Assembly (NCBI GenBank): GCA_001822815.1
Contig: MHSR01000013.1
Location: 18,808 to 82,807, forward strand
Length of the DNA: 64,000 bases
From: Candidatus Terrybacteria bacterium RIFCSPHIGHO2_01_FULL_43_35
GTDB taxonomy: Bacteria > Patescibacteriota > Minisyncoccia > Terrybacterales > GWB1-40-14
Direction: 5' to 3'
Part shown: positions 1-64,000 of the stretch, one piece after another
Numbering within the stretch: the first letter of the stretch is position 1
How the letters are laid out: each line of letters opens with the position of its first letter
Made by a program: the position numbers and the translations under genes
Notes under the pieces: model-generated
The model's database searches: none
Told to the model about the DNA's origin: nothing
What the model saw: only the letters and a program-made list of their open reading frames with translations

Positions 1-511
1 AGTTGATTTGAAATTCACCGCCACCATGGAAGAAGATTTGGATAAGATAGCCGGAGGCAAGATGGCCTGGGTGCCGGTAATCAAGGAATTTTACGACCCG
101 TTTTCAAAACACCTGGCTGAAAAATACGAGACGGTTGAGAAAAAAGAATTGGTTACGGAAACTACGGACGAAATATGTGAAAAATGCGGCAAGCCTATGA
201 TCATCCGTTTCGGCAGGTTCGGAAAATTCATGGCTTGCTCCGGTTTTCCTGAATGTCGCAATACCAAAACGCTTAAGAAAGGATTGGGCGTTTCGTGCCC
301 ATCATGTCTCAAAGGAGAAATTATTGAACGCAAAAGCAAGCGCGGAAGATTCTTTTATGGATGTTCCAGCTATCCAGACTGCACTTTTGCCTTGTGGGAA
401 AAACCAACCGGAGAAAAGTGTCCTACCTGCGGCTCGCTTTTGGTACAGAATAAATCGGGAAAAAGATGTTCCAATAAAGAGTGTCTGAATGCTAAAGGTT
501 TGGAGAAGTAA
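1..511 (+). CDS. topA: DNA topoisomerase I, C-terminal zinc-ribbon region. The 5' end is truncated by the window edge.
   Basis: Repeated C4 zinc-ribbon motifs (CEKCGKPMIIRFGRFGKFMACSGFPEC; CPSC..C; CPTC..C) typical of the TopA C-terminus. The ORF is open to the window start. Confidence 0.7.
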   Translation, partial: VDLKFTATMEEDLDKIAGGKMAWVPVIKEFYDPFSKHLAEKYETVEKKELVTETTDEICEKCGKPMIIRFGRFGKFMACSGFPECRNTKTLKKGLGVSCPSCLKGEIIERKSKRGRFFYGCSSYPDCTFALWEKPTGEKCPTCGSLLVQNKSGKRCSNKECLNAKGLEK

Positions 512-787
512 AGCAGGAATGGACCACACAAGCGCAGTCCGTACAAGTGGGATCCGTCCCCACTAAACATGTACTACGATAGTGGTTAGCTTTTAGTTAA
601 AAGAAAAGCCTCATCATAAGATGAGGATATTATTAATCATTCATTGCGGCTGAAATAAACGCCATAAAACGAATAAACACAGTAACAAGAGAATAACTGC
701 AACAGCAAGAAAGACGGTTGCAACCAATATCATTTCTATCTCCTTTAAAAGAGCTTGTCGAGTAGTAGGGCATAGCAAACTACCCGA

Positions 788-812
788 TTGCGGCGGATAG
801 CGTCTGCTATCC
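788..812 (+). promoter_or_regulatory. Perfect 9-bp-stem hairpin (GCGGATAGC gtct GCTATCCGC) in the relA leader
   Basis: Inverted repeat read directly, about 45 nt upstream of the relA ATG. Confidence 0.35.
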
Positions 813-854
813 GCCTTGTTTGTTGTCTTAGTGTATAGCATAATCCCATATATA

Positions 855-2558
855 ATGTCCAGAGCTGATTTAGAAAAATTAATAACAACCGTCCAACAAA
901 ATAACCCCAATGCCGATGTCGGGTTAATTGAACGCGCCTATACATTTGCCGAAACGGCGCATAGCGAACAGACGCGCTCTTCCGGCGATCCCTACATAAT
1001 CCATCCGGTGGCCGCGGCGCAAACATTGGCGGAAATGAAACTGGACGATTCAACTATTGCCGCAGCGCTCTTGCACGACGTGGTTGATGACACGCCTTTC
1101 ACTGTTGAAGACATCAAAAATGAATTCGGCGAAGAAATAGCTTTTTTGGTTGACGGCGTGACCAAACTGGGCAAAATAAAATACCGAGGTGAGGAACGGC
1201 ATGTTGAAAATCTACGCAAGATGTTTTTGGCCATGGCGCAAGATATAAGAGTGGTTTTGATAAAACTTGCTGATCGCATGCACAATATGGAGACCCTCTC
1301 GGCCCTGCCAGAACAAAAGCAATACCGCATAGCGCTTGAAACTTTGGAGGTTTACGCACCGCTGGCTTCGCGCCTTGGTATGGGCGAACTCAAAAGCCGC
1401 CTTGACGATCTAGCATTCCCTTATGTGTACCCCGAAGAATACAAACTCCTGCTCAGTAAGATAGGCGATCTTTATGAAAAACGCGAGGCTTATCTGGAAA
1501 AAGTGAAGCCTATTCTTTACGCCATACTTGATAAAGAAAATGTCCATCCCCTAGCCGTGCATGCCAGAGCCAAACATTACTATAGTCTGTGGCAAAAAAT
1601 GCATAGGCTGAATATGGAGATAGACAAAATATATGATTTGGTTGCCTTAAGGATAATAGTAAAAGATATCCCTGCCTGCTATGAAACCCTGGGCATAATC
1701 CACAAATATTGGAAGCCATTGCCTGGAAGAATTAAGGACTATATCGCTCTGCCCAAGCCAAACGGTTATCGCTCCCTGCACACCACGGTATTTTGTGAGG
1801 ATGGAGTAATAACCGAACTGCAAATACGAACACAGGAAATGCACCAAGAAGCGGAATACGGCATCGTCGCGCACTGGAATTATGAGGAAGAGGGCAAACC
1901 CGATCATGGTTCAATAACCTCAAGAAAACTGCGCTGGGTCAAACAGCTATCCGAATGGCAGCATGAAACGCAAGGAACGGATGAATTTCTGGACGCGTTA
2001 AAAATAGATTTTTTCCGCGAAAGGATTTTTGTCTTCACGCCCAAAGGCGATGTCATTGAACTACCCGAGGGCGCAACGCCCTTAGATTTTGCCTTTGCCA
2101 TACATTCACAGATCGGTGAGCAGGCTTCCGGCGCCAGAATTAACGATAAATTCGTGGGACTTGATACTCCGCTCCGCAACGGCGACGTAGTTGAAATCAT
2201 CGTCCAGAAAGGTAAAAAACCTTCGCAACAATTAATGGAGGTTGCCAAAACAACTGCGGCGCGCTCGCATTTGCGCAAATCTTTGCGTTCACAAGGTATT
2301 GAATTAGCGCCTAAAAAAGAGCCGGTGCGTGTAGAGATGATCTTGGGCGTAGAAAACCGCGTGGGCCTACTTAAAGACGTAACCGCAACCTTAGCTAAAT
2401 TCGGCGTAAATATAATAAAAATTGAAGGGTCGGAAAAGAAAAATTTAGCCGAAATAAATATTGTAGCCAATATATCCTCAAAACAAGACTTGCCGCGTAT
2501 AATCGTGCGGCTCAAGAAAATAAACGGCGTAGCTGATATTAAATCGCGATTCGTATAA
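855..2558 (+). CDS. relA: Bifunctional (p)ppGpp synthetase/hydrolase (RelA/SpoT family)
   Basis: HD hydrolase motif (HPVAAA...LHDVVDDT), RelA_SpoT synthetase region, and TGS and ACT-like C-terminal domains. ATG at 855. Confidence 0.85.
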   Translation: MSRADLEKLITTVQQNNPNADVGLIERAYTFAETAHSEQTRSSGDPYIIHPVAAAQTLAEMKLDDSTIAAALLHDVVDDTPFTVEDIKNEFGEEIAFLVDGVTKLGKIKYRGEERHVENLRKMFLAMAQDIRVVLIKLADRMHNMETLSALPEQKQYRIALETLEVYAPLASRLGMGELKSRLDDLAFPYVYPEEYKLLLSKIGDLYEKREAYLEKVKPILYAILDKENVHPLAVHARAKHYYSLWQKMHRLNMEIDKIYDLVALRIIVKDIPACYETLGIIHKYWKPLPGRIKDYIALPKPNGYRSLHTTVFCEDGVITELQIRTQEMHQEAEYGIVAHWNYEEEGKPDHGSITSRKLRWVKQLSEWQHETQGTDEFLDALKIDFFRERIFVFTPKGDVIELPEGATPLDFAFAIHSQIGEQASGARINDKFVGLDTPLRNGDVVEIIVQKGKKPSQQLMEVAKTTAARSHLRKSLRSQGIELAPKKEPVRVEMILGVENRVGLLKDVTATLAKFGVNIIKIEGSEKKNLAEINIVANISSKQDLPRIIVRLKKINGVADIKSRFV

Positions 2559-2614
2559 TCCAAAGCCAAGAAAAAACAGCCCTTTAAATCAGGACTGTTA
2601 TGCTTTATTGTATT

Positions 2615-3433
2615 CTAAGTCATTTCCCAGATCTTCTCTTCTGTTTTAGCAAGCGCTAGATTGAGTTGAGCAACATCAGTGGGATGAAAACCCTCCCTAA
2701 TCTCAGAGCCAGTAACCCATTTTGGATGATATTTGATAGCCACTCGTTCTTCGTAAACGATCTTACCTTTGCTGTTGTAGACTTGAATCAACCACTCCAG
2801 CGGTTCAAACCCGCTTATAGGTGAAAACACTTTAATTTTGAAATTGCTTACTTGCTTTTCGCTGTAAGGAAAAACTGGGTTCTTCCTATTACGGCGCGCG
2901 TCGTGGGGTATAAGAATTCCAGCCCATGAGGCTCCGGTGCCGGTGCCCGAAGCAAGTTTGCCTTCGCATTCAAGCATATTAACAGCGGTCCATACATGTT
3001 CCATATCTGCGCCAAATTCCATTGCGTTTTCTAGAATGGCGGATACAAGTGTGCCTGGAAGGTAGTTTGTATTACCGCCCAACCACTCATTGTTCTGTGA
3101 TCGCGTGAACAGTTCAAATACGGCATTCTTGAATGCATCGCTGATATAAGGAAACTTGCTTTCATGACTATCCAAATCGTGTTTTCCAGCAAGCTCTTGG
3201 CTGATTTCGTATCGCCGCAAAAACATTGCGGCGTTTATATATTTACAATCCCAACCATGCCAGGGATCAAATTCCCCGGATTGTTTATTTAGACCGCATT
3301 CGCACGCAACCATATATTCAACATAATCGATTTTTGCCGTCGTCTTAACCCAGACCACTTCGTGTCCATCAATAATAATCTTACTGATAACTTCAACTTT
3401 GTAATAGTCGTTTTCGTATGCATCCGGTAGCAT
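2615..3433 (-). CDS. Hypothetical protein (272 aa, cytoplasmic, no recognisable motif)
   Basis: Long ORF with good coding appearance, adjacent to parB. No family recognised. Confidence 0.5.
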   Translation of the reverse strand: MLPDAYENDYYKVEVISKIIIDGHEVVWVKTTAKIDYVEYMVACECGLNKQSGEFDPWHGWDCKYINAAMFLRRYEISQELAGKHDLDSHESKFPYISDAFKNAVFELFTRSQNNEWLGGNTNYLPGTLVSAILENAMEFGADMEHVWTAVNMLECEGKLASGTGTGASWAGILIPHDARRNRKNPVFPYSEKQVSNFKIKVFSPISGFEPLEWLIQVYNSKGKIVYEERVAIKYHPKWVTGSEIREGFHPTDVAQLNLALAKTEEKIWEMT

Positions 3434-3529
3434 ACAACAACTCCTTTTTGTAAAAGTTCTAATTTATAGCTTAAATGAATGGAGTTTGGATGTCAAAAAT
3501 GAAAAATCCCGCTTTCGCAGGATTAATTT

Positions 3530-4411
3530 TTATCCAAGAAGCGTTTTTAGCACCCTATCCATTTCTTCTTTACTGCTGAAACTTATTGATATAGAGCCAC
3601 GTTTGCCGTTTTTTAATATGCGCACCGGAACGCCAAGTTTAGCTTTAATTTTATCTTCCAACTCCCCTCTTTGCGCACTGGCTTCACGTTGCGGGATCCT
3701 GCGGATACGCGATATCAACAGTCGCGCTGTTTCTTCTGCGCCGCGCACAGATAATTTTTCTTTCTGGATTTTTGAGAAAAGAAGTCTTTGAGCCTTTTCG
3801 GTTTTCAATGCCAGAATAGCCCGTGCGTGCCCCTCGCTTATGGCACCGCGAGAAATACCTTCCTGAATAAGCGAAGGCAGGCTCAATAAACGCAAGGTGT
3901 TGGTGACAAATTCGCGGCTTTTGCCCACGCGCGCGGCGATTTCTTCATGCGTAAGTTTAAAATCTCCAAGGAGCCGCTTAAAGGCCATGGCCCGTTCAAG
4001 CGCATTTAAATTTTCTCGTTGAACATTCTCTATTAAAGATAAGAGTAGGTTGTGATGTTCGCTTTTTGTCTCTCTGATGATAACCGGCACGCGCGGCAGA
4101 CCGGCTATTTTTGCTGCGCGCCAGCGCCTTTCACCGGCAATAATCTCATACACAACATTGGCGCCTCTTTCTGAAGTTTTTTCCTTTTTATGGACAACCA
4201 AAGGCAGTAAAACGCCGTGTTCTCTTATTGATGAAGCCAGTTCGTACAAGGCATCTTTATCAAATTCACGTCTGGGCTGATTTGGATTTGGCTGAATGTC
4301 CTTAATATCCAGCAAATAAAGAATCTCTTGGTTTTTACCAGATTTTTTAGATACCTTTTTGTTTTCTTTTCTGGCCGGAATCAGCGATTCAAGGCCTTTA
4401 CCTGATTTCAT
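3530..4411 (-). CDS. parB: Chromosome partitioning protein ParB/Spo0J
   Basis: ParB N-terminal box (IIAGERRWRAAKIAGL) plus an HTH region. Immediately downstream of parA. Confidence 0.85.
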   Translation of the reverse strand: MKSGKGLESLIPARKENKKVSKKSGKNQEILYLLDIKDIQPNPNQPRREFDKDALYELASSIREHGVLLPLVVHKKEKTSERGANVVYEIIAGERRWRAAKIAGLPRVPVIIRETKSEHHNLLLSLIENVQRENLNALERAMAFKRLLGDFKLTHEEIAARVGKSREFVTNTLRLLSLPSLIQEGISRGAISEGHARAILALKTEKAQRLLFSKIQKEKLSVRGAEETARLLISRIRRIPQREASAQRGELEDKIKAKLGVPVRILKNGKRGSISISFSSKEEMDRVLKTLLG

Positions 4412-4418
4412 TTTGATT

Positions 4419-5237
4419 TTATTCTTCGCTAATATCCTCTTCCAAATCCTTTTCTTCGTTGTCGTTTAAAATGCCTCCATGAATGTTCAATATTTCCTGC
4501 GCAAGTTGTTTGTAGGCAGTCGCGCCTGGTGAGTCGGGGGCCGCGTGGTATATTGTTTGTCCTCGTCCTGGCGCATCTGCCAATGCCACGCTTCGTGGAA
4601 TCACGGTATCAAAAACTCTGCCTTCAAAAGAGCGCCGCAGATCCTTAGCGATATTTCGCGCCGAAACATTCCTCCTATCATACAATGTTATCAGCGCGCC
4701 CAGAATATCTAACTTTGTTCCGATGTTGTCACGTATAAGATTTATGGTGTCTTGAAGCTGATTTAAACCCTGTATGGAAAAGAATTCGCACTGAACTGGG
4801 ATCAAGACTTCATCTGCGGCTACCAAACCGTTTATAGTAAGCAAACCCAAACTCGGCGGACAGTCTATAATTATGTAATCGTAGTCGGCCGCAAGATTAT
4901 GAAGCAGGTTTTTAAGCTTAAATTCCCTCTCGGGCAAATCAACCAATTCAACGGTTGCGCCAGCGAGGTCAGGCGCGGCAGGAAGAAGGTCGTAACCGAA
5001 AAATCCTGCTGAGCGCATAACATCCCGGGCAGGAACCTTTTCAAAAAGGGCATGATATATATGAACGGCTAAATTTTCCGGTTTGATTCCCACCCCTCCG
5101 GTTGCGTTACCTTGCGGGTCAAGATCAGCAAGTAGAACTTTCTTGCCCAATACCGCAAGATAAATACCGAGATTCATCGCTGTTGTGGTCTTGCCGGTGC
5201 CGCCTTTTTGATTTGCTATAGCAATAATTTTAGCCAC
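4419..5237 (-). CDS. parA: Chromosome partitioning ATPase ParA/Soj
   Basis: Deviant Walker A (IANQKGGTGKTTTAMNLG). GTG start read at 5235-5237. Confidence 0.85.
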   Translation of the reverse strand: MAKIIAIANQKGGTGKTTTAMNLGIYLAVLGKKVLLADLDPQGNATGGVGIKPENLAVHIYHALFEKVPARDVMRSAGFFGYDLLPAAPDLAGATVELVDLPEREFKLKNLLHNLAADYDYIIIDCPPSLGLLTINGLVAADEVLIPVQCEFFSIQGLNQLQDTINLIRDNIGTKLDILGALITLYDRRNVSARNIAKDLRRSFEGRVFDTVIPRSVALADAPGRGQTIYHAAPDSPGATAYKQLAQEILNIHGGILNDNEEKDLEEDISEE

Positions 5238-5344
5238 AAATCCAAATTAACACGAGCGTTTGGGCTTGGCAACGAACAAAAAAGGCTATATTATTTTTGT
5301 GGGCATGCGGCAGAACAGTATATTTGCCCTCACTCATCAATTTT

Positions 5345-5425
5345 GCCGAAGTGGCGGAATGGCAGACGCGCACGACTCAAAATCGTGTGAGGAAACTCAT
5401 GAGGGTTCGACTCCCTCCTTCGGCA
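5345..5425 (+). tRNA. tRNA-Leu (anticodon CAA), long variable arm, no encoded CCA
   Basis: Manual cloverleaf: acceptor GCCGAAG/CTTCGGC, D-arm, anticodon stem CACGA/TCGTG with loop CTCAAAA, long variable arm, T-arm GAGGG-TTCGACT-CCCTC. Confidence 0.85.
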
Positions 5426-5480
5426 CAAACGCAAAATTTAGTGCTGGGGCGCGCACCGACTTCTAGCACCAGAATGAATT

Positions 5481-5543
5481 CGGTGCGGTACAGGCAAAAT
5501 CGTGTGGAGAAATCCATGAGAGTTTGACTCTCTCCTCGCTCAC
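5481..5543 (+). pseudogene. Degenerate partial copy of the 3' half of tRNA-Leu (anticodon-stem remnant, variable arm, T-arm, acceptor 3' strand). It cannot form an acceptor stem.
   Basis: CAAAATCGTGTGGAGAAATCCATGAGAGTTTGACTCTCTCCTCGCTCACA is about 80% identical to the 3' half of the upstream tRNA-Leu. No complementary 5' acceptor strand lies upstream. Confidence 0.6.
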
Positions 5544-5557
5544 ATAGCATAAAAAGC

Positions 5558-5585
5558 AAAAATCCCGCAAACTACGGGATTTTTG
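5558..5585. terminator. Bidirectional intrinsic terminator (AAAAATCCCG-loop-CGGGATTTTT)
   Basis: Perfect 10-bp stem flanked by an A-run and a T-run. It lies between the tRNA-Leu locus (+) and the hup 3' end (-). Confidence 0.7.
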
Positions 5586-5610
5586 ACTTGTTTCTAGAAA
5601 CAAAGGATAT

Positions 5611-5883
5611 CTATTTAACCGCGTCCTTCAAAGCTTTCCCGGCTGAAAATCGAGGCACTTTGGTAGCTGGGATCTGTACTGCGGCGCCAGTCTTTGGGTT
5701 GCGTCCGGTGCGGGCCTTTCTGTGCGCAACTTTGAATTTACCGAATCCAGAAACGGCTACATCCTCGCCGCTACTCAAAGATTTAGTGATGGTGTCAAAA
5801 ACGCCATCAACAACTCGTCCTGCTTCAGCACGAGAGCCGCCAAGCATTTTTTGTACTGCCTCAACGATTCCGTCTTTTGTCAT
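5611..5883 (-). CDS. hup: DNA-binding protein HU
   Basis: HU/IHF signature (GFGKFKVAHRKARTGRNPKTGAAVQIPA). About 90 aa from the internal Met at 5883. Confidence 0.85.
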   Translation of the reverse strand: MTKDGIVEAVQKMLGGSRAEAGRVVDGVFDTITKSLSSGEDVAVSGFGKFKVAHRKARTGRNPKTGAAVQIPATKVPRFSAGKALKDAVK

Positions 5884-6183
5884 ATATTTCACCTCCTTTG
5901 AAAAACCTTGGAAAAGGCTTATTTTTTCTTGTTCTATTGTACCAATTCGCTCCAAATGAGCCAAAAACGTTGTCCACAGGGCTATTTTTAAACTTTCTTT
6001 AAAAAATTAAGTGGGTTTTGGGGTTGGGCGACTTAGCGAAAGCATTTGTCTGCAAAACGTAATTAAGCGCACAAGTGAAAACGAGGAAAAGGCTTATATT
6101 TATTGGCCGTTACGTGTTTTCACGCAGTGCGAAATGCGTTTTGCCAAGTGCTGAAGCGTCAAGCGAAACCCAAAAATTCACTT

Positions 6184-7713
6184 CTACTTTGCGTACTCTA
6201 TCGCCCTGGTTTCCCGTATAACATTCACCTTTATTTCACCGGGGTACTTTAAGGTCGCTTCAATCTGATCGGCTATTGATCGCGCCAATTTCTGAGCCGC
6301 CCAATCATCAATATCTTTGGGCGTAACAAAAACGCGCAACTCTCTGCCAGCTTGAATGGCAAAAGATTTCTCAACTCCTGGGAATTCGTTGGCGATGCGT
6401 TCAAGATCCTCAAGGCGCTTGATATAATTCTCAACAGTGTCGCGGCGGGCTCCTGGTCGTGCGGCCGAAATACCTTCGGCAACTTTAACGATAATGGATT
6501 CTGGGTTTTCAAATGGATATTCTTCGTGATGCGACTGCATAGCTTTAATTACCTCTTCATCTACGCCGAACCGGGCCAATAGCTTACGACCTATTTCAAC
6601 ATGCGTGCCTTCTACTTCATGATCAATAGACTTACCGATGTCGTGAAACAGGGCTCCTTTTTTAGCCACGCCAACACTAGCACCGACTTCGGCGGCAATC
6701 ATGCCGGCAACATGCGCGGCTTCAATTGAATGCAAAAGGACGTTTTGACCGTAACTTGTCCTGAATTTCAAGCGGCCCAGTAAATAAATCAACCGCGGAT
6801 CAATGCCGATAATGCCCACGTCTGTTACTGCGGCTTCACCGGCACGTCTGATTTCAGCTTCAATCTGCGATTTGGCCTGTTCTACAACCTCTTCGATACG
6901 CGCAGGCTGAATACGGCCGTCGGAAATCAATTTTTCTAAAGCTATTTTTGCCACCTGACGCCTTATGGGATCAAACCCTGAAATAACGATTGCTCCGGGA
7001 GAATCGTCAACCAAAACCTCACAACCCGTGGCTCGCTCCAGAGCCTTGATATTCCTTCCTTCTTTGCCGATGATACGGCCTTTTAAATCTTCGTTTGGTA
7101 AAGCCACAACGCTTGTAGTCACATCGGAAGAATGCGACCCGGCATAGCGCTGAAGGGCCGTAACTATTATGTCGCGCGCGCGCTCGGCAAAACGTTCTTC
7201 GCCTTCAGCGATTATTTTCTGAGTTCTCCGTGCCAAATCATCACTGATACTGGTCTCAATGCGATTAAAAAGTTCGGCTCTTGCTTCATCAAGCGATAGA
7301 CCGGCAATTGTTGCAAGTCTTTTTATTTCTTCTTCTTTCAACTGTTCAAGTTCCGCGCGCAAGCCAGAAACGCGCTCGGCTTTTTGGGTCAAAGCTTCTT
7401 CCTCGTGGGCTAACTTTACCGCTCGCTCATCAAGCTTTTGTTCTATGCGCTGAATGCGCTCTTCGGCCGCACTTAAACTGCGTTCGCGCTCGCGCGCCTC
7501 GCTCTTAGCCTCGGAAATGAGCTTGACGGATTTATCTTGCGATTCGAGAAGCGACTTATTGGCCTCTTCCTTTGCTGCATTGATTATCCGCTTGGCTTCG
7601 GATTCAGCCGAAGACACTTGCTGAAGAGCCAAGTATCTACGGAGTATGAAGCCTATTGTGGCCCCAAGAATGATGAGTACTAAACCAAAAATCGTCTGTA
7701 CATAAGACGCCAT
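6184..7713 (-). CDS. rny: Ribonuclease Y
   Basis: N-terminal TM helix, long coiled coil, KH domain (GRIIGKEGRNIKALE), HD domain (HDIGK...). Confidence 0.85.
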   Translation of the reverse strand: MASYVQTIFGLVLIILGATIGFILRRYLALQQVSSAESEAKRIINAAKEEANKSLLESQDKSVKLISEAKSEARERERSLSAAEERIQRIEQKLDERAVKLAHEEEALTQKAERVSGLRAELEQLKEEEIKRLATIAGLSLDEARAELFNRIETSISDDLARRTQKIIAEGEERFAERARDIIVTALQRYAGSHSSDVTTSVVALPNEDLKGRIIGKEGRNIKALERATGCEVLVDDSPGAIVISGFDPIRRQVAKIALEKLISDGRIQPARIEEVVEQAKSQIEAEIRRAGEAAVTDVGIIGIDPRLIYLLGRLKFRTSYGQNVLLHSIEAAHVAGMIAAEVGASVGVAKKGALFHDIGKSIDHEVEGTHVEIGRKLLARFGVDEEVIKAMQSHHEEYPFENPESIIVKVAEGISAARPGARRDTVENYIKRLEDLERIANEFPGVEKSFAIQAGRELRVFVTPKDIDDWAAQKLARSIADQIEATLKYPGEIKVNVIRETRAIEYAK

Positions 7714-8047
7714 AAATTAATATTTGTGTATGCGTTCTCCCAACCATCGCTTTTAGACTTTAAGTGCGCGTTGGGCTAAACAAAAATGCGCAATATATTT
7801 TTGTTCAAACCCAGCTCCAGTTTCTTAGAACCCTTTGGCTTATTTTCTTACCGATAAACGTGGTTCTACTAAATAAATCACTAATTTAAAAACTGGGGCT
7901 GGGGAAAGATCAATAAATGGTATATTGCCGCACTCCCTTGGTTTAGCATAACGCGGCAGAAAGCAACACAAGTGCTAAAAAACAAAAACCAGAATACTCG
8001 ATATTCTGATTTTAAGGATACAACGTGTGGGCTTAGTAGTCAATATA

Positions 8048-9883
8048 TTATTCAACTGTCACCGACTTCGCTAAATTACGCGGTTTGTCTACATCGCACC
8101 CTCGCGCTACGGCGGTGTGATAGGCCAAAAGGTGCAGGGGAACGGTGGTCAAAATAGGCGAAAGTGGTTCCAAAACCTTCGGGATGAATATCGCGGTATC
8201 GGCGACTTTCAAAATATGCTCGTCCCCTTCGGTAGCAATGGCCAGAATAGGTCCGCCGCGGGCTTTTATCTCTTCTAGATTAGAAATGGTTTTCTCATAC
8301 ACGGAATCTTGCGGCACTATAGCTATTGTTGGGAAAGAAGAATCTATCAAGGCTATAGGCCCGTGCTTCATTTCCGCGGCGTTATACCCTTCGGCATGAA
8401 GATAGGATACTTCCTTAAGTTTCAAAGCCCCTTCTAAGGCGACTGGGAAATTGTATTTGCGGCCTAGGAAAAATATGTGCTCGGCGTCTTTGAGCCAGTT
8501 AGCCAATTGCGCGAAAAATTGCTCCTGCGCCAATATCTGGTTTATTTTTTCGGGTATGGTTATAAGTTCATTCAGTAGTTCTTTAGCGCGCGATACTTCA
8601 AGATTCCTCATGCGCCCCATGAAAACTGCGAGCATGTTCAAAACAATAAGCTGGGACAAAAAGGCTTTAGTTGAAGCTACGGCAATTTCTGGTCCAGCGT
8701 GGTTATATATTCCGGCATCAGTTTCGCGGGCCACCGATGAACCCACAACATTAACTATGCCCATGGTAAGTACGTTGCGTCTTTTGGCTTCGCGTACTGC
8801 GGCAAGCGTATCTGCGGTTTCGCCGGATTGCGAAACAGCGATTAGAACGGTGTGACTGCGGTCATTTAAAATGGGATTGCGGTATCTAAATTCAGCCGCG
8901 TATTCAACTTCGCATGGAACACCGGCCAACTCTTCAAAAAGATACTCGCCTATCAAAGCGGCGTGATAAGCCGTACCCATGCCGGTAAGAATTATTCGGT
9001 TGGTTTCGGAAAGACGCTTGGCGATATCTTCCAAGCCGCCTAATTTCACTAAGCCCTGATCCGCCATGACGCGTCCGCGCATGGTGTTTTGAATAACTTC
9101 GGGGCCTTCAAAAATTTCTTTGTGCATAAAATGCGGGTGACCTGATTTTTCCGCTTCTTCAAGCGTCCAGGGAATTTCCACCAGACGCTTAACCAAGTCT
9201 TCTCCGCCAAGATCTTTAATACGGAACCCTTCACTGGTTAATGTAGCCATTTCGCCGTCTTCAATAAAGATAACTTTTTTTGTAGCGGCAATAACCGCCG
9301 ATGGATCGGAAGCCAGCAAAGTTTCGCCATCGCCTATTCCTATAAGCAGGGGCGAAGAATTACGCGCGGCAACTATTTTTTGTGGGTCGCCTTCTGAAAT
9401 CACTGCCAGCGCGTATGTACCTCGAACGCGGGCCAAAGCTTGGGCAATAGCATCTTCAAGCGTACCTCGAAACAAACTTTCTATTAAATGCGCCAAAACT
9501 TCGGTATCGGTATCCGAAGAAAACTTATGACCTGAGGCCATAAGTTCATTTTTTATGGGGATATAATTTTCTATTATGCCGTTATGAACAATAAAAATTT
9601 TGCCGGTGCAATCGGTGTGAGGATGCGCATTAATATCATTTGGCACACCGTGCGTCGCCCACCTGGTATGCCCTATCGCTACGGTTCCCAATGGGACGCT
9701 TTTGTTAACTTCGCTTTCAAGTTTGGCTACGCGACCGGCGTTCTTCAGAAATTTTATCGGCTCGCCGATGTTGTGTACCGCGATGCCTGCGGAATCGTAG
9801 CCTCGATATTCGAGCCGTTTCAAACCATCCATTACAATGGGTGTAGCTTGTTTATTACCTATGTAACCAACAATTCCGCACAT
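8048..9883 (-). CDS. glmS: Glutamine--fructose-6-phosphate aminotransferase
   Basis: MCGIVGY N-terminal nucleophile, two SIS domains, C-terminal ...VTVE. Confidence 0.9.
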   Translation of the reverse strand: MCGIVGYIGNKQATPIVMDGLKRLEYRGYDSAGIAVHNIGEPIKFLKNAGRVAKLESEVNKSVPLGTVAIGHTRWATHGVPNDINAHPHTDCTGKIFIVHNGIIENYIPIKNELMASGHKFSSDTDTEVLAHLIESLFRGTLEDAIAQALARVRGTYALAVISEGDPQKIVAARNSSPLLIGIGDGETLLASDPSAVIAATKKVIFIEDGEMATLTSEGFRIKDLGGEDLVKRLVEIPWTLEEAEKSGHPHFMHKEIFEGPEVIQNTMRGRVMADQGLVKLGGLEDIAKRLSETNRIILTGMGTAYHAALIGEYLFEELAGVPCEVEYAAEFRYRNPILNDRSHTVLIAVSQSGETADTLAAVREAKRRNVLTMGIVNVVGSSVARETDAGIYNHAGPEIAVASTKAFLSQLIVLNMLAVFMGRMRNLEVSRAKELLNELITIPEKINQILAQEQFFAQLANWLKDAEHIFFLGRKYNFPVALEGALKLKEVSYLHAEGYNAAEMKHGPIALIDSSFPTIAIVPQDSVYEKTISNLEEIKARGGPILAIATEGDEHILKVADTAIFIPKVLEPLSPILTTVPLHLLAYHTAVARGCDVDKPRNLAKSVTVE

Positions 9884-10130
9884 GCTAGTTGTTGCTCCCG
9901 AACCTTGCGAGGGATTGCAACAACTGCATCCCGAGCGCAGCGAGGGAGTACCTTAATGACGCTTGCCCACGAGCCGCGCGAGTGTTCCGACGATACGTCG
10001 GGACTAAAGCGCAACCGATGGATTACCTGTTAATGTTGGTGTTGCCCACACCATGCGTGGATGCAATTTCGTGCATCCCGACGCACGGTAAGGACTACTC
10101 TAACAACTTATTACTTCTATCATATCACCT
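9884..10130. repeat. Dispersed intergenic repeat element (family A) directly abutting the glmS start codon
   Basis: A 49-nt block (TTGCCCACGAGCCGCGCGAGTGTTCCGACGATACGTCGGGACTAAAGCG) is 48/49 identical to the reverse complement of 38772-38820. It shares the CTAGTTGTTGC start-proximal box with copies at 34581, 38858 and 39694. Confidence 0.7.
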
Positions 10131-10178
10131 ATCATTTATTGCCCAAACATCTAAAAATCGCCTGTTTTGAAGGCGATT

Positions 10179-12641
10179 TTAAACCACTATATTCAACAGT
10201 TTATCCTGCACATAAACGATCCGGTGTATTTTCTTATCCTTGGTGTACTTGAAAACATTTTCAAGATTAAGTGCTTTGGCCACAACCACGTCTTCAGCCA
10301 AACCGCTTGGCACTTTAAAAGTAGCACGCATTTTACCGTTAATCTGAACAACAACCAAAACCTCGTTCTGTTCTAAGGCAACTGGATCATAAACGGGCCA
10401 TCTTTCTTGTTGCACAGAATTATTATGCCCCAATTTTTCTTGCCAAAGTTCTTCGGCTAAATGAGGCGCGAAAGGAGAAACTAAAAGCACCAAGGTTTTG
10501 GCATCTGCTAAACTAACATTTTGCCTGTCCGCGTCATGGAGCGCGTTTACATACTCCATCAGTGAGCTGATAGCGGTATTAAATGAAAAATTCTCTATAT
10601 CTTTAGTGACCACTTTTATGGCCATGTTGCGCGCAAAATGAGTAGCGGCACTTCTGGTATTATCTTCGTTTAGAATTTTGCCGTCGTTTATCAAATTATA
10701 TATACGGCTCAAGAAACGCCATAAACCTATAATACCGCGCGTATCCCATGGTTTCTGATCTTCAAACGGTCCCAGAAAAAGCTCGTACATTCTTAAAGAA
10801 TCCGCGCCGTATAAATCTACAAGTTCATCCGGGTTGATTATATTACCTCTGGATTTAGACATTTTTTGTCCGTCCTGGCCCAAGATCAGACCCTGATTGA
10901 TCAATTTAGTGAAAGGTTCTTTGGTTGAAACCAGGCCAAGATCAAAAAGGAATTTATGCCAAAATCTTGCATAAAGCAGATGCAAAACGGCGTGCTCGAC
11001 ACCGCCGACATACAAATCAACGCCCATCCAATATTTTTCTTTTCTCTCGTCAACAATAGCCTTGTTGTTTTCTGGATCAATGAAACGCAGATAATACCAG
11101 CAGGAACCAGCCCACTGCGGCATAGTATTTGTTTCGCGTTTGGCTTTTGTACCGCAACGCGGGCATTCGGTGTTGACCCAACTGTCGATTTTTGCCAATG
11201 GCGATTCTCCGGTTCCGGTAGGTTCGTAACTTAAAATTTCTGGCAGCGTGAGAGGCAATGCCTCTTCTGGCAATGGCACAGCTCCGCATTTTGGACAATG
11301 AACTATCGGGATTGGCTCACCCCAATATCGCTGGCGGGAAAAAATCCAGTCGCGTAATTTATAGTTGACCATACCTCTGGCCAAACCATGCGCCTGCAGC
11401 CAGACAATAATCCTTGCTCGGGCATCTTCATTCCAAAGACCGTTGAATTCTCCCGAGTCTACCATGATGCCCTCGTGCGTGTGGGCTTCTTTTAACAAAC
11501 GATGTTTTTTGTTGTCTGGAGTAATAACCTCATTTATAGGCAGGTCATATTTCTTGGCAAAATCAAAATCTCTCTGATCGTGAGCCGGAACGGCCATTAT
11601 GGCTCCAGTTCCGTAATGCTCAAGGACATAGTCGGCCACAAAAACAGGTATTTTCTTTTTATCGGCGGGATTTATAGCCACTACACCCTCTAATTTAACG
11701 CCGGTTTTTTCGCCCGCCCCCCCCTGCCGCTCGCGGTCGCTTTTCTTTTTAGCCGCCTCTATATACTTTTCAACTTCGGACTTATTAGCAATGTGGCCTT
11801 CAAGCTTGTGCATCAGGGCGTGTTCCGGAGCCATGACAACATAGGTGGCGCCGAAAACAGTATCTGCCCTGGTAGTAAATACGGGCAATTCTAATTTCAA
11901 AGCAGATTTTTTGCCGGTCTTTTCAAGTTTAAAAATTATTTCTGCGCCATCAGATCTCCCAATCCAATTGCGCTGCATTTCTTTTATGTTTTCTGGCCAA
12001 TCAAGTTCGTCCAGATTATTAAGCAAACGGTCGGCATAAGCAGTAATCTTAAGCAGCCATTGTCTTATATTTTTTTTGATCACTGGCGTGCCGCAACGTT
12101 CACACTTGCCATCCACAACCTCTTCATTGGCCAGACCAGTGCCATCTTTTGGACAGAAGTTTATAGGCGCTTCAGATTCATAGGCCAATCCTTTTTCAAA
12201 AAGCTTTAAAAATATCCATTGCGTCCAGCGATAATACTCTGGATCGGTGGTATTTATTTCACGCTGCCAATCGTAAGAAAAACCCAAACTTTTAAGCTGG
12301 CTTCGGAAGCGCGTAATATTTTCCCCAACAGATTTTGAGGGGTGAGTTTTGCTTTTTATGGCGTAATTCTCTGCTGGTAAGCCAAAAGCGTCCCAACCCA
12401 TGGGATGCAAAACGTTTTTGCCGCGCATGCGCCAGTAACGACTCAAAACATCTGTAGCCGTGTATCCCTCGACATGACCGACATGCAAACCTTCGCCGGA
12501 TGGGTACGGAAACATGTCCAGAACATAATACTTGGATTTTTCATATCCGACATCCGGCAGATCTTGCGCGGCAAAAAGTTCTGGATGTTCTTCCCAGTAT
12601 TTCTGCCATCGCGCTTCAATTTTTTTAGGATTGTAGGGCAC
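10179..12641 (-). CDS. leuS: Leucyl-tRNA synthetase
   Basis: HVGH and KMSKS motifs, CP1 editing domain, 820 aa. Confidence 0.9.
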   Translation of the reverse strand: MPYNPKKIEARWQKYWEEHPELFAAQDLPDVGYEKSKYYVLDMFPYPSGEGLHVGHVEGYTATDVLSRYWRMRGKNVLHPMGWDAFGLPAENYAIKSKTHPSKSVGENITRFRSQLKSLGFSYDWQREINTTDPEYYRWTQWIFLKLFEKGLAYESEAPINFCPKDGTGLANEEVVDGKCERCGTPVIKKNIRQWLLKITAYADRLLNNLDELDWPENIKEMQRNWIGRSDGAEIIFKLEKTGKKSALKLELPVFTTRADTVFGATYVVMAPEHALMHKLEGHIANKSEVEKYIEAAKKKSDRERQGGAGEKTGVKLEGVVAINPADKKKIPVFVADYVLEHYGTGAIMAVPAHDQRDFDFAKKYDLPINEVITPDNKKHRLLKEAHTHEGIMVDSGEFNGLWNEDARARIIVWLQAHGLARGMVNYKLRDWIFSRQRYWGEPIPIVHCPKCGAVPLPEEALPLTLPEILSYEPTGTGESPLAKIDSWVNTECPRCGTKAKRETNTMPQWAGSCWYYLRFIDPENNKAIVDERKEKYWMGVDLYVGGVEHAVLHLLYARFWHKFLFDLGLVSTKEPFTKLINQGLILGQDGQKMSKSRGNIINPDELVDLYGADSLRMYELFLGPFEDQKPWDTRGIIGLWRFLSRIYNLINDGKILNEDNTRSAATHFARNMAIKVVTKDIENFSFNTAISSLMEYVNALHDADRQNVSLADAKTLVLLVSPFAPHLAEELWQEKLGHNNSVQQERWPVYDPVALEQNEVLVVVQINGKMRATFKVPSGLAEDVVVAKALNLENVFKYTKDKKIHRIVYVQDKLLNIVV

Positions 12642-12677
12642 AGTAAAAGTTAAAAATTTAAAGCGAAAAATGTAAAA

Positions 12678-13115
12678 TTAATCCAAGATTTCTTGCATTT
12701 TAGATAATACTATAGATCGCGCGTTGTCTTCGCCAAGCATATTAATAAATTTACCAAAAACGCTATCCATATCTAAATCACGTCTAAAAATAGGTTTAAA
12801 ATTAGAATAGGCAACAAAGCCTATCCCGTTTGCTGTTTTATTGCATCGGCATTCTAAAACAACATCGGTGTCATCAATACCACTATCTTTATAAATCCCA
12901 GTGTGATTTGACGATAACCAAATATCGAAATTTTTAGTAACAGCTATTGCAATGGCCTTACCGTCTTCAAGATCTCTTTTTAAATAACTTAAAGAAGAAC
13001 CTTCTCCAATTTTTACGCGCAAAATGCTAGACAGCTCTTCTGCGGAATATCTTTCTTTGTCTTCATCTACCTCTTTAATTTCGGCATGTGAAGTTGGTTT
13101 TTCTCTGGGGCCCAT
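12678..13115 (-). CDS. Hypothetical protein (145 aa)
   Basis: ORF in an operon-like array downstream of tatD. No motif recognised. Confidence 0.45.
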   Translation of the reverse strand: MGPREKPTSHAEIKEVDEDKERYSAEELSSILRVKIGEGSSLSYLKRDLEDGKAIAIAVTKNFDIWLSSNHTGIYKDSGIDDTDVVLECRCNKTANGIGFVAYSNFKPIFRRDLDMDSVFGKFINMLGEDNARSIVLSKMQEILD

Positions 13116-13171
13116 GTTTCAAATTAAAAATTCAAAACTAAAAATGGAAAAACGCGGTGTAAAAATTAAAA

Positions 13172-13537
13172 TTATTTCAATGCTTCTTGAATTTTTTCTG
13201 TAACGATTTCAACAAATTTGTGCGGAAATATTGCTCCAAAATATTTTGAAATTCCGACTTCCATATCGCCGTTTAAATCTTCATCATATACAAATATCAT
13301 TCGGCCTTTGTCTTTTATAAATCTTCCCCTGAAAATAACTTCTTCGCCTATTTCTACCGTTGTTGTAGGCAAAAGCGTGATGCTGAAATCATTTTTTACC
13401 TCGGTTATAATGCCGGATTCGTTTTCCTCCAGTCCTCGCAAAATTTCCAGTTCTCCACGCACAAAAGATTTTTGCTTAAAATCTTCGAGGGTGTATATAT
13501 TCTCTGATGTAGAACTAAATTCTGATCTCTCGTGCAT
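13172..13537 (-). CDS. Hypothetical protein (121 aa)
   Basis: ORF 2 bp downstream of the tatD stop. No motif recognised. Confidence 0.45.
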   Translation of the reverse strand: MHERSEFSSTSENIYTLEDFKQKSFVRGELEILRGLEENESGIITEVKNDFSITLLPTTTVEIGEEVIFRGRFIKDKGRMIFVYDEDLNGDMEVGISKYFGAIFPHKFVEIVTEKIQEALK

Positions 13538-13538
13538 G

Positions 13539-14402
13539 CTATTGAATAGGTAAATTAAACATTTTTTTAGCGTTAAGAACAGTTTGCTCCGCTACTTCTT
13601 CAAATGATGTGTTTTTGACTCCCGCTATGTGCTCAACAACATATTTTACGTTGACGGGTTCGTTGCGTTCGTCCCTATGCGGAACCGGCGTTAAATACGG
13701 AGAGTCGGTTTCGGTAAAAAGCTTATAAAGCGGCGCATCTTTAATAATTCTATCCCACGCGCCGTTATAAGTAATCATACCCGTAAAAGATAATCCGAAG
13801 CCTAACTGCATATATTCCTGGGCCTGAGCTTTGTTGCCGGAAAAACAGTGGCTCACGCCGCGCAGGCCTCGAGGCACATATTCCTTTAGTATAGCAAGCA
13901 TATCTTGATGCGCATTACGCTTGAGACCATCAACCTGGCCATCGCGGCAATGCAATATAACCGGCTTGGTAACTTCAAGTGCAAGTTCAAGCTGCTGCCG
14001 CAGTATATTTTCCTGATGTTTTCTATCGTCTTCAGTAATTTCAAGGCGTTTTACATAATCAAGACCAGTTTCGCCTATGGCCACTACAAGCGGATGCTTG
14101 GCAAGTAGCAACCATTCATTCATTTCAAATGTCTCATTGCTGGTTCTGGAGGCGTGATCGCCCCCCGCTTCTTCTTCATCGGGATCAAAAATTGTTGGCT
14201 TTGTGTGTATAGGGTGCAAACCGATCGCCGGAAACACAAGACCGCGATATTTTTCGCCAAATTCAATTGCGCGGCGCGAGATAGCAAGTTTGGTTGATGG
14301 CGCAACCATAAAAACGCCCGCTTCTTGCGCGCGGCGTATAACCTCATCGGCATCATCCTTAAAAATATTGAAGTGAATATGGGCGTGTAAATCAACTAAC
14401 AT
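13539..14402 (-). CDS. tatD: TatD-family metal-dependent DNase/hydrolase
   Basis: N-terminal LVDLHAHI TIM-barrel metal site. Conserved metG-tatD synteny. Confidence 0.8.
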   Translation of the reverse strand: MLVDLHAHIHFNIFKDDADEVIRRAQEAGVFMVAPSTKLAISRRAIEFGEKYRGLVFPAIGLHPIHTKPTIFDPDEEEAGGDHASRTSNETFEMNEWLLLAKHPLVVAIGETGLDYVKRLEITEDDRKHQENILRQQLELALEVTKPVILHCRDGQVDGLKRNAHQDMLAILKEYVPRGLRGVSHCFSGNKAQAQEYMQLGFGLSFTGMITYNGAWDRIIKDAPLYKLFTETDSPYLTPVPHRDERNEPVNVKYVVEHIAGVKNTSFEEVAEQTVLNAKKMFNLPIQ

Positions 14403-14463
14403 GCGTTAGAATTTGACATTTTGAATTTGGGATCTAGAAATAGTAAAATCTAATTTCAACATT

Positions 14464-15936
14464 CTAAATTCTAGGGAACAACGGCTCGCCTTTGTGTGGT
14501 TTGAGCCCTTGCTCCTCCCATGAACCCTGGGCCGATTTATCCAAACCTATCTGCTTAAAAATCTTTTCGGCGGTTTGCGGCAAAAACGGCTCAAGCATCC
14601 AGCCCATATTGACAATTAAATAGAGAAGGTTTGGAATGGCTTTTTGCCAATTATCACCTTGCCACGGCTTTTCGCGGTCAATATAAAGATTGCCTTCACG
14701 CGCAAGCTCATAGATGCGACTTAATGCCTCGCTGAAGCGAAATCTGGCCATAGCCGAGCCGTAAAAATCCCAGGCGTCGTTAACCGAAATTTCGAAATCG
14801 GCTGAAGACATTTTTAATGGTTTGGGGGATTTCTCCGCCAAAGCGCATACTCGCGCAACTAAGTTACCCAGACCATTGGCCAGTTCTGCGGAATAAACAT
14901 CAGCCATGCGCTCAGGGGTCATGTCGCCGTCTTCCATGGCAGGAATTTCCTTAAGCAAAAAATAGCGCACGGCGTCAGCTCCGTATTTGGCTATGAGCCC
15001 AAATGGATCAATAACATTGCCCAAAGACTTAGACATTTTTTGGCCGCCGGATTGAATATGACCATGCACCAGAATAGTTTTGGGTAGAGGTAATTTAACG
15101 ACCATAAGCATGGCCGGCCAAATTATGGCGTGAAAACGCATAATGTCCTTCCCTATCACATGTGCATCTGCGGGCCAGAACTTTTTGAACAGTTCGTCTT
15201 CGCTGCGGCCGAAACCCAAAGCGCTAATATAATTGACCAGCGCGTCGGCCCAAACATAAATAGTATGTTTTTTATCGCCAGGAACAGGTATGCCCCATTT
15301 TAAATCCTTGCTTGGCCGCGAAAAACTAACGTCTTCCAAGCCCTGGTTTATAAAATTCAATACTTCTGTTCGGCGATGTTCCGGAATTATTTTAATAATT
15401 CCCTGTTCATAAATATTAGCCAGCTTTTCTTGGAAATCAGAAAGCTTAAAAAAATAATTCTCTTCTTTTATGATTTCTGGTTTCCTATTATGATCCGAGC
15501 ACAAACCATTTACCAAATCGCTTGGCACTTTGAAAGCCTCGCAACCAGAACAGTAAAGGCCTTCGTAATATTTTTTGTATAAAACCTCTGCCGCGTTTAA
15601 ATTTTGCCACATTTCCTGCGCCCCTGGCCAATGAACCTTCTTATCTGATGTGCGGATAAATGAATCATTGCTTATGTTTAAGTCTTTGGCTAAATCACGG
15701 AAACGCTGGCTTACCTCATCAGCGAAAACCTGTGGGTCTTTGTCCGCTTCTTGCGCGGCTTTAACAATTTTCTGCCCGTGTTCGTCCGTTCCCGTTAGAT
15801 AATAGACGTCGTCTCCCAAAAGCCTTCTGTATCTTGCGATAACATCGGCTTGGCACAATTCCAAAGCAAAACCAACGTGTGGCGGCGCGTTAACATAGGC
15901 AATTGCGGTTGTAATGTAAAATTTTGATTTATTCAT
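14464..15936 (-). CDS. metG: Methionyl-tRNA synthetase (short form)
   Basis: N-terminal class I motif region (PPHVGFALE) and KMSKSLGN motif. Start at 15936. Confidence 0.9.
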   Translation of the reverse strand: MNKSKFYITTAIAYVNAPPHVGFALELCQADVIARYRRLLGDDVYYLTGTDEHGQKIVKAAQEADKDPQVFADEVSQRFRDLAKDLNISNDSFIRTSDKKVHWPGAQEMWQNLNAAEVLYKKYYEGLYCSGCEAFKVPSDLVNGLCSDHNRKPEIIKEENYFFKLSDFQEKLANIYEQGIIKIIPEHRRTEVLNFINQGLEDVSFSRPSKDLKWGIPVPGDKKHTIYVWADALVNYISALGFGRSEDELFKKFWPADAHVIGKDIMRFHAIIWPAMLMVVKLPLPKTILVHGHIQSGGQKMSKSLGNVIDPFGLIAKYGADAVRYFLLKEIPAMEDGDMTPERMADVYSAELANGLGNLVARVCALAEKSPKPLKMSSADFEISVNDAWDFYGSAMARFRFSEALSRIYELAREGNLYIDREKPWQGDNWQKAIPNLLYLIVNMGWMLEPFLPQTAEKIFKQIGLDKSAQGSWEEQGLKPHKGEPLFPRI

Positions 15937-15944
15937 TATCTTTA

Positions 15945-16182
15945 GGACTTACGCGCTTGCCGTTTTTCTCGCTCATCGGTAAGTATGCACTAGTTGTTTT
16001 CGCTCCTATCTGCGGGGACGATTATTGGCACTGCCACAAATTGGTCATCTTCCGGCAAACTCGCTCGCTTTCGCTCGCTCAAACAGTGCCTCACTACGAC
16101 CAATTCGTGGCGCCAATGTACGTCTCCTCGAATGTCGCGAAAATCAACTAGTGCATACAAAAAGTCAAGCGCGTAAGGTCCT
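15945..16182. mobile_element. MITE-like element with terminal inverted repeats in the metG leader
   Basis: The 15945-15990 end (GGACTTACGCGCTTG...GTATGCACTAGTTG) pairs with the 16145-16182 end (CAACTAGTGCATAC...CAAGCGCGTAAGGTCC). The internal sequence is homologous to 18045-18245. The left TIR begins 9 nt from the metG start codon. Confidence 0.65.
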
Positions 16183-16244
16183 AATCATTGAAAAATCTTA
16201 GAAAAAGTGGGTTGGCGTTAATATTTAAATTATACCTTAAAATA

Positions 16245-16952
16245 TTAATAAAAGATTATCGTGTATTCGCCGCGCGGCTTTTCTTTATTGATGTTCTCTA
16301 TCGCCTGTTCAAGCGTGCCGCGGAAAATGGTTTCAAATTTTTTAGTTAGTTCTCTGCCCACAATCACTTTGGCGTTGTCACCCAAAACGGCTCTGGCTTC
16401 CATGAGTGTTTTGGCGACGCGGTAAGGAGATTCGTAAATAATTTTTGGCATATCTTTAAAGACGGCCAGGTTATTGAAAAAAGTCTTTCTGCCTTTTTTG
16501 GTCGGCGGATATCCCAAGAATACGAAATTCTGCATCGGCAAACCAGAAACCGAAGCAAGTGCCGTCAGGGCGCTTGGACCAGGTATTGGCACAACTCTAA
16601 GCTCCATGCCAAGTATGCCATAAAGTCTGGCTACCAGTTCATTGCCTGGATCGGAAATGCCGGGCGTGCCGGCATCGGTGACCAGCGCGCAATTTTTGCC
16701 TTCGCGCAGCAATTGAGCAATATGAAAAGTTGCTTTCTCGCTACTGTGCTGATGGTACGCCTCAAGAAACGTGTTAATGTTATAATGTTTCAAAAGCGTT
16801 TTGGTTACGCGCGTGTCTTCGGCAAATATAAAATCGGCTTCCTTTAATATGCGGAGCGCGCGCAAAGAAATGTCTTCCAAATTACCTATTGGAGTAGCTA
16901 CAATATAAAGGTTTCCATACATACCTTTTATTTGTACTCGCAATAAAGACAA
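16245..16952 (-). CDS. rsmI: 16S rRNA (cytidine1402-2'-O)-methyltransferase
   Basis: Tetrapyrrole-methylase fold N-terminus (LYIVATPIGNLEDISLRALRIL...FAEDTR). Confidence 0.8.
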   Translation of the reverse strand: MSLLRVQIKGMYGNLYIVATPIGNLEDISLRALRILKEADFIFAEDTRVTKTLLKHYNINTFLEAYHQHSSEKATFHIAQLLREGKNCALVTDAGTPGISDPGNELVARLYGILGMELRVVPIPGPSALTALASVSGLPMQNFVFLGYPPTKKGRKTFFNNLAVFKDMPKIIYESPYRVAKTLMEARAVLGDNAKVIVGRELTKKFETIFRGTLEQAIENINKEKPRGEYTIIFY

Positions 16953-16974
16953 AAAGCAAAACCGTTATGATAGC

Positions 16975-17040
16975 TGGTAGTTAGTAGATGGTAGATAGAG
17001 ACGACTTTTCCTAACTACTAACTACAATCTACTATCTTCT
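16975..17040. promoter_or_regulatory. Imperfect palindrome in the rsmI / membrane-protein divergent intergenic region. A candidate operator.
   Basis: GGTAGTTAGTAGATGGTAGATAG...CTAACTACTAACTACAATCTACTATC arranged around a central gacgactttt. Confidence 0.35.
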
Positions 17041-17044
17041 AATT

Positions 17045-17530
17045 ATGATTTTAGCCGTCCACATCCTTTTTGGCGCCGCTGTCGGCAATGCTGTTGGTAA
17101 TCCCGCACTCGGGCTGCCAACTGCTTTCGTGAGCCACTATTTACTCGATTCGCTCCCCCACCGCGAGTATGATATTGACCGCGTAGAAAATCTCTCACGC
17201 ACCGGATGGCGCCGCGCCGCAATAGATTTTATAAAAATATTCATTGATTTTTTCGGCGGGATGGCAATACTCGTATTCATCGCGCCAGCCTCTATTCCGC
17301 TCCCATGGCTTCTTTTGTGGGGCTTTTTTGCCGCGCTGCCAGACGGTATATCTTTCTTGCATTATTTATGGCCAGATAATAAACCGCTTGCAGCTCAACA
17401 ACGCTTCCACAAACTTATCCATATAAAACAGGATAAAAAAGAAACTCCATGGCGTCTCGGGATTCCTTTTCAAATTGCCGTTGCCCTTGCGGCTATAGTA
17501 CTTTTGAACAGCCATTCGCTCGTGCACTAA
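17045..17530 (+). CDS. Membrane-bound metal-dependent hydrolase-like protein (YdjM/DUF457-like)
   Basis: Multi-TM protein with an HxxLD...PH motif. Assignment is tentative. Confidence 0.45.
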   Translation: MILAVHILFGAAVGNAVGNPALGLPTAFVSHYLLDSLPHREYDIDRVENLSRTGWRRAAIDFIKIFIDFFGGMAILVFIAPASIPLPWLLLWGFFAALPDGISFLHYLWPDNKPLAAQQRFHKLIHIKQDKKETPWRLGIPFQIAVALAAIVLLNSHSLVH

Positions 17531-17608
17531 ACAAAAAGTGTCCGTAAAGGACGCCGAACTCAATTTATTATTGATCGCGAGAACGAGAATCTCCCCCGCT
17601 GGAGTTGT

Positions 17609-17902
17609 TTATTGATTTTTTTCAGTCGAATCTTTTTCGGTCGAATCTGGCGATGGATCAGGATCTGCTATGCTAGACAAACCAATCATAACCGCGCTCA
17701 CAGAAATCACAGAGAGGCCCATTGTAATTGCTAAGATTGCAAACGGGTCCGCGTCCGCGTAGAGGGTAGCGTAGAGGATAGGTAGAACAAGATTACTGAT
17801 CGCTGAAACGACTTGCACCATAAAAAAGGCAATCACGACCATCACAAAGAAACTAACTGCAGTAACGATGCCAAATCTAGCGAGCTTAACGAGATACCGC
17901 AT
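17609..17902 (-). CDS. Small hydrophobic membrane protein (97 aa), hypothetical
   Basis: Two to three predicted TM helices. No motif recognised. Confidence 0.4.
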   Translation of the reverse strand: MRYLVKLARFGIVTAVSFFVMVVIAFFMVQVVSAISNLVLPILYATLYADADPFAILAITMGLSVISVSAVMIGLSSIADPDPSPDSTEKDSTEKNQ

Positions 17903-18044
17903 TTTCTTGTCCCCTTTCTCGGGTTTTCAAAGGGATTCTTTGTGAATCCCGTACTATGTATGTTTATACACTGTTATTGTATTTCTGTCAAGCTCTTCGG
18001 CTAAAACTAAAAGGTCGCCGCAGGCGACCTTCATTATCTTCTTT

Positions 18045-18245
18045 TTTAGTTCTAGAAAAACGTGTCCGCCTGAACGATTTCCGAGGAAACGTAAATTGGC
18101 GCCACGAATCGGACGCCATGAGGCACTGTTTGACCCAGCCCCAGTTTTGCATTAACAAATCTATTTTTATCAAACGGACTGTTAGACAAAACTGGGGCTG
18201 AGGAGTTTGCCGGAAGGTGTCTGATTCGCAGCAATGCCAATAATC
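18045..18245. mobile_element. Second copy (opposite orientation) of the 15945-16182 element, with a nested hairpin element inserted
   Basis: The reverse complement matches blocks of the metG-leader element (ctgcggggacgattattggca, cttccggcaaactc, tcaaacagtgcctca, cgtggcgccaat). The CCCAGCCCCAGTTTT/AAAACTGGGGCTG hairpin at 18134-18203 is present only in this copy. Confidence 0.6.
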
Positions 18246-18281
18246 GTCCCCGCAGACGTGAGCGAAAGCATGACTGCGCTT

Positions 18282-19322
18282 TTACACCTTTACTTTCCCT
18301 TGGCTAAAATCGCTGAAAAATTCTATAAGCACGGCCGCAACTGGAACGGCCAGCAAAATTCCGGGAATGCCGCCGAGGCGGGCGCCTATTAACAACGAAA
18401 AGATGACGATGATAGGATGCAAACCTAATACCCTTTTGAATATTATAGGCACAAGTACATTGCCCTCAAGCTGCTGCAAAACAAAGAAAAACAAACCAAT
18501 CAAGATTGCCATGGCCGGATTCTGGAAAAATGCGATGGAAATCGCGATTATGGCTGTTGCAATAGGACCGACTATGGGAACAATCTCTAAAATACCGGCG
18601 ATTATGGCTATTATAAGAGCGTAATGGATCTGCTCACCCAAAAACAACCCTATCGCAATAAGACCAACATATGTAGCAACGCCGATAAGCACGGCCAATA
18701 CGACCTGCCCCTGGAACCATTGGCCTATTTTTTTCTGCGCGCGCTTCCAGAGATCAACCACATAAGGCTCTTCCGATTGACTAAGCATCCGCAAGAATTT
18801 CTCTTCGCCATCCCTCTGTAAGGCCAGATAGAACGACGCCAAGAATACCGTGATTATTTGAAGGCTCCTGCCGACTACTCCCGTAAAAATACCCGGAAGC
18901 GTGGGTATAAACTGAGCAATATGCGTGTTGATCTCTTCAAAATAAACCTCAAAACCTCCGAATGCTGGGTTGCTCGGATTTATGCCGTATCTGGAGAGAG
19001 AATTTAATATGCCGGTGGCGTAAAATGAAAAATTGGTTGCAAAATCCGTAAGTTCACTGGCTAAAGGAGGCAGGATGGTCCACAAGAAAATAGCCAAGCC
19101 AATGATCGCGGTGAAGTAAACAGTCAAAAGAGCCACGATGCGCGGAATGTGCTTATTTTCCATGCGCGTAGCTAAAGGATCGATAGCCGCAGCTATGACT
19201 ATAGCGAAAAGCAAAAGTATTATTATATCGCGTAAGATAAAAATGGATAAAACAATAACTATAGCCAGCATCACTCTGACGATAGTTGAAGAAGGTATGT
19301 GTATGTAAACGTTATTGTTCAT
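18282..19322 (-). CDS. AI-2E family transporter (UPF0118/PerM-like permease)
   Basis: Eight predicted TM segments and the AI-2E-like topology. Family assignment from overall pattern. Confidence 0.55.
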   Translation of the reverse strand: MNNNVYIHIPSSTIVRVMLAIVIVLSIFILRDIIILLLFAIVIAAAIDPLATRMENKHIPRIVALLTVYFTAIIGLAIFLWTILPPLASELTDFATNFSFYATGILNSLSRYGINPSNPAFGGFEVYFEEINTHIAQFIPTLPGIFTGVVGRSLQIITVFLASFYLALQRDGEEKFLRMLSQSEEPYVVDLWKRAQKKIGQWFQGQVVLAVLIGVATYVGLIAIGLFLGEQIHYALIIAIIAGILEIVPIVGPIATAIIAISIAFFQNPAMAILIGLFFFVLQQLEGNVLVPIIFKRVLGLHPIIVIFSLLIGARLGGIPGILLAVPVAAVLIEFFSDFSQGKVKV

Positions 19323-19452
19323 CCCGTTAGAAGCAGATCGCGATCAATGATCTCAATCTGCAAAATTATTTGTATGGATACTATAATATGACATAGGTAT
19401 TTTTACTGCTAATCTATTGCGATCGCGGCTTCTAACGGGATTCATGATTGGT

Positions 19453-20727
19453 TTATCGTGAAAGTATTCTCATTATACCATCTTTATTCTTATGCGGGCC
19501 AATCAAGGCTAGATTAAAGCGCGATGGTTTAAAAACGTCCTGGGCTACGGAAATTACATCACTGGAAGAAACTTCGCGTATTTTTTCAATGTAGTGTTCC
19601 GGTTTCTCAATAACATTCTTCAATAGCTCCTGCGTAGCAAGATAAGAGGCTACTTCATCCGTTTCCTCAAGACCAAGAAGAAAGCGACCAACTAGATAAT
19701 CCTTGGCTTTCAACAATTCTTTATGGTTGACTGGTTTTTTGGCTATCAAATCATATTCCCGGCGTATGGCCTCCAAGGCCCTAAGAACTTCGGAGTTCTT
19801 AATGCCGGCGTGCGACATGATGTATCCAGAATCGGTATCAAGAGAGGGCGAGGTGCCTATATAATAGGCCAATCCCAAATGATCGCGCACGTTCAAAAAC
19901 AGACGCGAACTCATGTTGCCGCCCAAAATTGTGGCAAGCACCAACAATGCGAACCTTCGCGGATCACGATGATTAAAAGCTCTGGCCCCGAAAGCGATGT
20001 GCGTCTGGTCGGTCGGCTTGAAAGAAAGCGTTACTTTCGGTTTGGTTTGATCTTCGTAAACCGGCGGTTTAACCGAAGATTCTCTTTTGGGTAAGGTGGA
20101 AAAGCGCCTGCTTATTTCGCGCGTAGTGTGTTTTGGGTCAATATTCCCCGCTACGCAAACAACCGTCCCTAGTGTACCGTAATATTTCTTAAAATAAGCG
20201 AGAATGTCTTTGCGGGTTATATGACTCACGGATTCTTTGGTGCCGCCCACGTACCATCCTGCCGGCTGATCGCCCCAGACAGTCTCTTCAAAAAGATCTT
20301 CGACGAAACGCGTTGGCGTATCAAAATAGAGATTGAGTTCTTCAAAGATTACTCGTCTTTCTTTTTCTATCTCTTTGCCTTCAAAAAGCGGGCTGGTGAG
20401 CATATCTGAAACTATATCCAGAGCCAAGTCGGTGTGTTGAGCTGAGGCTTTAACCCAATAGCCGGTATACTCTTTGGAAGTGAAGGCGTTATGTTCTGCG
20501 CCCACCCCATCCAAAACAGCAGCCACGGCTTCTGTTGTTGGCCGGTGACGTGTACCTTTAAAAAAGAGGTGTTCTAAAAAATGAGAAATGCCGTTTATTC
20601 TTTTCTGTTCGTATTTTGATCCGGCGGCCACGAGAACAAGCACTGTTACGGCTTGAGTTTGCTTCATAGGCGCCAAAATAACACGTAAGCCACTGGGCAA
20701 TTTAGTAAACTTGTATGGCAACATCAT
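19453..20727 (-). CDS. M16-family zinc peptidase (insulinase-like)
   Basis: Inverted zinc motif HxxEH (ISHFLEHLFFKGT) near the N-terminus. 424 aa. Confidence 0.75.
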   Translation of the reverse strand: MMLPYKFTKLPSGLRVILAPMKQTQAVTVLVLVAAGSKYEQKRINGISHFLEHLFFKGTRHRPTTEAVAAVLDGVGAEHNAFTSKEYTGYWVKASAQHTDLALDIVSDMLTSPLFEGKEIEKERRVIFEELNLYFDTPTRFVEDLFEETVWGDQPAGWYVGGTKESVSHITRKDILAYFKKYYGTLGTVVCVAGNIDPKHTTREISRRFSTLPKRESSVKPPVYEDQTKPKVTLSFKPTDQTHIAFGARAFNHRDPRRFALLVLATILGGNMSSRLFLNVRDHLGLAYYIGTSPSLDTDSGYIMSHAGIKNSEVLRALEAIRREYDLIAKKPVNHKELLKAKDYLVGRFLLGLEETDEVASYLATQELLKNVIEKPEHYIEKIREVSSSDVISVAQDVFKPSRFNLALIGPHKNKDGIMRILSR

Positions 20728-20799
20728 AACAAATTTTAAATTTCTAATTTCAAATTAATCATCCGCTTTAATAAACGCCCCAGTGCTATATCGGTGTAT

Positions 20800-21183
20800 T
20801 TAAACATAAGATGGTTTGGGTATAATTTCAAAATATTGGGCCAGCAGAATAAGCACAACAATAATTACAAAAATTATGAAATTAACTATTACAGCTACCC
20901 GAAAAGCCTTGAGCCAAAGACGGGGGTTTTTAAAAATGACTTTAAGATATGCCCCCAAAATAACTGCAAGAATAACTAAGGACGCGGCCAAATTCAGGGC
21001 TTTCTGTAAATCATTATGAACCGTGCCTTGCTTATCGGTGAAATCAAAAAGGAACTTGTGTTCTATAAGAAAACCTCTATTGAGATAAAAAAGTGAAGTA
21101 AGAACAAGGGCAAATATTATAAGCTTGTTTTTAATGACGACTTTTTTAAAATAGTCAACAATTTGCTGTAATAATCTAACCAT
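20800..21183 (-). CDS. Small membrane protein (127 aa), hypothetical
   Basis: Three predicted TM helices. Start overlaps the glyQS stop. Confidence 0.4.
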   Translation of the reverse strand: MVRLLQQIVDYFKKVVIKNKLIIFALVLTSLFYLNRGFLIEHKFLFDFTDKQGTVHNDLQKALNLAASLVILAVILGAYLKVIFKNPRLWLKAFRVAVIVNFIIFVIIVVLILLAQYFEIIPKPSYV

Positions 21184-22478
21184 TAAAATTGTTCGGAAAA
21201 ATAACTTATTAGCTCAGAAATAGGTTTCCGTATCTGCTCCATTGTATCACGCATGCGTATGGTTACGGCATTATCTTGCAAGGTGTCAAAGTCTATCGTT
21301 ACGCAGAAAGGCGTACCTATCTCGTCCTGACGACGGTACCTGCGGCCCACGGTTCCGGCCTCATCATATTGTATTAACCAACGACCGCGTAAACTTTCAG
21401 CCACGCCACGGGCTTTTGCAACCACGTCTTCTTTATTTTTAACCAGCGGCAAGATCGCTATTTTTACCGGCGCCACCTTAGGGTTGAAGGAAAAGAAAAC
21501 GCGCTCCTCTCCCTTCACCTCTTCTTTGCGATAAGCGTCTATGAGCGCCACCAACGAGCAACGGTCCACTCCGCCCGAAGTTTCAATAACGTGAGGCATT
21601 GTACTTTCTTTTGTTTCTTCATCAAAAATGCGCATGTCTTGGCCGCTATATTTTGCGTGATTGCTTAAATCCCAATCCCCGCGATTGTGGATACCTTCAA
21701 GCTCTCCCCAACCCCAAGGATATTCATATTCAATATCTGCTGCAGATTTTGCGTAATGTGCTAGCTCGTCTTTTGCGTGGGGATGAAATTTTAACTTATC
21801 TATGCTTATGCCGATCGTCTCATACCAACTCATGCGTTGTTTTTTCCAATATTCAAACCATTCCGTGTCATCTTTGGGATCGTAAAACCACTGCATTTCC
21901 ATTTGCTCAAATTCCCTCATGCGAAAAGTGAACGGCCCAGGGGTTATTTCATTCCGGAAAGCCTTCCCTATCTGAGCGATACCAAACGGTAATTTTTTAC
22001 GACTTGATTGGGCAACAGAAGAAAAATTAACGAAAATGCCTTGCGCGGTTTCGGGACGCAGATACGCTAAACTTGAATCATCTTCAACTGGCCCCAAGTG
22101 AGTGCTGACCAATAAGTTGAATTTCTTGGCTTCGCCAAGCTGGCCGCCACAATCGGGACAAGCCTCACCGGCATGGTCTTTACGCCAACGCTTGTGACAA
22201 GATTTGCATTCGGCAAGCAAATCGGCAAATCCGGCCGAGGTATGACCGGAAGCTTCCCACACTTTTGAGGACATCATTATGGCGGCATCCAACCCAACAA
22301 CATCGTCGCGTTTATAGACCATTTCGCGCCACCATAAACGCTTAATATTGTTCTTCAATTCAACGCCCAGCGGTCCATAATCATAAGAAGACTTAAAGCC
22401 GCCGTAGATTTCCGAAGATGGAAAAATAAAACCACGGTGTTTAGCCAAAGAAATTATTGTTTCTAAATTCATATCCAT
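21183..22478 (-). CDS. glyQS: Glycyl-tRNA synthetase (class II, alpha2 type)
   Basis: The N-terminus LAKHRGFIFPSSEIYGG...YDYGPLG is diagnostic of GlyQS. Confidence 0.8.
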   Translation of the reverse strand: MDMNLETIISLAKHRGFIFPSSEIYGGFKSSYDYGPLGVELKNNIKRLWWREMVYKRDDVVGLDAAIMMSSKVWEASGHTSAGFADLLAECKSCHKRWRKDHAGEACPDCGGQLGEAKKFNLLVSTHLGPVEDDSSLAYLRPETAQGIFVNFSSVAQSSRKKLPFGIAQIGKAFRNEITPGPFTFRMREFEQMEMQWFYDPKDDTEWFEYWKKQRMSWYETIGISIDKLKFHPHAKDELAHYAKSAADIEYEYPWGWGELEGIHNRGDWDLSNHAKYSGQDMRIFDEETKESTMPHVIETSGGVDRCSLVALIDAYRKEEVKGEERVFFSFNPKVAPVKIAILPLVKNKEDVVAKARGVAESLRGRWLIQYDEAGTVGRRYRRQDEIGTPFCVTIDFDTLQDNAVTIRMRDTMEQIRKPISELISYFSEQF

Positions 22479-22561
22479 GTGTGACTTGAATCTATGATTG
22501 TATCTTGCTTAACAAAAATAGCGTCTTAATAATAAAAAGGTGCTCGAGGGCAATGTAATAA

Positions 22562-24262
22562 TTACGGCTGAACCTTGCCGCCTGAAGATGTATCGTCTGG
22601 AAGTTGCGTGGTTACCTCATCTACTTCAAATTCGCGCATTACACTCGTGAAAACATCCCGTCCGGTAACCTTGGCGCTCAAAACCAGCGGCACAAATTTA
22701 TCTATATCTTGAAAGCTGGGTATAAAACTTATCCTGAAGGAGAGTTCTCGTGGTTCACTTTTAATACCGATTCCCGCAGGCAGATCCCCGATGTTCCAGC
22801 GCAACTCGCGAGTGTTTTGATCCCAGATGATGGGTTCGTCTTCCGGGAAAAGTACGGCCACAAAATTTACTTCAGGAGCCAAAACTCCTCGCACGGTAAC
22901 ATTCTGCATGCCATTGGTGCCGCCGATAACATCCCAAACAACCGTATAGGTTGTGGTTTGTCCGACTCGCGGAGGCACGGGACCAGAATTTTGTCCGCCC
23001 GGAGCGTTGTTATACAGCACGCCCTGATTCAATATAAGCTTGCCGTTTATCCTGACCTCGTTGTTGGTGTCACCTAATTTTAATCCTCCGCTTTCGGCGT
23101 AAGAGCGGACGATAAACTTAGGGTTACGATCGTCTAAGGTGTTGAAGGGCGGGTTATTCAATATTCTACCTTGGAATATGAACTCTTTTTGCGCACCGGG
23201 ATTTATTGATCTCAAATCTAAAACCGTCGTTCCGTCAAAAATCCATTTTTCGCTGTCTTGCGATACCGATGTTTCTGTGGCGCGCAAACTGTTTATCTGA
23301 AAATATTTATCTGGTAAGAAGACGGTTAAAACCGTATTTTTAATAACTGTATTCGTGGTGTTGGTAATAAGCACCTTAAGATCAAAAGTCTCGCCAGGGT
23401 CAATTGCGGTGACTGCCGGATTGATAGCGCCCTGGAGGCGCTGGGATATTAAAAGCGATGAAATTGTCGGCCTTATTGTCTGGTTTTCTTCTTTGAAGGT
23501 TTGTATCAATCTTGAATGATCTTCACTTAATTGTCCCACCTTGAGTACGAAATCTCCGCCGGGCGCGCCGGGAGTAAATTTGCCCGTTATTGATATTTCT
23601 CCGGTGCTTACGGGATCAATAGTACCTAAATCCCAAAGACGGTAATTTTCGGAGGTTGTTTCTGGGGTACTGGAAACAAATTCAAACCCTTCTGGCTCAT
23701 CAAGCTGAAGGCCGATATTGGAGATAGGAATCTGCGCTTTGGATTCCCATGAAACTCTAAGGGTAAATTCTTTTCCTGGTGAAGGAACTTCGGGTATAGA
23801 AAGAGCTATATCAATCGGCAAAGACACGATTTTTATAGTTCTAGTTGCCTCTTTGCTGAATCTAAGCGACACAGCTTGCGTGCGGAAAGATAGTTCCGCT
23901 TTGGGCGTTATATCCCCACCGGGCAAAGTCGTGATCACCATACTAAAAGCAAAGGTTTTCTTTTCTCCAGGTGCCAATGCCGCAACACCGTCATTTTTTA
24001 CCCGTATGTTTGGGTCATCAGGGGCTTCGGTGCCGCTTGGATAAATAAAGGCCACGCGTACGTCTTGGAGCGCGGTGTCGGAGTTATTGATAACCACGGC
24101 ATAAATATCATGCTTCTCGCTGGAATCCACCGCCTGCTCGCTGACAATACTGAAGTCTATGCGATCTGTGCTAAAAAAAAGAAGCTGCGAGGCCGTAAAG
24201 GCGCCGCCGATAAACAATGAAACTATGCCTATAATTAATAAGGTTTTTGTCCGAGAGAACAT
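22562..24262 (-). CDS. Large secreted or cell-surface protein, hypothetical (signal peptide, beta-rich)
   Basis: N-terminal signal/anchor (MFSRTKTLLIIGIVSLFIGGAFTASQ). An alternative upstream start exists at 24289. Confidence 0.5.
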   Translation of the reverse strand: MFSRTKTLLIIGIVSLFIGGAFTASQLLFFSTDRIDFSIVSEQAVDSSEKHDIYAVVINNSDTALQDVRVAFIYPSGTEAPDDPNIRVKNDGVAALAPGEKKTFAFSMVITTLPGGDITPKAELSFRTQAVSLRFSKEATRTIKIVSLPIDIALSIPEVPSPGKEFTLRVSWESKAQIPISNIGLQLDEPEGFEFVSSTPETTSENYRLWDLGTIDPVSTGEISITGKFTPGAPGGDFVLKVGQLSEDHSRLIQTFKEENQTIRPTISSLLISQRLQGAINPAVTAIDPGETFDLKVLITNTTNTVIKNTVLTVFLPDKYFQINSLRATETSVSQDSEKWIFDGTTVLDLRSINPGAQKEFIFQGRILNNPPFNTLDDRNPKFIVRSYAESGGLKLGDTNNEVRINGKLILNQGVLYNNAPGGQNSGPVPPRVGQTTTYTVVWDVIGGTNGMQNVTVRGVLAPEVNFVAVLFPEDEPIIWDQNTRELRWNIGDLPAGIGIKSEPRELSFRISFIPSFQDIDKFVPLVLSAKVTGRDVFTSVMREFEVDEVTTQLPDDTSSGGKVQP

Positions 24263-24387
24263 GATGGAAGCTAAAAACGTAAAGTGCAAAACGAAAAATA
24301 ACTAAACGCGCGAAACGCTTTTGGCTATGCTTTAATTTTTTCGATATTCTTTTGCGCTTTTCGCTTTAAGCTTTACGCTATTGTAGA

Positions 24388-25149
24388 TTATACCACACGC
24401 TCTAAAAACCATGACACCGCAACTGGATTTGCTTCAACAAAGAAATCTTCTTTAAAAAGAAAGGTTATTAAGACTTTGTCCAAATGCTCGTAAACATGCT
24501 CCGGGATCTGGCCCGATATCCCTTCGTCCATAATGCGTTGAAGCGCGTATAGATCCTCTTTATCCAGTAAACATGAAGACGATTTCTCGCAGGAGCGACA
24601 TAAAATCTCGCCTGAAAAGTTAAAAACCGCACCGTCTTCAAATGATTGTTGGCACTGCGGGCATTTTTCAGATAAAACAAAGACCCCGGACATTTTAAGC
24701 ATTGACCAGAAAAACCTCTGCACGATTACCCAACATTTACGATCGCCTTGCCCGGCTTCAGTTCCAGAAAAAAACTGGGGCTGGGTGATCGCCCGAAAAG
24801 AAGCCAAAATGGTCAAAAACATGCGCTCGTCTTTTTCCGGCTGGACAACCAAAACGTCAATGATAAATGTTAAAAGTGTTGCGGCAAAAATATCTTTATA
24901 GCCAGACTCGCGCGTTATGAATGTCTCGATAGTTTTGGCGCCAGTAAGCAAAAGGTTGTTTTTGCCGCGCACAAAAGATAGTTCAACCAAAGAATAGGGC
25001 TGAAGGTCGGGGCGCAATTTCGCTTCCATCTTGCGTGCGCCTTTAGCCATAAAAGTCATTTTACCGAAAAGTTCAGTGTAGACGGTGGCCAAAATATCCG
25101 CTTCGCCGGATGTTTCGATTTTAATTATTATTGCGCGCGTTGAATCCAT
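24388..25149 (-). CDS. recO: DNA repair protein RecO
   Basis: N-terminal OB-fold-like region and a C-terminal CxxC...CxxC zinc finger (CPQCQQ...CRSC). Start taken at the internal Met (MDSTRAIIIKIE). Confidence 0.6.
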   Translation of the reverse strand: MDSTRAIIIKIETSGEADILATVYTELFGKMTFMAKGARKMEAKLRPDLQPYSLVELSFVRGKNNLLLTGAKTIETFITRESGYKDIFAATLLTFIIDVLVVQPEKDERMFLTILASFRAITQPQFFSGTEAGQGDRKCWVIVQRFFWSMLKMSGVFVLSEKCPQCQQSFEDGAVFNFSGEILCRSCEKSSSCLLDKEDLYALQRIMDEGISGQIPEHVYEHLDKVLITFLFKEDFFVEANPVAVSWFLERVV

Positions 25150-25468
25150 AAGAAAAGCGTAAAGTGTAAAACGAAAAGCGCAAAACAACAATGCAAAACT
25201 CAAAATAGATTAGTAAATCTACCGTTACCACTAATTTTCTTATATTTCTATACAAATTGAAAGGCCTCGCGTAGAAGAATTCTGTTTTGGTTGAGCGCTG
25301 TAATGGAAGCCGGTTAGCTGGCGGGCGAGTTCGTGAGCGTCATTAAGGCGAAGACCGAATTGGCCGGAACGGCTGTATAAATGGAGGGATCCCTTGCAGA
25401 CGCGAACGAATACGCCCGCCTGATAATTTATTTTCCTTAATACGTGAGCGTTAAGCGAAACCAAAATC

Positions 25469-28400
25469 TTATTTCGTCTTTCTAATCCCAATCCATATTT
25501 TACTGTCGCCAAGTGAAAACTCCCGTTCAATGATAAATGTTTCGTTCTTGCGCTTCTCCCCCGTCTCCACCCGTTTGGCATAAACATCTTCTTTTATTTC
25601 CTGCGCGCGCTCCATAATATCGCGTCCAAAGTTTTCACTGGCCCAAATGCGTAAAGTTATCCTCTCTTTTGGTTTCAAACCGGCATCTTTGCGAGTGTTT
25701 TGTATCTGCCGTACAAGCTCGCGCATGGCGCCAAGCAACATGAGGGTAGGCGTTATGTGTATATTCAGAGCCATACCTTGTTCGGTATCACGAAGCCATT
25801 CTTGCCCATCTGGCAAAGAAGAAAGTATAGCCACGCTGCCAACGTTCATTTCTTCACAAAGAACTCTAAAAAGACCCTTATCTAATTTTTCTTTATTGGC
25901 GACTTTGGCCGTAAGAACCAGGGACGAAAGCGGCTGGCGCACTTTATGTCCGCTTTGAGCCCTTAGTTTAAGCGCAATCTGAATTTTGGCGCGCAAAGCC
26001 TCCATACTTTTTTCAAGTTTGGAATTTTGGGTTTTTTTATTTATTTGAGGCATGCGCTCAAGATGCACCGAAGCCTTAAGCCCCAAGCCCAGCCATAACT
26101 GCTCGGCAACAAACGGAGCAAACGGGGCGGCCAGCAAAGCGGTTTGTTTCAAAACAAAACTAAGAACTTCTGTCACCTGGACAAGCTCTTTTTTATTTTT
26201 GGGATGCTGAAATCTTTCGCGCGAGCGTCTAATATACCAGTTGGACAGGTCATCAATCACAAAAGCGCTTAAAGCACGTGTGGCGGCGGTGATATCATAA
26301 TTATCCATGCGCTTAATAATCTGTTCGCTTGCGGTGGCAAGACGCGATAATATCCATTTATCAAGAATATCGGTTGACGCTGGCGCTTTCGTATTTTTTA
26401 GCGCGCTAGCGGCGTAAAGCTTAAAAAAGGATAGAGAATTCCAGAGCGTACCCAAAAATTTCTGCTGCGCGTCTTTAAGTTCTTCTTCGTTGAAGCGCTT
26501 AGTGTCTGACGGGTGATTCATGGTGTAGAAATACCAACGTACGGCATCGGCCCCGTAAAGATCGGTCATATCCCACGGGCTTATCGCATTGCCCAGAGAC
26601 TTGGACATTTTTTTGCCATTTTTATCTACCACGTGACCGGTCACAACAACATTCTTATACGGCGTGCTTTTGCCGAGCAAAACAGAAACAGCCATGAGGG
26701 TATAAAACCATCCGCGCGTTTGATCTACGGCCTCGCAGATGAAATCAGCCGGGAAAGAAAGAGCTTTTTTATTTCCGCTCTTCTCAACGCGGTTTTTATT
26801 TTCAAAAGGATAATGCCACTGGGCAAAAGGCATGGCACCGGAATCAAACCAGACATCAATTACTTCACTCACCCGTTTCATAGGATGCGCGCACTTTTTA
26901 CACGCAAAAGTCAGGTCATCAACAAAAGGACGGTGCAGATCCAAACGGCCAGTATCGTCTGAAGGCGGCATTGAAGAAAGGATTTTTTCTTCTTTAGCAA
27001 AATCGGGATATGTCAGTTTGGGCGTACCGGCTTTTTTTGTCTTGAGATACGGCTCAACATATTCTTTATCCTCCGCGCCAAGCAAAATACCCTTAAGCAG
27101 CAGTAAGGGATCGCCGTGCCCAACCAACACAATGGTTTTATCGTTATAGATTTTCTCGAGATTCTGTATAAAATAATACATGCGGTTTCTAAGATCGAAC
27201 CAATTTTCGCCATTTAATGGCTTTTTGTGCCAGCGTTCGCCTGGCTTGTGTTCCAGGAAATCGTGATATTCTTTTATCGGCATGCTGTTGAATGCTCCCA
27301 AATCAAACTCGCGCAGTTCTGTTTCTTTTTTGGGCTTGATACCGCACGCTTTCCCCATAATTTCCGCCGTATCATTTGCCCTTTGAAGTGGTGAGGTGAA
27401 AATAATATCTGGTTTGATCCGCGCAATTCTTTTTGCGGCAGCGCGAGCCTGTTTTATACCGCGAGCGGTCAATGGATTACGTTTGTTTTCGGGCCAAGAA
27501 GAAACCCAACCCTGTACATTAGCCCTGGCTTGGGCATGACGAACCAAAATATATTTATTTTTTGTCTGTGAACGGGACAAAAGCTCTTTTATTGAGCCGA
27601 TGACTTCAGTTTGACCACATTGTTCGCATTTCCAAACAGGCAGTGGTATGCCCCAGTAGCGCTCGCGCGATATTGCCCAATCCTTAACTTCGTTCAGCCA
27701 CTCTCCGAATCTACCTCTTTTTATGTGTTCCGGTACCCAATTTACTTTTTCATTAGCTTCGCGGAGCTGTTTGCGCAATGCCGACATGCGTATGAACCAA
27801 CTTTGGCGGGCGTAATAAAGTAGTGGAGTTTTGCATCGCCAACAGAAAGGATAATCGTGAGTATAAAGTTCTTCCTTTAAAATAAGGTTGCGCTGATGTA
27901 AATATGAATTTATCACTATTTCTGCTTCTTTTGATTTGACCGGCAAGCCCGCCAGACCAGCATTAACCGTGTTCAAAAATCTTCCGTCCTCGCCTACTGT
28001 ATGGACTTTCGGCAAGCCAATCTTTGAGCCCAAATTATAATCGTCCTCGCCATACATGACCGCGGTATGAACTACGCCGGTGCCGTCTTCAGTGGTCACG
28101 AAATCGGCGGCATAAACTTTATGACTTTTTTCGTTTTTGGTTTCTGGGATATCAAAAAGGGGTTCATATTCAAGCCCCACTAACCTTGAACCCTTAATTT
28201 CGGCTAAAATATTTAACGGCTCTTTAAATAAACGCGCTGCGGCATCTTTAGCCAAAATATAAACTTCACCGCTGCCAACCTGCGCTTGTACGTAATCTAT
28301 GTCGTTGTTTACAGCCAAAGCCACGTTACCCGGCAAGGTCCAAGGAGTTGTAGTCCAACTTAATATGTAAGTATGTTTTTTGTCTTTTATTCTAAATTTA

Positions 28401-28999
28401 ATATAAACCGAATTTTCGGTGACCGATTCATATCCTTGAGCAACTTCGTGCGAAGCCAAAGCCGTACCACAGCGCGTACAATAAGGCACGACCTTAAAAT
28501 CCTGCTCCAATAATTTTTTATTCCATATCTCTTTTATTATTCGCCAAACGCTTTCTATGTAAGAATTATCGTAAGTAACGTATGGATCTGTAAGATCCAA
28601 CCATAAGCCTATACGCTCGGTTAAGCGCTGCCATTCATCTTTATAGCGCCATACGGATGCTTTGGCTTTCGCGTTAAACTCGGCAATGCCATAATCTTCA
28701 ATTTCTTGCTTGGTTTTGAAGCCCAATTCTTTCTCAACTCCAATTTCAACCGGCAAGCCATGTGTATCCCAACCGGCTTTACGCTCAACCAAAAAACCTT
28801 GCATGGTTTTGTAACGCAAAAAAGCATCTTTGATTGCGCGAACCAAAACATGATGTATACCTGGCTGGCCGTTGGCTGTGGGCGGACCTTCAAAAAAAAC
28901 AAAACGCGGTGCGCGGGCGCGCCTCTTTAAACTTTTGGCAAAGATTTTATTATCTTCCCAATATCTAAGTATTTCTTTTTCTTGTTCGGCAAAGTTCAT
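25469..28999 (-). CDS. ileS: Isoleucyl-tRNA synthetase with an inserted histidine-phosphatase-like domain
   Basis: The N-terminal class I signature region reads ...GIHHV..., and WAISRERYWG, KMSKSLGN and the anticodon-binding domain are all present. Total length is 1176 aa, including an extra domain at aa 482-660. Confidence 0.9.
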   Translation of the reverse strand: MNFAEQEKEILRYWEDNKIFAKSLKRRARAPRFVFFEGPPTANGQPGIHHVLVRAIKDAFLRYKTMQGFLVERKAGWDTHGLPVEIGVEKELGFKTKQEIEDYGIAEFNAKAKASVWRYKDEWQRLTERIGLWLDLTDPYVTYDNSYIESVWRIIKEIWNKKLLEQDFKVVPYCTRCGTALASHEVAQGYESVTENSVYIKFRIKDKKHTYILSWTTTPWTLPGNVALAVNNDIDYVQAQVGSGEVYILAKDAAARLFKEPLNILAEIKGSRLVGLEYEPLFDIPETKNEKSHKVYAADFVTTEDGTGVVHTAVMYGEDDYNLGSKIGLPKVHTVGEDGRFLNTVNAGLAGLPVKSKEAEIVINSYLHQRNLILKEELYTHDYPFCWRCKTPLLYYARQSWFIRMSALRKQLREANEKVNWVPEHIKRGRFGEWLNEVKDWAISRERYWGIPLPVWKCEQCGQTEVIGSIKELLSRSQTKNKYILVRHAQARANVQGWVSSWPENKRNPLTARGIKQARAAAKRIARIKPDIIFTSPLQRANDTAEIMGKACGIKPKKETELREFDLGAFNSMPIKEYHDFLEHKPGERWHKKPLNGENWFDLRNRMYYFIQNLEKIYNDKTIVLVGHGDPLLLLKGILLGAEDKEYVEPYLKTKKAGTPKLTYPDFAKEEKILSSMPPSDDTGRLDLHRPFVDDLTFACKKCAHPMKRVSEVIDVWFDSGAMPFAQWHYPFENKNRVEKSGNKKALSFPADFICEAVDQTRGWFYTLMAVSVLLGKSTPYKNVVVTGHVVDKNGKKMSKSLGNAISPWDMTDLYGADAVRWYFYTMNHPSDTKRFNEEELKDAQQKFLGTLWNSLSFFKLYAASALKNTKAPASTDILDKWILSRLATASEQIIKRMDNYDITAATRALSAFVIDDLSNWYIRRSRERFQHPKNKKELVQVTEVLSFVLKQTALLAAPFAPFVAEQLWLGLGLKASVHLERMPQINKKTQNSKLEKSMEALRAKIQIALKLRAQSGHKVRQPLSSLVLTAKVANKEKLDKGLFRVLCEEMNVGSVAILSSLPDGQEWLRDTEQGMALNIHITPTLMLLGAMRELVRQIQNTRKDAGLKPKERITLRIWASENFGRDIMERAQEIKEDVYAKRVETGEKRKNETFIIEREFSLGDSKIWIGIRKTK

Positions 29000-29192
29000 A
29001 TCAGACCTATTATTGTAATAATTTTACCATACTAGGTAGTAGAAGTTCGACTAAAAATTAGTGGGGTTAAAGAATTGATCAATAAGAGCGTTGGTTTTTA
29101 TCTTTACTGTTAACAGTGAATTATAGCTCAATAACGCGCTGTTCGCACTTGGCGAACGGTCGAACTTTCACTACCTGGCACAGAAAGCAAAA

Positions 29193-29215
29193 AGCCTGGT
29201 ATTGTCAGGCTTTAT
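29193..29215. terminator. Intrinsic terminator downstream of the lipoprotein gene (minus strand)
   Basis: AAGCCTG-loop-CAGGCTT followed by a T-run on the minus strand. Confidence 0.55.
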
Positions 29216-29233
29216 TATTAATAGGCTAAATTA

Positions 29234-29824
29234 TTAGTTTCTCCACCCGCTTTTTGGACGAGATTCAATGGTTATAAGATCATCTGGCGCCACAAGATAG
29301 TATGTGGAATAACGCTGAAGATTTGCATTGAAGCTGTATATCGAAACAGAAGTCATCTCTAAAACAGAATCGCTAAAAGAGGTGTTGGCCCAAATAGAAC
29401 GCGGTTGGTGGTGAGTGTAAAAAACTGTTTTGGTTCCGTCTTCATGGATCCAGGTTACGCGCCATTCAAAATCATTTGGATCGCTGGCATCGCCAGAAGC
29501 TGGCTGCTTATTGATCTCAACGCTGTGGGTGGGATCTACATTAATAGTAAGGGTATTGTAAATATTATTTGTAAGCACTACGCCGTTGGCTTCGCGCGCG
29601 TTGGCCAGAACAACTTGCGGGTCTCTACCCTGCACAAAAACCGGTTCGCTATCGGTATAGTAATCAAATGCCTGAACGTTGCCTTGATTGTAATAAACGT
29701 GCCAAGTATATTCTTGGGCGCTAGAATGCTGACCGTCACCTAACTCAATATCTCCTACGCCAGAGGCACATGAAGCCACCAGAAAAGTTAGCGGTATAAC
29801 TAACAAGGCCGCAATCCGTTTCAT
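29234..29824 (-). CDS. Lipoprotein, hypothetical
   Basis: Lipobox LVASC after a signal peptide (MKRIAALLVIPLTFLVASCASG). Confidence 0.55.
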   Translation of the reverse strand: MKRIAALLVIPLTFLVASCASGVGDIELGDGQHSSAQEYTWHVYYNQGNVQAFDYYTDSEPVFVQGRDPQVVLANAREANGVVLTNNIYNTLTINVDPTHSVEINKQPASGDASDPNDFEWRVTWIHEDGTKTVFYTHHQPRSIWANTSFSDSVLEMTSVSIYSFNANLQRYSTYYLVAPDDLITIESRPKSGWRN

Positions 29825-29826
29825 TA

Positions 29827-30081
29827 TTACCTTCCTCCTTGCGTTGCGTGCGCCAAATATCTAGGCGCGATTTCGTGGGCAAAAACGACTTCGGGCAATG
29901 CCCTATACTTCTTAATTATTTCTGCAATAAACGCGTCGGGTACAAGGCTTAGCAAATAAAGGTCAGTCGCAATGACAAATTCAAAGGTGGCACCTAAATT
30001 CTTATTAATATCGGTGATGCGATCTAAAGAAGCGGACCGGAGAAACTTAACGGCTATAAACTTATGAGCGCGCAAAGCCAT
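29827..30081 (-). CDS. Hypothetical small protein (84 aa)
   Basis: ORF sits 2 bp upstream of the lipoprotein gene. No motif recognised. Confidence 0.35.
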   Translation of the reverse strand: MALRAHKFIAVKFLRSASLDRITDINKNLGATFEFVIATDLYLLSLVPDAFIAEIIKKYRALPEVVFAHEIAPRYLAHATQGGR

Positions 30082-30256
30082 ACTCCTTAGCTCTTTGAAA
30101 CCATTGGATTATTGACAAAAAGCTTTAACTAAAATTTAACCCCGCTAGAAGTCGCTGTCAAATGTATAAAAAAATTGCCCAAATTTTTTATACCGAAGAC
30201 TTCTAAGGGGGTCAATGATTAAAAATGACGAGTATTTATTGATTAACAAAACTGCC

Positions 30257-31285
30257 TTATTTATTTTCGGTACCACCAGTATCGGCGGTTTCTTCGCCAA
30301 GCCGCCGGAAAGAACCTTTGCCAAAAATACTCTCTATTAGACGCGCCAACGGAATTAAATTGCCGCTGAAATTTGCTCGCGCAAATATATCAAAAACCTC
30401 TTGCCTATTCTCAAATCGGCCGTGACTTTTTTCTATAATTTCATCTATCAATCTCCAAAGTTTATCACGTTCATTCTTGCGCCCAACAAATACATCTCTT
30501 CCTTTAGTTTTCGGTGGAAATTCAGCAACTATAGTAGCGATGGTTTCTTTGTCTGGTTCTATTTTCTCAAAAATCGTGAGTATTTCTCTGGCAGAAGGTA
30601 TAGAATATACTTCTTCCATGGCTTCCCGCTCATTCTGCTCTTGTGTTGGATTAAAGCGGTGAACAATATGCAATAATGATTCTTTCAATTTGTTTGTGGC
30701 TTCTATCTCTTCACTATATAATGGATTATTTTGCATTTCCTCGTCGTAAAATTTCTTGGCCAATATTTCGGCAATAGCCTCTTCTATATCTGAAAAGTGT
30801 TTTATGCGACTCTCTCGATCTGATACGATAATGCCGCTTCTATACATACGGTGCTTCTTTTGCGCATCTATTTGCGCAGCTTTGTAGGACAATTGGTGGA
30901 ACATTTCATGCACAAGCGTTGTGGCTACATCTACATTCGACTCCAGATCGCGATCCACTACTATCTCTTGTGCCAAAGACCTGTGTATACCGCCGTAGAA
31001 TTCCCCGTTGGTGAGTTCGGATGCTCCTCCTGATCTTACAAAATGTATTTTATGTGGCGGTATTGGCTTAGGGTCTCCGCCGTAAAACTTTGCCATTCTA
31101 TATGCAAATTCTTCTGCGTTTTGAATAATCGTCTTGTCCTGTTCAGTAAGCCGTATTTCGTACTTGGCAATATCTTGATCGCCAATTTGCAGAAGTTCCT
31201 CTTGTAATTCGTGCTTAAGTCTAGCTCGCTCTCCCTCTGTTCCGCCCACCACTCTTTCAAATTGTGTTTCAAAATTTTCTAGCAT
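30257..31285 (-). CDS. Hypothetical cytoplasmic protein with an HExxH zinc-metallopeptidase-like motif
   Basis: A single HEMFH motif in a 342-aa acidic protein. No signal peptide. Confidence 0.45.
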   Translation of the reverse strand: MLENFETQFERVVGGTEGERARLKHELQEELLQIGDQDIAKYEIRLTEQDKTIIQNAEEFAYRMAKFYGGDPKPIPPHKIHFVRSGGASELTNGEFYGGIHRSLAQEIVVDRDLESNVDVATTLVHEMFHQLSYKAAQIDAQKKHRMYRSGIIVSDRESRIKHFSDIEEAIAEILAKKFYDEEMQNNPLYSEEIEATNKLKESLLHIVHRFNPTQEQNEREAMEEVYSIPSAREILTIFEKIEPDKETIATIVAEFPPKTKGRDVFVGRKNERDKLWRLIDEIIEKSHGRFENRQEVFDIFARANFSGNLIPLARLIESIFGKGSFRRLGEETADTGGTENK

Positions 31286-31519
31286 GATTCCATAAAACCA
31301 TGGATTTATTGCTTGCGCAAACCTTTCGATTTACTCGGGTCTTCGACTCCCGCGGGACTGAGTCCTCGGGACGAACGTCTGAGAGTCTCAGACTCGTTGA
31401 GGTAAACAAAAACAGCTCTATCTAAAACAGAACTGCTTTTGCGCCAAATATCTTTAACAAAAAGTATTTGAGCGTGGAACGAATTTACTTATCTTTTCTT
31501 ATTTTCAAAGTTGGTGTTG

Positions 31520-31750
31520 GTGGTGGAACTAGCCTTGACCTGGCCTAGGCTGGCTCGCGAGACGAACGGGGTTGGGCTTTCAGCCTGGTTGGGAACAGCT
31601 CTCGTTGTATCCCGTACCTATTTCTACCACCCGCTTTTATCCCTCTAGGGGATCCGATCTTCCGGTATCAGACAAACCGTCGTATTAAGGAAATCGGATG
31701 AGCTGTCAATCCGAAACCTTTTTCCACCACCAACCAAAAACGAATTTTTA
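31520..31750. repeat. Copy 1 of a roughly 230-nt structured repeat in a GC-rich islet
   Basis: Shares ordered blocks with 32595-32830: GGGCTTTC(A/G)GCCTG, TACCACCC, GATCTT(C/G)CGGTATCAG(A/G)AAACCGTC, CCACCACCAACCAAAA. Confidence 0.6.
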
Positions 31751-31866
31751 TAAACGCGCTTTTGGCTAATGACGAGATTTATACATGTTTGAAAATATTT
31801 TTGAGATTAACCAGCCCTAATTTCAGATTTGCTAAAATCAGGGCTGGACTGACTTTTGTCGAGGTT

Positions 31867-32073
31867 TCACTTCTCCGCCTCGACCTTCGGATCTTCCAGC
31901 TCGACACCGAGCTCACGCGCCGCGCCTTCGGCCAGCTCGCGCTTCTCCGCGGGCGAGAGCTTGTCGATCTCGACCTTGAACCCGGCCATGTCCTGGCCAG
32001 AGAGCTTGCCGAAGTACTTCCAGAGCACCACGAGCTCGGTCGCCTTGGCGGCTTTGGCGCCAGAGGTGTCCAT
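31867..32073 (-). CDS. Small GC-rich protein (68 aa) with a strong Shine-Dalgarno, hypothetical
   Basis: About 62% GC with high GC3. GAAGGAG lies 8 nt upstream of the ATG. A hairpin overlaps the stop codon. Confidence 0.55.
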   Translation of the reverse strand: MDTSGAKAAKATELVVLWKYFGKLSGQDMAGFKVEIDKLSPAEKRELAEGAARELGVELEDPKVEAEK

Positions 32074-32274
32074 CTTTGGACTCCTTCATTGCTTGATACG
32101 GCTTAAACAATCTCTACTAATTGCAAGAGTTGTTGCCGCGCCTCAACAAACTTCCTGTATTAGAAATTTGCTCAAGTGCGGAACTACTGGTTTTTTCTTT
32201 AAATATGGTGAAGCGAGGGGAAATTCTTACTTGAGTTCCCCTCGCTTACTTAACGATCCTTGTGGATCTGGTGA

Positions 32275-32544
32275 CTAGAGCAGTGCGAGGCGGACGCGTT
32301 CAAGTTTCGCGTGCCAAGCCCCTGAACCACCAGAGATGCGTGTCTCGCGCGTCGCAAGATCAGCCATCTCACGATCCCGCACCACAGCCACGCTGACGGT
32401 GGGCGCCTGATTGCTCGATCCGTGGTTGTAGGCGAAACCTTTCTGGCGTGCCACCTTGCGGATGTAGGTAAGCTTCCTGCTGCGCAGGAAGGAATTTGGG
32501 TCTGCCTTGACCTGGTTCTTCTTGGTGTGGCCTTCTGAGCTCAC
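32275..32544 (-). CDS. Small GC-rich basic protein (89 aa), GTG start with a strong Shine-Dalgarno, hypothetical
   Basis: TAAGGAGGAGAC-GTG start context. GC-rich stem terminator (AGCGAGGGGAA/TTCCCCTCGCT) downstream. Confidence 0.55.
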   Translation of the reverse strand: MSSEGHTKKNQVKADPNSFLRSRKLTYIRKVARQKGFAYNHGSSNQAPTVSVAVVRDREMADLATRETRISGGSGAWHAKLERVRLALL

Positions 32545-32594
32545 GTCTCCTCCTTACTTGGCTTTTGCCTGCCCGCTTCTTTGGTTTTAGTTAT

Positions 32595-32830
32595 TTAAAG
32601 GTGCGGATGGTGATGGGACTGGTATAGCGTAAGACGCCGAACGGCGTCACGTGCTTAACCGATGAATGGGACTGGGCTTTCGGCCTGCTCGTTTCAGAGT
32701 AGCTCTACTCCAGTAGCTTTCAGTACCACCCATATTTATCAACACGCTCTTTTTGCCTGAGGCATGGCCTGATCTTGCGGTATCAGGAAACCGTCATCTT
32801 CCCCATCACCACCAACCAAAACAAACATGT
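32595..32830. repeat. Copy 2 of the roughly 230-nt structured repeat
   Basis: See copy 1. Located immediately 5' (minus-strand sense) of the 89-aa gene. Confidence 0.6.
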
Positions 32831-33397
32831 TGTTGATGCAAACTTGCTTTGGTTGATGGCAATCAATGATTTAGTTTTTAAAAAACATTCTCATACAAGA
32901 CGAGACCCTCGGGCATGATCTTTTAGAAGATCACACCAGGGAGTCTCCTCTCGGAGTCTTACCTTCACCGCATCACGCTTAGCCCGCCAAAATTTTAAAA
33001 TAAAATTTGTATGTTTGCGGGGGTTGATGCGTTTTGACAGATGCTACACGCCAAACCGACGCTTCGGTTAAATCGCGGATGCCTCTGACACTGCAAATCA
33101 TTATACAAACCTATTGCATCCGCTCACGAAAGAATCAGTAAGGCGGTGACGACACCAAGCCTCCCAAGCTACTTGATGTCCTGCCTATGCATAGAAACTG
33201 TCAATGCATACTGTCAATAACTAAAGTATATCATATAAGTTTTAACTTGTCAAGAGCAAGAGGGTTGCTTTAGGCTTGTTTTGGATATTTTCTTTATTCT
33301 AAAAGGGTTATATTAAATTGTGATTTGTCAGAATATGCTGACATGTATGGGTTGAGTATGGTACTTCTAATTCAAACTTCGATATCGCCAGGCACTA

Positions 33398-33426
33398 TTG
33401 ACATTTATACCACATAATGATATAAT
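33398..33426 (+). promoter_or_regulatory. Consensus sigma70 promoter (TTGACA-17-TATAAT)
   Basis: TTGACA at 33398-33403, a 17-nt spacer, and TATAAT at 33421-33426, read directly. Confidence 0.7.
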
Positions 33427-33432
33427 TTTATT

Positions 33433-33797
33433 GTGCGGCATAAATGACCGCATGAAAACAAGCTCTCTTGAAGGAAGAGAGCAAGGAGTAGCGTTATGGG
33501 CAACGGGTAGGTAGCGTCTGAAGCAAAAGAATGTGGTATGCAAAACAAAGGCGCAAGGTAACTATTTACTAGACGCGCCCAAGATGAAAGCGGTACCAAT
33601 GGCTCTAGATCAAGCGCTGCCTTAACCCTCGGTTGTCAAACAGAGGATCGCAGAGCGATAAGAGCCCTAAAGACAAGCTTCAACGTTAACCCCTGGAAAA
33701 GGCCGCGCCTATCCAGACAAAAAACCCAAATCAAGCTCTCTTTGTTCTTTCTTCACCAAGGCCGCCACTCTACTCGAGAGGCGGCCTAAACTTTTAT
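33433..33797 (+). ncRNA. Candidate roughly 365-nt non-coding RNA of unknown class
   Basis: Bounded by the consensus promoter and an intrinsic terminator (GGCCGCC-13-GGCGGCC followed by TAAACTTTTAT, 33757-33797). No ORF longer than 20 codons. Internal hairpins are present, e.g. CTCTCTTgaaggAAGAGAG. Confidence 0.5.
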
Positions 33798-33851
33798 ACA
33801 AAAACTGCTTTTTATGCAGAGTTTAAAAGACGGAGCACTGCTTTCTGTTAT

Positions 33852-34580
33852 TTATTTCCAAGCCAGAGAAAACAAGGCTCTCAACGTTTCAGCAATTTCC
33901 TTACTTTCAATAATGATGCCCATGGGTTTCCCGCGAAAGACGGCCATGGCTACTTTGTTACCATAAATAATCAAGTCGCTAGCAATACCCGCTTTGAGAG
34001 GCAAATATTTTGTTTCAACTCCCTGCGCATATTTCGCAATCGGTCCGGCTTTATGCGTATAGAATGTCTGTCCGCGAACATGTTTCTTGGAGCGACGCAA
34101 ACGGTAAACTTCACGCTCACTTTCAGAAAATAGCTCTTCATATTCGTCTCGTGGGAATATTTCCACTATAGAACTAGTCTTGGTGCGCAGAAAATCTTCC
34201 TGCATGGCCTTCAGGCCTTCCTTGCCCTCGAAAAAACGCACGCGCGGATGTTCCCTGGCCTGATCATAAAGGGCTTTAAGACGAGGAAGAATTTTTTCGG
34301 TTTCGGTTCGTTTAATTTTTAATTCCTGCTCGTTGCGATCTAGAAGTCGCATCAGCCTTTCGGGAAATTCTGCTGAAAGCAATCTCTTGCTTCCCTGTTC
34401 GTGCCAACTAACCAAACCAAGCTTAGCTAATTCTTCAAGAGCCAAATATGCCGTGGGTCTTCGTATGCCAGATTTCTTGGCGATATCTTGTACAGTTGCC
34501 TGACCCAGTTCCAAAACCGCCAAATAAACTCTGGCTTCCTTATCCGAAAGTCCTATGCTTTTTAGTTCTGGCTCGAACAT
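33852..34580 (-). CDS. TrmB-family transcriptional regulator
   Basis: N-terminal winged-helix TrmB signature (LSDKEARVYLAVLELGQATVQDIAKKSGIRRPTAYLALEELAKLGLV). Confidence 0.55.
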   Translation of the reverse strand: MFEPELKSIGLSDKEARVYLAVLELGQATVQDIAKKSGIRRPTAYLALEELAKLGLVSWHEQGSKRLLSAEFPERLMRLLDRNEQELKIKRTETEKILPRLKALYDQAREHPRVRFFEGKEGLKAMQEDFLRTKTSSIVEIFPRDEYEELFSESEREVYRLRRSKKHVRGQTFYTHKAGPIAKYAQGVETKYLPLKAGIASDLIIYGNKVAMAVFRGKPMGIIIESKEIAETLRALFSLAWK

Positions 34581-34900
34581 GTGCTAGTTGTTGCCCACGA
34601 CCCAGCTCTAATTTCTGAGCGTTTGGGCATTTCTAAAATTATAATGTATAATTTTATCTTGGTTTAAAACTTTTATCGAATTGTTTTTGGTAAATTAGGG
34701 CTGGATCGCGGTTGCAACGACGTGCATCTCTTCGAGTTCATCGAATCTGAGATTCTCTGAATCGAATGATCTGAAGACTCATCAGACGTTCGTCTCTTCG
34801 AGCCTGAGGGCTCCGCAGAGCCTGAACGGCCCGAGGACTCAGTCCCGAGGGAGTCTGAACGACCTAAGGAGCAAAGCGACGAGGGATTACTTTTCATTTA
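34581..34900. repeat. Composite repeat region (family A start-box plus degenerate serine-codon-like tandem units) abutting the TrmB-like gene start
   Basis: GTGCTAGTTGTTGCCCACGA lies directly after the start codon on the + strand. The 34700-34890 stretch resembles 39720-39800 and 31330-31400 (gcatctcttcgag..ctgaagactc..cgagggattac). Confidence 0.6.
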
Positions 34901-34977
34901 TTATAGCATTAAAAAGATTGAGCCCGGCCCGAGTTTTATCTAAAACTGGAGCTGGGCTCTTTGTTTTGGCTTAGCGG

Positions 34978-35151
34978 TTAAAACCAGATGACGGCCTGCG
35001 TTCTACCAGACGAACCTGCACCGGAACAGGAACCAGAATCAGGCGCGGCGCTGGTCTAGGTGACACGCGATCCAGAACGCTTGCGCCGAAATTCTTGGCT
35101 ATCCGCGAGAGCTTGGCTCCGCGGGATGAACGATTCACCATGGAATGTATC
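34978..35151 (-). CDS. Small GC-rich ORF (57 aa) with a perfect Shine-Dalgarno, hypothetical
   Basis: AAGGAGGATACATTCC-ATG context and about 58% GC. Below the ORF-track length cutoff. Confidence 0.4.
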
Positions 35152-35315
35152 CTCCTTACGGCTTGCTGATATGAAAAGTTCTGTTGGGGATAACGAGAAC
35201 TACTAAATACTATAAGTTTAAGGACTAAGTTTAAGAGTCTCGTTACCCCACTAATTACATTATAACACTAAAATAATGTTTGTCAAGAATTCGCCTCGCC
35301 TCCGTTTATCTGTTT

Positions 35316-37058
35316 TTACATTCTTTCCGGAGCATGAATTCCCATTAGGCGCATGGTGTTGGCCAAAACTATTTTTGTGGCGCGCACCAATGCTAAACGC
35401 GCAAGAGTTAAATCCTTATCCTCGCCTATAACTTGGCAATCGCGATAAAAAGCCGAAAAAACCGTGGCCACATCCGTGGCATAAACTGGCAGACGGCTGA
35501 CTTCATATTTGGAGGCAATATCTTCTACTAATTCCGGCAGAATAATTAACTTCTTTATCAACTGCGTTTCTGAAGGGTGCGCCAATTTTAAAAGCAAGTT
35601 ATTTCTTGCCGACCCCTCAACAATCCCCTCTTGTTTGGCTTGCCCTGAGCCAGCCGAACTGGCTTTGGCCAGAATGCTTGCACATCTCGCATGAGCATAC
35701 TGCACATAATAGACCGGGTTTTTGTCGGATTGTTCGCGTGCCAAAGTCATATCAAAATCCATATGGCTATTTGGTTCGCGCATCAAAAAGAAGAAGCGCG
35801 CAGCATCCAAGCCTACAGTATCAACTAATTCTTCAAGGGTTATGAATGTTCCGGTACGCTTGGACATGCGCACTTCTTGCCCGTTTTCCATCAAACGCAC
35901 AAGCTGAACCAAAATAAAATCGAATTTTCTTGAGCTCGAAACAAGCCCCAAGGATGCAAAAACTCTGTTCAACGTAAACATATGGGCATGGTGGTCGGCG
36001 CCGACAATATCTATGACTTTATCAAAACGGCGCCGCTTAAATTTATCCCAGTGATAAGCTATATCCGGAAGCAAATATGTGGGCTCGCCGTTTGATTTAA
36101 TCAGAACTCTTTCGTTAATATTGTCGTTTTCTTTAAGTCGCAACCATTGGGCTCCTTCCTTTTTTTCGATCAAATGTTTTTTCTGAAGAGCTTCATAAGC
36201 CTCCTTAATAAGCCCCTGGCGATGTAGGCTTTTCTCCGAAAACCACACGTCGAAACGTATTTTAAGTTTTTTTGTTATTCTTTTTATATCTTCCAATATC
36301 ATCTTTGAAGCCGTGCGGCTTATTGCTTCCGGGTTCAATTCCTCCGGCTTAAACTTGGAAATTTGCAGTTTATAAGCCAGTTCCTGTACGTATCCTCCGG
36401 GATAAAGCTCTTCGGGCGGATAAGGAATTTTGTAATCCCCGCCCGAAACCTTACCGGCTGCAATTACCGACCAGCCCAATTTTTTTATCTGCTCCCCGGC
36501 ATCATTTACATAATATTCACGAGTAATTTTGTATCCGGCAAAATCTAAAACGTTAGACAGAGCATCACCCAAAAACCCTCCACGTCCGTTTCCCAAAGTA
36601 GGCGGACCGGTAGGATTTGCTGATATAAATTCTACCTGCACATTTTGCTTATGTCCGATATCTATACGGCCATAATTGTTTTTAGCGCTTAAAATATTCT
36701 TAATTTGTTTGGCTAGATATTCAGGAGAGAGTGAAAAATTTATAAACCCCGGTCCGGCAACTTTTACGCTTTTTACTACGGCATTAAAGCGCTTATTTGT
36801 TTCAAGTCCGGTAATAATATTTTCGGCTACGGCATGAGGAGATTTTTTGCCTATTGCGGCCAAAACCATGGCGATATTTGAAGCGTAATCGCCGTATTGG
36901 ATATTGCTGGCTGGTTCAACGGTAAAATTTATTTTTTCCATGTGAAAGCCGGCATTTTGAGACGCCGCAATAATACTCTTTATCAAAAATTGCTTGGTTG
37001 TGGCTACCTCGCCGGATCCTTTAGTAAATATCTTGTCCTTGGGTGATTTTGTGGCCAT
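35316..37058 (-). CDS. argS: Arginyl-tRNA synthetase
   Basis: SANPTGP signature region, DALS-type anticodon-binding C-terminus. 580 aa. Confidence 0.85.
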   Translation of the reverse strand: MATKSPKDKIFTKGSGEVATTKQFLIKSIIAASQNAGFHMEKINFTVEPASNIQYGDYASNIAMVLAAIGKKSPHAVAENIITGLETNKRFNAVVKSVKVAGPGFINFSLSPEYLAKQIKNILSAKNNYGRIDIGHKQNVQVEFISANPTGPPTLGNGRGGFLGDALSNVLDFAGYKITREYYVNDAGEQIKKLGWSVIAAGKVSGGDYKIPYPPEELYPGGYVQELAYKLQISKFKPEELNPEAISRTASKMILEDIKRITKKLKIRFDVWFSEKSLHRQGLIKEAYEALQKKHLIEKKEGAQWLRLKENDNINERVLIKSNGEPTYLLPDIAYHWDKFKRRRFDKVIDIVGADHHAHMFTLNRVFASLGLVSSSRKFDFILVQLVRLMENGQEVRMSKRTGTFITLEELVDTVGLDAARFFFLMREPNSHMDFDMTLAREQSDKNPVYYVQYAHARCASILAKASSAGSGQAKQEGIVEGSARNNLLLKLAHPSETQLIKKLIILPELVEDIASKYEVSRLPVYATDVATVFSAFYRDCQVIGEDKDLTLARLALVRATKIVLANTMRLMGIHAPERM

Positions 37059-37104
37059 AACTGTATATTTATTATAATACCATGCTAAATTGGGATTAGA
37101 GATT

Positions 37105-37548
37105 ATGACAACCCTTGCCGAAAATAAACGGGCTGGATTCGATTATGAAATCCTCGAAAAAATGGAGGCTGGTATTGTGTTAAACGGACAGGAAACCAAG
37201 TCTATAAGAGCTGGGCAAGCGTCTCTGGGCGGAGCGTTTGTAACGGTTAAAAACAATGAACTCTGGCTGACTAATATGAATGTAGCCCCGTGGCAACCCA
37301 AGAATATATCGCACAATTACGATGAAGCCCGTCCAAGAAAACTATTGATGCATAAAAATGAGATCGCATCGCTCATAGGCAAAATCAAAACCCGCGGCTT
37401 GACGGCCCTGCCCTTGCGATTATATACTCACCACGGTAAGATTAAAGTCGAAATAGGCGTTGTTAAATATAGGAAAAAGCACGACAAAAGAGAATTGATA
37501 AAGAAACGCGACGCCCAACGGGATATTGCCAGAACCTTAGCAGAATAA
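37105..37548 (+). CDS. smpB: SsrA-binding protein SmpB
   Basis: KRAGFDYEILEKMEAGIVLNGQETKSIRAG matches the SmpB N-terminus. tmRNA gene follows directly. Confidence 0.85.
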   Translation: MTTLAENKRAGFDYEILEKMEAGIVLNGQETKSIRAGQASLGGAFVTVKNNELWLTNMNVAPWQPKNISHNYDEARPRKLLMHKNEIASLIGKIKTRGLTALPLRLYTHHGKIKVEIGVVKYRKKHDKRELIKKRDAQRDIARTLAE

Positions 37549-37552
37549 AAAT

Positions 37553-37935
37553 GGGGATGCCGGGCTTCGAAAAGGAAAAGTGTAGCGCGCGCAGGACGAG
37601 GCCGATCAACAACCTCGAAAAAAGTTGATCACTTACAAGTGCAAACTTGTTCGCAAAAGTGCAGAACGCTTTCCGCGTTCCAGCATTTGCTCTTGCTTAA
37701 ATTAGCTTGAGCCATCCGGCCCTGATGCTCGATAAGGAAACGCCGGGTGCCATACATCGAGCTTGACTAGCATAAGGACCTCGCTTGCGCTACGCGACTC
37801 AAACAGGGGTAGGAATATCTGAAATTCTGCCGTTCTTTGACCGGATATTCTGACAAAACATTACAGAATGGCTAATCCTGTAGAAGCGTGCCGCATAATT
37901 TTTCTTTGACGTGGGTTCAACTCCCACCATCTCCA
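37553..37935 (+). ncRNA. ssrA: tmRNA (SsrA)
   Basis: 5' GGGGATGCCGGGCTTCGA... pairs with 3' ...GACGTGGGTTCAACTCCCACCATCTCCA (tRNA-like domain). An internal tag frame at 37640-37699 ends ...AFALA-TAA. Located immediately after smpB. Confidence 0.8.
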
Positions 37936-38026
37936 CAAACCATGCCGACAATTTATAAATAGTTTTAACTATCTGCAAAAGTTTAATTATTATCAGCGCC
38001 GTCCGCAGTTTCAACGAGGACCGCGC

Positions 38027-38518
38027 ATGAACAATCAAATCAAGGCTTCGCCTGTGCGCGTTATAGATGAACAGGGTAAAAACCTAGGCGAAATGGATAC
38101 CCAAGAAGCTATTCGCTTGGCCTCCAGCCGTGCCTTAGATTTAATAGAGGTTTCTCCAGATGCTATACCGCCCGTGTGCCGAATAGTTAACCTTGGGAAA
38201 TGGAAATACGAACAGGCCAAAAAACAGCGGGCCCAAAAGGCGCACCAAAAACAGGTTGAGTTAAAAGGCATACGGATAACGATGCGTTCTTCCCTTCATG
38301 ATCTTGGAACTAGGGCGCGGCAAGCTGAAAAATTTTTAAACGAAGGCAACAAAGTGCGCGTGGAAATGCTGCTCAAGGGACGGGAGAGAGCAAACGAAAC
38401 ATTCGCCAGAGGCAAATTTGCGGAGTTCACTTCCCTCCTTTCTGTATCTTATAAAATGGAGCAGGATATAAAACGCGAGCCCAGGGGCTTGTCATTAATC
38501 ATAGTCAAGGGCAAATAA
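38027..38518 (+). CDS. infC: Translation initiation factor IF-3
   Basis: The IF-3 N- and C-domain sequence, followed by rpmI-rplT. Confidence 0.85.
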   Translation: MNNQIKASPVRVIDEQGKNLGEMDTQEAIRLASSRALDLIEVSPDAIPPVCRIVNLGKWKYEQAKKQRAQKAHQKQVELKGIRITMRSSLHDLGTRARQAEKFLNEGNKVRVEMLLKGRERANETFARGKFAEFTSLLSVSYKMEQDIKREPRGLSLIIVKGK

Positions 38519-38521
38519 TTC

Positions 38522-38734
38522 ATGAGTAAACTTAAAACAAGAAAGGCCGTGTCTTCGCGCTTCAAATTTACCAAAAGCGGCAAAATACTCTATAGACCAA
38601 TGCGCCAAGGGCACTTTCATGCCAAGGCAACCGGAAAGGCGCGCAGAAAGAAAACTAAGCTTATGGTACTATCCAAAAGCGATGCGCGGGCATTGAAAAA
38701 ATACGCGCGTTATGCGAGAAAGTGGGGGCACTAA
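38522..38734 (+). CDS. rpmI: 50S ribosomal protein L35
   Basis: MSKLKTRKAVSSRFKFTKSGKI... matches L35. Confidence 0.85.
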   Translation: MSKLKTRKAVSSRFKFTKSGKILYRPMRQGHFHAKATGKARRKKTKLMVLSKSDARALKKYARYARKWGH

Positions 38735-38741
38735 TTACCTT

Positions 38742-38871
38742 AAATTAAAATAATGTAATCCTTCGACTACGCTTTAGTCCCGACGTATCGTCGGGACACT
38801 CGCGCGGCTCGTGGGCAATCCTTCGATAAACTCAGGATTGTCCTGAGCAAAGTCGAAGGACAACAACTAGC
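38742..38871. repeat. Family A repeat element inserted between rpmI and rplT
   Basis: Contains the 49-nt block that is the reverse complement of 9962-10010 (1 mismatch). It ends in CAACAACTAGC immediately before the rplT ATG. Confidence 0.7.
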
Positions 38872-39219
38872 ATGTCTAGAGTAAAACGCGGAAAAACAAG
38901 AAACGCCAAGCGAGGGCGACTACTTAAACAGACCAAGGGTTTCCGTTGGGGGCGCAAATCCAAAAAACTTGCAGCAAAACAGGCCTTAATGAAGGCGTGG
39001 TCTTACAGCACGCGCGACCGCAAACGTAGAAAGGGCGAATTTAGAAAACTTTGGCAGATAAGAATAAACGCCGCGTCGCGCCAAAATGGATTAAGTTATA
39101 GCCAATTAATGAATCTGATACACAAAAAAAACGTGGCTCTGGATCGTAAAATCCTATCCGAAATCGCAGAAAAATATCCTGATGTTTTCAAATCCATAGT
39201 TGAAGAAATAAGAAAGTAG
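38872..39219 (+). CDS. rplT: 50S ribosomal protein L20
   Basis: MSRVKRGKTRNAKRGRLLKQTKGF... matches L20. Confidence 0.9.
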   Translation: MSRVKRGKTRNAKRGRLLKQTKGFRWGRKSKKLAAKQALMKAWSYSTRDRKRRKGEFRKLWQIRINAASRQNGLSYSQLMNLIHKKNVALDRKILSEIAEKYPDVFKSIVEEIRK

Positions 39220-39227
39220 TGTTTCAA

Positions 39228-39258
39228 AAAACCCCGCTTCAAAGCGGAGTTTTTATTA
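39228..39258. terminator. Bidirectional intrinsic terminator (AAAACCCCGCTT-caa-AGCGGAGTTTTT)
   Basis: Stem-loop flanked by an A-run and a T-run, between the rplT (+) end and the NUDIX (-) end. Confidence 0.7.
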
Positions 39259-39693
39259 GTGTTTAGCAAGAAACGCCTCGGCTTTCTTTATCAGATCTTT
39301 AGCGTTCTTGTATGTAGCAAGTTTAACGGCTTCATTATACGGCAACCATACATAACCGGTATGTTCGTGCGATAAACGGACATTACCGCCATAAGCTTCA
39401 CCCAAGAAAAATGTTACTGTTTTTAAGGTTCGGGTAGGCCGGCCACGTTTTTTTTGAGCATAAGACCACATCCAATATTGCATAACCTCTCTAAAATTAT
39501 TAAAGAGTTTAATGTTTTTTAAGCCAGTTTCTTCAAATATTTCTCGGCGCGCGGCTTGTTCTGCCTTCTCCCCCGCCTCAAGATGGCCTTTGGCAAAATC
39601 CCAGTGTCCGGCTTCGTAATGCAGAAGCAGATACTGCCTTATTTTTTTATAGCGCCGGAAGATAATCGCACCGGCTGAAATTTCTGGTCTCAT
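39256..39693 (-). CDS. NUDIX hydrolase
   Basis: Nudix box GHLEAGEKAEQAARREIFEETGL. Confidence 0.8.
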   Translation of the reverse strand: MRPEISAGAIIFRRYKKIRQYLLLHYEAGHWDFAKGHLEAGEKAEQAARREIFEETGLKNIKLFNNFREVMQYWMWSYAQKKRGRPTRTLKTVTFFLGEAYGGNVRLSHEHTGYVWLPYNEAVKLATYKNAKDLIKKAEAFLAKH

Positions 39694-39880
39694 GTGTTAG
39701 TTGTTGCCCGCGAGTTTGCTCGCGGATGCAACATGCATCTCTTCGAGTCTGAAGACTCTTCAGAGTCTGAACGACCCGAGCGAAGTCGAGGGATTACCTG
39801 CCAATTTTGCCCTCGCGGCAGCGGGGTGCAAAATTGTGCATCCTGAGCGGAGCGAAGGATTACCTAAAATTATACCATCA
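39694..39880. repeat. Family A repeat element abutting the NUDIX start codon
   Basis: GTGTTAGTTGTTGCCCGCGAG start-box. Internal units gcatctcttcgagtctgaagactcttcagagtctgaacgac, and CGAGGGATTACCT / CGAAGGATTACCT ends. Confidence 0.65.
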
Positions 39881-39955
39881 ATTGACTGCAGATAAATTGT
39901 TTGATATTTTACCACTGCCTCTTGAGAAGGAAGTCCGCGCCTGTCCCAAGAGAAG

Positions 39956-40480
39956 ATGGCCAGTAATTGGCCCAAAGGAGACACAATGAGCAGTACATCG
40001 ACAAAACCGTATCGCGAAACCCTCCCCGCCAATAGGAAACTTGCTCTGCATATGCTAGAACAGCTTCATGAATTAAAGTTAATCCCGCGTTCAACCTATG
40101 ATGCGGCAGAGTGGGGTCCCATCTCCGTCCTATACACAGACCCTGGTTATTTGGACGACAAAATTACCAGAGAGAGAGAAGTAACCTTTACCTTCGAACC
40201 TGCTCGCAAGGACACAAGCCGAGGTACCAAAGTAACCTTGCGTTTGGTTGGCGAGCATGGCGCCTACAAAGACGACAAAAATCGTCGCGATCTTGCTACT
40301 CGTGTTATTTCTGATGATGAAGACATTTACAATATGCACGATCCCAAGCGCTTATACATCAACTGGTGGGTTAAACGTATTCAAATAGTCTGGGCTAACT
40401 ATACTGTCACGTTTGAAGATACTAGTTCTTCGTTCCGAGGAAATGTTGGACCGTTAATTAATCATTTTGCTGAACGTTAA
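39956..40480 (+). CDS. Hypothetical protein (174 aa)
   Basis: ORF with plausible coding composition. No motif recognised. Confidence 0.4.
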   Translation: MASNWPKGDTMSSTSTKPYRETLPANRKLALHMLEQLHELKLIPRSTYDAAEWGPISVLYTDPGYLDDKITREREVTFTFEPARKDTSRGTKVTLRLVGEHGAYKDDKNRRDLATRVISDDEDIYNMHDPKRLYINWWVKRIQIVWANYTVTFEDTSSSFRGNVGPLINHFAER

Positions 40481-40595
40481 TAACGTTTAAGCGCTAATCA
40501 TCCGTTGCGGACCGGGTGATTTTTATTTGACATTATTAACAATTTGTTGTATTATTTATATAATTGCGATCCCGCAATCACTACAGGAGACAATA

Positions 40596-41510
40596 ATGAA
40601 TCGTCGTATTTGGCTCCTAGGACTGCTCTTTGTCATTCTCGTGTTTGTTATAAGCGGTAACCTATTCCCCTTTTTGGTATTCGCGTCAATTATCTTTGCT
40701 TTAGCGATCCATGAAGCGGGTCATGCAGTAAAACTCATAAAATACGGTATCACCATAAGAGAGTTCGGGCTTGGAATCGACGTGATAAGTCTAATTAAAA
40801 AGCGTCCTGCAGGCCCCGGCATCCTAACTATCGGCCCACATTCCCTTGCCCTGGGAACTCGGCGCATAAGGATTCCGCGTCTTGTCCTCCATCCCTTGCT
40901 CATCGGAGCATATGTTGACCATCCTGAAAGCGAACGCGAAAAACTTGATGCCCTGCCTACGGCTGCAAAATTAGAGATTTATAGCTCTGGAGCATACACA
41001 AATCTCTTGATGGCGGCCATCTTATTCCTTATGATCTTCTGGCTTCTTTTTACGCTATATATTGCCCATGGCATCTATCCTTCAAAGTTCCTCCTGCTTC
41101 ATTTACTGGCAGGCACCGTTACGTTTGCTATACTGGTCGCCTGGCGCGCATTCTTTATGCGCATAATGGCCAGTCTCACCGCTGTAATAGGAACTATTGC
41201 GCTTCCCGCAATTTTCATTCTACTAGGGCCGGCTGTACTTACTGGAATAATTGGCATTGTGGTATTGGCGTTCAATGCCAAAAATATTTTTGACGTGCTC
41301 ATGATTGCTTTTGCCATTAACCTATCAATGGGAATTATAAATCTCATACCGCTAGGTATTACTGACGGCCAACAGATTTTGCACACGCTATCTGAACGAG
41401 TCGGCGCTCCGCCGCGAATAAACCTATTGATGCGCCGCATGGGTCTGATAATGCTCGTAGTCGTGCTTGCTGTTTCTATTGCCAACGATCTTGCGACGTA
41501 TATATTCTAA
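40596..41510 (+). CDS. M50-family (site-2 protease-like) membrane metalloprotease
   Basis: HEAGH motif inside a TM helix (ALAIHEAGHAV), multiple TM segments. AGGAGA SD 6 nt upstream of the ATG at 40596. Confidence 0.65.
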   Translation: MNRRIWLLGLLFVILVFVISGNLFPFLVFASIIFALAIHEAGHAVKLIKYGITIREFGLGIDVISLIKKRPAGPGILTIGPHSLALGTRRIRIPRLVLHPLLIGAYVDHPESEREKLDALPTAAKLEIYSSGAYTNLLMAAILFLMIFWLLFTLYIAHGIYPSKFLLLHLLAGTVTFAILVAWRAFFMRIMASLTAVIGTIALPAIFILLGPAVLTGIIGIVVLAFNAKNIFDVLMIAFAINLSMGIINLIPLGITDGQQILHTLSERVGAPPRINLLMRRMGLIMLVVVLAVSIANDLATYIF

Positions 41511-41655
41511 AAAACAAAGCGCCTTGCCTTACGCAAAGCGCTTATTTCTTTAAAAAGAATTTTATCTTACCCAACGGCCAGGCGTTAATAACGTCGTTTT
41601 TCAATGCCCAACTGCGCCTTGTCCTTCGGCGAGCTCAGGACGCGCCGCGGCTGCA

Positions 41656-43440
41656 TTATTTATCTTTTAATGCTTTTAGCATCTGTTTAAGGGGATAAGT
41701 ATTGATTACGCTCCTCTTTTCAGTCCAACCTCGTCGTGCCTGCGCAATGCCGTAATGCAAAACATTAAGACCGGCTATTGAATGCGCATCTGAATCTATG
41801 GCTATTTTTACTCCGGCGGAAACGGCTTTGCGTATATATTCGTCTTTAAGATCAAGACGCTGCCAATAGGCGTTGGCCTCCAAAACCGTGCCGGTTCTCT
41901 TTGCGGCGGCAATAACTTCATCCATATCAACCTCATAAGGGGCGCGTTTATTTATTATTCTGCCGGTGGGATGGAAAAATATATCAACGTGCGGATTTGA
42001 TATGGCTTTTATGATACGTTTGGTCATATCGTGTCTGGACATATTGAAATAAGAATGTACTGACACGCCAACCACATCTAATTTAGCCAAAATTTTATTA
42101 GGCAAATCCAATGAACCGTCTTTCAAAATATCACATTCTGTTCCTTTAAGTATGCTGATGTCTTTGAACTTTGTGTTAATACGATCAATTTCAGCCATTT
42201 GCTTTAAGAGACGCCGCTCATCGAGCCCATGAGTCATGGCCAGGCGTTTGGTGTGATCAGTAATGGCAATATATTTGTGGCCGAGCTTAAGCGCTGCGCG
42301 AGCCAAATCTTCAATTGAATCTTCGCCGTCAGTCCAGTTGGATTGAACTTGCAAATCTCCCATCAAATCATCGTAGCCTACAAGCTTTGGCAATTTGGCT
42401 TGCCGCGCTGCTTCAATTTCGCCGGTGCTTTCTCGTAATTCAGGTTCTATATACTCAAGATCCAATATCTTATAGATTTCTTCCTCGGTTCTGCCGCAAA
42501 TATATTTATCTCCTTTTTTGCCTCCAAAAACCCCGTATTCGCTTAGCTTTAACCCCCTTTTTATAGCCAATTGCCTCAAAGTCACATTGTGGTCTTTATT
42601 GCCTGTAAAATAGTTAAGTGCTGCGCCAAAGGACTCGCGCGGCACGACACGCAAATCCAGATCGAGGCCATTTTTTAAACGAACCATAGTTTTTGTTCCG
42701 CCTTTGGCGTAAACATGGATGACCTCGGGCATGCTGACAAAATAATCCATGACCTTATCTGGAGAAGAAGAGACAACCAAAAAGTCTCCGTCCCCTACTG
42801 TTTCTTTTCTGCGCCTGATAGAGCCGACTATCTCAATCAATTCAACTTGGGATAATTTTCTTAGGCGATCTCTTATACTTAAAGCTAAGGGTAAAACTTC
42901 GCCCAACAAAAACCTTCCGCCGTGCTTTTTGTGGAATTCTATGCCCTTAACTATTTTTTGCTCGGTTTTTTCACCGAAGTGCTCCAATTTTCTTATCTTT
43001 CCGGTCTTAGCTGCTTTTTCAAGATCGGCAACATTTCTGATCCCGAGTTTTTTGTATAAAGTAATAATCATTTTAGGACCCACGCCTTCAATGGCCGACA
43101 ACGCCTCTACATCAACCGGTATTTCTTTCTTTAATTCCTGGTAATATTTCAGGTGGCCAGTTTTTACTAACTCCACCACTTTTGAGGCAATAGAAATGCC
43201 CACCCCCGGTATTTCTTCAAGGCCTTTTAATCCTGACTTTTTATATATTTCTTCAACCGGTTCCTCTAATGATTCAACGACCCGTGCGGATTTTTCATAA
43301 GCACGGGGCTTAAATGGCACGTTCTTCATCTCAAGGAATTCGGCTATCTGGTAAAGGATGCGAGCAATTTCTTGGTTAGTAACCATGCTCGATATATTAT
43401 TTATGGTCTTGGTTATTTCCGTTAACGCCTCTCCAGGCAT
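41656..43440 (-). CDS. polX: DNA polymerase X family protein with C-terminal PHP domain (PolX)
   Basis: N-terminal Pol-beta-like HhH region, C-terminal PHP histidines (ITDHTKRL..., HSYF..., DSDAH). Confidence 0.75.
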   Translation of the reverse strand: MPGEALTEITKTINNISSMVTNQEIARILYQIAEFLEMKNVPFKPRAYEKSARVVESLEEPVEEIYKKSGLKGLEEIPGVGISIASKVVELVKTGHLKYYQELKKEIPVDVEALSAIEGVGPKMIITLYKKLGIRNVADLEKAAKTGKIRKLEHFGEKTEQKIVKGIEFHKKHGGRFLLGEVLPLALSIRDRLRKLSQVELIEIVGSIRRRKETVGDGDFLVVSSSPDKVMDYFVSMPEVIHVYAKGGTKTMVRLKNGLDLDLRVVPRESFGAALNYFTGNKDHNVTLRQLAIKRGLKLSEYGVFGGKKGDKYICGRTEEEIYKILDLEYIEPELRESTGEIEAARQAKLPKLVGYDDLMGDLQVQSNWTDGEDSIEDLARAALKLGHKYIAITDHTKRLAMTHGLDERRLLKQMAEIDRINTKFKDISILKGTECDILKDGSLDLPNKILAKLDVVGVSVHSYFNMSRHDMTKRIIKAISNPHVDIFFHPTGRIINKRAPYEVDMDEVIAAAKRTGTVLEANAYWQRLDLKDEYIRKAVSAGVKIAIDSDAHSIAGLNVLHYGIAQARRGWTEKRSVINTYPLKQMLKALKDK

Positions 43441-43897
43441 TAAGCGCTTTTGAAAATTCGGTGAAGAGGAAATAAGCTAGTGTTTCGTAACAAAGCGCGG
43501 TCATACTTTCGGGAACATTCCAGCGTGGAGTCAAATAGCTAGCAATAAACATAATCAATAATGTGCCCCACCAGATATAAACGAATATTTCTCCGCGTCT
43601 TACGCGCGGAGCAACGCCGGTCCAACGCAATGTTTCCTTATGAACTATATAAGCGCCCAACAAAACAATATAACCTGCTTGTATTGTATGCGGCGTGGCC
43701 ATGTCAAAGAAAAACTCGGTCCACTCCATAAGCAGGATGACAAACGTCCATAGCATCAAAAACCAAAACATCCAGTCCTTAACCTGGACTAATTCTTTTT
43801 CATAACGAAGACATATCTGAGCCAGTTTATTTGGGGGTATAGATAAATATTCCTTATCAGGATCAGATGAATTTTGATTATTGCTCGTGTTTTCCAT
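43397..43897 (-). CDS. Membrane protein, hypothetical (166 aa)
   Basis: Three to four predicted TM helices. 3' end overlaps the polX start by about 44 bp. Confidence 0.4.
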   Translation of the reverse strand: MENTSNNQNSSDPDKEYLSIPPNKLAQICLRYEKELVQVKDWMFWFLMLWTFVILLMEWTEFFFDMATPHTIQAGYIVLLGAYIVHKETLRWTGVAPRVRRGEIFVYIWWGTLLIMFIASYLTPRWNVPESMTALCYETLAYFLFTEFSKALNAWRGVNGNNQDHK

Positions 43898-44099
43898 ATA
43901 TTTATTATACCTTGGCCAAACGCATACCCCAACTTTATTGGATTTTTATATTGTTGTTAACGAAAAGGTTATTTTTCTAGATGGCTCTTAGAGTTATCGG
44001 GGTTCACAAAAATATTTAAATCTGCTTGAGCCAACATTTGGGATACTGAACCAAAAACACCCCTTGAGGGGTGTTTTGTCGAGTGATACCGCGCTGAAT

Positions 44100-44951
44100 T
44101 TAATTCGCCCAGATAACAAAGGTAAACAGCTTATTCCCATTACCTAAGTCACGTTCAAACAAAGACGGCTTGCCATCCGAAGAGGCGCGAATAGCCTTGC
44201 CCCATTCCGCAGAATTCTCAAGATCGTCGTTGTTTCTGCCATGCGCTGCTCCAGAAATTGATTGGGAGATGGTGATACCCGAATCGAGATGGGTGTAGAT
44301 TGCTTTAAGCTGATCGTAGTCATGCTGATTTGGATGCTCGTTTGAAGGATCGTTGTCAACCGCTCCACCCACGCCGCCATCCGGGTCATTGGTGTAATCC
44401 ATACAGCTGCCTAAATTGGCATTGTTAAAAGTTTCGTCCTGATGAGCGAGACCGAAATCATGAGCAACTTCCTGACACATAACGAGCCTTCGCCAGGCAG
44501 GAGTGTTATAAGGAATGGTATTAAAATACGTATCGTTCACCTTGGCTGTGCCCGCAACTATATGGTCTCCGCTAGCCCAAATTTGGGCTAAGCCAAGCCA
44601 GCCGTTACGCCCATATTTAGCACTACAAACCTCAACGCGACCGCTCGTGGGTACGCAGTTCTTGGGTGTAAGTCTGCCCTTGGTATTATTGGTGCCGCCA
44701 GCGACAATAGTTGTATCAAGTACGGACGACACGTTCCAGTCAGATGAGGCTCCAGTAAGGTAAGCGTCCCAAGTGTTTGAAACGTTATCACCGAGCTTCA
44801 GAGTAACGGTGTTGCTTGTGCGCGACCAGTGATAGGCGCCCCAAGAATGATCTGCGTATGCAACGGCCGCAAACGCGCCGACTAGCGACACAAACGCAAC
44901 GGCCAAGAGGACGCGGTAACGAGAACAAAAGATGTGAAGAATCTTATTCAT
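44100..44951 (-). CDS. Secreted protein, hypothetical (signal peptide, His-rich putative metal site AHDFGLAHQDE)
   Basis: N-terminal signal peptide. The HDFGLAH motif is noted but is not a canonical HExxH. Confidence 0.45.
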   Translation of the reverse strand: MNKILHIFCSRYRVLLAVAFVSLVGAFAAVAYADHSWGAYHWSRTSNTVTLKLGDNVSNTWDAYLTGASSDWNVSSVLDTTIVAGGTNNTKGRLTPKNCVPTSGRVEVCSAKYGRNGWLGLAQIWASGDHIVAGTAKVNDTYFNTIPYNTPAWRRLVMCQEVAHDFGLAHQDETFNNANLGSCMDYTNDPDGGVGGAVDNDPSNEHPNQHDYDQLKAIYTHLDSGITISQSISGAAHGRNNDDLENSAEWGKAIRASSDGKPSLFERDLGNGNKLFTFVIWAN

Positions 44952-45068
44952 AATATTCGATGTTTTGAATTAATTGTGCTTAATATCTATGCCCATCTTA
45001 CCACTTACTGCTGAAAATTGCAAGTCCACTGTGAGTGCGTTGATTAGTTGCAAAAAATCATATGCTGG

Positions 45069-45581
45069 TTAAAAGCGGGTGACGCCAGGTGTCTCCGCAT
45101 TCGCCGAAATAGTAAAAATCGTGTACATGATATTTCCGGCCGCGTCTCTCAAGGGATGATCGTCTGCCATATGAAACACTCCGTCCCCGTTATCGTTGTG
45201 AAGCATGGCGATCAACTCTTCTCCATCTTGAGTAGGACGCGTAAGCGTAATCTGAATTTTTTCTGTTGCGCCCGGGGCTAACATATTACTGTTGCCAATT
45301 ATTGCTCCGGCTGTTTCACCAACGCTTTCGTGTATCACCACAAACCCGCCCCCAGAAACGTCAACAAAATCTACTACGACAATATCAGATGGCTTTTGCT
45401 CGGAAACGTAAATCGCGTTTTCGCCGATGCGGAATCCGGTATTTGTATCGGTATTTTTTAAAACGTTTTTATTTGCCGCCCGTTCAAATCCGCTATCGTA
45501 ACCAAAGTAATACCCGAGCATAACGCCTAAAACAAACGCAATAATTATAAAAGGTACGGTTATTTTCATTTGGTATATCAT
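45069..45581 (-). CDS. Membrane-anchored or secreted protein, hypothetical (170 aa)
   Basis: N-terminal TM/signal anchor. No motif recognised. Confidence 0.4.
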   Translation of the reverse strand: MIYQMKITVPFIIIAFVLGVMLGYYFGYDSGFERAANKNVLKNTDTNTGFRIGENAIYVSEQKPSDIVVVDFVDVSGGGFVVIHESVGETAGAIIGNSNMLAPGATEKIQITLTRPTQDGEELIAMLHNDNGDGVFHMADDHPLRDAAGNIMYTIFTISANAETPGVTRF

Positions 45582-45599
45582 AAAGTGTATTAAGGATTT

Positions 45600-46913
45600 T
45601 CAGAATAATTTGTCCTGGACAGCACTTCCTTGATTGCCGCTCAAAAAAATCTTACGTTCATCTTCAGAAAAAATCTCTACTTTACCGAACTCGCCGTCAT
45701 ATCCCGGTTCAATATGCAATTTGCCTTCGCGTATTCTTTTCAATCCCTCCCCTATTATAGGCAAGCTCTCCTGTGCCACTTCTGTAGTATCGGTATTAAG
45801 CAGAATTTCAAACTCATTGCCAAAAGATTTCAATAATTTTTCATACAGTTCGCTTACTTTTTTTGAAGCCGTGCCAACGCCAAAACATGAGGCTATTATT
45901 TCTTCAAGCGGCACAAATGACTTGAATTCTGGCGCGCCTGCCGGCTTGGCACCATCTTCCCTATTTGATAGATCGTTAACCCTAGACACCACCCCGACCG
46001 TAACTCTACGGCCGCAAACACTGCATATACCGCTATGTTCTTTGGTCTCTTTGGGATGCCATGATACTTTACAAAGCCTATGCCCGTCGTAATGATATTT
46101 TCCTTCTTGAGGGAAAAACTCTATTGTTCCGACTAACTTTGTTTTATTTCCTTCTCGCAAAGCGGCTTTTGAGGGCGCGCCATTTTTTATTGCTTCATGC
46201 ATGGCGGCGTACCCCATTTCGCCCTCAAAAATATTGGCTTCGCGGCCGATTTTTCGGCCGGAATGGCTATCGGAGTTTGAAATCAAGGTCACGGAATCAA
46301 GTTTAGAAACGCGCCAGTTCATCAACGGGTCGGAGGACAGACCGGTTTCTATGGCATATATTTTGGGCGTCATTTCATCAAAACATTCTTCTAGGGAATC
46401 AAAGCCTGACATGGAGCCAAAAACTGAAAACCAAGGCGTCCAAGCGTGCGCCGGAATGACCATACATTGATCGGAAACGGAAAAAACTATTTTAGCCAGC
46501 TCCTTAACATCCAAACCCAAAATTGGCCGGCCATCGGAATGAAGATTGCCCCGCCACCCTAATTGCTTATTTATTCCCTCTGCCGCTTCAAACGAAGGAG
46601 CAAAAATAAGGGTGTGGATTTTTCTGACTTTTGCGTTTTTGGAATAAATACTGGATACCTCAACTGTAAGCAAAAAACGTGTGGCGGTTTTTATATCTGC
46701 TGTGTTTTTTAAAACAAACAACCCATCTTCAGGCGCTGGCTCAAGCTGCTGTTTTAACTCTGAAATCCACTCTGGATGCGTAAAATCCCCCGTGCCCATA
46801 ACGGCAATCCCCTTTTTGACAGCCCATTTATCCAACTCGGCAATATTCATATCCTTGGAAACGGCGCGCGAGTAGTGGGAATGTATATGAAAATCAGCTA
46901 TAAATTTAGACAT
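45600..46913 (-). CDS. PHP-domain protein with CxxC zinc finger, endonuclease Q-like (TIGR00375-like)
   Basis: N-terminal DFHIHSHYS PHP motif, later GICSVCGRRVTVG zinc-finger-like motif. About 437 aa, as for EndoQ homologues. Confidence 0.5.
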   Translation of the reverse strand: MSKFIADFHIHSHYSRAVSKDMNIAELDKWAVKKGIAVMGTGDFTHPEWISELKQQLEPAPEDGLFVLKNTADIKTATRFLLTVEVSSIYSKNAKVRKIHTLIFAPSFEAAEGINKQLGWRGNLHSDGRPILGLDVKELAKIVFSVSDQCMVIPAHAWTPWFSVFGSMSGFDSLEECFDEMTPKIYAIETGLSSDPLMNWRVSKLDSVTLISNSDSHSGRKIGREANIFEGEMGYAAMHEAIKNGAPSKAALREGNKTKLVGTIEFFPQEGKYHYDGHRLCKVSWHPKETKEHSGICSVCGRRVTVGVVSRVNDLSNREDGAKPAGAPEFKSFVPLEEIIASCFGVGTASKKVSELYEKLLKSFGNEFEILLNTDTTEVAQESLPIIGEGLKRIREGKLHIEPGYDGEFGKVEIFSEDERKIFLSGNQGSAVQDKLF

Positions 46914-47050
46914 AATCTGCAGAATTATCTTTTATAAGCGTATCGCAACGTGTCAACGCATGCAAATAATATTGACGTAATAAATTTTTTGTGCCATGAT
47001 ATAAATAATGCGTTGCTTGATGTACGGACAACGCAAAAAGGAGGCAGAGG

Positions 47051-47338
47051 ATGCGAGAAGACCGGAAGATTAGCGAGCAAGAGGCTGATCGCCTTATCGC
47101 TGAAGGAGCAGGCACGATGTTTGATGTGCGTGATCCGGATGCGCAGATACCACCCTCCTACTTCGAGCCGAAAAACGGCAACCCGCACATCGTCGTCATA
47201 GCTGACGATACCTACTATGTGCGGAGCATCGAGGATCTAGAAAGCGGTCCCGATGGGGTCATTGTTCGCTTTCTAGATGAAAGCGACGGCAGGCCCCTGC
47301 CTTCGGCAGATGAAGTGTTCAAGTTTAGACAGCTGTAA
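47051..47338 (+). CDS. Small acidic protein (95 aa) with a perfect Shine-Dalgarno, hypothetical
   Basis: AAAGGAGGCAGAGG-ATG start context. Moderately GC-rich. Confidence 0.5.
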   Translation: MREDRKISEQEADRLIAEGAGTMFDVRDPDAQIPPSYFEPKNGNPHIVVIADDTYYVRSIEDLESGPDGVIVRFLDESDGRPLPSADEVFKFRQL

Positions 47339-47585
47339 TCAAACAGCAGTTTAAACCAACAACGGCTCGATCTTCGATCGGGCTGTTTTTCTACGTACTA
47401 ACATTACGATATACTATTGCCAAATTAGTTAATATATAGCTCTTCGCAGCAATACTATTTGGCGGGCGGCCTTGTGAGCAACATGAGGGCCAAGGACCCT
47501 TTGTCGGTACGACTTTATAAATGGAAAGGTCCCCTACAGTTGCGAACAAGGGCGCGCGCCAATAACTTAATACGACCCCGCTGTA

Positions 47586-47614
47586 TTGACAATACAAAAA
47601 TTATGTGCTAATAT
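47586..47614 (+). promoter_or_regulatory. Near-consensus sigma70 promoter (TTGACA-17-TAATAT)
   Basis: TTGACA at 47586-47591, a 17-nt spacer, and TAATAT at 47609-47614, read directly. Confidence 0.65.
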
Positions 47615-47620
47615 ATACAC

Positions 47621-48030
47621 ACTGAAGCTGATCTCCCCCTATACCATGAAGGTCAAGGGAGCTCTCAGCCAAACCGAACCTTGAGCCGGGCTGAAAGGCT
47701 TTACGGCTCAAAGCTAAGGCAGGAATAGGTGGCGCTGACAATAAAACAAGGATGTGTACATACTCCTTGCTTTACCCAGCACCACCGGGGTCAATGTTAC
47801 CGGCATGCGGAACATCCTGTCCGGGGGTCCGAGCCATGATCAGCTTGGATTGCAACCAGGAAAAGACCTCCAAAAAGCTCTTTCGTAACCGCCCCACGTT
47901 CTCTGACGCCTGGTCCGGGCTACTGGACCTTCTGTTTACTAACTGTCAGGGGCGGCAAATAAGGTGCGGGGAGGATCCATTCGGATCCTCCCCAAACCCC
48001 GACATCGTTTGTCGGGGTCGTTATTTTTTA
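47621..48030 (+). ncRNA. Candidate roughly 410-nt non-coding RNA of unknown class
   Basis: Strong promoter upstream. Two 3' hairpins (GGGGAGGATCC-attc-GGATCCTCCCC, then CCCCGACA-tcgttt-GTCGGGG followed by a T-run). The only overlapping ORF (93 aa) is low-complexity and runs through the terminator hairpins. No same-strand gene lies downstream. Confidence 0.5.
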
Positions 48031-48038
48031 TAGAAACA

Positions 48039-49499
48039 CTATGACGGTTCACCGAACCGTTTATCTTTTAATCCATGACTGGCCAGAATTCCAAGCAACA
48101 ACCAAAACAGTAAACGTCCTTGCTGCAAAGTCCAGGAGAAATGGTCAAAAAAACCGACAAATAAAATTAGCCCCAAAGAAATCCCGGCGGCTAAAACAAA
48201 ATTGTTGTTTTGCCAAGATAAATTCTTAATCTTTGAGGCTGTGCGATAAAAAACAGAAAGCACAAGACATATAAATATAAAAAGAGATATTAAACCGTTC
48301 TCCGCGGCTATTAAAAGATAGATATTGTGCGCCGGCTGGTAAACCCAGTCCTTTAATTTAAATCTAGGGGTGGGTTGACCGATATTTTCAACAAAGTCTC
48401 CTGGCCCAACCCCAACAAGCGGTTTGGCTTCAATCAATTCAATGGCGGTTTGATTATAAAAAAGCCTGAAGCCAACGGCCTGCTCTTCTCTCGCCACGGA
48501 AACTCTGGGCACAATAAAAGGAAAAAGGGCCAATAATACCAATACAGCTGCAACCGCATTAACAGATATGGTGAAAATAATCATACGCAAAACATCAGAA
48601 CGCGGTCTTATAGTTATTTTAGCCTTTTCCACTATGCCGGCGTGAAAATATTTTGCGATAAGGAACCCAAAAAAGATGGTTTCTCCAGCCAGTAATCCGA
48701 CCCATACAGCTCGGGAACCGCTAAGCGCTAAAGCAAAAAAAGATAGCAGCAGAAAAGAGCCAAATATTATTTTAATTAAAATTGCTCTTTTATTATCCCG
48801 ATTGTCTTTCAAGTAATTTAACAAAAGGGCGTTAATAATGAGAACGGCTACGGCCAAATATGCCGCCAAAACGTTGGGGTGAGGCGTTGTGCCATAAACA
48901 CGTATTACTGTCGCTCCCGCAACGTGCATTTTTGCAACTCCGTTTATCAACATACCCAATGGCGATTCGCCAAGCAACCGCAAGCCTAGATCACTTTGGA
49001 ATTTGAACTGTAAAAGAGCTATTAAAGATTGCGCGATCGCTCCAAGACCCATGCCCACTGCAAGAACCTTAAATAAGACATCGGGCTTAAGAAATCGCGG
49101 GATAAAAAATAGAATAAACAATTCAAGAAATTTAATAAAGGTCCAGGCGGCAATGTGCTTATTGGCCGCAAAAGCTAAAGAGGTAACGATAGTTATCAAA
49201 AATCCCAACAGAAATATTTCAACAATTACTTCTGAAAGACTCTTTTTGAATTCCTGGGTTACCTCTGCAGGATAAAATGATTGTCTCGCGATGATCAGAA
49301 AAGCGACCGCCGCAAGCAATATATCCGTTCCCCACAACCAGGCGCTTGAATATTCGTTGCCTTCAAGGCCGTGACCTAAATCGGCAAGAAAAATCCGCGT
49401 TTGAAAAGGTATGGCTAAAATAAAAAACGTAAACGCGATGGCCAAAAGGCTATCGTATTTTTTTTGTTTGCCGATAATTTTAGTTGTGCGGTCTGCCAT
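48039..49499 (-). CDS. O-antigen ligase/polymerase-like (Wzy/WaaL family) membrane protein
   Basis: About 12 TM helices with a large periplasmic loop. Family assigned by topology only. Confidence 0.45.
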   Translation of the reverse strand: MADRTTKIIGKQKKYDSLLAIAFTFFILAIPFQTRIFLADLGHGLEGNEYSSAWLWGTDILLAAVAFLIIARQSFYPAEVTQEFKKSLSEVIVEIFLLGFLITIVTSLAFAANKHIAAWTFIKFLELFILFFIPRFLKPDVLFKVLAVGMGLGAIAQSLIALLQFKFQSDLGLRLLGESPLGMLINGVAKMHVAGATVIRVYGTTPHPNVLAAYLAVAVLIINALLLNYLKDNRDNKRAILIKIIFGSFLLLSFFALALSGSRAVWVGLLAGETIFFGFLIAKYFHAGIVEKAKITIRPRSDVLRMIIFTISVNAVAAVLVLLALFPFIVPRVSVAREEQAVGFRLFYNQTAIELIEAKPLVGVGPGDFVENIGQPTPRFKLKDWVYQPAHNIYLLIAAENGLISLFIFICLVLSVFYRTASKIKNLSWQNNNFVLAAGISLGLILFVGFFDHFSWTLQQGRLLFWLLLGILASHGLKDKRFGEPS

Positions 49500-49500
49500 A

Positions 49501-50643
49501 TCAATGTGTTAGAAATACTATAGCCTCTCCTGCGATGCCGAATAAAAAAATGGTTATTAAAATCAACGGAGCAAGCTTGTTGACCCTTATAAGCGATTCA
49601 AATTCGCTCCGCTTACTAAGTTTCAAGAAAATCGCTGCTATCAATATACCGTCGACTCCGCCCAATAACGAACCAACGAAACCGATAACTGTGTTAAAAC
49701 TGCGTATACCTATCAAAAAAAGCAGCAGCGGAATAAATACCGCCGTAAATCCAGCACTGATCTTTTGGAATTTCAAATCATAATTTAGAGTATCAGCAAG
49801 ATACAGGCCGATGCTAACGAACGATGTTGCTATGGCCAAAAAACCTATTGCAAGGGCTAATTTTATAACCCACGGGTTAAGTAACAAAATGAGGCCCGTT
49901 ATGGCCTCAGTAGATGTATTTTCTCCGCTCAAGCTCAAAACAGCAAAAGTGAATAAAATATAGCTTATAAGCGGTAATGTAGAACCCAATAATATAGCTT
50001 GGCGCAGTTTATTCTTTTTGGACGTAAGTATTTCTGCCGCCTTCGGAATTGCATTTGCTCCGTAAAGTGAAAATAAAATGACTCCATATGGCAAGAAGGA
50101 ATTTTCTGGCGAACCTTGCGGAATATGCGCCAAGGCACCTTTATCCAAGAGAGCGGCTACCAAAACGCCAAGACCCAAAAACATAGCAATACTGGCTAAA
50201 ATTTCAAAACTGGCAACGGACCTTATGCCCAAAAGCACCATTGTGGAAAGTATGGCCCAAATTATAATTGCGGCTTTTTCAGGAGAAATATCTATTATGC
50301 CTTCAAGAAAAAGTGAGGTGAATTTCCCGCCGACTATCAAATAAACCAATAGTGCTCCGGAAGTTCCAATGATGGTACTGATAAAAGGAATAAATTTGAA
50401 TTTTTCGCCTAAATTATTTTCTACCAAACCGATAAGTCGTCTATGGCTGTTGCCGTTAATTTGGATGGAACCGTATAAAAGATGCAGAAACAATATAGCA
50501 CTACCCAAAATAACAAACCAAAAAAGCCCCGCCGCGGGGCCCGAACGTGCAATGGTATGAGGTAGAGCAAAAACTCCTACCCCGAATATGGTACCGGCTA
50601 TTGTGGCCGTAGCGCCCCAAAAACGCCGTTGTTCCTCGGTCAT
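49501..50643 (-). CDS. Amino acid permease-like transporter
   Basis: About 11 TM helices. The N-terminal GATATIAGTIFGVGVFALP resembles the aromatic/APC-type amino acid transporter signature. Confidence 0.5.
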   Translation of the reverse strand: MTEEQRRFWGATATIAGTIFGVGVFALPHTIARSGPAAGLFWFVILGSAILFLHLLYGSIQINGNSHRRLIGLVENNLGEKFKFIPFISTIIGTSGALLVYLIVGGKFTSLFLEGIIDISPEKAAIIIWAILSTMVLLGIRSVASFEILASIAMFLGLGVLVAALLDKGALAHIPQGSPENSFLPYGVILFSLYGANAIPKAAEILTSKKNKLRQAILLGSTLPLISYILFTFAVLSLSGENTSTEAITGLILLLNPWVIKLALAIGFLAIATSFVSIGLYLADTLNYDLKFQKISAGFTAVFIPLLLFLIGIRSFNTVIGFVGSLLGGVDGILIAAIFLKLSKRSEFESLIRVNKLAPLILITIFLFGIAGEAIVFLTH

Positions 50644-51149
50644 AACGACTCGTGGTGATCTGGTGGTTTATTATGAACAACCCAGTGTTCCGGCTCAACA
50701 CGTTTCAGAAAAAAGAAGATTAGAACGACCAAAACTGCGGTTACAACGCCTATTAAATACATACCGAAACCTATAGCCGTGCCTATGGCGGCAACAACCC
50801 AAAGTCCGGCCGACGTAGTTAAACCCTCAACACGGAAGCCTCTAAAAACTATTAATCCCGCGCCCAAAAAACCTATGCCAACAACTATCTGCGAAACTAT
50901 GCGGGTTGGATCATAATTATAACGGAAAGTGGGATCTGCTGTTTCGCTTAATGGAACCAGGTGGTTAATTCCGAGCAACGACACTATGGTAAAAAGGCAT
51001 GCGCCAAGCGAAACAAAAGAAAATGTTCTCAAGCCTGCGGATTTGCCGACAATTTCACGTTCTATACCAACGATTGCTCCGAGGCCTGCGGCAAGCAACA
51101 GACGGAAAACCGATTCTACTTCAGGAACATTATGGAAAATATCAATCAT
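50640..51149 (-). CDS. MgtC/SapB family membrane protein
   Basis: RLLLAAGLGAIVGIEREIVGKSAGLRTF matches the MgtC signature. Confidence 0.7.
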   Translation of the reverse strand: MIDIFHNVPEVESVFRLLLAAGLGAIVGIEREIVGKSAGLRTFSFVSLGACLFTIVSLLGINHLVPLSETADPTFRYNYDPTRIVSQIVVGIGFLGAGLIVFRGFRVEGLTTSAGLWVVAAIGTAIGFGMYLIGVVTAVLVVLIFFFLKRVEPEHWVVHNKPPDHHESL

Positions 51150-51169
51150 GGATAAAAATTATATTGCGT

Positions 51170-51421
51170 CTAATTAGCTAAAAATACCTTGTCTCCGGCT
51201 TTTGTTTTCTGGTCAAGTTTCATGCCTATTTCATCTCCGGTGCTAGCGCTTGCTATTGCCTTATGATCGACTTCCATAGAGGAAACTTGTTGGATGAAAT
51301 CGGCACTTGCGCCTTTAACGTGTATACTATCCCCTATTTTAAGTGGTCCTGAGAGCTTAAGTACGGCAACTCCGATATTGCCGTAAAAGTGTGTTATGGT
51401 AGCAATTTGTTTCTCTTCCAT
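51170..51421 (-). CDS. Small beta-barrel protein (83 aa), EF-Tu domain-2-like, hypothetical
   Basis: Short ORF preceding the LOG-family gene. Assignment is tentative. Confidence 0.35.
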   Translation of the reverse strand: MEEKQIATITHFYGNIGVAVLKLSGPLKIGDSIHVKGASADFIQQVSSMEVDHKAIASASTGDEIGMKLDQKTKAGDKVFLAN

Positions 51422-51425
51422 ATAT

Positions 51426-52034
51426 TTATTTTATGCGTCTTCTATTTTTTTGCGAAGACGTATTACTTCTAATATTCTTGGTTTGACTTTCTTCTAGCAA
51501 TTTTATAACTTTGGCAACTAGGCGCTTGGGATTGCTATCGTAACATATGGCTCCCGTGCCGCGATGGGCTCTGGCTACCAAGCTTTTAATAATTTCGGTT
51601 ACTCCGCCAGAACCCACCAAAACACCTATAGGTTTTTTATCCTCAAATGCAATAGTGAATTCATTGAGAGTTCCCATCCTACCGCAAATCAAAATTACGG
51701 CATCGGCGGCGCGCGTAAGCAAGAGATTGCGCCCGGAATAATCAAAACCCGTATAGACTATTATATCAAAATAATCTGTAGGTAGCCTATAAGTTTTCAC
51801 ATGAGCTTCTTCAGAGGCTGCTGGCGATAAGCCTATGGAAAGACCTCCGGCTTCTTTTGCGCCTATAGCTGCCCAATAAGGAATGCCGTTGGTCGCACCA
51901 GTAACCAAAACCCCTCCTTGCAATATTATTTCTCGTCCAACTTCTTTGGCAAATTCTGTCGCCTTAGGTGAACACCAATCTGTCTCGGCGGCTCCGGAAA
52001 CGCAAATCTTATATTTTTGATACTTATTAGACAT
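51426..52034 (-). CDS. LOG-family protein (TIGR00725-like Rossmann-fold nucleotide-binding protein)
   Basis: GGVLVTGATNGIPYWAAIGAKEAGGLSIGL...PIGVLVGSGGV motifs. ATG taken at the internal Met; the ORF track begins at an upstream TTG. Confidence 0.6.
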   Translation of the reverse strand: MSNKYQKYKICVSGAAETDWCSPKATEFAKEVGREIILQGGVLVTGATNGIPYWAAIGAKEAGGLSIGLSPAASEEAHVKTYRLPTDYFDIIVYTGFDYSGRNLLLTRAADAVILICGRMGTLNEFTIAFEDKKPIGVLVGSGGVTEIIKSLVARAHRGTGAICYDSNPKRLVAKVIKLLEESQTKNIRSNTSSQKNRRRIK

Positions 52035-52279
52035 AAAGAAGTGCAAAACGTAAAACTAAAGGCGCAAAACAAAAACCCAAGCCCTTAATATACTTTAACT
52101 CTGGATTGCTTTTACTTTTTCGCTTTGCACTTTACGCTTTTATTATACCTCGCTAGATAAATTGTGTGAAATTATTATAGAAATAAGATTAGATTAAATC
52201 ACCAAACAGCCCCGGCAACCAAAAAGTCTTGATGGACTTTTTGGTTCTCGGCTTTATCGTAATTTTCTAACGGGACAGG

Positions 52280-53644
52280 CTACAACTCGTGCTTATCGTC
52301 CATAAACGGCGCCTGCGCATCAAGATTCAAAAATTCTTTTATATGGCTGACTAAAGCCAAGGAAGCGGCTTCTTCGCCGTGGGTAACAAAAATATTTTTG
52401 GGTGGGTTTTTTATTTTGTCTAGCCAGGCTACCAAGCCTTCTTGATCGGCATGCGAAGAATAGGCTCCCAAACCCTTCACTAGGGCATTAACTCTGACGG
52501 ATTGGCCCAAAATGCGCACCGAACGCGCGCCGTCAAAAAGTCTACGGCCCAAAGAGCCGGCTGCCTGATAGCCCATAAAAAGAAGTACGGAGTTGGAGTC
52601 GGAAAGATATCGAACGGCGTGGTGCAAAATGCGCCCACCTATCATCATGCCCGAACCAGCAATGATGATTTTGGGCGGCGGTACGCCATTGATTTGTTTT
52701 GATTCGGCAACCGTCGGAGTCATAACCATACCAGGGAAGCTGAATAATTTGTCTCCTGAAGCGATCAGCTTCTTGGCTTCAACGTTATAATAATCAGGAT
52801 ATCTTTCATAAATTTTTGTAGCGTGAATGGCCAAAGGACTATCAATAAATACCGGGATGGGCGTAATTTGTTTTTGTTCAACAAATTTATCTATCTCAAA
52901 TAAAATTTCTTGTTCTTTTTCAAAAGCGAATACAGGCATCATCAATACGCCTTTGTTAGCTATAACTTTTTCTATTATCGTTTCCAGTTTTTTATTACGC
53001 TCATCTCTTACTTCGTGTATTTTATTTCCATAAGTAGACTCGATTATCACGTAATCGGCTTGTTCAACTGCTTCCGTGGGTTTCAGTAGAGGCGTAGGCG
53101 GATTACCTAAATCCCCGGAAAAAACTATTGTCTTCCCTTCTATCTTTAATTCTATTATTGATGAGCCCAGGACGTGCCCCGCATCAAGTAACCTGAAGGA
53201 TATATCGGGGGCCAGCTTAGTCTCTTCTCTATAATTGACGGTTTTGAATTGCCTAATGGTCTCAGTAACATCGGCGTCAAAATACAACGGTTTTCCGCCG
53301 ATATCCTGGGATTCTTGGAGCATCAGCTCGGCTGCGTCGCGCAAAAGTATCTCGGCAAAATCTTTTGTCGGAGGCGTAGAATAAATAGATCCGCGATAAC
53401 CTTCCTTTACCAACTTTGGTAATTTGCCCGTATGATCCATGTGGGCATGAGTTATCAGCACTGCGTCCAGTTCACTTGGCTCAAAAACAAATGGCTTAAT
53501 GTTTGCGCCCTCATAGAAACGACAATCTTGGGACATTCCACAATCGACCAAAATCTTTTGGCCTTCGGTTTCAATTAAATACTGTGAGCCGGTAACCTTG
53601 CGCGCCGCTCCCAAAAAAGAAAGGGTCACTGACATATGACCCAT
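52280..53644 (-). CDS. Beta-CASP MBL-fold RNA-metabolising hydrolase (RNase J/CPSF-like)
   Basis: HAHMDHTG metallo-beta-lactamase motif plus beta-CASP-like and RNA-specificity regions. 454 aa. Confidence 0.65.
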   Translation of the reverse strand: MGHMSVTLSFLGAARKVTGSQYLIETEGQKILVDCGMSQDCRFYEGANIKPFVFEPSELDAVLITHAHMDHTGKLPKLVKEGYRGSIYSTPPTKDFAEILLRDAAELMLQESQDIGGKPLYFDADVTETIRQFKTVNYREETKLAPDISFRLLDAGHVLGSSIIELKIEGKTIVFSGDLGNPPTPLLKPTEAVEQADYVIIESTYGNKIHEVRDERNKKLETIIEKVIANKGVLMMPVFAFEKEQEILFEIDKFVEQKQITPIPVFIDSPLAIHATKIYERYPDYYNVEAKKLIASGDKLFSFPGMVMTPTVAESKQINGVPPPKIIIAGSGMMIGGRILHHAVRYLSDSNSVLLFMGYQAAGSLGRRLFDGARSVRILGQSVRVNALVKGLGAYSSHADQEGLVAWLDKIKNPPKNIFVTHGEEAASLALVSHIKEFLNLDAQAPFMDDKHEL

Positions 53645-53676
53645 TATACATTGAAATTCTGTTTTTAAACTAACTG

Positions 53677-53916
53677 CTAAGTCTTGATCTTACGGGCTTT
53701 AAGTCTTCGGTAAAAAAGGCTTAAAAAAATCATGGCCGATAAACTAAAAAACACAAAACTGCCGGCGTTGGCAAGCGCCGGATCCACGTAAGGCAGGGTC
53801 CAATGCCAAAAATTGACCCACAGAGCCTTGTCTCCCTGAGCCTGAAGAAAATCCCTTACTGCATGGTAAAAGGATAGTACCGCGGCTGTAAGATACACGA
53901 AATTTATACTGTCCAT
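53677..53916 (-). CDS. Small membrane protein (79 aa), hypothetical
   Basis: Two predicted TM helices. Confidence 0.35.
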   Translation of the reverse strand: MDSINFVYLTAAVLSFYHAVRDFLQAQGDKALWVNFWHWTLPYVDPALANAGSFVFFSLSAMIFLSLFYRRLKARKIKT

Positions 53917-53967
53917 ATAGAATGTATAAGTTATATAATAAGATTTACTTTTAAAATAATCAATGCT

Positions 53968-54020
53968 GTGCCCCCGCGAGGAATTGAACCCCGATTTCAG
54001 CCTCCGGCTTGCCCCGCGCT
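53968..54020 (-). pseudogene. Degenerate partial copy of the 3' half of tRNA-Arg (T-arm plus acceptor 3' strand). It cannot form a complete cloverleaf.
   Basis: The minus-strand sequence CCGGAGGCTGAAATCGGGGTTCAATTCCTCGCGGGGGCACA parallels the tRNA-Arg 3' half (CCGGAGGAGGAGACTGGGGGTTCGATTCCTCTCGAGGACA). No matching 5' acceptor strand. Confidence 0.55.
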
Positions 54021-54040
54021 AAATTTGTATTACCTGTGCG

Positions 54041-54113
54041 TGTCCTCGAGAGGAATCGAACCCCCAGTCTCCTCCTCCGGAGGGAGGCGTTTTATCCATT
54101 AAACTACGAGGAC
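54041..54113 (-). tRNA. tRNA-Arg (anticodon CCG), no encoded CCA
   Basis: Manual cloverleaf on the minus strand: acceptor GTCCTCG/CGAGGAC, D-stem GTTT/AAAC, anticodon stem CCTCC/GGAGG with loop CTCCGGA, T-loop TTCGATT. Confidence 0.8.
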
Positions 54114-54481
54114 AAATTTTAGTGCGAGGGCGTTGTCAGCCACCTTATGATAAAGTCGCGTGCGATTTTTGCCACGCCGTAGCGTGATCCCACCTTCTTA
54201 AAAAATTAAATAACTGTGACAGAAAAATGCGAATCCGCCTGTGGCGGAAACTATAAGCGCATTATACATCTATAACTACCTTTGAAAAGTTTATTTGTTC
54301 AACGATAGTACCCGCCGCATGCGCTTTTCTTTGATTGTTTTTGACATAGATATAGCCATTTCTCATTGTGGAGAAAACCGCCATATGTGTCTGCACATTA
54401 CCACTATGTATTGACTTTTTCTATAATAAGTATATACTATATTTACTCAGTTCTCACCAGCATACCAAAAAGGAGCTCTCC

Positions 54482-54712
54482 ATGTTTCGGCTATTCGCCT
54501 GGCTCCAATCACACAACTCCTTTAAGACAAGTGATAGACAATGTCGGCTTTGTCGTCTCAATCCCGGACGATGCCCCGTGTGTAGGGGGTCCCGCATCGT
54601 ACCAGGCCTCCTTTTGGGCTACCCGTGTTTGTTATGTAAAAACTCCTCGGGAATCTGTCCGGACTGCGACGGCAACGGCGTCCGCGAAGAGGCGCCTGCA
54701 AACGGTGGCTAA
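54482..54712 (+). CDS. Small cysteine-rich protein (76 aa) with four CxxC repeats resembling a DnaJ-type zinc-finger (CxxCxGxG) domain
   Basis: CRLC, CPVCRGSR, CLLC and CPDCDGNG motifs. AAAGGAG SD 7 nt upstream of the ATG. GC-rich relative to its flanks. Terminator hairpin at 54925-54955. Confidence 0.55.
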   Translation: MFRLFAWLQSHNSFKTSDRQCRLCRLNPGRCPVCRGSRIVPGLLLGYPCLLCKNSSGICPDCDGNGVREEAPANGG

Positions 54713-55139
54713 AAAGCTTCATTGCTTCAAAATCTCCGGTTCGATAGAAACCCCTCGTGCGCATATCCCAGACGAGTACACGACCGCCCATTCTGCGGCA
54801 CGGGCAATGCGAAATGTTGCGAGGCGCTTAGAGGAACGGTATGGACTCGCCGAAGGCGCTCTTTATACTGGAAACCTCAGGGCGGTCCCGTGCAACGAGG
54901 ACCAACCCAACGATAAAAAAATCCCGTAGCAATACGGGATATTATTACGCCAGCGAAACGTGGCGTTCGTTGAATGTTTCCGGCCCCATGTTGGCTTCGC
55001 TACATCTTTATCCGCCCGTTCTGCGCGTTGCGAAGCCGGCGCTGAAACAAAAACTTTTCCCGCACGAAACGCCCGCGAAACGCGCTGGGTGTTCTATACG
55101 CAACTTTGTCACGTTTTGCCGCTTTCATTGAGTATTTTT

Positions 55140-55379
55140 TCATAATCTTAAACTCGGCAATATGGCCCCTCGTTGTTCAATCCATCCACGGTGATATATT
55201 TCTATACCATCCTGCAATATGAGCAAAAACCAGAATATGGCAATTAACAACGCGATCTTGAACCAATTTTCTTTCGCGAAGTTTACTATTTTTTTTGAGT
55301 AGTGTTGATTTTCCCATATAAAGTTAATAAAAAATATAAGACTTACGCGCTTACCTTTTTGAGCGGATTCCGAGGCCAT
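55140..55379 (-). CDS. Small membrane protein (79 aa), hypothetical
   Basis: Central hydrophobic helix (IALLIAIFWFLLIL). Confidence 0.35.
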   Translation of the reverse strand: MASESAQKGKRVSLIFFINFIWENQHYSKKIVNFAKENWFKIALLIAIFWFLLILQDGIEIYHRGWIEQRGAILPSLRL

Positions 55380-55481
55380 TTTGGCATGGTTCCCGAGCGC
55401 GAGCGAGGGACAAAATGGCCAAGGCCTCGGAGCCCCGCGCTGGCGGGGCGAGAATGAGTGAGAAAAGAGTAAGCGTGTAAG

Positions 55482-56003
55482 TCAAATATACCTATCCGCC
55501 ACTACTGACGCGGCTATAGACTCTGGCTTCCATTTAATATTTTCCAAAGGAAAACCGTAACCCAAAAGCATGCCAATTATTTCACGCATAATAACCGAGG
55601 TGCGGCCCGACTCCCCCACATCGGCATGCACTTCAATATTATTAGATATGTCTTCACCTAAAATCTGCTTGAGTCGCGATCTTAATTCTACCGTCAAGGT
55701 TCCGGTCAAAATAACCTCTTGATAAATCCTTTTGGGGTGGAAACCGCCGCTTTTATATTCTTTACCCTTGCCCCAGGTTATAGTTCTCCAGGCTCGCGCG
55801 CCGTGGCCAACTCGCCAAAGAACAATCGCGGAGACAAATTTGACTTCGCCGTTTATTTCTTCTGAATCCGTGCCGACCGAAACTTTAAAATTATCTCCTG
55901 GCATTGAGCTGTATGAGGCGACAATAAAATCAACTACTTCCAAGAAGGAGCAGGATCCGCTGGTTATGCTCAAAAATGGCTGTTCGGATAAATTATTATC
56001 CAT
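55482..56003 (-). CDS. Hypothetical protein (DUF458/YkuK-like, possible RNase H-like fold), last gene of the Bat-like operon
   Basis: ORF immediately downstream of the batA-like gene. Family assignment is tentative. An alternative start exists at 56039. Confidence 0.4.
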   Translation of the reverse strand: MDNNLSEQPFLSITSGSCSFLEVVDFIVASYSSMPGDNFKVSVGTDSEEINGEVKFVSAIVLWRVGHGARAWRTITWGKGKEYKSGGFHPKRIYQEVILTGTLTVELRSRLKQILGEDISNNIEVHADVGESGRTSVIMREIIGMLLGYGFPLENIKWKPESIAASVVADRYI

Positions 56004-56051
56004 GTTGGGCACTTTAACAAAAGAATAACCTCCATGCAAACGCGTGGAGGT

Positions 56052-57101
56052 TTATTTAACTTTACTTGGTTTTTGTGAAATTCTTTTGCCGATTAATCGA
56101 AACGGGTTAAAAACATCTATTCTTTCGATATAAAGAGTGAAATATGCCAGCAGAGCCAGTATCGCTATCAGGAAAAATGGCGCAGATATGTTCTCATAAA
56201 CCTTGACAACAATCATGGCGTCAACAGGACCTTGACCAATGACGTCTTTCAATGCCCCGGCTAAATTCTCGGCATTATTCTCGGTAAAGAATTGTCCGCC
56301 TGTTTCTGAAGCCAAATAGCGAAGTTCCGTGTCATAGACCAGCAGAGGTTTCGGATCATATCCTGTTACCTGTCTGGTTTTTTTGTCGCGCAACCAGATA
56401 TGCTCTGAATTGTCGCCGATATTTACGGCAAAAACCTTGATGCTTTGGTTCTTTAAGTAACGGATGGAATCCGGGGTGTGGGGCTCGACGATGTCGCCAT
56501 CGCTAATCACAACAATGATCTTCTTTTGGGTTTTAGGTGTAAACTCGGTCGGCAATCTATACATGGCTTGCCAGACTTCGCTACAGTTATCTCTGTTGGT
56601 GCATGCCTTCTGCAAAGAGCCGGCAACGAGATTCACATTCAACATGTCATCCAAAGTCGAAAAGGATGTGGTGAACGGCACTTGCGGCACTGTTATGTTC
56701 GTAAAAGCATAAACTGCTATCGGAATGCCGGGTAATTCACCAGCAACTTCTCTGATTAGATCCTTGGCTCTGTCTATACGAAGTAGTGAATCGGCCTGTT
56801 TGGATCCGGCCATGCTGGCTGAAAGATCAACCGCAAACATGATTTGCACGTCAGATCTGGCAGGCACGGACTTTACGGTCTTTTCGGTATTGATTTGCGG
56901 CTGAGCCAAACCCGTCGCCATGGCAGATATAAATACCAGGCCCAAGATTAGTTGTCCGCGTATAGAAAGACTCTTGGGTTCTTGGCTGAAGCCAATTTTC
57001 TTGCCCAAACTAATCTTAAACGCACGGTCTTTGACTAACACGACAACGAAAGGGATTAACAACAGTATGAGCAGAAAGGCATGAGGCTCCAATAGAGTCA
57101 T
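56052..57101 (-). CDS. VWA domain protein, BatA-like (N-terminal TM anchor)
   Basis: MTLLEPHAFLLILLLIPFVV N-terminus. vWA MIDAS region (FAVDLSASM). Confidence 0.65.
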   Translation of the reverse strand: MTLLEPHAFLLILLLIPFVVVLVKDRAFKISLGKKIGFSQEPKSLSIRGQLILGLVFISAMATGLAQPQINTEKTVKSVPARSDVQIMFAVDLSASMAGSKQADSLLRIDRAKDLIREVAGELPGIPIAVYAFTNITVPQVPFTTSFSTLDDMLNVNLVAGSLQKACTNRDNCSEVWQAMYRLPTEFTPKTQKKIIVVISDGDIVEPHTPDSIRYLKNQSIKVFAVNIGDNSEHIWLRDKKTRQVTGYDPKPLLVYDTELRYLASETGGQFFTENNAENLAGALKDVIGQGPVDAMIVVKVYENISAPFFLIAILALLAYFTLYIERIDVFNPFRLIGKRISQKPSKVK

Positions 57102-57102
57102 C

Positions 57103-57720
57103 TTAATACCCTCCTTGCCCAGGATCTATGCCGCCTGGCCCTTCATCCTGCCCTCCTCCAGGATCGACTCCAGAAGGCGCGGACGACATTCCGTTGTCGG
57201 TATAGAACCTGCGCAGTAATTCCAAATTCCATTTGGCATCAACATTATTAGGATCTATATCAAGAACTTCTTCATAGAATTGTTCAGCGGCTTCTAGGGC
57301 TTGAGCGTTCTTATACAACATGCCCTGTTCAAGCAAAATTGTAGCTATGGCGAATGCTGAACGGCTAAGAACGTAATCATTACCCTCCTTTTTGGCTTCA
57401 TCATAGGCTGCAGCAAACCCATCCAACGCGTCACCCAACCAAAATGAATATTTATTGAGCGTAAAGTAAAGATGGTATTTACTCAAAGCGTCGTTATAAA
57501 GGGACGTCTCTTTGTTCTGTTGGCTGACAATCGGGGATAGAGATTTCCAAGCAATAGCTTTGGTTTGGCCTGCAGAAAATGCTATCGCGTCGCGCCTAGC
57601 CTGTATTTCATCATGCGACATGGTGAGGCTCCAAAAAATGAGTATGACACCGAGTATAGCCGCCAAAAGTATAGGCGGAACAGCCATCCCTTTCTTGAAT
57701 ACCAGAACTGGTCTGTTCAT
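57103..57720 (-). CDS. TPR-repeat membrane protein, BatC-like
   Basis: N-terminal TM helix, TPR-like helical repeats, Gly/Pro-rich C-terminus. Confidence 0.5.
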   Translation of the reverse strand: MNRPVLVFKKGMAVPPILLAAILGVILIFWSLTMSHDEIQARRDAIAFSAGQTKAIAWKSLSPIVSQQNKETSLYNDALSKYHLYFTLNKYSFWLGDALDGFAAAYDEAKKEGNDYVLSRSAFAIATILLEQGMLYKNAQALEAAEQFYEEVLDIDPNNVDAKWNLELLRRFYTDNGMSSAPSGVDPGGGQDEGPGGIDPGQGGY

Positions 57721-58685
57721 TTGCTTCTCCTGAAGATCAGCGGTCGGCGGATGTAGATATTAAACGCAATGACAGCAATAGTTACAATCAAAGCAAGCAA
57801 TGCCGCGTATATCTTATCCTGCGTCATGACCGAAGATAAAGATAATTCATCATAGGAGTAAAGCTGTTCTGGTAATGGTCCGATCACCTCTGTGTCATTT
57901 TGATTATTAACCGAAATGAATTTTATGTTATTAATGACCGCAAAGGCTAACACTTTAGCAGAAGACCATCTACCACCTTTTATAGCGATCAATTCTATAG
58001 CAATACCCTTATCGTGGGCTTTCTGCAGAGAATCCAGAAATCTTGTTTCGGAATTATCTTCCATATCGCCTATGAAGACGATACGTTTGGCCTTAGAGTT
58101 AGTATGAACGAGGGTTCTTGTTGCGTATTCAACACCGTTGGCGCCGTCTGTTCCTCCGGTTAGGGGGCCCATAAGTGGGGTTGTAAGAAAACCGTATTTC
58201 AGAAACGGAGCAAAAAGTGCGTGGCTATCTGTGGGTACGGATATTGGTGAGAAGGCATAGGTGGCAAAAAATACCAGACCTATGTTTTCGTTTGGATTCG
58301 CCCCCAGAGTCCGCAATATAGCCTGCTGAGCTAACTGGTATTTATCACCCGTAGTCATGCTTCCGGAAATATCAACAACAATCATGGTGTCGCGACGATC
58401 GCTCGTCTGCGGATTAGAGCTATTAGATGCAGAATATCTAGGGTTGCCGGATGCGGCATAACTTAGCAATGCCGTTACCGCAAAAACCGCAGCAACCATC
58501 ATCAAACGGATGCGCTCGGCTCTTTTAGCATGTGGCCTTAACTCTTCAAGGGTTGCGTATTTCATTCCGGAAAGATTCTTCTTACGCAAGAAAAGTAAAA
58601 TAAGAACCGCGCCGACAAAGAAAAATACTCCTAGCGTCACCTCTAAAGAAGAGAGGACGCGTAAAAGATCGTAATCGTAGATCAT
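57717..58685 (-). CDS. VWA domain protein, BatB-like
   Basis: Two N-terminal TM helices. vWA MIDAS (MIVVDISGSM). Start/stop overlaps with its neighbours. Confidence 0.65.
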   Translation of the reverse strand: MIYDYDLLRVLSSLEVTLGVFFFVGAVLILLFLRKKNLSGMKYATLEELRPHAKRAERIRLMMVAAVFAVTALLSYAASGNPRYSASNSSNPQTSDRRDTMIVVDISGSMTTGDKYQLAQQAILRTLGANPNENIGLVFFATYAFSPISVPTDSHALFAPFLKYGFLTTPLMGPLTGGTDGANGVEYATRTLVHTNSKAKRIVFIGDMEDNSETRFLDSLQKAHDKGIAIELIAIKGGRWSSAKVLAFAVINNIKFISVNNQNDTEVIGPLPEQLYSYDELSLSSVMTQDKIYAALLALIVTIAVIAFNIYIRRPLIFRRSK

Positions 58686-59593
58686 TTAACGTCCTCCTTT
58701 CCATTATCGTGGTTTATGATGCGACAGAACTCATCAAGAATAGCCAAGACATCGCCCTTTTGCGGCAATGTTTCCTGAAAGGCGACTCTTTCGGCTCGCC
58801 ATCTTAGTTTGTTCAAAAGGCTACGTTGCTCATGGTCGTACTCTGCTTTGCGGCTTTCGTCTTCAAGTAAACCGGCGCAAGCCGCGAGGATCTTTCGGTG
58901 ATTAACACCTGGCGCAGAAAGTTTGCTACGCAACAGGTCAAGTTTTCTTAGAAGTTCGTTTTCGTAAACAAGCGGCTCCGCCGTTTGTTTGACGTCGCTG
59001 GTTTGCTCACCGCGCCACATGCGCCTGAGAGCAAAAACTCCCGTGCCAATAAGAAGAAGACCCAACAAAAGTATGCCGGCCCAAAACTCAAGACGAGAGA
59101 GCACTATAGGTTCATTCGGCCTGCGCATAACAACGTCTTCAGTTTTGACTTTGGGATCTATTTGCTGAGAAACAAAGATCGGTTCCTGTTTAACAACTAA
59201 ATCCTTGTCCGCGCCTAATTCCTTATAGGGAACGTGTATGTCGGGCAAAGAATAGCTGTTGCCCGGGAAACACGAAACGCACTGCACGCGCCAATAGATG
59301 GTAATTTCTCCGGGACGAGTCTCTATTCTGGGCTCGCCGCGCGCAAAGAATGGGTCGAATGAAGCAATTACTTTTTGCGGGTCAATGCTGATGGCATTTC
59401 TTGGATAACGCACATTAAGTTTAATTTGCAATTCATCGCCTAGGAAATTACCTCTTGGTGAAGTTTGTACTTGAGCGATTATGGAATCTGGATCTTGATT
59501 TTCCACTATTGGTCCAAAGAAAGCGATCAACCCAACAGTTGCTGTCAGGAGGATCGCCGGGATTGAGATCTTGAATAGGTTTCGCTTTCCCAT
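58682..59593 (-). CDS. Membrane protein of the Bat/DUF58 operon, hypothetical (possibly BatD/DUF4381-like)
   Basis: Signal/TM at the N-terminus and one central TM helix. Translationally coupled within the operon. Confidence 0.45.
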   Translation of the reverse strand: MGKRNLFKISIPAILLTATVGLIAFFGPIVENQDPDSIIAQVQTSPRGNFLGDELQIKLNVRYPRNAISIDPQKVIASFDPFFARGEPRIETRPGEITIYWRVQCVSCFPGNSYSLPDIHVPYKELGADKDLVVKQEPIFVSQQIDPKVKTEDVVMRRPNEPIVLSRLEFWAGILLLGLLLIGTGVFALRRMWRGEQTSDVKQTAEPLVYENELLRKLDLLRSKLSAPGVNHRKILAACAGLLEDESRKAEYDHEQRSLLNKLRWRAERVAFQETLPQKGDVLAILDEFCRIINHDNGKEDVK

Positions 59594-59622
59594 TTCATCC
59601 TCCTTTTTTTGTTGTTTGTTAG

Positions 59623-60537
59623 TTATCTGTTACCTTTACGCAAACGGGAGTCTGCCCATTCCAGAAAAACTTCTTCGCAGTATTCTTCATCGCTAGAAAC
59701 GAAGGTCAAGGGATCAACGCCTAAAGATCTAAAGAACGCAACGGCGTCTTGATAGTTATGCTCATGCTGATTGTGCAGACGCCTGGCTTCACTTTTGGTG
59801 ATAAATATTTCTCTCACGACACCGTTAGTTGCATCACGTAAGGGGATGGTAATACTATCTTGCGGAAAGGTCATTTCCCACTGCGGATGACGAATTATTA
59901 CTGGTTGTAGATTAAAACGGTCAATGGCGTCACCCAACAAATCTTCTGATGGTAACACGAAGAAATCCGAGAGGATAAAAACCAAACTACCGCGGGGTAA
60001 ATTGTGCTTAAGAGTAAAAAGTCTTTCTAGACATTCGCTTACATTATCCTCGTCTCCAAGAAAATTTTCGTTGCTAGAGGAGCGTCGTATACGCGCGATG
60101 CCCTCGTCGCCTTCTTCGGGCTTTCGGAAGTGTTCTTCGCCTTTGGCAAAATCGATGTAACCAATGGTCAGATGATTCTTAACGGCTCCATTAATTATGG
60201 CACCTGAAACCACTTTCATAATCTTGTGCTTATAAGATTCCCACTTTTCTGTTTCTGGGTTAAAAACATCACAAGCGCCCATTTTTGGCGAGCGGTCAAA
60301 AACCAAAAATACCGTTGGGTTGCGCTCGGCGTAATTCACTCGCACCATTACTTCTCCATGATGCGCGCTGGCCTTACGAGCTATTTTGCGAGCATCATCA
60401 CCGTGTTGATAAGGCCTGATGCCCTCAAGATCATATCCCTCTCCACGGAAAACGCTTCCCCAGGTACCAAGATGCGAACTGTGCACTCTTTCCAGCGGCG
60501 AAAGATCAACGTAGAAATCAGGAATGATTATTTCCAT
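59623..60537 (-). CDS. DUF58 family protein (vWA-like; usually partnered with a MoxR ATPase)
   Basis: DUF58 hallmark IRPYQHGDDARKIARKAS (the R-x-Y-x-x-GDD-x-R-x-I motif). Confidence 0.65.
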   Translation of the reverse strand: MEIIIPDFYVDLSPLERVHSSHLGTWGSVFRGEGYDLEGIRPYQHGDDARKIARKASAHHGEVMVRVNYAERNPTVFLVFDRSPKMGACDVFNPETEKWESYKHKIMKVVSGAIINGAVKNHLTIGYIDFAKGEEHFRKPEEGDEGIARIRRSSSNENFLGDEDNVSECLERLFTLKHNLPRGSLVFILSDFFVLPSEDLLGDAIDRFNLQPVIIRHPQWEMTFPQDSITIPLRDATNGVVREIFITKSEARRLHNQHEHNYQDAVAFFRSLGVDPLTFVSSDEEYCEEVFLEWADSRLRKGNR

Positions 60538-60795
60538 GGCTTAGCTCCTTTGATTTTCAAGGCGCTATCCTTGTAAAGGCAATAGTGATGCCTTTCTGTT
60601 AGGTATCGCTATATAACATTAATCCTTATGTGTCAAGCCAGTTCGAGAATTACGGAAAAAATTAACGGCTAAAGAAGTTTTGTGTCTTTAGCCGATGTAT
60701 ATGTTTATTTGCTTGAAAAATGGCGGCGATCCTCTAATAATATTTCTTGGTTTGTGGTATGACTGTTGATTTTTAAAATAAATCGATTGGAGACG

Positions 60796-60984
60796 TTAAT
60801 CGTGGTGCGCCATGGTTAAATCTTCCTTGTTTTTATTAGCAAATGTCGAGACAAATTCACGGATTTTTTTATCCGTTTCTTCCTGCGATAAGCCGTCCCT
60901 TCTTATCCGTGCTTTTTGGCCGCGTATATATTTTCTTAGGCCTGCTGGTAATCTCTTTTTCATAGCAGGAGAAGGATAGCTCAA
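60796..60984 (-). CDS. Small basic protein (62 aa), hypothetical
   Basis: Lys/Arg-rich ORF upstream of the DUF58 operon. Confidence 0.35.
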   Translation of the reverse strand: MSYPSPAMKKRLPAGLRKYIRGQKARIRRDGLSQEETDKKIREFVSTFANKNKEDLTMAHHD

Positions 60985-61029
60985 AAAAATACTCTTGGCA
61001 ACTGGGCCATTAAATCATCGAGGGATAAA

Positions 61030-62334
61030 TCATTTATCTGCTTCTCTGAGGGCCTTAACTGCTATTTGCCGGTCATCCCATGAAATTTTTTTGCCTGCGG
61101 CCACAGCCATTAAAGATTCGGAACCCTTACCGGTAATAATTACGGTTTCCCCGCTCCGAGCGATAGAAATAGCTTTTACGATGGCCGCTTTACGATCGAT
61201 CATTATTTCATAATTCTCTTTTTTGAAATTACTCTCCTTTAAGCCGGCTTCGATCTCGGCAATAATTTTAACGGGGTCTTCGTCATAAGGATCTTCGTTA
61301 GTCAAAATAATTTTTTGACAATAACGCACGGCAATCTTACCCATCTCTGGCCTTTTCCATTTATCCCGGCCGCCGCCAGCCGCTCCCAAAACGCATATTA
61401 AAACCGAGTTGGCGCCTAGCGCTTGGTAGACCGATTCAAGCGCTGCAGGCGTATGAGCATAATCAACAAAGACATTAATGCCTTTTTTATTTGGTATTTG
61501 TTCAAGCCTGCCTGGTATTTCTTTTATTTCCTGCAAGATTTTAGCCATGCTGTCCAACGACAAACCCTCGCTTATGCCGGCCGAAATAACAGCCAGCATA
61601 TTTTCGATATTTAAATCACCTCGTAGAGAAGATTGATATTTGGTGGTCGCAATATTAAAATCAATGCCGCTAGCATTTACTTGCTCATTTTGAGAAATAA
61701 CCTCTTGAGCCGCTTGGGGGATAGCCGCTCTTGGTTCTTGATCGTGTTTTCTGTAGACAAAAATTCTGTCGGCTCCAAACGACAAAAAGTATTGGGCTTT
61801 AGGATCAGCTAAATTAATGATTGATGTTTTTATTTTTTTATTGCTTTTAGCTAGCGCTCTAAACAAAACGCCTTTGGCTTCACGATACTTAACATATCCG
61901 CCGTGACGCTCAATGTGCTCTGGAGACAGATTGGTAAAAATTGCTGTATCAAAATCTACAAAGGCGTGGCGGTTTTGTACCAGACCTTCGCTCGTAACTT
62001 CAATTACGACGTGGGTGCAGCCGGCTTTAACTGCTTTGGCTAAAAAACTCTGCAGAAAAGCACGGCCCGGCATAGTCATTTTAAATTCATTCGGCCATAC
62101 TTTATCTCCTATTTGGAATTCTATGGAAGAGGAACTGGCAACTTTATAACCCGCCGCGGTAAGCATTTTAGCTAAAAGATAAACAACCGTAGATTTGCCG
62201 TTCGTGCCGGTCACGCCGATTACCTTCAATTTTCTTGATGGAAATCTAAAAAAAATGGCTCCGCTCATGGCCAGTAAATAATGGTACTTATTAATTACTA
62301 TTTCTGGAATTAACTTTCTTAGTACACCTCTCAT
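61030..62334 (-). CDS. murE: Mur ligase family protein (MurE-like UDP-N-acetylmuramoyl-tripeptide synthetase)
   Basis: ATP-binding P-loop VIGVTGTNGKSTV, then the Mur ligase middle and C-terminal domains. Specificity is not resolvable by eye. Confidence 0.6.
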   Translation of the reverse strand: MRGVLRKLIPEIVINKYHYLLAMSGAIFFRFPSRKLKVIGVTGTNGKSTVVYLLAKMLTAAGYKVASSSSIEFQIGDKVWPNEFKMTMPGRAFLQSFLAKAVKAGCTHVVIEVTSEGLVQNRHAFVDFDTAIFTNLSPEHIERHGGYVKYREAKGVLFRALAKSNKKIKTSIINLADPKAQYFLSFGADRIFVYRKHDQEPRAAIPQAAQEVISQNEQVNASGIDFNIATTKYQSSLRGDLNIENMLAVISAGISEGLSLDSMAKILQEIKEIPGRLEQIPNKKGINVFVDYAHTPAALESVYQALGANSVLICVLGAAGGGRDKWKRPEMGKIAVRYCQKIILTNEDPYDEDPVKIIAEIEAGLKESNFKKENYEIMIDRKAAIVKAISIARSGETVIITGKGSESLMAVAAGKKISWDDRQIAVKALREADK

Positions 62335-63368
62335 GAACGTAAAATTTTCCTTATGTTCTGATATAAGACATAACCAAAACGAGCAAGCGGCAAATCAAAA
62401 GCGTTTTCGTATTCTTCCTCATACCCACCGAAGCCTTTTTTAAAACGCGTTATACCTTGCCACTTAATATTATCTATCCCCCCCAAATCGTAAAGCAAGA
62501 AACCGTTCTCCTTTGCACTAGATAATATACGCCAATGCAGCAAATACGGAGCCATGACATCCCTGTGGTCCAAAACAGTTCCGCCGTGAATATAAACGGC
62601 TCTTGCGCCAAAATAGATGACAAGAGCCGCAGCCAGTGCGGTATTGTTATATTCGGCAAAATACAGTTCGCCAAAAGCTTTTTGCTTGAGGTGTTTTATG
62701 CCCGAATCAGTGCAAAAATAATCTATTAACTTATCGTAATATCCTTGGGCATAGCCCTTAATACCTTGACGCTTGGCGGTTGAAAATATTAATTTAGAGA
62801 AAATCTTTTTGTCTGAATCGCGAGAGGCGGCTTCTGATCTTCTTATTATAACGCCTCTCTTTAGGGCGATGCGTATATTATATCTTGTTTTTGGATGCAT
62901 TTTTGTCTGCAATTCTTGCTCGCTTAGGCTTAAATCCACAACCAAATTCTTGGCTGGCTGCAACGCCCTACCGATATTAATAAATCCCATACTGCCCAGA
63001 AAAGACATTTGGTTTTTTTGCTGCCCTTTTAAAAAAGACGGCTCCAGACGCAGAAAAGTTGATTTTTGCTGTTTGCCTATATTTACGGCCTGGTCCAAAA
63101 AATCCTTCCACAAATATAAAATATCGCCGGCAAAAATCGGTCCGCGAGGCACATAAATATAATTCTTGCCGAAGGGAAGATTATGTTTTATTAATGAGGC
63201 CCGAAATCCGCTGGGTGGCGAGGAATTACCTCTGTTATCGCATATGGCCCAGGTCTTTCTTCCGCATAATTCTTGAAATTTCGCCCATTCCAGTGATTGC
63301 AAAAAGGAGCCGCCACGGGCGGACACAAAAGCGTTCCAGTCTTTTTTGCATAAATCCTGTTCAGACAT
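62331..63368 (-). CDS. FemAB-family peptidoglycan interpeptide-bridge transferase
   Basis: FemAB/GNAT-like N-terminus (SFLQSLEWAKFQ...). Adjacent to and overlapping the Mur ligase gene. Confidence 0.6.
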   Translation of the reverse strand: MSEQDLCKKDWNAFVSARGGSFLQSLEWAKFQELCGRKTWAICDNRGNSSPPSGFRASLIKHNLPFGKNYIYVPRGPIFAGDILYLWKDFLDQAVNIGKQQKSTFLRLEPSFLKGQQKNQMSFLGSMGFINIGRALQPAKNLVVDLSLSEQELQTKMHPKTRYNIRIALKRGVIIRRSEAASRDSDKKIFSKLIFSTAKRQGIKGYAQGYYDKLIDYFCTDSGIKHLKQKAFGELYFAEYNNTALAAALVIYFGARAVYIHGGTVLDHRDVMAPYLLHWRILSSAKENGFLLYDLGGIDNIKWQGITRFKKGFGGYEEEYENAFDLPLARFGYVLYQNIRKILRS

Positions 63369-63376
63369 AGCCTGTC

Positions 63377-63958
63377 TTATTTTCCGCCTAGAATTTTTAA
63401 TGCCGCCTTGACCTTTTCTTCAAGATTCATATCGGTACCTAGCGGAATGTTTCTTAGGGCATCACGAGATTCTTTTTCCGAATAACCCAGCTTTTTTAAA
63501 ACATCCAGAACATCGGCCGAGATCTGCGGAAACTCTCCCATGACCAAAGCCAAGCCTTCATATTTTTCTTTTAGTTCTATAAGTATTTTTAGGGCTTTCT
63601 TCTTACCGATACCGGCAACTTTGGTCAAAACCTCATCGTCACCTGAGGCAATAGCTCGCTCTATATCTTCGACTGAAGCTTCGCCCAAAATAGCCAAAGC
63701 GCTTTTGGGGCCCACGCCAGGCACTTCAATGAGAAGATCAAAGAAAGCGAGTTCTTTGGCGCTTAAAAACCCATATAGTTCCACTGTCTTATTTTCGCGA
63801 AGAAAGAGGTGGGTAAAAATTTCCGTATCCGAGTTATCGACTGGTAAGCGCAGTAGGGTTTCTTTGGAAAGAAATGTTTTGTAGCCTACGCCTTGTACGT
63901 CTAAAACAATATATTTGTCTGTTTTTAAAATAATTTTGCCGTTTAACCAAGAAATCAT
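63377..63958 (-). CDS. ruvA: Holliday junction DNA helicase RuvA
   Basis: MISWLNGKI...LDVQGVGYKTFLS N-terminal OB domain. HhH motifs (PGVGPKSALAIL). C-terminal RuvB-interaction domain. Confidence 0.85.
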   Translation of the reverse strand: MISWLNGKIILKTDKYIVLDVQGVGYKTFLSKETLLRLPVDNSDTEIFTHLFLRENKTVELYGFLSAKELAFFDLLIEVPGVGPKSALAILGEASVEDIERAIASGDDEVLTKVAGIGKKKALKILIELKEKYEGLALVMGEFPQISADVLDVLKKLGYSEKESRDALRNIPLGTDMNLEEKVKAALKILGGK

Positions 63959-64000
63959 AAATTAGAAATTAGACATTAGAAATTAGTCATTATAAGTATA

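Follow-up and report, generated by a model that had tools for sequence, protein, structure and literature searches.

Why should an isoleucyl-tRNA synthetase (IleRS) carry a phosphatase inside it, and would that phosphatase still act as an enzyme? Few enzymes are as conserved as the aminoacyl-tRNA synthetases, and accessory domains in them usually signal editing, tRNA binding or signalling. The locus that raises the question lies in a stretch of 64,000 nucleotides from a Candidatus Terrybacteria genome (contig MHSR01000013.1), the whole of which we call the window; all features given below are on its minus strand. The ileS gene (25469..28999) is an uninterrupted open reading frame of 1176 amino acids. 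A preliminary description had reported a histidine-phosphatase domain in this protein, and the strings on which it drew (WKCEQCGQ, FACKKCAHP, YILVRHAQARANVQGW, LQRANDTAEI, IVLVGHGDPL, WAISRERYWG, DVWFDSG and KMSKSLGN) are all present in this one open reading frame.

The host protein has the make-up of a complete type 2 IleRS of the GXHH subtype, as judged from TIGR00392, Pfam and an AF2 model. It scores 901 bits with the TIGR00392 ileS profile (cut-off 621.4) in two stretches on either side of the insert, which places it by profile score in the ileS equivalog. Pfam matches comprise tRNA-synt_1, Anticodon_1 (aa 880-1025) and DUF5915, with the tRNA-synt_1 match split by a match to His_Phos_1. 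The AF2 model of the full-length protein has a pLDDT of 93.1 and a TM-score of 0.82 to 8c8v (normalised to the target), and the closest solved IleRS is 8c8w (812 bits), in which chain residues 11-476 align with query residues 4-475 and chain residues 485-845 with query residues 685-1054. The N-terminal part (aa 1-475; 27575..28999), which aligns to the first of these chain segments, holds the first Rossmann-fold half, the CP core, the CP1 editing domain, CP2, the CP2-3 linker WAISRERYWG and the first half of the CP3 zinc knuckle. The C-terminal part (25469..26863) holds the second Rossmann-fold half (DVWFDSG), the KMSKS loop, and the anticodon-binding and C-terminal domains, as identified by Pfam, motifs and the 8c8w alignment.

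The class I signatures, the CP1 editing domain and the anticodon-binding domain are all present. The KMSKS loop (aa 797-801; 26597..26611) has K797 and K800 kept in all of the 120 closest full-length homologues, and the editing motifs WTTTPWTLPGN and GTGVVHTA are conserved. With these motifs intact, the protein probably aminoacylates tRNA-Ile. Its HIGH signature takes the non-canonical form G47-I48-H49-H50 (28850..28861), with H49 kept in 119 and H50 in 120 of the 120 homologues. This GXHH motif, in which the first and third positions of HXGH are swapped to give G/A-X-H-H, has been described in mupirocin hyper-resistant IleRS2 (PMC10485003). The signature, together with Priestia megaterium IleRS2 as the source of the closest structures, assigns the window protein by sequence to the GXHH subtype of IleRS2. 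The protein does not belong to the MupA or MupB families as profiled in NF000257 and NF000258 (774-786 bits against a cut-off of 1900).

The insert comprises residues 476-684 (209 aa; 26948..27574), since the 8c8w alignment breaks at query residues 475 and 685, and takes the place of an 8-residue CP3 loop. It consists of the phosphatase domain and a return linker of about 40 aa; the extent of 27020-27560 first proposed covers most of the Pfam core (27059..27550) and misses this linker. As had been proposed, the insert lies between the two CxxC pairs of the zinc knuckle, C458/C461 (27617..27628; kept in 120 and 111 of the 120 homologues) and C700/C703 (120 and 118 of 120). The latter is part of the second zinc-knuckle half, LDLHRPFVDD ... 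C700xxC703 ... MKRVSE (26864..26947), which aligns to 8c8w from residue 485. The host site is the CP3 connective-peptide subdomain and not the synthetase catalytic core proper, in which the domain had been said to be embedded. As an appendage of the Rossmann fold, CP3 is hypervariable, its structure is plastic among IleRSs, and in the T. thermophilus enzyme it carries a zinc motif (PMC7191050). Insert length varies from 198 to 228 aa among the 120 homologues, and the insertion point is identical in all lineages compared. Pfam, the 8c8w alignment, the homologues and the AF2 model all bear out an in-frame insertion as opposed to a terminal fusion, a frameshift or a chimera.

The His_Phos_1 (PF00300) core spans aa 484-647, delimited by Pfam, an AF2 model of the insert alone and Foldseek. 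Its E-value is 1.6e-33 in the whole protein and 1e-34 on the excised segment (120 bits), and scores range from 116 to 120 bits against a cut-off of 21.7, covering profile positions 2-166 of 194. The insert is modelled at a pLDDT of about 91-98 outside the linker in the full-length prediction, and at a pLDDT of 89.1 and a pTM of 0.87 by itself. A Foldseek search with the insert-only model places PspA first (4ij6, E = 2.4e-14, TM 0.69-0.71), followed by GpgP, HFP, CobC and PhoE; TM-scores to 4ij6, 4qih, 6nru and 1h2e, which have the dPGM/PhoE-type alpha/beta fold, lie between 0.65 and 0.76. In profile, RHG-type motif, second Arg, His and acid, and predicted alpha/beta fold, the insert agrees throughout with branch 1 of the histidine phosphatase superfamily. 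The domain had been called SixA/PGAM-type, of which the superfamily assignment stands and the narrower label does not: the SixA profile TIGR00249 gives 30.1 bits against a cut-off of 74.5 and matches only residues 29-103 of the excised segment, in its N-terminal part. PspA (NF045917, 59-62 bits against 350) and the alpha-ribazole phosphatase CobC (TIGR03162, 67-71 against 162.9) are also below their cut-offs. By sequence and modelled fold, the nearest characterised relatives are the small-molecule phosphatases PspA, GpgP, CobC and PhoE, rather than SixA or true mutases.

The residues expected of a working phosphatase are kept. The RHG-type motif, R487-H488-A489 within YILVRHA (27533..27541), includes the predicted phospho-accepting His, and both R487 and H488 are found in 120 of 120 homologues, while G (107 homologues) is the usual third residue, ahead of A (10), C (2) and S (1). 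R540 (27380..27382), the predicted second phosphate-binding Arg, and H628 of VGHGD (27116..27118), the second catalytic His, are likewise present in all 120, as is E598; the predicted general acid E564 (27308..27310) is replaced by D in 8 homologues and kept in the other 112. The segment after it reads RLREFDLGAF (consensus RLRExxxGxFNG), and a subfamily-specific SSWPE motif follows the RHG motif. Since R487, H488, R540, E598 and H628 are invariant in a domain with a mean identity of just 35% (57% for the IleRS body), the conservation argues for an inserted domain that is still an active phosphatase. The charge of the insert shows no basic bias suggestive of RNA binding, IleRS inserts being no more basic than the IleRS body.

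The architecture extends well beyond this genome. The identical protein (100%; P0121, from a Candidatus Terrybacteria MAG) occurs on 10 contigs from NCBI, JGI, ENA and Logan, and the PF00300 insert is present in all 120 closest full-length homologues (45-69% identity). At least 319 species-representative genomes encode a relative, in a scan that used a 5-sequence subset of the insert alignment and whose sample is biased toward one motif variant. Hundreds of divergent genomes, one of them from a single cell, share the insert junctions, and the sister state, in which the phosphatase gene is adjacent, is represented by a complete chromosome. The insert is the norm across a large part of Parcubacteria/Paceibacteria, and its distribution is wide and old. 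Database entries for such proteins are abundant under generic names such as ‘class I tRNA ligase family protein’; the architecture had been presented as undescribed, and our full-text literature searches indeed found no description of a phosphatase within IleRS, widespread as it is in the databases.

Gene order adds a second state. The domain is part of a single IleRS open reading frame in 68 of 80 species-representative loci, and in the other 12 it is a free protein of 187-213 aa, encoded directly upstream of an insert-less ileS in 10 cases, with a gap of -4 to +6 nt in 7. In this adjacent state the phosphatase gene separates argS from ileS, and the stop codon of one gene often overlaps the start codon of the next, while argS abuts ileS in insert-bearing loci; a search for a phosphatase remnant in the argS-ileS gap of the latter found none. 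The neighbourhood conserved in related genomes is argS-(hp)-ileS-recO. In the window, recO (24388..25203; RecO_N and RecO_C by Pfam) is directly downstream of ileS, and RecO likewise follows on the same strand in 44 loci with the insert and in 7 of the adjacent state. Neighbour-joining trees of the phosphatase domain (190 columns) have little resolution, and changes of state were read only from well-supported nodes of the IleRS-body tree. There the insert-less L074 falls inside a 100%-supported insert-bearing clade and the insert-bearing L049 inside a 100%-supported insert-less clade; by this tree, changes between the inserted and the adjacent state have occurred several times, in both directions. 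The domain occurs in one to four copies, at CP3, upstream of CP3 or in a loop of the anticodon domain, and neither the change between the two IleRS2 signature subtypes nor an apparent replacement of ileS has removed it from the ileS locus. Candidates for split IleRS genes, proteins of 660-760 aa that begin or end at the phosphatase, were set aside as mostly contig-truncated, with V or internal-M starts.

A parallel exists in valyl-tRNA synthetase (ValRS). Genomes labelled Gracilibacteria/Peregrinibacteria encode ValRS with His_Phos_1 inserts (P0397-P0514), often as two or three tandem copies or with an extra copy upstream of CP3. Both hosts are class Ia editing synthetases and the site is CP3-equivalent, lying in ValRS between WCISRQ and DTWFSS. 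In contrast to the IleRS insert, the ValRS domains belong to a different His_Phos_1 subfamily, with 24% identity to it and no SSWPE motif, and the capture by ValRS is independent of that by IleRS. The R/H motif is kept in all 82 ValRS-inserted domains, although some copies are without the equivalents of H628 or E564. These inserts are mildly acidic (pI 6.3). The adjacent-gene pattern was not replicated for ValRS, no His_Phos neighbour being found at 4 insert-less ValRS loci.

The explanation that we favour, at about an even chance, is a bifunctional protein that joins IleRS to an autonomous phosphatase of small-molecule type, created by relocation of a neighbouring gene. One part would be a complete, editing-competent type 2 IleRS, and the other an autonomous histidine phosphatase of the PhoE/PspA/CobC kind, housed in the loop at the tip of the zinc-knuckle CP3. 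The phosphatase would hydrolyse phosphomonoesters through a phospho-His488 intermediate, with R487, R540 and H628 holding the phosphate and E564 serving as the acid; the substrate class is most likely a small phosphorylated metabolite or nucleotide. It would work as an independent unit, since it stands free in 12 of 80 loci, and its position with respect to the aminoacylation site would not have to be exact, the variable copy number and sites implying a loose geometry. The fusion would have arisen because argS and ileS already flanked the phosphatase gene in an operon with translational coupling; once moved into a permissive loop of ileS, the phosphatase would be locked into one-to-one co-expression with an essential gene, within a streamlined genome. 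Against this explanation, the independent capture by ValRS and the persistence at the ileS locus point to a functional tie with class Ia synthetases, and because of both, including persistence through subtype change and ileS replacement, neutral hitch-hiking is hard to credit. The window protein also has RHA in place of RHG, which counts against the favoured explanation as well.

The functional tie is the core of the strongest alternative, which we regard as unlikely: a phosphatase coupled to translation, acting on a target in the aminoacylation cycle (a blocked tRNA acceptor end or a phosphorylated synthetase) as a built-in repair or antitoxin activity. The block could be a 3'-phosphate, a 2',3'-cyclic phosphate or a 3'-pyrophosphate, the last being a group that toxins of the RelA-SpoT-homologue type are known to add to tRNA acceptor ends. 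Such a role would fit the finding that two class Ia editing synthetases have recurrently and independently captured the domain at one and the same site in CP3. It would also fit the way in which the domain, inserted or adjacent, stays at the ileS locus whatever the IleRS subtype, and the translational coupling of the free-standing gene to ileS. The position of CP3 is compatible with a tRNA-end substrate, as CP3 starts right after the CP2-3 linker, which lines the tRNA CCA/reveromycin pocket in yeast IleRS (PMC7955072). However, a mechanism that depends on geometry sits poorly with variable copy number and sites and with the free-standing state; the ValRS inserts are mildly acidic and the IleRS inserts no more basic than the body; the nearest characterised relatives all act on small molecules; no PADLOC defence family was matched; and the 4 insert-less ValRS loci have no phosphatase neighbour. 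Somewhat less probable again is the proposal that the histidine phosphatases of Patescibacteria are dedicated partners of IleRS and ValRS that clear a phosphate-type block from the tRNA end or the synthetase, be it a 3'-(pyro)phosphate added by a toxin or a 3'- or 2',3'-cyclic phosphate left by a nuclease.

A glycolytic role has little probability. The insert would then be a cofactor-dependent phosphoglycerate mutase (dPGM) merely housed in IleRS, and its best NCBIfam match is indeed the short archaeal-type NF038349 dPGM_arch at 102-106 bits, but this is less than half of the cut-off of 225, and all other dPGM equivalogs fail as well (TIGR01258, 32 against 81.7). In addition, the segment RLREFDLGAF is PhoE-like, which we take not to be the ERHYG-type signature of mutases, and among solved structures phosphatases come closest, ahead of true mutases.

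We give just as slight a chance to a non-catalytic module, a pseudo-enzyme that either enlarges CP3 structurally or regulates IleRS as a sensor of a phosphate-bearing ligand. The RHA of the window protein had been offered as a hint of this kind, and a plastic CP3 (PMC7191050) could accommodate a structural expansion; the phosphate-binding Arg and His residues would stay conserved in a pure binder too. Yet none of the 120 homologues, for all their drift to 35% identity in the insert, has lost the nucleophile His, either Arg, the second His or the acidic Glu/Asp, and the same protein is also found free-standing. In pseudo-enzymes either the nucleophile or the acid is normally gone. RHA, RHS or RHC is found in just 13 of 120 homologues, and RHA (10 of 120) is a weak ground for inactivity because it is a minority state with the rest of the catalytic set intact. 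Finally, an assembly or binning artefact that joined a phosphatase gene to ileS in a chimeric contig, which had been raised as a possible refutation and for which no support was found, is refuted by the continuous reading frame, a uniform composition (GC 0.43-0.45 in the insert, as in its flanks), the 10 contigs from several independent sources and the junctions shared by hundreds of divergent genomes.

Automatic annotation hides what would be a bifunctional enzyme in hundreds of genomes. A class of ultra-small bacteria keeps a phosphatase that appears catalytically intact either within IleRS or translationally coupled to it, and a second lineage does likewise with ValRS. If the favoured explanation holds and the domain is a metabolic enzyme, it offers a clean natural case in which a neighbouring gene moved and became an inserted domain, with inserted and adjacent sister states that can be compared directly. 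If instead the phosphatase acts on the tRNA end or the synthetase, it would add a new level of quality control to translation, or of resistance to toxins, and dedicated partners of IleRS and ValRS would amount to a synthetase accessory function of a kind not described before. The system is easy to test, as it requires one soluble protein and one point mutant.

Compared with known IleRS2 enzymes (P. megaterium 8c8u/v/w; T. thermophilus 1ile), the window protein shares the full-length plan of Rossmann fold, CP1 editing domain, CP2, zinc-knuckle CP3, KMSKS loop, and anticodon-binding and C-terminal domains, as well as the G-I-H-H signature of the hyper-resistant clade, but has a 209-aa enzymatic domain in place of the 8-residue CP3 tip loop. 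We found no solved or published IleRS with a folded enzyme domain at the CP3 tip. An analogy of CP3 with the leucine-specific domain of LeuRS, by which the insert would touch the tRNA 3' end, was dropped because that domain occupies a different site, just before KMSKS; the weaker point about the CP2-3 linker stands. On the phosphatase side, the insert shares its fold (Foldseek E = 1e-11 to 1e-14, TM 0.65-0.72) and catalytic set (RHG-type motif, second Arg, acid Glu and second His) with PspA/iPSP1 (4ij5), GpgP Rv2419c (4pz9), the riboflavin-pathway HFP (9mmh), CobC (6e4b, 6nru) and PhoE (1h2e). It differs from them in identity (only 24-30%), in scoring under the curated cut-off of every named NCBIfam equivalog, and in having the SSWPE motif, the return linker and the embedding in, or adjacency to, a synthetase.

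Two further families join two enzymatic domains in one protein. The RNase H/acid phosphatase (NF005567, PRK07238 type) likewise joins a CobC/PhoE-like His_Phos_1 domain to a nucleic-acid enzyme, and its phosphatase half is matched by the insert at 65-69 bits, far under the cut-off of 326; in contrast to the window protein, it is an end-to-end fusion with RNase H and not an internal insertion. A candidate published precedent for a GNAT domain in IleRS proved to concern separate proteins, and literature searches found no paper on the curated NF040702 family (ileS_w_GNAT). The passenger in that family is a GNAT domain, the window protein scoring 312 against a cut-off of 1999, and the matched profile coordinates suggest that its extra positions fall within the CP1 region rather than in CP3. 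NF040702 is nevertheless, like the window protein, an IleRS with an extra enzymatic domain, which indicates that this synthetase can host passengers.

The ileS gene of the window (25469..28999, minus strand) is an unbroken ORF encoding 1176 aa, which contains all of the strings quoted in the preliminary description and scores 901 bits against the ileS equivalog model TIGR00392 (cut-off 621). In a Pfam search of the whole protein, His_Phos_1 (PF00300) occupies residues 484-647 (E = 1.6e-33) and splits tRNA-synt_1 in two; the excised segment reaches 120 bits (gathering score 21.7), and base composition is flat over the insert region. The nearest solved structure is Priestia megaterium IleRS2, of which residues 11-476 align with 4-475 of the window protein and 485-845 with 685-1054. 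Because of these alignment blocks, we define a 209-residue insert (residues 476-684; 26948..27574, minus strand) that takes the place of an 8-residue IleRS2 loop between C458xxC461 and C700xxC703, which agrees with the in-frame phosphatase insertion between the CxxC pairs proposed earlier. In published IleRS structures this region is the CP3 subdomain, preceded by a CP2-3 linker that in yeast reads ARDWNVSRNRYWG and forms part of the pocket in which reveromycin A acts as a mimic of the CCA end of tRNA; CP3 topology varies among IleRSs, and a zinc motif is found in the CP3 of T. thermophilus (PMC7191050; PMC7955072). The linker of the window IleRS is WAISRERYWG. Given the CP3 assignment and its variable topology, the host site is therefore a connective-peptide appendage rather than the catalytic core proper, where the preliminary description had placed it. 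The class I HIGH signature (residues 47-50; 28850..28861, minus strand) is G-I-H-H, the swapped ‘GXHH’ form tied to mupirocin hyper-resistance in IleRS2 (PMC10485003), with H49 conserved in 119 and H50 in all of 120 homologues.

A full-length AlphaFold2 model, computed with the 120 homologues as input, has a mean pLDDT of 93.1 and a pTM of 0.87, and matches the IleRS2 structure 8c8v with a TM of 0.82 (normalised to the target). As had been envisaged, the insert is modelled as a histidine-phosphatase fold, with pLDDT of ~91-98 except in a linker near residues 650-660. When modelled alone (pLDDT 89.1), it matches PspA (a metal-independent phosphoserine phosphatase), mycobacterial glucosyl-3-phosphoglycerate phosphatase, a riboflavin-pathway histidine phosphatase, CobC and PhoE (E = 1e-11 to 1e-14, TM 0.65-0.76), and a PDB sequence search with the insert returns the same ranking. 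Profiles for SixA, all dPGM equivalogs, PspA and CobC score the insert under their curated cut-offs; the SixA-type label originally applied is thus not sustained, and by sequence the domain is classed as a branch 1 histidine phosphatase outside the named subfamilies. Across the 120 homologues R487, H488, R540, E598 and H628 are invariant, position 564 carries E in 112 sequences and D in the other 8, and the zinc cysteines and KMSKS are likewise retained. Insert length ranges from 198 to 228 aa, and mean identity to the window protein is 35% in the insert versus 57% in the IleRS body. An active enzyme domain would be expected to show such a pattern of conservation. RH is followed by G in 107 sequences, by A in 10, by C in 2 and by S in 1; the RHA pointed out previously is present, but with catalytic residues otherwise invariant or E/D it reads as a minority variant of the active-domain pattern, not as the suggested sign of a non-catalytic domain. 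Model and alignment show a complete IleRS that hosts a folded histidine-phosphatase domain with a strictly conserved catalytic set.

A protein identical to the window IleRS (P0121, from a Candidatus Terrybacteria MAG) occurs on 10 contigs and in NCBI, JGI, ENA, Logan and UniRef. PF00133 and PF00300 occur together in every one of the 120 best full-length homologues (45-69% identity, 1127-1373 aa), whose sources are named, among others, as Jorgensen-, Yanofsky-, Azam-, Wildermuth- and Pacebacteria and Minisyncoccia. A scan of species-representative genomes with two narrow, motif-biased peptide patterns derived from the insert picked up relatives in 319 genomes, and at 68 of its best 80 loci the domain lies within a single IleRS ORF. 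The insertion point is constant in all insert-bearing lineages compared, with GSxxEL before and DLHRP after. The mis-assembly raised as an alternative is contradicted by the identical protein from multiple sources, and this together with the shared insertion point across divergent genomes excludes an assembly artefact. Many MAG records carry taxon labels that cannot be relied on and are unfit for inferring distribution; the Parcubacteria-type locus also appears on contigs labelled Saccharibacteria, Humimicrobiaceae, Binatia and Sedimentisphaerales (loci L004, L010, L067 and others; protein P0004), probably because of binning errors or labels assigned by default. Queried on its own in an exhaustive representative search, the insert has 719 protein matches (E <= 1e-10), in which IleRS-sized proteins are mixed with free-standing ones of ~190 aa.

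At 12 of the 80 loci the same phosphatase subfamily is encoded as a free 187-213-aa protein, and in 10 of these its gene lies directly upstream of an ileS lacking the insert (931-965 aa where the ORF is complete). The Pfam-derived order at one locus, L026, is argS - His_Phos_1 - ileS - small ORF - recO, and that of the window is ileS - recO. Distances from phosphatase stop to ileS start at the 10 loci are -4, -4, -1, 1, 4, 4, 6, 32, 38 and 138 nt, so that translation of the pair is often coupled. Of 48 insert-bearing loci, 39 have a same-strand argS upstream of ileS, mostly abutting it, and no phosphatase remnant was found in their argS-ileS gaps, so the phosphatase resides either in that gap or inside ileS. 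In the window, in contrast to most related loci, argS is not immediately upstream; the nearest ArgRS-like match is ~6.3 kb from ileS on the same strand. Upstream of ileS, two ORFs of 196 and 342 aa (29234..31285, minus strand) have no Pfam match, and a 575-aa DUF11-repeat protein (22562..24289, minus strand) is encoded downstream of recO. The window also carries a tmRNA gene (37553..37938, plus strand; Rfam 122 bits; predicted tag peptide ANLFAKVQNAFRVPAFALA), tRNA-Leu(CAA) (5345..5426, plus strand) and tRNA-Arg(CCG) (54040..54113, minus strand).

In a distance-based neighbour-joining tree of IleRS bodies (insert masked, 100 bootstraps), the seven proteins without the insert all group with eight insert-bearing ones in a single 15-member clade (83% support). 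The insert-less L074 nests inside an insert-bearing group and the insert-bearing L049 inside an insert-less group, both with 100% support; parsimony would therefore require several changes between the inserted and adjacent states. Between L023 (adjacent) and L014 (inserted), identity is 65% for ArgRS, 75% for RecO and 77% for the phosphatase, yet just 45-53% for the IleRS bodies, and the GXHH and HXGH subtypes each occur in both states. The histories of phosphatase and IleRS body thus disagree. For L023 and L014 this suggests replacement of ileS by another IleRS2 subtype, the phosphatase staying at the locus, and more generally we infer allele replacement or recombination at ileS with the phosphatase always kept there.

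IleRSs of the PPFATGLPHYGH subtype can hold two intact His_Phos_1 copies (P0305, P0357, P0336, P0361), one of them in CP3; the other occupies either a loop where the anticodon-binding domain begins or the latter half of CP3. The ValRS P0276 has four copies, and ~70 of its 120 best ValRS matches (proteins P0397-P0514) contain PF00300, with the source-given names Gracilibacteria and Peregrinibacteria. By motif mapping, the CP3-equivalent ValRS site holds one copy in 52 proteins, two in 7 and three in 1, and a few ValRSs have copies upstream of it. R and H are present in all 82 of these ValRS domains, which belong to a different phosphatase subfamily. Because they share only 24% identity with the insert of the window IleRS, have no SSWPE motif and in some cases lack H628 or E564, they look like a separate acquisition. 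No His_Phos neighbour was found beside insert-less ValRS at 4 loci.

We put at about even the chance that the domain is an autonomous small-molecule or nucleotide phosphatase, turning over a phosphomonoester via phospho-His488, whose gene, once located between argS and ileS, would have moved into a permissive ileS loop. Its existence in sister lineages as a separate protein, its variable copy number and its variable insertion sites point to an independent unit that would not require exact placement. This reading is also favoured by the nearest relatives, all small-molecule enzymes, by the absence of a defence-system family match, and by a charge test that gave no hint of RNA binding by the inserts (mean pI 8.7 for insert and IleRS body alike, 6.3 for ValRS inserts). 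A translation-coupled role, with tRNA ends or the synthetase itself as the target, is unlikely but is kept alive by the independent capture in ValRS and by persistence at the ileS locus despite subtype changes, both of which speak for it over a purely neutral reading. A dPGM role, with true mutases ranking structurally below phosphatases and every dPGM equivalog under its cut-off, and a non-catalytic role are each highly improbable.

The preliminary description held that this architecture had not been described. We found no account of a phosphatase within IleRS in the full-text literature searched, which covers few subscription journals, and that part probably stands; one candidate precedent paper for a fused enzyme was ruled out as it describes separate proteins. 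Insert-bearing sequences are nevertheless abundant in public databases under generic names. No paper was found on the curated NCBIfam family NF040702 (‘isoleucine--tRNA ligase, N-acetyltransferase domain-containing’), whose additional segment, judging by the profile positions matched, seems to fall within CP1. Given these plentiful sequences and that family, the phosphatase insert is an apparently unreported variant but not a new category: NF040702 IleRSs likewise host a passenger enzyme domain, which there is a GNAT rather than a phosphatase.

Follow-up and report, generated by a model that had tools for sequence, protein, structure and literature searches.

Two diverged copies of an RNA element lie on either side of two small, GC-rich open reading frames (ORFs) in a groundwater CPR bacterium (Table 1). 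All positions refer to the 64-kb stretch of DNA that was analysed as a whole, hereafter the window, which has a GC content of 44.0% and in which GC3 is 0.43 ± 0.05 across the 53 ORFs of at least 100 aa. The preliminary description of this region had reported an abrupt switch to about 60% GC. This holds for the 68-aa gene and the 89-aa ORF, to which the high GC is limited, but not for the span 31290-33850, which has 47% GC overall and forms no single abrupt islet; the segment 32870-33850 has 42% GC, the RNA copies themselves have 51%, and the maximum reached in 300-nt windows is 0.58. Other features of the two ORFs were described correctly: their GC3 (0.87 and 0.70) exceeds that of the window's genes, and strong Shine-Dalgarno (SD) sequences precede the ATG of the 68-aa gene and the GTG of the 89-aa ORF, while neighbouring genes mostly lack one (of the 53 other genes, no more than about 10 have an SD core of at least 5 nt, a count that rests on crudely picked start codons). 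The lipoprotein, the small protein and the HExxH protein reported from the surroundings were likewise found, the last with the motif HEMFH. None of the three received a Pfam assignment, and a protein homologue search with the lipoprotein returned none. The synthetase genes ileS and argS are located within a few kb of the locus. Exact-protein look-ups with L35, P0006 and P0007 returned the same Rifle strain only, or nothing, and that with P0008 returned only the organism of locus L016.

Table 1. Features of the locus, with positions in the 64-kb window
Feature	Position	Strand	Evidence and remarks
Structured RNA, copy 1	31508..31746	-	covariance model 257 bits; orthologue of L017:602-855
Structured RNA, copy 2	32598..32828	-	covariance model 180 bits; paralogue of copy 1
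68-aa protein gene	31867..32073	-	AAGGAG SD; 65% GC; GC3 0.87
89-aa ORF	32275..32544	-	GTG start; SD TAAGGAGG; 60% GC; GC3 0.70
21-bp hairpin immediately 5' of copy 2	32805..32863	-	z = -3.9; contains G.U pairs in minus-strand reading
Intrinsic terminator, hairpin then UUUUUGUUU	31400..31443	-	fold; ~65 nt 3' of copy 1
16-bp hairpin 3' of the 68-aa gene	31811..31847	-	inverted repeat I8 and fold; no U-run
12-bp hairpin 3' of the 89-aa ORF	32211..32247	-	inverted repeat I17, 100% complementary
Consensus-like promoter TTGACA-17-TATACT, with TG	33225..33253	-	sequence match
Candidate non-coding RNA, ~350 nt	33434..33790	+	promoter upstream; ends at hairpin 33759-33787

Protein searches, which the preliminary description had proposed for both ORFs, left the 89-aa ORF without homologues but provided the 68-aa protein with metagenomic relatives (P0003 and P0004) and, in addition, with relatives at three viral loci. 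Outside the lineage the relatives of the 68-aa protein are found only on viral contigs, of 57-59% GC, and there are none among representative genomes or cultured phages. In its C-terminal block pN is 0.06-0.12 and pS 0.74-0.89; judged by sequence comparison, this is a real gene under purifying selection. The AlphaFold model (pLDDT 77) displays a three-helix domain that is structurally closest to an unnamed viral protein of 53 aa (TM 0.79) and has no significant match in the PDB. Three AT-rich hosts have all kept the high GC3 of the gene, even though synonymous divergence between syntenic loci is saturated, and this does not resemble a recent transfer. The earlier term 'foreign' is thus in keeping with the purely viral relatives outside the lineage, but not with this persistence of codon usage. 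The 89-aa ORF, with GC contents of 0.61, 0.48 and 0.70 at the three codon positions, has a predicted product that is basic and rich in lysine and arginine. No homologue was found among 5.8 billion proteins or 1.84 billion representatives, a viral search yielded no relative, and a match to P0005 turned out to be a low-complexity artefact; the AlphaFold model (pLDDT 57) is too poor for use. By the evidence of these searches the ORF is an orphan and a putative coding sequence.

The paired repeats, previously placed at 31520-31750 and 32595-32830, were recovered with the limits given in Table 1. The element measures about 235-240 nt and its two copies are collinear, with four direct-repeat families running in register between them at a spacing of 1099-1115 nt. 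Pairwise alignment (60-75% identity, 64 gap columns) revealed conserved blocks in the same order with indels between them, in agreement with the ordered blocks and variable spacers noticed earlier. Copy 1, which has a folding z of -2.97, includes a lineage-specific hairpin, P2. Copy 2 lacks P2, possesses longer variable hairpins than copy 1, shows a closing stem of 12-17 bp in its fold, and sits in the 5' leader of the 89-aa ORF, 54 nt ahead of the SD. A covariance model detects exactly two copies in the 64 kb (the next match, with filters off, reaches 17 bits), and a two-block pattern matches the window at exactly the sites of these two copies, against none expected by chance. In 185,579 representative genomes the exact two-block DNA pattern had no match, a result from which the source genome is also absent, being non-representative or masked there; three further block patterns had none in viral contigs, and such scans demand exact conserved blocks, which diverged relatives may escape. 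A single match to the two-block pattern in a JGI metagenome is due to chance, as the site falls within coding sequence on a GC-rich, phage-like contig and fails the covariance model. Searching the element against phages and plasmids with blastn gave no match.

A third member of the family was found at positions 602-855 of the related locus L017, in orthologous position in a distant relative, so that the family consists of three distinct sequences from two organisms. Their consensus fold comprises about nine helices in the core and is closed by a terminal stem, P1, of 12-17 bp, the arms of which are rich in GGU and ACC. A C[GNRA]G tetraloop caps one of the hairpins, and a YGAAA loop a second one; in the alignment, the apex of P4 reads C-GGAA-G, C-GCAA-G and C-GAAA-G in the three copies. 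An invariant unpaired UGGUA follows directly 3' of one helix. Across the three sequences 94.2% of the pair cells are standard pairs and 12 of 53 pairs have double-sided changes, values that none of 500 shuffles attained, although the structure was derived from the same three sequences and these covariation statistics are therefore favourable by construction and not a probability. When the partner was slid by 1-3 columns as a control, 0-3 double-sided pairs and 29-48% pairing were left. Compensatory changes are present in most helices, also according to RNAalifold. As to the strand, 17 G.U cells become A.C on the opposite strand and just four change the reverse way; a hairpin with a U-run 65-80 nt downstream in two organisms gives the same, minus-strand orientation. 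With compensatory changes, a third member elsewhere and no match to a known family, the preliminary assignment to a structured RNA family rather than a simple repeat is upheld. In our judgement the elements are probably, though by no means certainly, paralogous genes for an undescribed structured small RNA that occurs in this lineage alone and is read from the minus strand.

The same data bear on the reading of the element as a DNA-level repeat akin to MITEs or REPs, in which inverted repeats at the ends would only resemble the closing stem of an RNA. Inverted repeats of 13-17 bp (I10) at the ends of an element of about 235 bp, and a copy number above one, would agree with it. MITE and REP repeats, however, exist in many near-identical copies, each with a target-site duplication, whereas the 64 kb hold just two, highly diverged ones. 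Moreover, the internal helices covary, the G.U pairs are strand-specific, and the orthologous copy is 79% identical across organisms whose proteins are 38-51% identical, all of which makes this reading extremely improbable. Three other candidates were rejected: a diversity-generating retroelement (the differences between copies are not adenine-specific and there is no reverse transcriptase), a retron RNA (likewise no reverse transcriptase) and an integron attC site (the arms misfit the RYYYAAC/GTTRRRY core sites, an integrase is lacking, and the length of the element is too great).

Comparison with L017 also shows which parts of the locus are variable. The two loci have in common the leader, the 68-aa gene and its hairpin, one RNA copy, the terminator and an orthologous lipoprotein; L017 is without copy 2 and the 89-aa ORF, and without the HExxH and 84-aa genes, and nothing else is missing. 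Its collinearity extends from the 68-aa gene across the RNA, a match that includes the sequence of the hairpin 3' of the 68-aa gene, and leader segments are shared just upstream of the start of copy 2, with partial conservation of a leader hairpin at about 32895-32960. Since L017 keeps the 68-aa gene but neither copy 2 nor the 89-aa ORF, the 68-aa gene lies outside the variable piece, and from this gene content it follows that the two copies are not the ends of an island.

This affects the principal claim of the preliminary description, that of a foreign islet bracketed by repeats and reminiscent of toxin-antitoxin, abortive-infection or defence modules. That the copies are terminal or attachment repeats of such a horizontally acquired islet has some arguments in its favour: they physically flank the two GC-rich ORFs, the outside relatives of the 68-aa protein occur in GC-rich viral contigs only, and a near-repeat of the 3' arm of P1 is present upstream of the element in two of the three copies. 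Repeat-bounded islands contain a recombinase or transposase, have near-identical boundary repeats, and at an empty site have lost everything between the repeats. Here, by contrast, the 68-aa gene persists in L017 next to just one RNA copy, which means that the variable piece is not the segment from repeat to repeat, and the would-be boundary copies differ by the substitutions and gap columns given above, the indels and compensated substitutions pointing to selection at the RNA level. Pfam annotation of the genes in the 10 kb to each side reveals neither an integrase or transposase nor a reverse transcriptase. Searches with PADLOC, Pfam, NCBIfam and PHROGs gave no match, to defence or toxin-antitoxin models or otherwise, for the 68-aa, 89-aa, 56-aa, HExxH, 84-aa and lipoprotein products, and the tandem array of short repeats that constitutes the RNA of type III toxin-antitoxin systems was not found at the locus. 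The long-standing high GC3 of the 68-aa gene argues against the islet as well. We regard this explanation as largely refuted by L017 and, in its entirety, as very unlikely; the small GC-rich genes are neighbours of the RNA and not a cargo bounded by its copies.

With respect to known RNAs, no family of Rfam 15 reached its gathering score on the elements, nor an E-value of 10 or less on the cropped copies; in the window only the tmRNA and two tRNAs pass the Rfam threshold, and the elements attract generic hairpin-type matches far below it. RNase P, SRP and 6S RNA were rejected, both for the element and for the 350-nt plus-strand RNA described below, in the absence of a model match, and a hammerhead ribozyme suggested by CUGAUGAG near 34790 had no match in Rfam. 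The conserved intricate fold, the narrow distribution and the stand-alone transcript proposed here recall complex orphan RNAs of bacteria such as the raiA motif RNA and OLE RNA. The element has no homology to any of these, its family, with three sequences known from two organisms in one CPR lineage, is far smaller, and it differs in its tandem paralogy within a single operon region.

A cis-regulatory role has to be weighed more seriously. Copy 2 has no terminator and runs straight into an ORF, and for this copy a cis-acting leader therefore fits better than a stand-alone RNA. It is conceivable, yet on the whole unlikely, that the element is in general such a leader, either a riboswitch-like aptamer or a tRNA sensor whose P1-enclosed core would bind a ligand; equally unlikely, in our view, is that it would control the 89-aa ORF, the HExxH gene or the lipoprotein of L017 through the downstream terminator or an upstream hairpin. 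Large P1-closed riboswitch aptamers such as those for lysine and cobalamin are of similar size (about 170-240 nt) and have in common with the element a multi-helix junction closed by P1, invariant nucleotides in junctions and loops, GNRA loops suggesting tertiary contacts, and a position upstream of co-oriented genes. The element is in fact always located upstream of, and co-oriented with, a gene, and a terminator follows two of the three copies. In riboswitches, generally, a conserved aptamer is combined with an expression platform with which it has a strand in common, and with functionally coherent downstream genes. The element does have a conserved P1-closed core, and the strong hairpin immediately upstream of copy 2 runs with its 3' arm into the 5' arm of P1. 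The counterpart of this hairpin in L017 (22-24 bp at 567-625, z = -10.6) would, if transcribed, be about 13 kcal/mol better than P1 according to an energy comparison, and the P1-closed form may consequently not be the sole form, or not the functional one. Such competition for the 5' strand of P1 concerns two of the three copies, but copy 1 has no such hairpin, and there is no platform on the 3' strand: the terminators lie 65-80 nt away, are not conserved in sequence, and overlap neither P1 nor another conserved strand. Copy 1 and the L017 copy end in terminators of their own, and transcription of the gene that follows appears to start from a separate promoter, a promoter-like site being present in L017 between the terminator and the lipoprotein gene. 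The downstream genes are an incoherent set, mutually unrelated, and the element matches no Rfam 15 riboswitch class in sequence or structure. Finally, complementarity between the ribosome-binding site of the 89-aa ORF and the 3' arm of P1 is not convincing; sequestration of this SD by a freed P1 arm was rejected on account of the weak complementarity.

A further hint of a sensor is a likeness to the T-box. T-box RNAs (RF00230) have a 7-nt bulge, a single A2 hairpin, and a terminator or sequestrator that competes for the 3' strand of the antiterminator. In the element, the helix RYGGG/CCCRU (columns 131-135 with 199-203; 100% paired, with one compensatory change) ends its 5' strand in GGG and is followed, without a gap, by the invariant unpaired UGGU, in the manner of the T-box UGGN. 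The UGGN of T-boxes is invariably adjacent to helix A1 and base-pairs with the 3'-NCCA end of the tRNA (PMC7583486, PMC11297988), and it is the discriminator helix A1 with its bulge that the element resembles (PMC7583486). From the 14-nt T-box sequence AGGGUGGNACCGCG (PMC11297988), all three copies match GGGUGGNA, that is seven specified positions and N, and copy 2 matches one further C; the ACCGCG part is missing from the element. T-boxes also have an obligate 5' Stem I, with a specifier codon followed by a purine and a K-turn at its base (PMC7583486), whereas the element is without Stem I, specifier loop, K-turn, Stem II and pseudoknot, the only candidate for a Stem I being P2, which is missing from copy 2. 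Further differences are the 'bulge' of about 11 nt, the two hairpins (P6/7 and P8) enclosed by the helix, the absence of a terminator or sequestrator over its 3' strand (the terminators are self-contained and 65-80 nt beyond), complete closure by a terminal stem, and immediate downstream genes unrelated to amino-acid metabolism. The Rfam T-box model does not match the element at an E-value of 10 or less. We therefore treat the sequence of helix and UGGU as a lead, by analogy. That it belongs to a new CPR class of ligand- or tRNA-sensing RNA, in which a T-box-like helix with UGGN would read the tRNA 3'-NCCA end or bind another conserved cellular partner, is improbable, and similarly improbable is the accompanying proposal of a P1-closed scaffold unrelated to the T-box, with the upstream hairpin that competes for the 5' strand of P1 acting as the switch.

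Leaders in which ribosomal proteins bind a mimic of their RNA target offer another analogy, as one copy would stand alone while the other, diverged, belongs to the 5' leader of the mRNA for a small basic protein. Along these lines, the 89-aa protein would bind the fold, copy 1 being its true partner and copy 2 the leader mimic for feedback repression, which would account for the two types of copy and would suit both the lysine- and arginine-rich product and the very strong SD 54 nt after copy 2. The ORF is, however, an orphan and only a putative coding sequence, its structure model is unreliable, and it is absent from L017, where the RNA is conserved, so that the core function of the RNA cannot depend on it. 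We hold this explanation to be improbable.

Our best guess remains a stand-alone small RNA with its own terminator. Copy 1 would represent the ancestral locus and would yield a discrete RNA, whether transcribed from its own weak promoter (candidate TCGTCA-17-TATAAA at 31775-31747, read by eye, with 4/6 and 5/6 positions) or derived from the 3' end of the 68-aa mRNA, and this RNA would end at the intrinsic terminator downstream, as in L017, where a hairpin followed by UUUUUGAUUU is found at about 930-968, some 80 nt 3' of the RNA copy. Copy 2 would be a diverged duplicate which, together with the 89-aa ORF, occupies the 5' leader of the 68-aa operon here but not in L017; from the consensus-like promoter, transcription would pass through a structured leader of about 350 nt (folding z = -4.0) and reach copy 2, then the 89-aa ORF and the 68-aa gene. 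The most likely action would be that of a stable folded RNA binding a conserved cellular partner, be it a protein or an RNA such as the tRNA 3' end, and in copy 2 the same fold could couple binding of this partner to the expression of the next ORF. On the opposite strand, the locus harbours a second candidate RNA, preceded by a promoter that matches at 12/12 positions (TTGACA-17-TATAAT, 33398-33426). It has a folding z of -5.84, no ORF of at least 40 aa on the plus strand, and no match in Rfam.

CPR/Patescibacteria have tiny genomes with scant non-coding DNA, and to our knowledge almost no lineage-specific RNAs have been described from them. Here, about 2.5 kb are given to structured RNA: two nine-helix paralogues, a structured leader and the candidate of about 350 nt on the opposite strand. 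Between copy 1 and its counterpart in L017, identity is 79% over 220 nt, compared with 63% (nucleotides) and 51% (amino acids) for the adjacent coding sequence, and 38% for the lipoprotein and its orthologue, which puts the flanking proteins at just 38-51%; because the RNA is far better conserved than the neighbouring proteins, these comparisons suggest an important, hitherto unrecognised RNA-based function in this lineage. The extreme GC3 of the 68-aa gene in three AT-rich hosts is a second question raised by the locus. If the UGGU module truly reads tRNA 3' ends, it would constitute an independent solution to the problem solved by the T-box; at the minimum, the element makes a clean candidate for inclusion in Rfam as a new family.

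The locus lies in a genome of the CPR/Patescibacteria from the Rifle aquifer (study PMC5079060), where the minus-strand gene order is argS, a 56-aa ORF, a TrmB-like regulator, a geneless stretch of ~1.3 kb, an 89-aa ORF, a 68-aa ORF, an HExxH protein, an 84-aa protein, a lipoprotein and ileS. The paired repeat with ordered conserved blocks, as recognized in the preliminary description, is real: four direct-repeat families lie in register at a spacing of 1099 - 1115 nt, a pairwise alignment of the two copies places the conserved blocks in order with indels between them, and a two-block pattern matches exactly two sites, with a chance expectation of zero. A covariance model likewise retrieves exactly two copies from the 64 kb, copy 1 with 257 bits and copy 2 with 180 bits, the next-best match with filters off scoring 17 bits.

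Coordinates of the element, its neighbours and further features in the window
Feature	Position	Strand	Characteristics
ileS	25469-28999	-	isoleucyl-tRNA synthetase, 1176 aa
Palindrome-rich motif	31345-31393	+	
Element, copy 1	31508-31746	-	
Putative weak promoter of copy 1	31775-31747		TCGTCA-17-TATAAA
68-aa gene	31867-32073	-	
89-aa ORF	32275-32544	-	GTG start
Element, copy 2	32598-32828	-	
Last leader hairpin	~32895-32960		
Promoter plus leader	33253-32860	-	leader ~350 nt
Minus-strand promoter	33253-33225	-	near-consensus TTGACA-17-TATACT
Plus-strand promoter	33398-33426	+	perfect sigma-70-type TTGACA-17-TATAAT with TG
Stretch facing the plus-strand promoter	within 33398-33790	+	~350 nt, no ORF
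Its long closing stem	~33469-33482 / 33735-33755		
Its terminal hairpin	33759-33787		
Palindrome-rich motif	34770-34855	-	
56-aa ORF	34971-35141	-	57% GC
Promoter of the 56-aa ORF	~35259-35286		TTGACA/TATAAT
smpB	37090-37548	+	
tmRNA	37553-37938	+	122 bits; tag peptide ANLFAKVQNAFRVPAFALA

Both copies out-fold shuffled sequence on either strand (z ~ -2.3 to -3.0), so that folding alone is indecisive. The decisive step for reading the element as a structured RNA is a third family member at 602-855 (281 bits with the covariance model) of L017, a 1.3-kb contig found through P0004, which is weakly homologous to the 68-aa protein. RNAalifold proposes eight helices for the three sequences, with 11 of 52 pairs changed on both sides. 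This structure was revised by putting an RYGGG/CCCRU helix, which compensates a G-to-A change left mismatched by RNAalifold, in place of two of the helices, and by adding the hairpin P2, which copy 1 and L017 share and copy 2 lacks. After revision, 94.2% of the cells are paired and 12 pairs vary on both sides, values of which neither is reached in any of 500 shuffles, and controls with partners slid by 1 - 3 columns give 29 - 48% pairing and 0 - 3 such pairs; with three sequences, from which the structure itself was derived, all these covariation figures are supportive and do not constitute a significance test. The compensatory changes across the three sequences, including the L017 member, support the structured RNA family that had been suspected.

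The RNA corresponds to the minus strand. Seventeen G.U paired cells become A.C when read on the plus strand, and the reverse case comprises only four A.C cells, so that pairing drops from roughly 93% to 85%. In the alignment, the apex of P4 reads C-GGAA-G, C-GCAA-G and C-GAAA-G, a GNRA tetraloop varying at N alone, and the P8 hairpin reads GGC[YGAAA]GCC. Mutually complementary sequences in the loops of P2 (AGCUC) and P7 (GAGCU) may form a loop-loop contact. About 65 nt downstream of copy 1 a hairpin is followed by UUUUUGUUU, and about 80 nt downstream of the L017 copy another is followed by UUUUUGAUUU.

Copy 1 and the L017 copy share 79% identity over 220 aligned nt, compared with 63% nucleotide and 51% amino-acid identity in the adjacent coding sequence and 38% between the lipoprotein orthologues (E = 5e-13), so that no other feature of the locus is as well conserved as the RNA. 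Copy 2, whose identity to either of these copies is 60 - 63% in the same alignment and which lacks P2, is therefore regarded as an older or faster-evolving paralogue. The element belongs to no known RNA family: Rfam 15 at gathering thresholds recovered from the whole window the tmRNA and two tRNAs and nothing else, permissive Rfam searches with the region and each cropped copy gave only generic hairpin matches to the upstream hairpin (see below) and none recurring on the core, and literature searches yielded no description of an RNA motif from this lineage. The tmRNA, directly 3' of smpB, is ordinary housekeeping content. Attempts to enlarge the family were collection scans requiring the exact conserved blocks; the sole match of the metagenome pattern scan was a chance match, and all exact-protein look-ups led to the same Rifle strain or, for P0008, to the L016 organism, adding no further RNA loci.

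The most conserved block of the RNA, RYGGG-UGGUA, consists of a helix strand followed directly by unpaired UGGU. This feature is shared with T-box riboswitches, in which the UGGN of the T-box sequence (AGGGUGGNACCGCG) invariably adjoins helix A1 and base-pairs with the 3'-NCCA end of the tRNA (PMC7583486, PMC11297988). The element differs, however, in that Stem I, the specifier and the K-turn are missing, that there is no bulge of 7 nt with just one A2 hairpin, that neither a terminator nor a sequestrator overlaps, and that no gene related to amino acids lies downstream; the Rfam T-box model does not match it either. It is not a T-box, the helix-adjacent UGGU being the one defining feature in common. 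A contact with a tRNA 3' end is conceivable but unlikely.

Immediately 5' of the element, a hairpin of 21 - 24 bp is present in L017 (z = -10.6) and at copy 2 (z = -3.9), its 3' arm being or overlapping the 5' arm of the closing stem P1; copy 1 is devoid of this arm. At copy 2 the hairpin and P1 can coexist, the two states being near-isoenergetic (-89.3 vs -87.9 kcal/mol), and the balance in L017 tips by ~13 kcal/mol towards the full hairpin. It could act as a conformational switch, a processing site (its duplex is of a length suited to RNase III) or a 5' stabiliser. The minus-strand promoter farther upstream is divergent, has two AUUGACAGU direct repeats at its predicted transcription start and is followed by a structured leader (z = -4.0), whose last hairpin is partly conserved in L017, there with a 43-nt insertion in the loop. 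The stretch facing the plus-strand promoter folds with z = -5.84 and matches no Rfam family. Convergently oriented to the TrmB gene, it represents another candidate for a novel non-coding RNA.

The preliminary description had seen in this region a GC-rich foreign islet bracketed by the repeats. The elevated GC holds for the two small ORFs, with GC3 of 0.87 (68 aa) and 0.70 (89 aa) against 0.43 ± 0.05 in the 53 longer ORFs of the window (44% GC), but not for the whole span 31290-33850, which has 47% GC overall and 42% in its right-hand kilobase. Strong SD sequences (AAGGAG and TAAGGAGG) do precede both small genes, as described, and an SD core of at least 5 nt occurs in only ~10 of 53 other genes. 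Bracketing fails on comparison with L017, in which leader, 68-aa gene, the same hairpin after it, RNA, terminator and lipoprotein follow each other. In a sensitive comparison, L017:297-851 is collinear with window 32048 to 31512, a part covering the 68-aa gene with its hairpin and copy 1, and window 32947 to 32896, just upstream of the start of copy 2, has counterparts in two leader segments (L017:109-128 and 173-197). The window exceeds L017 by two blocks. One, of ~690 nt, comprises copy 2, the 89-aa ORF and the hairpin of the latter; the other holds the genes for the HExxH and 84-aa proteins. Neither variable block includes the 68-aa gene. Since L017 keeps this gene with one RNA copy, and no recombinase, transposase or reverse transcriptase occurs within 10 kb on either side, a mobile islet with the RNA copies as ends was rejected. 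The suggestion of a toxin-antitoxin or defence module found no support, no such family matching any local protein. Between RNA copy and terminator, L017 (885-925) carries a strong SD (AGAGGAG) and a 7-codon mini-ORF, MVPYEAR, in the position of the 89-aa ORF after copy 2, which may be chance or a degenerate remnant.

The 68-aa gene is genuine: its conserved C-terminal block (…KQELAEGAARELGVELE) shows pN values of 0.06 - 0.12 and saturated pS values of 0.74 - 0.89. The protein has two metagenomic relatives, of which that of L016/L026 is encoded by a gene standing alone, which has a consensus promoter and a terminator of its own and no copy of the RNA in its vicinity, and three viral ones in IMG/VR contigs of 57 - 59% GC; none were found in 185,579 representative genomes or in cultured phages. 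AlphaFold predicts a small domain of three helices (pLDDT 77), whose sole good structural match is an unnamed 53-aa viral protein (TM 0.79). GC3 is 0.75 - 0.87 in all three cellular homologues, with flanks of 37 - 46% GC. With synonymous divergence saturated and synteny shared, such values suggest a composition that has been maintained, or recurrent exchange with a pool of GC-rich phages, rather than one recent transfer. The 89-aa ORF, a putative gene, resembles coding sequence in its codon-position GC (0.61/0.48/0.70); its structure model is unusable, and no homologues exist among 5.8 billion proteins, 1.84 billion representatives or viral contigs, the one match, P0005, being a low-complexity repeat artefact. 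The 56-aa ORF, likewise an orphan for which no homologues were found, has a perfect TAAGGAGG SD, its own promoter, a leader hairpin and a terminator, and as a third case indicates that GC-rich mini-genes with strong SDs recur in the genome.

Further observations concern the surroundings. The two palindrome-rich motifs (GACTCCCNCGGGACTGAGTCCTCGGG…GACGAACGTCTGA.GAGTC.TCAGA) form an inverted pair of 92 - 93% identity, one with a 32-nt insertion, each just upstream of a minus-strand gene (HExxH, TrmB). They are the two densest GANTC clusters of the window (5 - 6 sites per 150 nt), in which GANTC is under-represented (153 observed vs ~242 expected), and a similar GCCGAGTCTGACTCGGC palindrome occurs in the L017 leader; the motifs could be regulator-binding or methylation sites. 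In ileS, a PF00300 histidine-phosphatase domain is inserted between the two tRNA-synt_1 segments (precomputed Pfam annotation), with an LVRHAQ motif in the sequence; such a domain insertion is unusual for IleRS.

Two paralogous copies of a conserved multi-helix RNA are thus encoded on the minus strand of the locus, and each of the orthologous copies (copy 1 and that of L017) is followed by a terminator. Copy 1 would be a discrete stable RNA, either transcribed from its own weak promoter or released by processing from the 3' end of the 68-aa mRNA. Copy 2 would be transcribed from the strong minus-strand promoter, within the long structured leader that continues into the 89-aa ORF. A purely cis-regulatory role, the main rival, is rather unlikely; most likely the element works by binding a conserved partner as a folded RNA.

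Follow-up and report, generated by a model that had tools for sequence, protein, structure and literature searches.

Genomic context and anatomy of the unit

The window (the whole 64-kb stretch of DNA that was analysed) comes from the chromosome of a bacterium of the Patescibacteria (CPR) and includes the genes for IleRS, ArgRS (35316 to 37058, minus strand), SmpB with tmRNA (37553 to 37938) and IF3. Homologues of the gene next to the unit bear the labels 'Patescibacteria group bacterium' or 'Candidatus Azambacteria'. The unit described here is found where a 2.5-kb region without long open reading frames (ORFs; 31286 to 33851) meets a minus-strand gene for a TrmB-family protein (Table 1). Its putative transcript runs towards that gene, so that the two are arranged tail-to-tail.

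Table 1. Features of the unit and of its convergent neighbour, in window positions
Feature	Position	Strand	Remarks
sigma70-type promoter	33398-33426	+	-35 TTGACA 33398-33403, 17-nt spacer, -10 TATAAT 33421-33426
5'-terminal hairpin GUGCGG...CCGCAU	33433-33453	+	TGCGG 33434-33438 / CCGCA 33448-33452
Local hairpin GCUCUCUU-GAAGG-AAGAGAGC	33462-33482	+	arms GCTCTCTT 33462-33469 / AAGAGAGC 33475-33482
Shine-Dalgarno (SD) sequence AAGGAG	33483-33488	+	7 nt before AUG
Mini-ORF AUG GGC AAC GGG UAG (M-G-N-G-stop)	33496-33510	+	core conserved family-wide
Variable structured body	33511-33734	+	no detectable similarity to other members' bodies
CU-rich segment GCUCUCUUUGUUCUUUCUUC	33735-33754	+	in minimum-energy fold, pairs with purine-rich 33469-33488, closing the molecule over the SD
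Terminator hairpin (33760-33786) and interrupted U tract	33760-33797	+	62 nt from stop codon of convergent gene
Convergent partner gene, 242-aa TrmB-family wHTH protein	33852-34580	-	predicted fold matches TrmBL2 over full length

An earlier note on this DNA, made from the sequence without database searches, had proposed an orphan unit that extends from a perfect sigma70 promoter to an intrinsic terminator and encodes a novel noncoding RNA. The promoter, the TGCGG/CCGCA hairpin and the CTCTCTT/AAGAGAG hairpin behind it are all present, as is the strong GC stem of the terminator, which the note had placed at 33757 to 33797, but the U tract of the terminator is interrupted. The promoter spacer additionally holds a TG extended -10 element (33418 to 33419), and transcription is predicted to start at about G33433. 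Perfect TTGACA-N16-18-TATAAT sites are rare: the window contains two, whereas shuffled sequences give an expectation of 0.03. The second site (35259 to 35286, minus strand) lies beyond the TrmB-like gene that neighbours the unit. The terminator stem is formed by GGCCGCC (33760 to 33766) and GGCGGCC (33780 to 33786) and is followed by TAAACTTTTAT. A simple terminator scan did not flag this region, because the U run is weak and interrupted.

The 365-nt plus strand has a predicted folding energy of -129.8 kcal/mol, compared with -96.9 ± 5.4 for shuffled sequences (z = -6.07), and none of 100 shuffles folded as well. The opposite strand gives z = -3.3. Read on the minus strand, the local hairpin at 33462 to 33482 together with UUGUUUUCAU resembles a terminator. 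Judging from its sequence features and from folding models, the unit most probably is a genuine, independently transcribed and stable RNA gene of about 365 nt that is strongly promoted and highly folded.

The earlier note had also stated that the unit holds no ORF of more than 19 codons and that no ORF is preceded by an SD. The former statement is inexact: a GTG-initiated ORF of 30 codons (33533 to 33625) and an ATG-initiated ORF of 20 codons (ending at 33514) are present. Neither has an SD or is conserved in the closest informative relative (L001, below), and an mRNA for a small protein, with a conserved SD-led ORF of at least 10 to 20 codons, was rejected on these grounds. The latter statement is wrong, since a canonical SD precedes the four-codon mini-ORF.

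Searches for described RNA families

The comparison with Rfam covariance models that the earlier note had suggested assigned the unit to no described family. Within positions 31000 to 35400, no match to the unit reached the gathering score, and matches at E <= 10 were at chance level only. Likewise, no unit was matched in nine related loci, in which only tmRNA and tRNAs were found. The ease with which the models detected tmRNA and tRNAs in the same sequences serves as a positive control.

RNase P RNA, whose size the unit does resemble, as noted earlier, was rejected because neither RNaseP_bact_a nor RNaseP_bact_b, with their P4, CR-I and CR-V elements, matched at the gathering score or at E <= 10, here or in the nine relatives. 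Small and large SRP RNAs, with their domain IV loops and GNAR loop, were similarly rejected, there being no Rfam match in the window or the relatives. 6S RNA is a hairpin of about 180 to 200 nt with a central bubble. It too gave no Rfam match; the predicted fold of the unit is multi-branched rather than a single rod, and the members of the family described below range from 240 to 640 nt. A sponge of the CsrB/CsrC type was discarded because the unit has only four GGA motifs. The sole Csr-like match in Rfam lies elsewhere (CsrC, 31721 to 31978) and is at chance level (E = 0.76; 13 bits, compared with a cut-off of 61 bits). Covariance models thus exclude, within their reach, RNase P, SRP, 6S, Csr and the other described families. 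Searches of the literature on structured RNAs of CPR bacteria, TrmB proteins in Patescibacteria, Gly leader peptides and minigenes yielded no description of the family.

Relatives of the unit

The closest informative relative is found on a groundwater contig (L001). Its TrmB-like orthologue is 74% identical in protein sequence, the gene adjacent to the unit is 70% identical in DNA sequence, and the gene order SmpB-tmRNA-IF3-L20-ArgRS-TrmB-...-IleRS is kept. At the syntenic place and on the equivalent strand, L001 has a TTGACA-17-TATAAT promoter with a TG element, a body of about 300 nt and a strong terminator. A TGCGG...CCGCA hairpin begins 7 nt after its -10 box, the same distance as in the window, and the U tract after its terminator is interrupted, as in the window. 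This unit also is predicted to be well folded (z = -5.0), as are all others tested (z = -4.5, -3.0 and -10.0). A global alignment of the two units matches up the promoter, the 5' hairpin and the 3' A-rich/terminator region alone, and the bodies are essentially unalignable. The A-rich stretch in this alignment is accounted for by the U tract of a terminator on the opposite strand.

Other searches for relatives differed in yield. A metagenome-wide scan for the promoter followed by TGCGG..CCGCA gave 21 matches, and only L001 among them is a true homologue; the rest are unrelated units of a promoter plus a hairpin, mostly phage-like. A search of GTDB representative genomes with the TrmB-like protein found no close relative (best identity, 44%), and it supplied three distant members (L028 to L030) and negative controls. 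A scan of viral contigs found nothing. One contig that is 99% identical to the window (L065) was set aside as uninformative, since it comes from the same species and its copy of the unit carries no substitutions.

At least nine further lineages of Patescibacteria carry a unit of like design beside their orthologous TrmB-like gene, again in convergent orientation. The design consists of a promoter, usually a 5'-terminal hairpin, a structured body, an SD, an ORF of four to six codons and an intrinsic terminator. Members vary from about 240 to about 640 nt, and their bodies vary in sequence, length and position, but the distance from the terminator to the stop codon of the TrmB-like gene is 12 to 62 nt in every lineage. 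Spurious ORF calls overprint two of the units (117 aa in L071 and 79 aa in L073). On its outer sides, the pair is flanked by different genes in different lineages (ArgRS, RNase H/RecJ, PBP2/MreC and others), so the RNA and the TrmB-like gene themselves form the conserved module. The earlier proposal of an orphan promoter-to-terminator unit is thus borne out, its syntenic position being kept in relatives. The homology search in related genomes that the earlier note had suggested shows the unit recurring at the syntenic place, with a body that is unalignable even in the closest relative.

A conserved SD and mini-ORF

Comparison of small ORFs between the window and L001 revealed in both a very small ORF led by a canonical SD; that of L001 reads GUG GGU ACA GGU GGG UGA (MGTGG*). 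The pattern of an SD, 3 to 12 nt, ATG or GTG, GGN NNN GGN and an early stop was then searched for on both strands of about 620 kb. Only seven independent lineages match it, and every match is convergent to a TrmB-like gene (48% to 74% identical to that of the window in the other six). The predicted peptides are MGNG* in the window, MGTGG* in L001 and L004, MGLG* in L067, MGTG* in L073, MGAGRP* in L071 and MGTGAC* in L072. With the stop requirement dropped, only six further matches appear, all of them elsewhere and at least 29 codons long. Each of the seven strict members has exactly one near-consensus sigma70 promoter, which is 69 to 516 nt upstream of the mini-ORF.

Variation among the seven members looks like coding constraint. 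Codons 2 and 4 always begin with GG, and their third positions are variously C, U, A or G. All three stop codons are used (UAG, UGA and UAA), as are both AUG and GUG starts. The spacing between the SD and the start is 4 to 11 nt, and the spacer sequences are unrelated. An in-frame stop occurs within three codons after codon 4 in 7/7 members, compared with 2/7 in each of the other two frames.

The distant members depart from the strict pattern. L029, whose TrmB-like protein is 43% identical to that of the window, has MGNHS*, and L030, from Magasanikbacteria (37%), has MFNG* with a UUG start. In both, a short SD-led ORF persists where the G-tracts of the core are partly lost, which argues against a purely RNA-level G-rich motif. 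In place of four to six codons, L028 (44%) has an ORF of 26 codons that ends in ...SDGG*.

By sequence comparison, the SD with its frame of four to six codons is apparently the only part common to all relatives, of which about ten lineages are known. The proposal of a novel noncoding RNA therefore needs to be qualified. The unit is strongly structured and fits no described RNA family, as that proposal implies, but its body is not conserved, and the element conserved over about ten lineages is an SD with a four- to six-codon ORF, so that 'noncoding' in the strict sense is not supported. The earlier note had held that translation of an ORF of 20 aa or fewer would make the transcript an mRNA; by that standard, the evidence points towards a mini-ORF or leader-peptide-type RNA whose short frame would be translated. 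Four codons carry very little information, however, and translation may be rare, given the predicted sequestration of the SD.

Predicted structure around the SD

In five members (L004, L067, L071, L072 and L073), an anti-SD of the CCCUCC type immediately upstream pairs with the SD, and in L001, a downstream UCCUCCU segment takes this role. In the window, the purine-rich segment at 33469 to 33488 has two alternative partners. It can pair locally with 33462 to 33469, through the 3' arm of the local hairpin, or with the 3' CU-rich segment (direct repeat D19), as in the minimum-energy fold. Partition-function estimates give the SD of the window an unpaired probability of 0.87 to 0.91 in nascent RNAs of 83 to 123 nt and of 0.00 once the RNA is complete. 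For the majority of the other members, this probability is 0.02 to 0.24 throughout. Several members carry additional pairs of SD-like and anti-SD-like sequences. Ribosome access to the SD is predicted to be restricted in general and, in the window, to be limited to the co-transcriptional period.

No terminator/anti-terminator scheme common to the members could be derived, and the distance from the mini-ORF to the terminator varies from about 60 to about 270 nt. The alternative pairings of the window, in which 33475 to 33488 pairs with either 33462 to 33469 or 33735 to 33754, do not involve the terminator stem.

A sister clade with an upstream ORF

In a tight sister clade within the same TrmB-like subfamily (L005, L068 and L069), the convergent position is occupied by a longer Gly-rich upstream ORF (uORF) that abuts or overlaps the start of a gene of about 150 aa. 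The uORFs read MRRFLKQNGGNGGYG*, MFNGGGDGG* and MRRMFGGDGG*. The 150-aa protein is basic and has no Pfam match, and tblastn found no trace of it in the units of the window, L001, L004 and L067.

In a neighbour-joining tree of the TrmB-like proteins, loci with only the mini-ORF are found on several deep branches, down to 37% identity, and the type with a uORF and a 150-aa gene forms one clade nested inside the subfamily. Units occur throughout this one TrmB-like subfamily, and homologues outside it have none. Because the mini-ORF-only loci are spread so deeply and the other type is nested among them, the stand-alone mini-ORF RNA looks like the older, stably inherited state and not a recent wreck.

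The partner gene

The partner protein contains a TrmB wHTH domain. A sequence search of the PDB with this protein gave no match, but in a fold search its confidently predicted model (pLDDT 92) is matched from end to end by TrmBL2 (E = 2.7e-13) and more weakly by TrmB itself. TrmBL2 is an archaeal chromatin protein or global repressor. The partner mRNA looks leaderless in several lineages.

We found no sign of direct pairing between the unit and the translation start of the TrmB-like gene, the complementarity in trans being insignificant (z about 0), nor any shared operator upstream of the promoters. The sequence TGTCA-N8-TGACA was considered as such an operator and rejected, because it is present only in the window, L001 and L072 and overlaps -35-like hexamers.

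Possible function and alternative explanations

The unit looks, by sequence comparison, like a member of an undescribed family of mini-ORF RNAs that occurs in one clade of Patescibacteria and is tied to a TrmBL2-like gene. We give a probability of roughly 0.5 to the reading that it is a functional mini-ORF RNA coupled to this gene. The sequences show its anatomy, its inheritance together with the partner gene, a codon-like conservation and the predicted gating of the SD; beyond these, we infer that the ORF is translated, that its translation would be the switch and that the TrmBL2-like gene would be the output. In the window, the SD and AUG would be free only while the RNA is nascent, and the 3' CU-rich segment, once made, would close over the SD. 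In most other members, the upstream anti-SD would close the SD at once. The folding of the transcript, its lifetime and its termination at the site that it shares, tail-to-tail, with the TrmBL2-like gene would then depend on whether a ribosome loads onto the mini-ORF. In this manner, the mini-ORF switch would govern the amount of convergent transcription or antisense RNA that enters that gene.

This output is the most economical one, because no downstream cistron is present and no neighbour is constant except the convergent TrmBL2-like gene. Compact genomes, however, also yield exactly this kind of convergent arrangement around a shared terminator. Because there is no common terminator scheme, start-pairing signal or shared operator, a specific output onto the TrmBL2-like gene by read-through or antisense RNA is rather unlikely, and our estimate for the general reading is no higher than that given above. 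A broader proposal is tentative: the units might constitute a new class of RNA gene that is stand-alone, highly expressed and structured, is read by ribosomes through a switch of four to six codons, is co-inherited with a TrmBL2-like chromatin or regulator protein throughout a deep clade of Patescibacteria, and amounts to a leader peptide without an operon that exerts convergent or antisense control.

Alternatively, the RNA could be purely noncoding and structured, and act in trans, bind a protein or serve as a sponge. The GGAGG...AUGGG..GG core would then be a motif at the RNA level, such as a binding site for a protein or for the ribosome, or a two-tier G-quadruplex, instead of a translated ORF. 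The very strong folding signal in the members tested, the burial of the SD in predicted full-length folds, the extra SD-like and anti-SD-like pairs of several members and the four G-tracts in most cores would all suit such an RNA. Against it speak the codon-like periodicity and the excess of early stops, of all three kinds, in one frame, the short SD-led ORFs of L029 (MGNHS*) and L030 (MFNG*) that persist where G-tracts are lost, an SD-start spacing that varies as in real ribosome-binding sites, and the use by the sister clade of a related Gly-rich short ORF as a uORF abutting a protein gene. We consider this explanation unlikely on balance. A known housekeeping RNA (RNase P, SRP or 6S) that has diverged too far for covariance models is an extremely improbable identity for the unit. 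The RNase P-like size, strong promoter and a closing helix that joins the 5' and 3' ends are what such an RNA would have, but even at E <= 10 Rfam offers nothing in the window, nor anything in the nine related loci. A conserved core also is missing, the body being unalignable in a relative whose neighbouring protein is 74% identical, and a length that varies from about 240 to about 640 nt does not suit such an RNA.

Two further explanations make more of the ORF's surroundings or of its product. The unit might be a decaying remnant, namely the leader and uORF of an operon that has lost its coding part and any function of its own. This idea draws on the Gly-rich uORF and the 150-aa ORF at the same position in the related clade, and on the lack of conservation in the body. 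Yet no trace of the 150-aa protein was detected by tblastn in four units, and the deep spread of mini-ORF-only loci would demand many independent losses. A consensus promoter, an SD, a start, an early stop and a terminator are moreover kept in every lineage, and the units fold far better than shuffled sequences, all of which makes decay improbable. It is also conceivable, at long odds, that the peptide of four to six residues is itself the product and that the RNA is an abundant short mRNA, as with mccA. Although the layout recalls that of mccA, with its strong promoter and a tiny SD-led ORF that a terminator closely follows, and the N-terminal M-G-(N/T)-G is loosely conserved, the C-termini are not (G, P, C or S), no gene for a modifying enzyme or exporter is nearby in the loci examined, the SD is predicted to be sequestered, and the large structured parts of the RNA would be left without a role.

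If the reading as a functional mini-ORF RNA coupled to the TrmBL2-like gene is correct, this RNA-protein module, retained over long evolutionary spans, would be among the first candidate regulatory circuits specific to the CPR/Patescibacteria, which to our knowledge have tiny genomes and almost no characterised regulation. It would also mean that four-codon ORFs can be conserved functional elements and would place the mini-ORF among the shortest conserved ones known. Frames of this size are thrown out by gene callers and by sORF screens. Finally, a switch of the leader-peptide type would be possible without a downstream gene.

Comparison with known systems

Leader-peptide attenuators and antibiotic-responsive leader ORFs include those of the trpL/hisL type, the catA86 leader (MVKTD) and the erm leaders. 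Like these, the units of seven to ten lineages have a very short SD-led ORF amid alternative RNA structures, followed by an intrinsic terminator. The position of the ribosome would likewise select the fold, and the sister clade (L005/L068/L069) has an ordinary uORF. In contrast to these systems, no same-strand gene follows the terminator in ten lineages, the next gene being the convergent TrmB-like gene. Apart from two or three Gly codons, no series of regulatory codons is evident, and no consistent 1:2/2:3/3:4 pairing scheme was found. We know of no leader ORF as short as four codons.

AspocR of Listeria is a riboswitch-controlled antisense RNA that is convergent to the regulator gene pocR. 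The arrangement is similar in that a promoter, a sensing RNA and a terminator are placed in convergent orientation directly behind a transcription-factor gene, so that read-through would yield antisense RNA to the regulator. The sensor here, however, would be the mini-ORF and its ribosome instead of a ligand aptamer, and the body shows no conserved aptamer-like part. Read-through is hypothetical for the present unit, the interrupted U tracts in the window and L001 being only suggestive of it.

Three other systems share single aspects with the unit. The mccA gene encodes the microcin C precursor in seven codons and has ribosome-controlled termination. It resembles the unit in having a tiny SD-led ORF on a short, terminator-ended transcript that is abundant (putatively so here), but the unit has no mccB-like partner genes, its C-terminus is not conserved, it contains large structured parts, and its SD is predicted to be sequestered. 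The hok mRNA of type I toxin-antitoxin systems is subject to fold-back inhibition, in which long-range pairing between 5' and 3' parts locks the ribosome-binding site, and the window SD is similarly predicted to be free only in the nascent transcript. Unlike hok, the unit has neither a toxin-sized ORF nor an antisense partner RNA gene, and other members of the family use a local anti-SD hairpin. The lambda bar minigenes and the E-peptide of 23S rRNA (a pentapeptide) act through peptidyl-tRNA drop-off or macrolide resistance. They are SD-led ORFs of two to six codons within structured RNA that take effect by being translated and not through a stable protein; nothing ties the window unit to drop-off or macrolide resistance. 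Set beside these leader-peptide and mini-ORF regulatory RNAs, the unit is unusual in standing alone, in the extreme shortness of its ORF and in having a fixed TrmBL2-like partner in CPR bacteria.

A candidate cis-regulatory RNA and neighboring conserved elements

An approximately 240-nucleotide leader-like element that occurs in three copies is itself a candidate cis-regulatory RNA. Two copies are found in the window and one in L001, a groundwater contig carrying a syntenic counterpart of the unit, and each lies 5' of a gene led by a Shine-Dalgarno (SD) sequence (see table). Common to all three copies are a 5' GUUGGUGGUG, a 3' GU(U/C)CCA(U/C)CACCA complementary to it, and an internal GCCCA..CCC.UUC.UC block. 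The element has no match in Rfam.

A shorter element of approximately 60 nucleotides, GAGACUCCCNGGUGUGAUC...GAUCAUNCCCGAGGGNCUC, lies within the transcript of the divergent promoter. It is approximately 75-85% identical between the window and L001, and all sequence flanking it is unalignable. The window also contains a 29-nucleotide GC-rich motif, GACUCCCNCGGGACUGAGUCCUCGGG, whose copies at 31345-31373 and 34827-34855 are separated by 3.4 kb and form an inverted pair with 93% complementarity. The stretch at 34793-34835, which overlaps one copy, is 84% identical to 39738-39780.

Positions of leader-like elements, promoters and associated features
Feature	Position	Strand	Remarks
Leader-like element, window	32590-32830	-	Precedes 89-aa ORF 32544..32275
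Leader-like element, window	31495-31745	-	Precedes 342-aa ORF 31285..30257
Leader-like element, L001	7905-8175	+	Precedes 74-aa ORF
~60-nt element	window 32892-32953; L001 7720-7788	minus-strand sense in window	~75-85% identical between the two
Divergent promoter, TTGACA-17-TATACT with TG	33253..33225	-	Also kept in L001
Second perfect consensus promoter	35259-35286	-	Only other one in the window
SD-led 56-aa ORF	34971-35141	-	Ahead of TrmB-like gene; driven by promoter 35259-35286
TrmB-like -10/start regions	L067 ~460-490; L071 ~2975-3003; L072 ~1640-1666

TrmB-like genes and the sister clade

Read on the minus strand, the CTCTCTT/AAGAGAG hairpin of the unit (33462-33482) together with the UUGUUUUCAU behind it is scored as a terminator. 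A transcript of the convergent TrmB-like gene that passes the hairpin at 33786-33760 could stop there, and such a read-through transcript would be antisense to almost the whole unit.

Upstream of this gene, L001 matches the layout of the window, with a 48-aa ORF that shares a ...PAPxPVPxQxRLVxRR tail with the 56-aa ORF. An initial impression that the 56-aa and 89-aa ORFs of the window are paralogs was not confirmed, because BLASTP found no similarity between them. In L067, L071 and L072, which are other lineages with the mini-ORF unit, a -10 box lies 7-10 nucleotides 5' of the TrmB-like ATG and no SD is present, which suggests that these mRNAs are leaderless.

In the sister clade (L005 6850-7560 (-); L068, L069), the leader motif CUCUUUCCCAGAGUC-hairpin-GGAUUNNGGGAAGGAGG occurs twice, first ahead of a 116-aa ORF and then ahead of a 153-aa ORF. 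The Gly-rich uORF sits within the second copy. Neither protein has a match in Pfam.

Additional observations

The isoleucyl-tRNA synthetase of the window (25469-28999 (-)) contains a histidine-phosphatase domain (His_Phos_1) inserted at residues 484-647, and the architecture is identical in L001.

By-catch of the metagenome pattern scan comprises L015, L009-L011, L014, L017, L020, L022, L023 and L025. In L015 (JAEIGA010872048.1), four consensus promoters are arrayed across positions 312-950, and a unit of ~90-150 nucleotides comes after each of them. The others form one group of phage-like contigs, in which a promoter, a hairpin, a structured leader of ~150 nucleotides and a terminator are conserved 5' of a gene.
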